DNA of 13,111 bases from Bdellovibrionota bacterium (GCA_040754655.1 JBFMCE010000101.1:1-13111), one strand, 5' to 3'; shown: positions 1 to 13,111, counted from the stretch's first letter. Notes: generated from the letters alone by a model not told the origin. Numbers and translations: made by a program.

Positions 1-60
1 AATATATTAAAATGAGCTAATACTTCATGAGACGGTGGGGCAAGTGAACATGGTTTTGCC

Positions 61-100
61 ATAAAGAAAGGGCGGTTCGCCTACTGGCAAACCGCCCTTT
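61..100 (-). terminator. Rho-independent terminator downstream of the 531-aa gene
   Basis: The minus strand reads AAAGGGCGGTT-T-GCC-AGTA-GGC-G-AACCGCCCTTT-CTTTAT. This gives perfect 11-bp arms (67-77 / 90-100), a U.G wobble that works only on the minus strand, 3 more GC pairs, a 4-nt loop and a U-rich tail. It lies 30 nt after the TAA at 131-133. Confidence 0.85.
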
Positions 101-130
101 GATGTGTCGATGGATTGATCTATCTATCGG

Positions 131-1726
131 TTAATCCATCAAGTATGGATCCTGATCCGGAGTAGGATCTGTTGAATAAGCTCCTTCGGCTAAGAGTGGA
201 GTCGCCGTCGTCGATGGATCGTAACAGACGCAATTTTTATTCGGAACCTTGCCTTCATCACACGTCACCGGGCAATTCAAGCCGGCATGCAATGAGACGT
301 CGGTGATGCCGCCGCAACTCCATTCGCTTGTGGTGATTTCGTTGGCGTCTGCATATGGATTTGGAAGTACTTGATTTCCACGTGGTGGAAAGGCGGTATC
401 GTCTAGCGAATCTACAGAAACTTGCCCGCGACGGAAAATGTCGATCAGCGCGCGACAAGATGGAGTTCCCGCTCCAACGACCCCAGCGTTTGGATCGGGA
501 TCCGGGACCTCATCGCCTTCGGGATCTGATGATGGATCTTCTCCGCTCATGTGAACGAGCTTCCCATCCTTATTAACGATCACTAAGTAAACAAGCTTGC
601 CTTCCGCATCTCTGGCAGAGACCATCCAACTTCCGTCGGAGCGTGTCTCAGTTTTATAGGTGTGGTTATCGATGACTGTCGTTGTTTCTGTAGGGGAGTT
701 TCGTAGATCGATGGCATTCCCATTTTCGTCGAGAACGCGTTGTGCGACGTAGTCCGGGCCCTTAGATTCGACTTCGTTTTGATACTCAATGACCTGGTCT
801 TTCGTCAAAGGATTCGGTGGGCCCTCGGGCACAGGAATAACTACGCCATCTCTCTTGAAAACAAATGTACCGTCAGGTTGCCTTTGAAAGTGCGCTTCTC
901 CTGGTCCGGCCCCCGACCCAGGGCCAGTTGGCGTCTCAGACGCGCTGTCCATGCACTCATTCACAAGTTGATTGAGTTCACCATGCTCTGGCGTGGGATG
1001 CGCGTTTTGCACCGTGACGGGTATGCTATCGATGCAATCGGCTGAAGGCAGTGTTCCGAGATCGGCAAAAGGGCTCTTGCCGCTTGGTCCTCCGGGACAG
1101 GCGGTGCCCTCTGGTGCTAGCGGATCTACGGGGTCAGATGCCTCGGTATATTGTGACGTTCCTGGCTCTGATTCACAGCTGTCTCCTTCGGACAGAAGAT
1201 CTTCAATCGCACTCAGCGATACCTGAGCCAACAGGGTATTGATATGGGTGCGAAGCTTGGTCGGATCGACGCGATTCGCGATGTGCGTCCCGAATCTACG
1301 CACAGACACCAAGCGATTTTGATTTACGGCATTTTTGTAATTGAGAGTCGCCGTAAGAGAAGCCAATGCCTGACTCTTGACGGTTGACGAGATTTTATAG
1401 GACTCGGCCAACCTCTCCATAAAAAATAGAGAAACTGGTTCTAGCCCGTCGAAATAGTGATTGCTGGCGTACTCTGCCAATGCCTGAAATCCGTTGCTGA
1501 TTCCGTAAATGTCGCTGCGTTTTCCGAGAGTGACTAAAAGGTTGCGAGTTGCTCGGTCATAGACGTACCCTCGAGGCGAAGTGTAGGCGACCTGAAGCTT
1601 GCGGAATTCTTCCTTCAAGGCAGTTCTATCTGCAGTCAAAACCGCTTGATCGAACGCATCGCTTTTTTGAGCGAAAGAGAAGGTTAAAAGAAATATTCCA
1701 ACAAAAAGCCTCAAAAATAGATTCAT
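131..1726 (-). CDS. Secreted hypothetical protein (531 aa) with Pro/Gly/Asp-rich linkers and a Cys-rich C-terminus
   Basis: Long ORF with a GAGGGG SD-like sequence upstream of the ATG. The N-terminus looks like a Sec signal peptide (MNLFLRLFVGIFLLTFSFAQ...). It has 10 Cys, all after about residue 180, and a terminator follows. No family recognised. Confidence 0.85.
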   Translation of the reverse strand: MNLFLRLFVGIFLLTFSFAQKSDAFDQAVLTADRTALKEEFRKLQVAYTSPRGYVYDRATRNLLVTLGKRSDIYGISNGFQALAEYASNHYFDGLEPVSLFFMERLAESYKISSTVKSQALASLTATLNYKNAVNQNRLVSVRRFGTHIANRVDPTKLRTHINTLLAQVSLSAIEDLLSEGDSCESEPGTSQYTEASDPVDPLAPEGTACPGGPSGKSPFADLGTLPSADCIDSIPVTVQNAHPTPEHGELNQLVNECMDSASETPTGPGSGAGPGEAHFQRQPDGTFVFKRDGVVIPVPEGPPNPLTKDQVIEYQNEVESKGPDYVAQRVLDENGNAIDLRNSPTETTTVIDNHTYKTETRSDGSWMVSARDAEGKLVYLVIVNKDGKLVHMSGEDPSSDPEGDEVPDPDPNAGVVGAGTPSCRALIDIFRRGQVSVDSLDDTAFPPRGNQVLPNPYADANEITTSEWSCGGITDVSLHAGLNCPVTCDEGKVPNKNCVCYDPSTTATPLLAEGAYSTDPTPDQDPYLMD

Positions 1727-2070
1727 CTAGATTCCCCTCGACTGACGTGTGTCCGCATGTCTGCAAACTTTTACTATTGGCGCTTTAAATTAAAATTCCG
1801 AATAAAGAGCAATTTTTAATTATTATTCAGTCGAAATCAAAACAATTCGACCTACCTACCTTGTTATTTCTTTGTTGGCCGAGGTCGGCAGGTGAGGGAG
1901 TCCCGGTGAAATACCAGGACCCTCGGAGCTTTTAGATGAGGTCTTGATAGGTAGTTAACCTCGCAACCATAAAGATCACTCGATTGCTTTCTCGGTCATC
2001 GGTTGGGAAAAGGCAGGGACAATAAACAAATAATATTTACATTGATCTTGATAAATGTTATCGGAAATTC

Positions 2071-3318
2071 ATGTCAAATCCTATCAAACCTATCCTGATA
2101 AGTCTTTTAGTGGGGTTGTATTTTGGTGCTCCGGTTTTGGCGAGTGATGCCATCACGAAAATCAAAGACTACTTTACTAAAAACAAGATTTCCCAAAACA
2201 TGCAGATGGCAAATGACTTAGAGTCTCTGATAAATAACTTGAGCAAAAGCTTAAATGGAAGACCGTTCGAGTATACTCAATGGAGCGGCTTTTCCGGTGT
2301 AGGCATCAATAAAAGCGAGGTGTTTGCTTACAGCAACATGGTGATCGACCACATCAAGGTGGCACAGTCGCAAACACCAGAAGCCGTTCAGGTGATCATT
2401 GCAGGGGGTACAGTAGATGGTATCGGAATGCTCGATGAGGTTATCAGAAGTGCGCAAGCGCGCCGTAAAATCAAGCCGGTCGTATATGTGGGAATGATGT
2501 CGGCAGCTGGTGCCGGTTATCCGAGTCAAATTTCTCGTCATCATGACCATCTGATGGTGATGGATACCTTTGTCGGCCCTGATGGGAAGATGAGCTGGGA
2601 ACTGAAGAAGAGCCCTCATGGAATGAGTATGACGGCTCAAATCCACAAGGCTCTGCTCTCACTTGAGAATTGCCTAGGCGGAACCCAAGAGTATTTCGAG
2701 GGTGGTGAAGTCGCTTTACGAGAGAGCGCCGAAATTCTTGCTTTGGCATCAAGTCGTGATTTCCCAAGAAGCAAATTTCGTCTCGTCTTGCATCCCGGTG
2801 TCAATCCGGCAGCTGTTGCTAACCCTGCTAAAGACAAGGGATTTCGAGCCGCGACGATCCTCGCTCATATCCTGCATGAGAGTCCAGGTCTTATTCCCCA
2901 AGGCCTTTCGCTATTGATTGAACCCAACCATCAGGCTCCTGATCGTTGGCGTACCGGAGACTTTAAAGCAAAGTACAGCTTGGAAGAATATTTCACCCAA
3001 AAACATGACGACATTGACCCAAGAATCAACTTGGAAGAAGGACACTTTGAGCAACAGGTGCGTGAGGCGGAAAGGATCATCGTTGAAGCGAAATCCCAAT
3101 TGGGTTCGGCAGCGAATTGGTCCAAGAATCGGCCTGTATCGCAGGGCTATTACGGTTCTCGGCAATATTTTCAAGGGTTGATTCGGTATTACGAAGCGCG
3201 GATCTTGTTTATGCAGTCGTGGCTTCGTTTCCAAAAACGTTATCCTGAAGGAAAAAATATTTTCTTGTCTGCCATGAAATCGTGCGAAGCATCGCTATCA
3301 AGCAATGACTTGCATTAG
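2071..3318 (+). CDS. Secreted hypothetical protein (415 aa), probable SLOG (SMF/DprA-LOG) superfamily Rossmann-like domain
   Basis: Signal peptide MSNPIKPILISLLVGLYFGAPVLA|S. The motifs WSGFSGVG, VIIAGGTVDGIG, YVGMMS and YFEGGEVALRE occur in the order expected for SLOG/LOG folds (compare GG.G, GI and GG.GT..E). The CDS is confident; the family call is moderate. Confidence 0.75.
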   Translation: MSNPIKPILISLLVGLYFGAPVLASDAITKIKDYFTKNKISQNMQMANDLESLINNLSKSLNGRPFEYTQWSGFSGVGINKSEVFAYSNMVIDHIKVAQSQTPEAVQVIIAGGTVDGIGMLDEVIRSAQARRKIKPVVYVGMMSAAGAGYPSQISRHHDHLMVMDTFVGPDGKMSWELKKSPHGMSMTAQIHKALLSLENCLGGTQEYFEGGEVALRESAEILALASSRDFPRSKFRLVLHPGVNPAAVANPAKDKGFRAATILAHILHESPGLIPQGLSLLIEPNHQAPDRWRTGDFKAKYSLEEYFTQKHDDIDPRINLEEGHFEQQVREAERIIVEAKSQLGSAANWSKNRPVSQGYYGSRQYFQGLIRYYEARILFMQSWLRFQKRYPEGKNIFLSAMKSCEASLSSNDLH

Positions 3319-4028
3319 CTCCTCTGATTTCCCTCGGTCTGCGCCCGTTTCATCCACTGCCTGAGCGCTTCTGGAAATTCTGAGGGGATCTCTTCAAATT
3401 CAGCGTATGCGCTGTAAAAACCATTTTCCGAATCGAATGAATTGGAAACTACCGAAACCAATAGTCCTTCGACAGAAGGGCTGATTTCCTGGAAAATGCT
3501 TGATTTCAATTTGAATACAGTCCCTTTTGGAATCAAATGGCGACTGATCAGGCTCACCCCAAGCTCGTCAATCGCGTCAACTTCGACCTTGAACGAAAGT
3601 CTGGCCGGAGCCCGTCCGTCGGGAATGTCAACGAAGGTCGCAAGATGTTCTTTTATACTTTCGGTTTTGACATATCTTGAGAGTTTAGACGCGAGCAGGG
3701 TTCGGTCGAGGGGCTTGAAAATAAAGTCATTGGCGCCTAGTTCCAGTGCATGAGTCACGTCTTGCTGTTCTTTCGTGCCTGAAATCACCACGATCACAGC
3801 TTTTGGATTTGTTTTACGCAGTTCTTTTACAAGCTCAAAACCCGTTACATCGGTCAGTTGAAGGTCGATGATGTAAAGATCAGGATCAAGCTTGTCCGCG
3901 TACTCAAGGAACTGCGCTGGTTGAGAGGTCGTCTTGATGTTTAATCCCAGTCGCGGAAAGACGGCCTCCATCGTTTTTCTGAACAGCGGATCATCATCGA
4001 TGATGAGAACAATGGGTTTTGATCTCAT
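3315..4028 (-). CDS. Response regulator: REC domain plus degenerate PilZ-like C-terminal domain
   Basis: REC motifs IIDDD, LYIIDLQL (phospho-Asp), VISG and FIFKP. The C-terminal beta-rich part has VDAIDELGVSL...KGTVFKL...YAEFEEI. The start is moved to the ATG at 4028, which overlaps the upstream TGA (ATGA) and has an AAGGA SD; the ORF track's 4034 start is a TTG. Its stop codon overlaps the convergent stop of the 415-aa gene. Confidence 0.88.
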   Translation of the reverse strand: MRSKPIVLIIDDDPLFRKTMEAVFPRLGLNIKTTSQPAQFLEYADKLDPDLYIIDLQLTDVTGFELVKELRKTNPKAVIVVISGTKEQQDVTHALELGANDFIFKPLDRTLLASKLSRYVKTESIKEHLATFVDIPDGRAPARLSFKVEVDAIDELGVSLISRHLIPKGTVFKLKSSIFQEISPSVEGLLVSVVSNSFDSENGFYSAYAEFEEIPSEFPEALRQWMKRAQTEGNQRS

Positions 4029-4708
4029 TTCCAATCCTTTAGCCGTTTTCTAATCCTCTTTGCTATCGACTCGCCAATTGCCACGAAATTCAGGTCGTTC
4101 AAATACCTGCCTTGGGCGACGGGGTTTGCCAAAGACTTCGCGGTTCGAATCATGACGTCGCCGCAATCTAGCTTGCGCAATAATTCGCCTGATAGCTCGA
4201 CCGTCTCATCAGAAGCGAGTTTAATGCTTGCTTCAATCTGCAGGCCGATTTCGCTGGCTTTCAAGACTTCCACCGGAAGAGAGACCTCTGCCTCAGGGCG
4301 ACGGGTTTTGAACTGCAAAGAGAGGAAGGATTGATCCTTAAGGCGTTTTCTTGCCTTTTGCAAAAGAGTGCCAGCTCGAATGGGCTTAAGCACGTAATCG
4401 GAAGCCCCTAAAGCAACGGCTTCAGTGACAGAGGCTTTGTCATTCCGCCCGCTCAACACAATGACGGGTATGTTCTTAAGAAGCTCATTTTTTCGTTTTT
4501 CCTTCAGAAAATCGAACCCATCCTTTTCGGGCATGGTCAGGTCCGTGATGATCAGGTGCGGTGTTTTTGAAGCAGCTAACGCGAGCCCTTCATCTACGTT
4601 CTCAGCGAGAAATACAATGATGCCCTCGCTTTCTAGAATCAACTTGACGGTCTTCCGCACGTCACTCATGTCATCAATGACCAGCACTGTCTTTCCCGTC
4701 AAGCCCAT
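4025..4708 (-). CDS. Response regulator: REC domain plus degenerate PilZ-like C-terminal domain
   Basis: REC motifs VLVIDD, LIITDLTMPEKDG, VIVLSG and YVLKP. The C-terminal part VLKASEIGLQI...GRYLNDLNFVAI resembles a PilZ barrel with a terminal helix. Confidence 0.88.
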   Translation of the reverse strand: MGLTGKTVLVIDDMSDVRKTVKLILESEGIIVFLAENVDEGLALAASKTPHLIITDLTMPEKDGFDFLKEKRKNELLKNIPVIVLSGRNDKASVTEAVALGASDYVLKPIRAGTLLQKARKRLKDQSFLSLQFKTRRPEAEVSLPVEVLKASEIGLQIEASIKLASDETVELSGELLRKLDCGDVMIRTAKSLANPVAQGRYLNDLNFVAIGESIAKRIRKRLKDWK

Positions 4709-4729
4709 ATACTCGTCGACCCTTTGATC

Positions 4730-5098
4730 TTAAGCCGTCTTTTTCATTTGTTGATGCATTTGTTCAGCAACGAGCCGATATTCAGCCTCGAGCTCTTCAA
4801 TCAAGTTCTTCAAAAGTGCTTCCGGCCCTTTCTCAATGTTTTGGCAAATGGCGGCGAAACGATCTGCCCCGAGGTTGCCGGCATTAGACTTCAGAGCATG
4901 TGCTTGTTTTCTGATACTGAAGATATTCTGAGCCTCAAGTGCGCTTCGCATGTTTCGCATCATTTCGGGCACTTCGCTGAGGAAAGCCTCAAGCAGTTCA
5001 GTGACCACGCTATCGCGAGGACTGCGATCAAGTTTTCTCAAGTCATCTAAAACGCTCACGTTCAAGGTTGCTTCCTTTTGAGCTTTGTTCTGGGTCAT
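4730..5098 (-). CDS. Stand-alone histidine phosphotransfer (Hpt) protein
   Basis: Hpt motif QAHALKSNAGNLGA and a helical composition. The start is placed at the ATG at 5098 (MTQNK), preceded by an AGGAG SD; the ORF track starts at 5122. Confidence 0.92.
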   Translation of the reverse strand: MTQNKAQKEATLNVSVLDDLRKLDRSPRDSVVTELLEAFLSEVPEMMRNMRSALEAQNIFSIRKQAHALKSNAGNLGADRFAAICQNIEKGPEALLKNLIEELEAEYRLVAEQMHQQMKKTA

Positions 5099-5111
5099 TT
5101 TTTTCTCCTGG

Positions 5112-7871
5112 CTATGCCGCATGCGCCTTCTTCAACCAGCGCTCCAACGTAAATCTCAAGTTTTGAACTTTGGTGGGTTTGGTGAGGTAGTCGTCCATTC
5201 CTGCCTCCAAACATTGTTCTCGGTCTCCCTCAAGGGCGTTGGCGGTCATAGCTATGATTACCGTATGCCGCGAATTTTCTTCCTTCTTTCTTATGGCTGC
5301 TGTCGCCTGAAAACCGTCCATTTCGGGCATTTGGCAGTCCATCAAAATGATGTCATAGTTTGTCTTCTCCAATGCAGCCAACGCTTCAAGGCCATTTGTA
5401 ACGGCATCAGCCACATAGCCCAATTCTTCAAGTTGCATAACGGCGATTCTTCGGTTCGTCGTATTGTCTTCCACGATCAGAATTTTCGCGGGATGCGCTT
5501 GCTTTTGGGACTCTGCCTGACGAGGGATGGCAGTGGTTTGCGTTTCTTCCAGTGGGCCACTCATCGTTTGTATGACTGCGTCGAGAAGATAAGACTGTTT
5601 CAACGGTTTCATGAGTTCGGCGGCAATGCCCAAACTTTCCATCTCCGCCGAACGCTTGTGGGGCTGTGTCATCATCAATAAAAGAGGCATCGTTGAAATG
5701 CTCGAATCTTCGCGAATTTTCTTTGCTAGAGAAAGCCCATCTAAAAAAGGCATTCCCATATCGATTAAAGCCAACTGAAAGGGGTCGCCATTTTGAGCTT
5801 CGTCCTTCAAAAGTTCTAAGGCCATTCGGCTGTCACGCGACGAAGTGATGCGCAGATTCCACATCTCCATGAGGCGGCTCACATGTTTTAGATTGGTCTC
5901 ATTGTCATCTACGACTAAGATGCGTTTTCCCCTCAATGTTGAGGCGCCCGGCGTTGCCAACGCTCCTCTGGAAATCACGTCTTTTTCATTCTGGCCTTTT
6001 GTAAAACGAGCCGTGAATGAGAAGAGAGATCCTTCTCCAAATTCGCTTTGAACCTCGATCATACCCTCCATCCTTTTGACGAGTTGCTCGGAAATCGCCA
6101 GACCAAGACCTGTACCGCCGTATTTTCGTGCAGTCGAGCTATCGGCTTGTGAAAAGGCCTTAAAGAGTTTGGGCAACTCTTCCTTTCGAATCCCGACACC
6201 GGTGTCTCTTACCTTAAAGAGCAAGGTTGCCTTTGTTTCATCTTCTTGTTCGCAACTCACTTCGAGATCGACTTGTCCTTTGGAAGTGAACTTGAGTGCG
6301 TTTCCCAGGAGGTTGGTCAGTACTTGCCTGAGTCTTCCGTGGTCGCCTTTCAGCAAGAGAGGAGCTTTTGGGTCGATTGAATAAACTAATTCTACGCCTT
6401 TGCTTTGAGCGGTGTGAGACAAGAGATCCATCACGCCTTCGATGCTGGTGCGGAGATTAAAGTCAAGGACTTCGAACCTCAATTTGCCGGCCTCGAGCTT
6501 CGAAAAGTCGAGGATGTCGTTGATCACGGTCAGAAGAGAATCCGCGCTTAGGCGGACCGTGTCTACGAAATCCTTCTGCCTCGTCGTTAGGGATGTCTTC
6601 AACAGCAAGTCGGTCATCCCGATTATCCCGTTCATGGGAGTCCTGATTTCATGGCTCATGTTCGCTAGAAATTCCGACTTGATTTGCGCCGCAGCTAATG
6701 CCGCCTGTGCCCGGACCCGCGCCTCAGTGTGCTCGCGTTCAAGTTGCCTTACTTCGGTCACATCTTCGCACACCACGACTCCGGCAACGACTTTGCCCAT
6801 CTCGTCTCGCACCGGAGCCGCGCTCAGTCGAATCACTCCTCGGCTGCCATCCCCGCGAAGCACGTCGGTGTCTTCATTGCGAATGATCGCGCCAGTCATG
6901 ATCGCGCGCGCCAGCGGCCAGTCCGTGGGCGCGTAAGGGCGTCCGTCGGGGTGAAAGCCTTTCCACATTCCGTATTCATCAATATTCTTGGATTTGTGCA
7001 TTTCATGACGCCAAACATCCTTCGTGCGTGGATTAGAATACATCAGTCTTCCCGAGGGCGCTTCACAGATGATGACCGAAGAGGGCATTTGCTCTAAAGT
7101 TGTTTCAAAGAGGCGCCGCTGAACTTCGCTTTCCTTCAGACGCTCTCGAATATTCGAGTTCACAAAGAAAATGGCAAGAACCGTCAAAAGGATCGCAGCC
7201 CCGGCGCCAATGCGAACAACGAGCATGCTGCGCTCAAATGCACGATCAACTTCGTGCGAGCGGGCCGTCAGTTCAATGTTTTCGTCTTGGATCAGGTCGT
7301 CAAGAACGGCATGAATTTCATTCATAAGGCGCAAACCACGATTGTTTTGAACTGCCTTCAGTGACGAGATGTAACCTCTTTCACGGCGAAGGCGAATTGT
7401 TTCAGACATCTCTACGAGTTTGTCTTTCAGTATTTTTTCAAGCCTGCCAATGCGTTCTAGCTGCCCGGGATTGTGGCTTAGCGTGGTGCGCAGCGAGGCT
7501 ATCTTGCCATCAAGTGACCCGGGGGCGGTATTGTATGGCTTGAGGTACTCTTCATTGCCGGTGAGCAAGTAGCCCCGCTGGCCCGTCTCGGCGTTTTTGA
7601 CGAGCAACGAAACTCTTTCAAGCTGAAGAATGTTTTTTCTAGCTTGAGCGACTGCTTGATTGGCTTTCGAAAATTTTACGAGGCTGTGTGAAGAATAAAT
7701 ACCGATGATTGAGAGCAGCGCTAGCGTCGACAGAAACGTCGCCGATGCTTTTCTCTCTACTTTTAGTTTCGTTACGATCCGATGAAAGTTCAATTTACGG
7801 CGCAAGAGAGCAGCCGTTGCCGTTAGCAACAAACCTAGCAGTGAAATAGACAACCAGTGACCCATGGGCAC
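5112..7871 (-). CDS. Membrane hybrid sensor histidine kinase (TM-CHASE3-TM-PAS-HisKA-HATPase-REC-REC)
   Basis: CHASE3 signature NAETGQRGYLLTG..YLKPY, PAS/PAC ending VVVCEDVTE, H-box FLANMSHEIRTPMNGIIG, N-box QVLTNLLGNALKFT, G1 DTGVGI, F/G2 FSQAD...YGGTGLGL, and two REC domains (LALIDMGMP; IILMDCQMPEMDG). The start is either GTG 7871 or ATG 7865. Confidence 0.96.
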   Translation of the reverse strand: MPMGHWLSISLLGLLLTATAALLRRKLNFHRIVTKLKVERKASATFLSTLALLSIIGIYSSHSLVKFSKANQAVAQARKNILQLERVSLLVKNAETGQRGYLLTGNEEYLKPYNTAPGSLDGKIASLRTTLSHNPGQLERIGRLEKILKDKLVEMSETIRLRRERGYISSLKAVQNNRGLRLMNEIHAVLDDLIQDENIELTARSHEVDRAFERSMLVVRIGAGAAILLTVLAIFFVNSNIRERLKESEVQRRLFETTLEQMPSSVIICEAPSGRLMYSNPRTKDVWRHEMHKSKNIDEYGMWKGFHPDGRPYAPTDWPLARAIMTGAIIRNEDTDVLRGDGSRGVIRLSAAPVRDEMGKVVAGVVVCEDVTEVRQLEREHTEARVRAQAALAAAQIKSEFLANMSHEIRTPMNGIIGMTDLLLKTSLTTRQKDFVDTVRLSADSLLTVINDILDFSKLEAGKLRFEVLDFNLRTSIEGVMDLLSHTAQSKGVELVYSIDPKAPLLLKGDHGRLRQVLTNLLGNALKFTSKGQVDLEVSCEQEDETKATLLFKVRDTGVGIRKEELPKLFKAFSQADSSTARKYGGTGLGLAISEQLVKRMEGMIEVQSEFGEGSLFSFTARFTKGQNEKDVISRGALATPGASTLRGKRILVVDDNETNLKHVSRLMEMWNLRITSSRDSRMALELLKDEAQNGDPFQLALIDMGMPFLDGLSLAKKIREDSSISTMPLLLMMTQPHKRSAEMESLGIAAELMKPLKQSYLLDAVIQTMSGPLEETQTTAIPRQAESQKQAHPAKILIVEDNTTNRRIAVMQLEELGYVADAVTNGLEALAALEKTNYDIILMDCQMPEMDGFQATAAIRKKEENSRHTVIIAMTANALEGDREQCLEAGMDDYLTKPTKVQNLRFTLERWLKKAHAA

Positions 7872-7908
7872 CCTTTTGTGAGTTTTGTTGACACGTCTAG
7901 TTTATCCT

Positions 7909-7937
7909 TCATCGACGGAATCCGATGCAATCCTTTA
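7909..7937 (-). promoter_or_regulatory. Possible internal sigma28-like promoter for the hybrid kinase sub-operon
   Basis: The minus strand reads TAAA-N17-GTCGATGA in the 76-bp gap upstream of the kinase. The spacer is about 2 nt longer than the canonical TAAA-N15-GCCGATAA. Confidence 0.25.
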
Positions 7938-7947
7938 ATCGAGCTGG

Positions 7948-8352
7948 CTAGGCTGCTTTTTTTATTATCGTCAAATAGGTGCGTTCAAGTTTTTCCTTGA
8001 TCACCTTCTGGTCAAACGGTTTGACGATGTAATTGCTCACGCCCGCCTCGACCGCCTCCCGCACTTTTTCAGGAGTTCGTTCCGAGGTTACCATGACGAA
8101 GGGGATGTACTTCATCCGCTCGTTGGCCCGCACTTTCTTGAGCAGCTCAAGGCCTCCCATGTCGGGCATGTTCCAATCGCAGAAGATCACTCCAATCACA
8201 GGTTTGCCGGCGATCAGGCACTTCCAGGCCTCTTCGCCGTTTGCGGCGTGCCTGAAACGTTTGAAACCCAGGTCCATCAAATGTTTCACGAGCAAGTTGC
8301 GTGTCGTGGCCGAGTCGTCAACTACCAGTATTCCGGTTTCATCATTAAACAT
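7948..8352 (-). CDS. cheY: CheY-like single-domain response regulator
   Basis: ILVVDDS, IFCDWNMPDMGGLELLKKVR, PFVMVTSE and GVSNYIVKPF are hallmark CheY motifs. It has a GGAGG SD, and its start overlaps the upstream kinase stop by 8 nt. Confidence 0.88.
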   Translation of the reverse strand: MFNDETGILVVDDSATTRNLLVKHLMDLGFKRFRHAANGEEAWKCLIAGKPVIGVIFCDWNMPDMGGLELLKKVRANERMKYIPFVMVTSERTPEKVREAVEAGVSNYIVKPFDQKVIKEKLERTYLTIIKKAA

Positions 8353-10504
8353 TCGTGTCCTCCTGGGTATCAGTCGCTAGGATTTCGAGAAAAAAAGTTC
8401 CGTTTTGCATTTCGTATGGAATCACAATCGCTCCAGACTGCGCTTTATTTAGTTTTTTTGCCAAAGCTTGGCCAGTCAGCACGGTCGGAAACGAGGGCTT
8501 GAGCTCATAACCTAATGCGCGCAGCTCAGGGTCCATCACGCCGAACGCGATATTGAGCAGTTCCCCCGCGAGGTCTTGGTTGTCTGCTGAGATCGTCTTC
8601 ACGCCGGTATCTTGAAACATGTTCGCGTAGATCTTGAGGAAAGTGGTTTCTGAAAAACCCAGGAGCAAGCTCGTATTGAATTCTTTTCCCGACAGGTTTA
8701 TCAGGCCAGCGACTTTGATGTCGCCATGTTCATGGTCTTCGCGAAAAACGGGCTCGCCAGGGGTGACATGGGTGTTCGTGTGTCCTCTCAAGGTCTCTCG
8801 GATCCCTTTTGTAAGTATTCCCAGCAGGTTTTTCTTTTGCATCACGTGTTGAAGGACGTTTTTCGAGAAATGGGGGATAGGCCCGCTTTTCTTTTTAAAA
8901 ACCACGCTCACTTGAGTTCCCTTATTGAGTTCACTTTTGAGTTCCACGAAACCGCCGAACTTGCACGCGGTTTGGTGAACTGCTTCAAGCCCGACGCCGC
9001 GACCTGACATCTCGGTGACTTGGTCCTTGGTTGAAAAGTCGCCCTGCAAAAGAAGTTGATGGCAGTCTTTCTCGGTCTTTGGAATGGGCAGTCCTTTTTC
9101 GCGGGCTTTTGCTTTGATTTTTTCGTAATTCAGCCCGGGGCCATCATCCTTGAACGACAGGCGGTATTCATCGCCGGATTGCTGCAGCCTCATGACGATT
9201 TTGCCGTGAACCGGTTTTCCTAGGCGCTGTCGTTCTTCAGGAGGCTCGATGCCATGGTCTGCCGCATTTTGCGCGAGGTGGATGAGCGATTTGAAAAGCT
9301 CGGTATAGAGATCAGGCCTGATCGAATCAGATGGCAGCCATTCAATGGGACTGGCATTTTTTTGCAAGCGCAGCGCCGCTTGGATGAAGGCATCGCTAAG
9401 CCATCCTAGGACTTCCTTGGCCGAGGCTTCGGCAAGCTCTTCGATCGCCGTCAGGATTGGTTTTGGGACCTTGGCTTCGTACGCTTTTTCGAGAAGTTGG
9501 TGCAAGGCTGCCGTGCGGACTCGCACCGAGGGCGATCGGTCACTTTTTAAATTGAGGATTTGATCATGCTCGTTGATGAACGTCGCGACGGAAGTTTGAA
9601 TTTCATCCAAAGCCTGAGTGTACAAAGCAGGGGAGTACTTGTTCTTCAAGCGGTCTTCCCAAGCATGGCATAAGGAAGCGAATTCCCGGCATTCGAGAAA
9701 CCCAAAGCTGCCCTTTAGGGTATGCAGTGACCTTATTGCTTCATGCTCGGAAGGACTGCGCGAGCTCAAAGATTCGATCATCTCAAGAAGGCTGATGAAG
9801 TCATTCCGTGACCGCAAGATCTTCACAAGGGTCTTGTTGGTTTGGCGTTCTTCTTCGCTCTTCCTCTCTAACTTGCGCATTTCAGTGACATCGGTCGCGA
9901 TGATCATGATGCGTTTGATAGAGCCGTGCTCGCTACGGATAGGGCGGTATTGCATTGCGATGGCCTTGCCATTTTTTTCAATCAGCGAAGGCAGTACCCC
10001 GACATAATCCTCAAACGGAATCATTTCAGCGAAGAGCGTGCGGATCGAGGCGCCCCATTCGGACTTGTCCTGCCCCAAGAGCTCTCCTAAATGCCTGCCC
10101 GCGGGGTTTGGCCCGAACAGCGTCGTCACTATCGACGAGCATTCGTCGCTCACGCGCGCGCTTTCGTCGACCGAGAAAAAACCTTGGCCCGCGTTATCCA
10201 AAAGCAGGCGAATAGATTCCGTTCGTTCTTTGACCTGCGACTCAAGCTGGCTATTGTGCTTGCGCAGCTCTTCATTTCGCATTTCGGCCAGTTGCTGTTT
10301 GCGTAAGTTTTCTTCCATCCGGCCGCGCGCGGTGGCGAGCGCCTTGTGAATCGAAGACTGGTGCTCGGAATTGTAGAGTTGCTTGACCTTCTGTTTGAGA
10401 ACCGTGAGAGTCGCCTCGGCCGCTTTTAATTTCTCACCCGGGCTCAATTCAAGATTATCCGCCGGGACCTGAGGGACTATCTTCAACGCTGTTTTGTTTT
10501 TCAT
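8345..10504 (-). CDS. CheA-like histidine kinase fused to a CheX phosphatase domain (coiled coil-PAS-Hpt-HATPase-CheX); no CheW/P5 domain
   Basis: Signalling helix ESQVKERT, then PAS (LLDNAGQGFFSVD...IATDVTE), Hpt RSLHTLKG (His261), and a CheA-type ATP-binding domain (HLAQNAADHGIE, DDGPGL, FSTKDQVTEMSGRGVGL). The C-terminus is CheX-like (VAGLINLSG...LLLGF...DLAGELLNIAFG; E648-x-x-N651). Confidence 0.92.
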   Translation of the reverse strand: MKNKTALKIVPQVPADNLELSPGEKLKAAEATLTVLKQKVKQLYNSEHQSSIHKALATARGRMEENLRKQQLAEMRNEELRKHNSQLESQVKERTESIRLLLDNAGQGFFSVDESARVSDECSSIVTTLFGPNPAGRHLGELLGQDKSEWGASIRTLFAEMIPFEDYVGVLPSLIEKNGKAIAMQYRPIRSEHGSIKRIMIIATDVTEMRKLERKSEEERQTNKTLVKILRSRNDFISLLEMIESLSSRSPSEHEAIRSLHTLKGSFGFLECREFASLCHAWEDRLKNKYSPALYTQALDEIQTSVATFINEHDQILNLKSDRSPSVRVRTAALHQLLEKAYEAKVPKPILTAIEELAEASAKEVLGWLSDAFIQAALRLQKNASPIEWLPSDSIRPDLYTELFKSLIHLAQNAADHGIEPPEERQRLGKPVHGKIVMRLQQSGDEYRLSFKDDGPGLNYEKIKAKAREKGLPIPKTEKDCHQLLLQGDFSTKDQVTEMSGRGVGLEAVHQTACKFGGFVELKSELNKGTQVSVVFKKKSGPIPHFSKNVLQHVMQKKNLLGILTKGIRETLRGHTNTHVTPGEPVFREDHEHGDIKVAGLINLSGKEFNTSLLLGFSETTFLKIYANMFQDTGVKTISADNQDLAGELLNIAFGVMDPELRALGYELKPSFPTVLTGQALAKKLNKAQSGAIVIPYEMQNGTFFLEILATDTQEDTNV

Positions 10505-11646
10505 GCCGCCTCACCGAATACAATGCCCACCAAGGTCTGGTTGATGTGCAGGCCATTGAGTTGTTCACCGTAGGTGTCGAAGCCGATTGATTGGCGTGCG
10601 AGATTGTTCGAGAGTATTTTCCCCAGTGTGTCGTGGTAATTTTTAGACGAGGCTTCTAGGCTCCTCAGAATGCAGTTGCATCCGATGAACCAATCCGCCC
10701 TTTTCAGGGTTTTTCTGACCTTTTCGACGTCATTGCGGAGCGTTTCTTCCATTGAAAGGTGGTTTGCGATTTCGAGCACCATGCCTTCTTCCACCGCGCA
10801 GTAGAAGACGAGGCTGCCATCGGCCTCTGCTTTCTGGATTGAACGCACGTAAACTTCGTTATTGCAAGAAAAGGTGAGGGGGTGCATCGAGAACACGGCG
10901 GGGCTGAGTCGTTCAATACTCAAGCCCAGCGCGCGCGCATAAGCTTCAGCCGCAGGACGCCCATCGAAGGTGAGTACCTTTCTTTCCGCAACGTTCACTT
11001 CTGTGACCACCAAGTCTCGTTCAGAGCGCAAGAAATGCTGGTGTTTTATGACGTGGAAGGGGATCGAGCTTTCTCCCAGCACTACTACGGCAGCGTCAGA
11101 GAGGCATTCTCCGTTGGCCATCACGAAGGTGTTCACGAATTTCAAATCGTCACCGGCAGAGCCACCAAGAAATGGGATGCCTTCGAAGGCGTCAGCGAGG
11201 AGTGCTGCTGAACGTTCTTCTTTTTTTGAAAGCCCGTCAAAAAAGCCCAGGCAGAAATGGCGTTTGGAATCGAGATTCTCAAGCGTAAGGCCAAGCCGAT
11301 GGCTCAATTCGAGTGCGACTTTCGCAGCTCTTTCAGAATCAATTTTTGACAACTCGTTCACCGGCGCTACAGCCCAGCGAATCTCTTTTGAGACCACTGC
11401 GGATACGACGAGTGAGCCTGTGAGGCGTTTTCCGTCAAGATACTCGCCCGCAGTGGTGCATCCCACTGAAGGCACGCCTGGAAATCTTTTCTTGATTTCA
11501 GCAGCCAGCTTGCGCGGGTCTTGCGAGGTCGAATGAAAGACTATGAGGAACTGAATGTCGTTGCCATTGATCGCCCAAGAGCCAGTGGCTTCATCGAGAG
11601 CCTTGGCTGCGTCTTGCGCCGTCGAAACACCGCTGAGAATCTTCAT
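10501..11646 (-). CDS. FIST-domain signal transduction protein (FIST_N + FIST_C; NosP-like)
   Basis: FIST motifs GCTTAGE, FDGLS..EE, FLGGSAGDDLKF, CNCILR and GFDTYGEQLNGLHINQT. It has a GAGGAG SD, and its stop overlaps the kinase start (ATGA at 10501-10504). Confidence 0.93.
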   Translation of the reverse strand: MKILSGVSTAQDAAKALDEATGSWAINGNDIQFLIVFHSTSQDPRKLAAEIKKRFPGVPSVGCTTAGEYLDGKRLTGSLVVSAVVSKEIRWAVAPVNELSKIDSERAAKVALELSHRLGLTLENLDSKRHFCLGFFDGLSKKEERSAALLADAFEGIPFLGGSAGDDLKFVNTFVMANGECLSDAAVVVLGESSIPFHVIKHQHFLRSERDLVVTEVNVAERKVLTFDGRPAAEAYARALGLSIERLSPAVFSMHPLTFSCNNEVYVRSIQKAEADGSLVFYCAVEEGMVLEIANHLSMEETLRNDVEKVRKTLKRADWFIGCNCILRSLEASSKNYHDTLGKILSNNLARQSIGFDTYGEQLNGLHINQTLVGIVFGEAA

Positions 11647-11669
11647 TGTGACGCGTCTCCTCGTTGTTT

Positions 11670-11696
11670 TTATCGGCGAAGAAACGTCATTCTAAA
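11670..11696 (-). promoter_or_regulatory. Sigma28 (FliA)-type promoter driving the FIST-kinase-cheY operon
   Basis: The minus strand reads TTTA-G-N14-GCCGATAA. The -10 element (11670-11677) is a perfect match at canonical spacing from an imperfect -35 element, and it lies 23 nt upstream of the FIST ATG. Confidence 0.7.
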
Positions 11697-11758
11697 TAGG
11701 ATGCAAAATTTACCCAGCTCTCACGTGAAAGCAGATGCGAGAATTTCAACAGAGCGGG

Positions 11759-12943
11759 CTAGACTGCTTGTCCGGCGGCCCAGCCCGAGGCCCAGGCCCA
11801 CTGGTAGTTGTAACCGCCAAGCCAGCCAGTGACGTCAACGACTTCGCCGATGAAAAAGAGGCCGGGGCATTTTTTCGACTCCATCGTCTTTGACGAGAGT
11901 TCACTGGTACTCACCCCGCCACGAGTGACCTCTGCTTTGGTGTAGCCTACGGTGCCATGCGGAACGAAGGTGAAGTTTTGGAGCACTTCGCAGAAATTTT
12001 CAAGTTCGGCCTTGGTGAGGTTTGATAAGCTTTTTTGAGCCGGCCAATGCAAGTCATAGAAGCGCTCAGCCAGCCTTTTTGGGATGAGGTCCGCCATCAT
12101 GTTCTTGATCTCGCTCTTTGAGCTTTTCCGGTCGGAAAACCACTTCATCAACGCGGCTTGTGACATCGCCGGAATGAAATTGATCGTGACCGGATCTTTT
12201 TCATGCCAATGCAAAGAGGCCTGTAGAGCCACTGGGCCACTTAAGCCCACGTGAGTGAAGAGAAGATTCTCTTGGAATGAAATGCCATTGCAGCTCATGA
12301 CGGCGTCTAGTGCAATTCCGGCGAATCCTTCAAACGTCTTGTGGTCTTCTTCATTGAAGGTGAAACCATCTAACGCGGGCGCAAGCGGCGTGACTTCAAG
12401 TCCGAATTGGCGCGCGATCTCATAGCCGATGCCTGTTGCTCCGATCTTAGGAATCGAGAGACCTCCTGTCGCGACAACGACAGAGTGGGCAGTGAATTCT
12501 TTTTGGTCGGTCTGAACAGAAAAACCTGCCTCAGTTTTTGAGACAGACAAGATCTTGTGCTTCAAAAAAAAATCGGCTCCGGCCGCGTCACATTCTTTTT
12601 TCAGCATGTCGATCAGCTGTTGGGCAGACGAGTCGCAAAAGAGTTGCCCGTGTTTTCGCTCGTGAAAGGCAATCCCATGGTCGCGCACCATGGCGATGAA
12701 GTCGTCGGCGGTAAACCTAGAAAGAGCCGATTTGCAAAAGTGTTCATTTTGAGAAACAAATTGCCGTGGCGAGGCTCCGCGGTTTGTGAAATTGCATCTG
12801 CCGCCGCCCGAAATGATGATCTTGCCGCCGACCTTCGCGGCATGATCCAGAAGCGCGACTCGGCGCCCACGCCGGGCGGCATGGATGGCACACATCATTC
12901 CGGCTCCTCCGGCGCCTAAGATTACAACGTCAAATTCGTGCAT
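11759..12943 (-). CDS. yhiN: HI0933/YhiN (BaiN-like) NAD(P)/FAD-dependent flavoprotein oxidoreductase
   Basis: Motifs GAGGAGMMCA, GGKIIISGGGRCNFTN, SQNEHFCKSALSRF, GQLFCD, ATGGLSIPKIGATG, AEVTRGGV and GEVVDVTGWLGGYNYQWAWASG closely match the E. coli YhiN pattern. Confidence 0.93.
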   Translation of the reverse strand: MHEFDVVILGAGGAGMMCAIHAARRGRRVALLDHAAKVGGKIIISGGGRCNFTNRGASPRQFVSQNEHFCKSALSRFTADDFIAMVRDHGIAFHERKHGQLFCDSSAQQLIDMLKKECDAAGADFFLKHKILSVSKTEAGFSVQTDQKEFTAHSVVVATGGLSIPKIGATGIGYEIARQFGLEVTPLAPALDGFTFNEEDHKTFEGFAGIALDAVMSCNGISFQENLLFTHVGLSGPVALQASLHWHEKDPVTINFIPAMSQAALMKWFSDRKSSKSEIKNMMADLIPKRLAERFYDLHWPAQKSLSNLTKAELENFCEVLQNFTFVPHGTVGYTKAEVTRGGVSTSELSSKTMESKKCPGLFFIGEVVDVTGWLGGYNYQWAWASGWAAGQAV

Positions 12944-12946
12944 CGC

Positions 12947-13063
12947 TTATGGGCGAGGGTAGCAGTTGTGGGTGTGGGTGCATTGCAGACAGATCCAGCG
13001 TTTGCAAACCTGACATTCTTGAGTTGCGGGTTCACGTTGGCAGCACTTGCAGATCTTTGACAT
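12947..13063 (-). CDS. Unannotated 38-aa Cys/His-rich zinc-finger-like microprotein
   Basis: Manual translation: MSKICKCCQREPATQECQVCKRWICLQCTHTHNCYPRP*. A GGGAGG SD lies 4 nt before the ATG, and an in-frame TAG just upstream fixes the start. It has three CxxC pairs plus HxC, and its stop lies 3 nt before the yhiN ATG. Confidence 0.75.
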   Translation of the reverse strand: MSKICKCCQREPATQECQVCKRWICLQCTHTHNCYPRP

Positions 13064-13111
13064 CTGGCCTCCCTAAGAGAAAAAGGTACTGCCCTGCAAA
13101 TTACCAAGAAG

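Follow-up and report, generated by a model that had tools for sequence, protein, structure and literature searches.

Can a CheA-like kinase encoded between a FIST protein and a CheY-like regulator form a phosphorelay of its own? The question is raised by a window (the whole stretch of DNA analysed) of 13,111 nucleotides from a Bdellovibrionota bacterium (GCA_040754655.1 JBFMCE010000101.1:1-13111), for which a sequence-only reading had described three genes with overlapping stop and start codons. The open reading frames were found exactly where that reading had placed them:

10501..11646, minus strand: FIST_N + FIST_C sensor protein P0002, 381 aa (ORF, Pfam)
8345..10504, minus strand: class-III-type CheA-derived histidine kinase fused to CheX, P0001, 719 aa (ORF, Pfam)
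7948..8352, minus strand: CheY-like single-domain response regulator P0003, 134 aa (ORF, Pfam)
8176-8178, minus strand: Asp59 codon of P0003

The FIST stop and the kinase start overlap by 4 nt (ATGA; junction gcATGAaaa), and the kinase stop and the start of the CheY-like gene by 8 nt (junction ATGTTTAA). As had been claimed, MCP, CheW, CheR and CheB domains were not found in the window in a Pfam scan of 10 ORFs. Downstream of the CheY-like gene lies a CHASE3 hybrid kinase relay that includes an Hpt of its own and two more receivers (Pfam). No terminator was found between the two, and cross-talk between both relays is therefore possible. The three genes probably encode a self-contained phosphorelay that is independent of the chemoreceptor array and consists of a trans-acting FIST protein, a class-III-type kinase, a CheY-like protein and a fused CheX.

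The kinase gave Pfam matches to Hpt (2.5e-7), HATPase_c (8.4e-13) and CheX (9.9e-10), and was divided as follows:

10193..10441, minus strand: two N-terminal helices, kinase residues 22-104 (AF2 helices 22-44 and 46-104)
9887..10192, minus strand: PAS-fold domain, kinase residues 105-206 (Foldseek; weak Pfam PAS)
9569..9886, minus strand: Hpt (P1-like) helical bundle, kinase residues 207-312 (Pfam, PDB CheA P1)
9722-9724, minus strand: His261 codon, predicted phospho-acceptor (Hpt domain)
9317..9568, minus strand: short helical linker, kinase residues 313-396 (AF2)
8885..9316, minus strand: CheA-type ATP-binding (P4) domain, kinase residues 397-540 (phmmer vs PDB, Foldseek)
8378..8827, minus strand: fused CheX phosphatase domain, kinase residues 560-709 (Pfam, PDB)
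8561-8563, minus strand: Glu648 codon, GELLN motif of CheX
8552-8554, minus strand: Asn651 codon, GELLN motif of CheX

The CheA-type Hpt and ATP-binding domains of the sequence-only reading were both recovered. The Hpt region matches the P1 domain of CheA in the PDB (2ld6, 1tqg; E about 1e-3), Pfam Hpt was detected in 17/17 relatives, and His261, which lies within HTLKG, is invariant in all 17 aligned relatives. The P4 region matches CheA P4 chains at E 1e-24 (phmmer), with identities of up to 46-47% across some 40% of a query region of 300 residues, and its fold agrees with 1i58 (Foldseek TMt 0.79; range with 8p3r 0.79-0.84). Its motifs (H409, N413, D453-G457, G501-G505) are invariant among the aligned relatives. 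The kinase had also been said to lack P2 and P5; Pfam gave no match to CheW/P5, P2 or H-kinase_dim in P0001 down to E<=10, and none to CheW or H-kinase_dim in the 17 relatives at E<=0.01. PDB chains of CheA that contain P3-P4(-P5) align to P0001 in P4 only. The linker carries short AF2 helices (331-343, 348-357, 368-379), in which a P3 dimerisation hairpin was not recognisable by Pfam, PDB matches or AF2. Since P2, P3 and P5 are missing, the kinase would be unable to dock on CheW/receptor arrays.

By sequence the PAS domain is weak (Pfam E 0.03-0.15). The AF2 model of kinase residues 1-235 has a pLDDT of 85.5, PAS/LOV sensors (BvgS, FixL, Aer2) dominate the top Foldseek matches listed for it, and the domain is confirmed by this predicted fold. 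Helix 46-104 shows a 3.5-residue hydrophobic (heptad) periodicity that was reached by 1.5% of shuffles, so that both the N-terminal coiled coil and the PAS domain claimed earlier are supported.

The CheX domain scores 38.8 bits against PF13690 (cut-off 27) and matches 3h2d (E 1.5e-12) and the CheX 6vpw (E 1.5e-8), and the dl.GE..N motif aligns; in four CheX-like chains of known structure GE(I/L/V)(T/S)N stands opposite GELLN of P0001. Glu648 and Asn651 are presumably the E..N catalytic pair of the CheX literature. AF2 modelled the CheX part with low confidence because alignment depth is absent. As in stand-alone CheX (3h2d, 3iic, 6vpw, 3hm4; Borrelia, Thermotoga), the match covers the whole domain and GE..N is kept, but stand-alone CheX is a free 155-aa protein, whereas in P0001 it forms the C-terminal domain of a kinase. 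A second kinase-CheX fusion, P0040, is phylogenetically separate. The kinase-related CheA3 of Rhodobacter sphaeroides is bifunctional and also acts as a phosphatase on CheY-P; P0001 would resemble it in carrying the phosphodonor and a specific phosphatase for the same CheY on one polypeptide. CheA3, however, retains P5 and acts in a cytoplasmic receptor cluster, and its phosphatase region is not known to be a CheX domain.

With canonical CheA (class II; Thermotoga maritima, E. coli; 1b3q, 1i58, 8c5v) P0001 shares a P1-like Hpt histidine, a similar P4 and, by prediction, a CheY-like substrate. Of the P1-P2-P3-P4-P5 order it has only the P1-like and P4 domains, and it adds N-terminal helices, PAS and a C-terminal CheX. 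A class of this kind, which the sequence-only reading did not name, has been described before by Adebali et al. 2017 as the 'class III histidine kinase' (HKIII); it reportedly consists of a sensor, Hpt and a CheA-like catalytic domain, is said to have no dimerisation or P5 domain, and reportedly has CheX and a single-domain regulator as partners. The title of that paper (J Bacteriol 199:e00218-17) ties HKIII to type IV pili. On the reported definition the predicted architecture of P0001 matches this class, with Hpt and CheA-type P4 but no P3 and no P5/CheW, a sensory PAS fold (residues 105-206), a single-domain REC gene that overlaps the kinase stop, and an associated, here fused, CheX; the genome also carries pilT (TIGR01420, 2 matches above cut-off). 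Unlike HKIII as reported, P0001 has a conserved helix instead of a ligand-binding sensor N-terminal to PAS, a separate FIST/NosP-type protein is encoded upstream (fused in one relative lineage), CheX is part of the kinase polypeptide, and no soluble chemoreceptor gene was found nearby.

The pairing of the FIST protein with this kinase is conserved. With the 381-aa FIST protein as query, 21 loci were retrieved, and in 17 of them a sensor-less kinase of this type lies directly downstream on the same strand at a gap of -10 to +105 nt (Myxococcota 11, Oligoflexia 2, Planctomycetota 2, 'proteobacterium' 1, 'bacterium' 1). The 16 complete kinases (529-562 aa; one more runs off its contig) all have Hpt and HATPase_c, and CheW or H-kinase_dim was detected in none of them. 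The two parts are joined in P0282 (912 aa; FIST_N + FIST_C + Hpt + HATPase_c), which aligns with the whole FIST protein P0002 over residues 1-376 at 39% identity and with the kinase from residue 406 onward; at 90% it clusters into a group of 6, spread over 6 contigs that come from two sources. In Oligoflexia, L011/L012 contains a divergent CheX gene followed by FIST, kinase and REC, and a Myxococcota locus (L024) has the order REC, CheX, FIST, kinase, with a GGDEF protein after the kinase. Of the 17 other loci, only 2 have CheY and CheX alongside the FIST-kinase pair, so the three-gene unit is lineage-specific. The earlier proposal, in which a FIST protein gates an array-independent kinase that controls CheY, thus gained strong comparative support from the adjacency, the fusion and three four-module loci, but CheY is seldom linked; the FIST-kinase pair is conserved, and the triad with CheY generally is not.

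The N-terminal helix segment follows the same distribution. Segment 22-104 was found at 35-56% identity immediately 3' of FIST in 13 loci (tblastn), T32, L36 and K37 are invariant in 17/17 relatives, and in P0282 the match to P0001 begins at the conserved helix, about 30 residues past the FIST part. When 1.84 billion representatives were searched with a profile, 64 of the 150 matches listed began at profile position <=12; 63 of these are proteins of <=575 aa that themselves start with the helix, and the remaining one is the FIST fusion. The other 86 of the listed matches lack the first 40-80 profile positions, and since most of them sit far from their own N-terminus, other N-terminal regions are carried there. 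Among 401 genomes of the phylum, a profile match from position <=9 was obtained in G000 and G012 only, both with FIST upstream of the kinase; the next-best matches start at position 39 or beyond. In a tree of the kinase core (residues 100-540), where 'own-sensor' labels come from domain content and not from observed gene neighbourhoods, the FIST-linked kinases form two groups, each with a star of its own (98* and 97*), and are not monophyletic. Between both groups identity reaches 35-56% in the helix but 25-30% over the protein as a whole. The non-monophyletic FIST linkage could reflect repeated loss instead of a portable module. Segment 22-104 is proposed as a FIST-coupling and dimerising element and is a candidate docking site.

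P0002 matches FIST_N (9.7e-38) and FIST_C (1.3e-18). The NosP model (NF041558 equivalog) is its closest NCBIfam family, with 335.7 bits against a cut-off of 450, and the other two FIST paralogues of the genome reach just 68 and 96 bits. The FIST part of the earlier FIST/NosP assignment therefore stands, and its NosP part holds at the level of a clade: judged from these scores P0002 belongs to the NosP clade, though under the equivalog cut-off and to that extent unlike NosP proper. In PMC12570481 NosP is described as binding an adjacent sensor-less kinase and controlling its autophosphorylation, and characterised NosP proteins as responding to NO. NosP-NahK/NosK-NosR systems are reported there and in PMC8846402 for Pseudomonas, Legionella, Vibrio and Burkholderia. 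The present locus resembles them, as far as these sources describe them, in having a stand-alone FIST_N+FIST_C gene beside a cytoplasmic kinase and then a receiver; the partner kinases described there are classical DHp+CA proteins (class I), whereas P0001 is a CheA-derived Hpt+P4 kinase, and the regulators described there carry c-di-GMP domains, whereas here a CheY-like protein occurs with an attached CheX (PMC12570481, PMC8846402). The combination of a NosP-type FIST protein with a CheA-derived kinase is new; both kinds of signalling were already known separately.

P0003 (Response_reg 4.5e-24) has CheY PRK10610 (NF007901 equivalog) as its best NCBIfam match, with 97.8 bits, under the cut-off of 189. 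It ranks second in the genome against this model and, of five, is alone in a short (142-aa) open frame. D12, D13, D59, T89, Y108 and K111 are present, which we take to be the CheY-type receiver pattern.

In the mechanism we propose, the cytoplasmic NosP-clade FIST protein would bind the N-terminal helices of the kinase in trans and set the rate at which P4 phosphorylates His261 of the Hpt domain. From His261~P the phosphate would move to Asp59 on the CheY-like protein translated along with the kinase, CheY-P may then act on the motility apparatus (flagellar switch or type IV pili), and the kinase-fused CheX would dephosphorylate it through Glu648/Asn651. Because CheX is fused to the kinase C-terminus, kinase and phosphatase share one polypeptide and the signal would be short-lived.

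Direct gating by FIST has to be weighed against sensing by the kinase through its own PAS, with a FIST protein that is only co-transcribed (co-regulated, or directed at another target). In its favour, the PAS fold is present and well predicted, cofactor binding is common among PAS domains, and PAS is retained in relatives with other N-terminal sensors and is therefore a constant part of the kinase core. But its presence throughout the family, with every kind of sensor upstream, would suit a transmitter. The FIST-kinase fusion in a 6-member cluster, the occurrence of the N-terminal helix in sensor-less, FIST-adjacent or FIST-fused kinases, and the binding of a neighbouring kinase by NosP reported in PMC12570481 likewise make this alternative improbable. 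What P0002 detects is more evenly balanced. Heme or NO binding is not readable from its sequence, NO sensing via heme would follow by analogy with NosP, and the same wiring with another small molecule, redox or metal signal has only slightly less than an even chance. The NosP score under the cut-off fits such a ligand, and C63, H204, C283, C325 and H367, invariant in a 20-row alignment, provide three cysteines and two histidines that suit heme, metal or a redox switch equally. The review PMC8846402 calls substrate binding by FIST-FIST_C little known and the indications of NO and/or heme tentative. NO is favoured by P0002 being far the most NosP-like of the three paralogues, and by the NO responses of characterised NosP proteins reported in PMC12570481.

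The output could also be other than the flagellar motor. Motility by type IV pili, which has reportedly been suggested for HKIII, or targets such as c-di-GMP enzymes are a real possibility that we hold at somewhat below even; pilT, the title of the HKIII paper, the GGDEF protein of L024 and the lack of a nearby CheY in most FIST-kinase loci all fit it. It is opposed by FliM of this genome, whose N-terminal LTQNEVDALL peptide is CheY-binding-like, by P0003 being the most CheY-like stand-alone receiver found, and by the genome (90% complete), which yielded no canonical CheA carrying P3+P5 and only one sub-threshold match to MCP signalling. That kinase-CheX acts chiefly as a phosphatase, or as a sink for phosphate, on CheY-like proteins phosphorylated by other kinases, for example the downstream CHASE3 hybrid kinase/Hpt relay, is the least probable of these alternatives. 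The occurrence of the CheX fusion in this genome only, and the unterminated junction to a relay with its own Hpt and two receivers, speak for it; the P4 catalytic motifs and the Hpt histidine are nevertheless all intact and invariant, and the CHASE3 relay does not adjoin the pair in L011.

A phosphorelay under direct FIST control, the reading preferred here, would join two kinds of signalling, the NosP/FIST gas sensors (classical kinases, c-di-GMP) and the CheA-derived class III kinases. Inputs and outputs of the latter are so far predictions. Because the FIST-kinase pair is found in three phyla, and as a fusion in one lineage, it supplies a specific input that expressed proteins would allow to be tested. 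The kinase-CheX fusion could serve as a compact model for kinase/phosphatase control of CheY where receptor arrays and adaptation are both lacking. If the flagellar switch is the output, the circuit would give a bacterium with almost no chemoreceptors a way to bias its motility. The 90%-complete assembly of this bacterium, a flagellated member of the Oligoflexia, showed no canonical receptor-CheW-CheA array. A wider reading appears unlikely as a whole: that its motor or pilus is steered by array-independent class III kinases, that the three genes are a complete minimal NO/heme/redox taxis or kinesis circuit, and that the helix serves as a 'FIST-receiver' module, portable from one kinase core, and one phylum, to another. 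Two further observations fit the preferred reading: each of the three FIST genes of this genome lies upstream of a kinase and a REC gene (3/3), and a REC 38-49% identical to P0003 is found at <=1.5 kb from 17/28 related kinases in the phylum.

The three minus-strand genes lie exactly where the sequence-only reading had placed them, each matched by an open reading frame (ORF), in an assembly of 3.78 Mb and 196 contigs that is 90% complete:

10501-11646, minus strand: FIST protein, ORF of 381 aa
8345-10504, minus strand: kinase, ORF of 719 aa
7948-8352, minus strand: CheY-like receiver, ORF of 134 aa

The overlapping stop and start codons reported for these genes can be read in the sequence as overlaps of 4 nt and 8 nt. 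At the FIST/kinase junction, gcATGAaaa, 4 nt are common to stop and start; the kinase/receiver junction is ATGTTTAA, with the 8-nt overlap and AGGAGG just upstream. GAGGAG is found 13 nt ahead of the first start codon. The three genes are tightly coupled in translation. A scan of positions 7600-12100 for sigma-70 promoters and terminators gave none on the minus strand, and the site count was not above that of shuffled sequence.

A second relay (3315-7871, minus strand) lies directly downstream of the FIST module, separated by a 76-nt gap with no predicted terminator:

5112-7871, minus strand: CHASE3-PAS-HisKA-HATPase-REC-REC hybrid kinase
4730-5122, minus strand: stand-alone Hpt protein
4025-4708 and 3315-4034, minus strand: two response regulators

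The second relay may share a transcript with the FIST module; beside the FIST-kinase pair of another locus, L011, it is not conserved. The C-terminal halves of both regulators had no Pfam family match. The window also contains two long ORFs (131-1726, minus strand, 531 aa; 2071-3318, plus strand, 415 aa), with no Pfam match at E<=0.01 and no NCBIfam match at E<=1.

Pfam assigns Hpt, HATPase_c and CheX domains to the kinase. The ATP-binding domain is specifically CheA-like, with phmmer matches to CheA P4 chains in the PDB (E 1e-24) and Foldseek matches to P4 structures (TMt 0.79-0.84). The phospho-acceptor, His261, lies within HTLKG. No match to CheW/P5, P2 or H-kinase_dim was obtained at E<=10, and PDB constructs spanning P3-P4-P5 align to the kinase by phmmer over the P4 part only, in agreement with the initial description of a kinase without P2 and P5. 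The array-docking domains are absent from the kinase. The AlphaFold 2 model, computed with 17 relatives, has a mean pLDDT of 71.5, the CheX part being poor for want of alignment depth. Its layout consists of helices at 22-44 and about 46-104, an alpha/beta domain (107-205), a helical bundle (207-312), three short helices and P4. Folded alone, residues 1-235 reach a pLDDT of 85.5, and among the top Foldseek matches listed for this model PAS or LOV sensor domains predominate overwhelmingly. The PAS domain called from the sequence is therefore correct, though its Pfam match is weak (E 0.03-0.15). The proposed N-terminal coiled coil is compatible with the 3.5-residue hydrophobic periodicity of helix 46-104, a level reached by 1.5% of shuffles.

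The kinase is not a degraded canonical CheA, because its architecture is common to a large family. Among 8000 scored candidates, 2463 matched the kinase at E<=0.001, a count that includes canonical CheA matched on P4; a related kinase at E<=1e-40, ordinary CheA matches included, is present in 292 of 401 sampled genomes of the phylum. In the nearest full-length relatives by core identity (P0004, P0005, P0006 and P0011; 40-43%), the N-terminus is a hydrophobic domain for which no Pfam family was listed and in which a GGRIE(T/S)HFHVF(G/A)S motif is conserved.

The C-terminal 165 residues of the kinase match solved CheX-like proteins (3h2d, 1.5e-12; 6vpw, 1.5e-8) with the ...GE..N... motif aligned. 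Together with the Pfam assignment, these matches bear out the fused CheX domain. The motif residues are Glu648 and Asn651, the putative catalytic pair by comparison with CheX. Two independent kinase-CheX fusions were found, that of the window and P0040, a kinase of a separate clade with a 7TMR-DISM sensor and the E..N motif kept. A word-indexed search with kinase residues 420-719 (P4 and CheX) returned only canonical CheA, matched on P4 at a coverage of about 38%; PF13690 occurred in none of the 120 matches listed, and this search is no gauge of the rarity of the fusion.

The receiver, P0003, consists of a single receiver domain. CheY is the NCBIfam family that it matches best (97.8 bits, cut-off 189), and residues D12, D13, D59 (in CDWNMP), T89, Y108 and K111 are present. 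It is the second-best match to the CheY model in the genome, and alone among five lies in a short (142-aa) open frame.

The FIST protein contains FIST_N (9.7e-38) and FIST_C (1.3e-18) by Pfam. Among NCBIfam models it matches only the NosP equivalog strongly, with 335.7 bits, which is below the curated cut-off of 450; the two other FIST paralogues of the genome, only 23-24% identical, score far lower (68 and 96 bits). Residues C63, H204, C283, C325 and H367 of the FIST protein do not vary among 20 FIST proteins, which come from four named phyla. These three cysteines and two histidines are candidate cofactor or redox ligands. The ligand-binding chemistry of FIST-FIST_C proteins is judged still poorly known in excerpts of a review (PMC8846402).

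A search with the FIST protein against one genome per species yielded 21 loci. In 17 of them FIST is followed, on its own strand, by a kinase, with a gap of -10 to +105 nt; by title, 11 of these loci belong to Myxococcota, two to Oligoflexia/Oligoflexus, two to Planctomycetota, one to a 'proteobacterium' and one to a 'bacterium'. The nearest FIST locus to that of the window is titled 'uncultured Oligoflexia bacterium'. The four loci without a kinase after FIST are from Xanthomonas or Lysobacterales, and in the two of these with downstream Pfam matches REC-HD_5 and REC-HDOD proteins follow FIST. Sixteen of the 17 kinases are complete (529-562 aa); the other is cut off by the end of its contig. 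All 16 contain Hpt and HATPase_c, and none has CheW, H-kinase_dim or CheX by Pfam; H261 and the P4 motifs are invariant among the aligned FIST-linked kinases.

The accompanying genes vary. CheY and CheX are both present in two loci. One, L011/L012, has a divergent CheX gene upstream, then FIST, kinase and REC; the order in the other, L024, is REC, CheX, FIST, kinase and then a GGDEF protein. In L018 a REC gene is divergently upstream of the pair; in L020 one lies at the edge of the locus, about 5.7 kb upstream. These last two loci, both from Polyangiales, also have a second PAS-Hpt-P4 kinase convergently downstream of the pair (L018 6344-7642 and L020 9504-10817, minus strand). With the window included, 3 of 18 loci contain all four of FIST, kinase, CheX and CheY, in three arrangements and two phyla. 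Of the conserved FIST/kinase/CheY triad that had been proposed, the FIST-kinase adjacency thus holds (17/21), whereas CheY and CheX are less constant. Of 28 loci of related kinases in the phylum, 17 have a REC gene of 38-49% identity within 1.5 kb, and tblastn found neither FIST nor CheX in any of the 28.

A profile built from about 235 N-terminal residues of each of the 17 kinases was searched against 1.84 billion representatives and gave 8950 matches at E<=0.001, the best 150 of which are described here. The match starts at profile position <=12 in 64 of these 150. In 63 of the 64 the helix is at the protein's own N-terminus, in proteins of <=575 aa that have neither CheX nor another sensor. 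The first 40-80 profile positions are missing from the other 86, most of which match well inside the protein, behind other N-terminal regions. The remaining one of the 64 is P0282 (912 aa), with FIST_N, FIST_C, Hpt and HATPase_c domains and the helix at residue 401. It is 39% identical to the whole FIST protein of the window; an alignment with the kinase starts about 30 residues later, at the conserved helix AA.KTV.VLK.KV. The 90% cluster of P0282 comprises six proteins of 902-912 aa, encoded on six contigs that come from two sources, which excludes a single sequencing error as the origin of the fusion. A natural FIST-kinase fusion exists.

Among the 401 genomes of the phylum, only two, that of the window and G012, have a profile match starting at position <=9, both with FIST upstream; the next-best matches start at >=39. 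In a quick maximum-likelihood tree of the kinase core (residues 100-540, 54 rows), 15 of the FIST-linked kinases group in a single starred clade (98*). The kinases of the window and of L012 fall in a different starred set (97*) with 12 other-sensor kinases, the N-terminal sensors of which are membrane, CHASE4-HAMP and CZB types. Between the two groups the helix is 35-56% identical and the whole protein 25-30%. Either the helix was transferred from one kinase core to another or it was replaced on several occasions; on both accounts it tracks FIST and not the core, with the caveat that the 'own-sensor' labels were assigned by domain content, not gene neighbourhoods. The two classical kinases downstream of the genome's other FIST genes proved not to share the helix. 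A metagenome scan with the N-terminal alignment (six rows, one short pattern) confirmed 10 loci. One of these, L033, the contig of which is as long as that of L025, has FIST together with helix, PAS and P4; the other nine matched in the S-helix/PAS part only, none with FIST. The scan therefore gives no independent support.

Class III histidine kinases (HKIII; Adebali et al. 2017) reportedly combine sensory domains with Hpt and a CheA-like catalytic domain and have no dimerisation domain. Their partners are said to be a single-domain regulator and CheX, sometimes with a soluble chemoreceptor, and all HKIII genomes reportedly have pilT. Compared with HKIII, the kinase of the window fits, showing every reported defining feature that was compared, and two pilT genes over the cut-off are present in the genome. 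The 'receptor-less chemosensory' design thus belongs to a class described before, HKIII, and is not a new principle. Compared with NosP systems, the organisation of the FIST gene fits, whereas the partner kinase is of a different class and the FIST protein is below the equivalog cut-off. An analogy to the proposed control of the kinase is offered by Burkholderia, where NosP binds its adjacent sensor-less kinase and inhibits it NO-dependently (PMC12570481). Excerpts of PMC8846402 mention no CheA-like partner for NosP, and a literature search, mostly outside subscription journals and in part limited to the matches listed, found no paper linking FIST/NosP to a CheA-like or Hpt-type kinase. Three elements appear to be new: a NosP-type FIST protein as the input to a class III kinase, the conserved N-terminal helix accompanying this input, and the kinase-CheX fusion. 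The observation made in the sequence-only reading is confirmed and its interpretation is supported in part.

In the proposed mechanism, FIST would bind the N-terminal helices of the kinase, probably on a coiled-coil dimer standing in for P3, and would modulate the phosphorylation of His261 by P4 via the PAS domain. The phosphate would be passed from His261 to Asp59 of CheY, from which the tethered CheX would strip it, and CheY-P would act on the flagellar switch or on type IV pili. This putative wiring of FIST, kinase and CheY is well supported by comparative genomics. Complex prediction for the FIST protein with kinase residues 1-235 gave a best score of 0.17, against a mark of 0.32, and counts neither for nor against the proposed contact. 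The FliM of the genome has an N-terminal MNQVLTQNEVDALLS peptide, which resembles the CheY-binding motif.

Each of the three FIST genes in the genome is followed by a kinase without a sensor and by a receiver. Classical HisKA/HATPase kinases follow FIST in the other two loci (L073 on contig C9, L074 on contig C1). Just upstream of the C9 FIST gene is a REC-HD-GYP-type protein, the best NCBIfam match of which is 'NosR family' (150 bits, below cut-off); the arrangement resembles the nosRPK layout in the excerpts of PMC12570481.

A CheA with P3 and P5 was not found in this 90%-complete assembly, in which the sole match for MCP signalling was below the cut-off. CheW-type domains were detected nowhere in the genome but on contig C106, as two weak Pfam matches. 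A 457-aa protein there (L077, 2956-4329), with Hpt, a weak CheW-like domain and no kinase domain, has an HD-domain protein and a 167-aa CheW-like ORF as neighbours. Two other CheA-type P4 domains are present, in a 426-aa ORF on a short contig and in a 1989-aa multidomain protein. The latter (L075, 3635-10002, contig C30) is a Ser/Thr kinase-AAA_16-TPR-GAF-Hpt-CheA-type HATPase protein with a 133-aa receiver after it; the divergent gene upstream encodes a SpoIIE/PP2C phosphatase, the N-terminus of which weakly matches CheX (23.9 bits).
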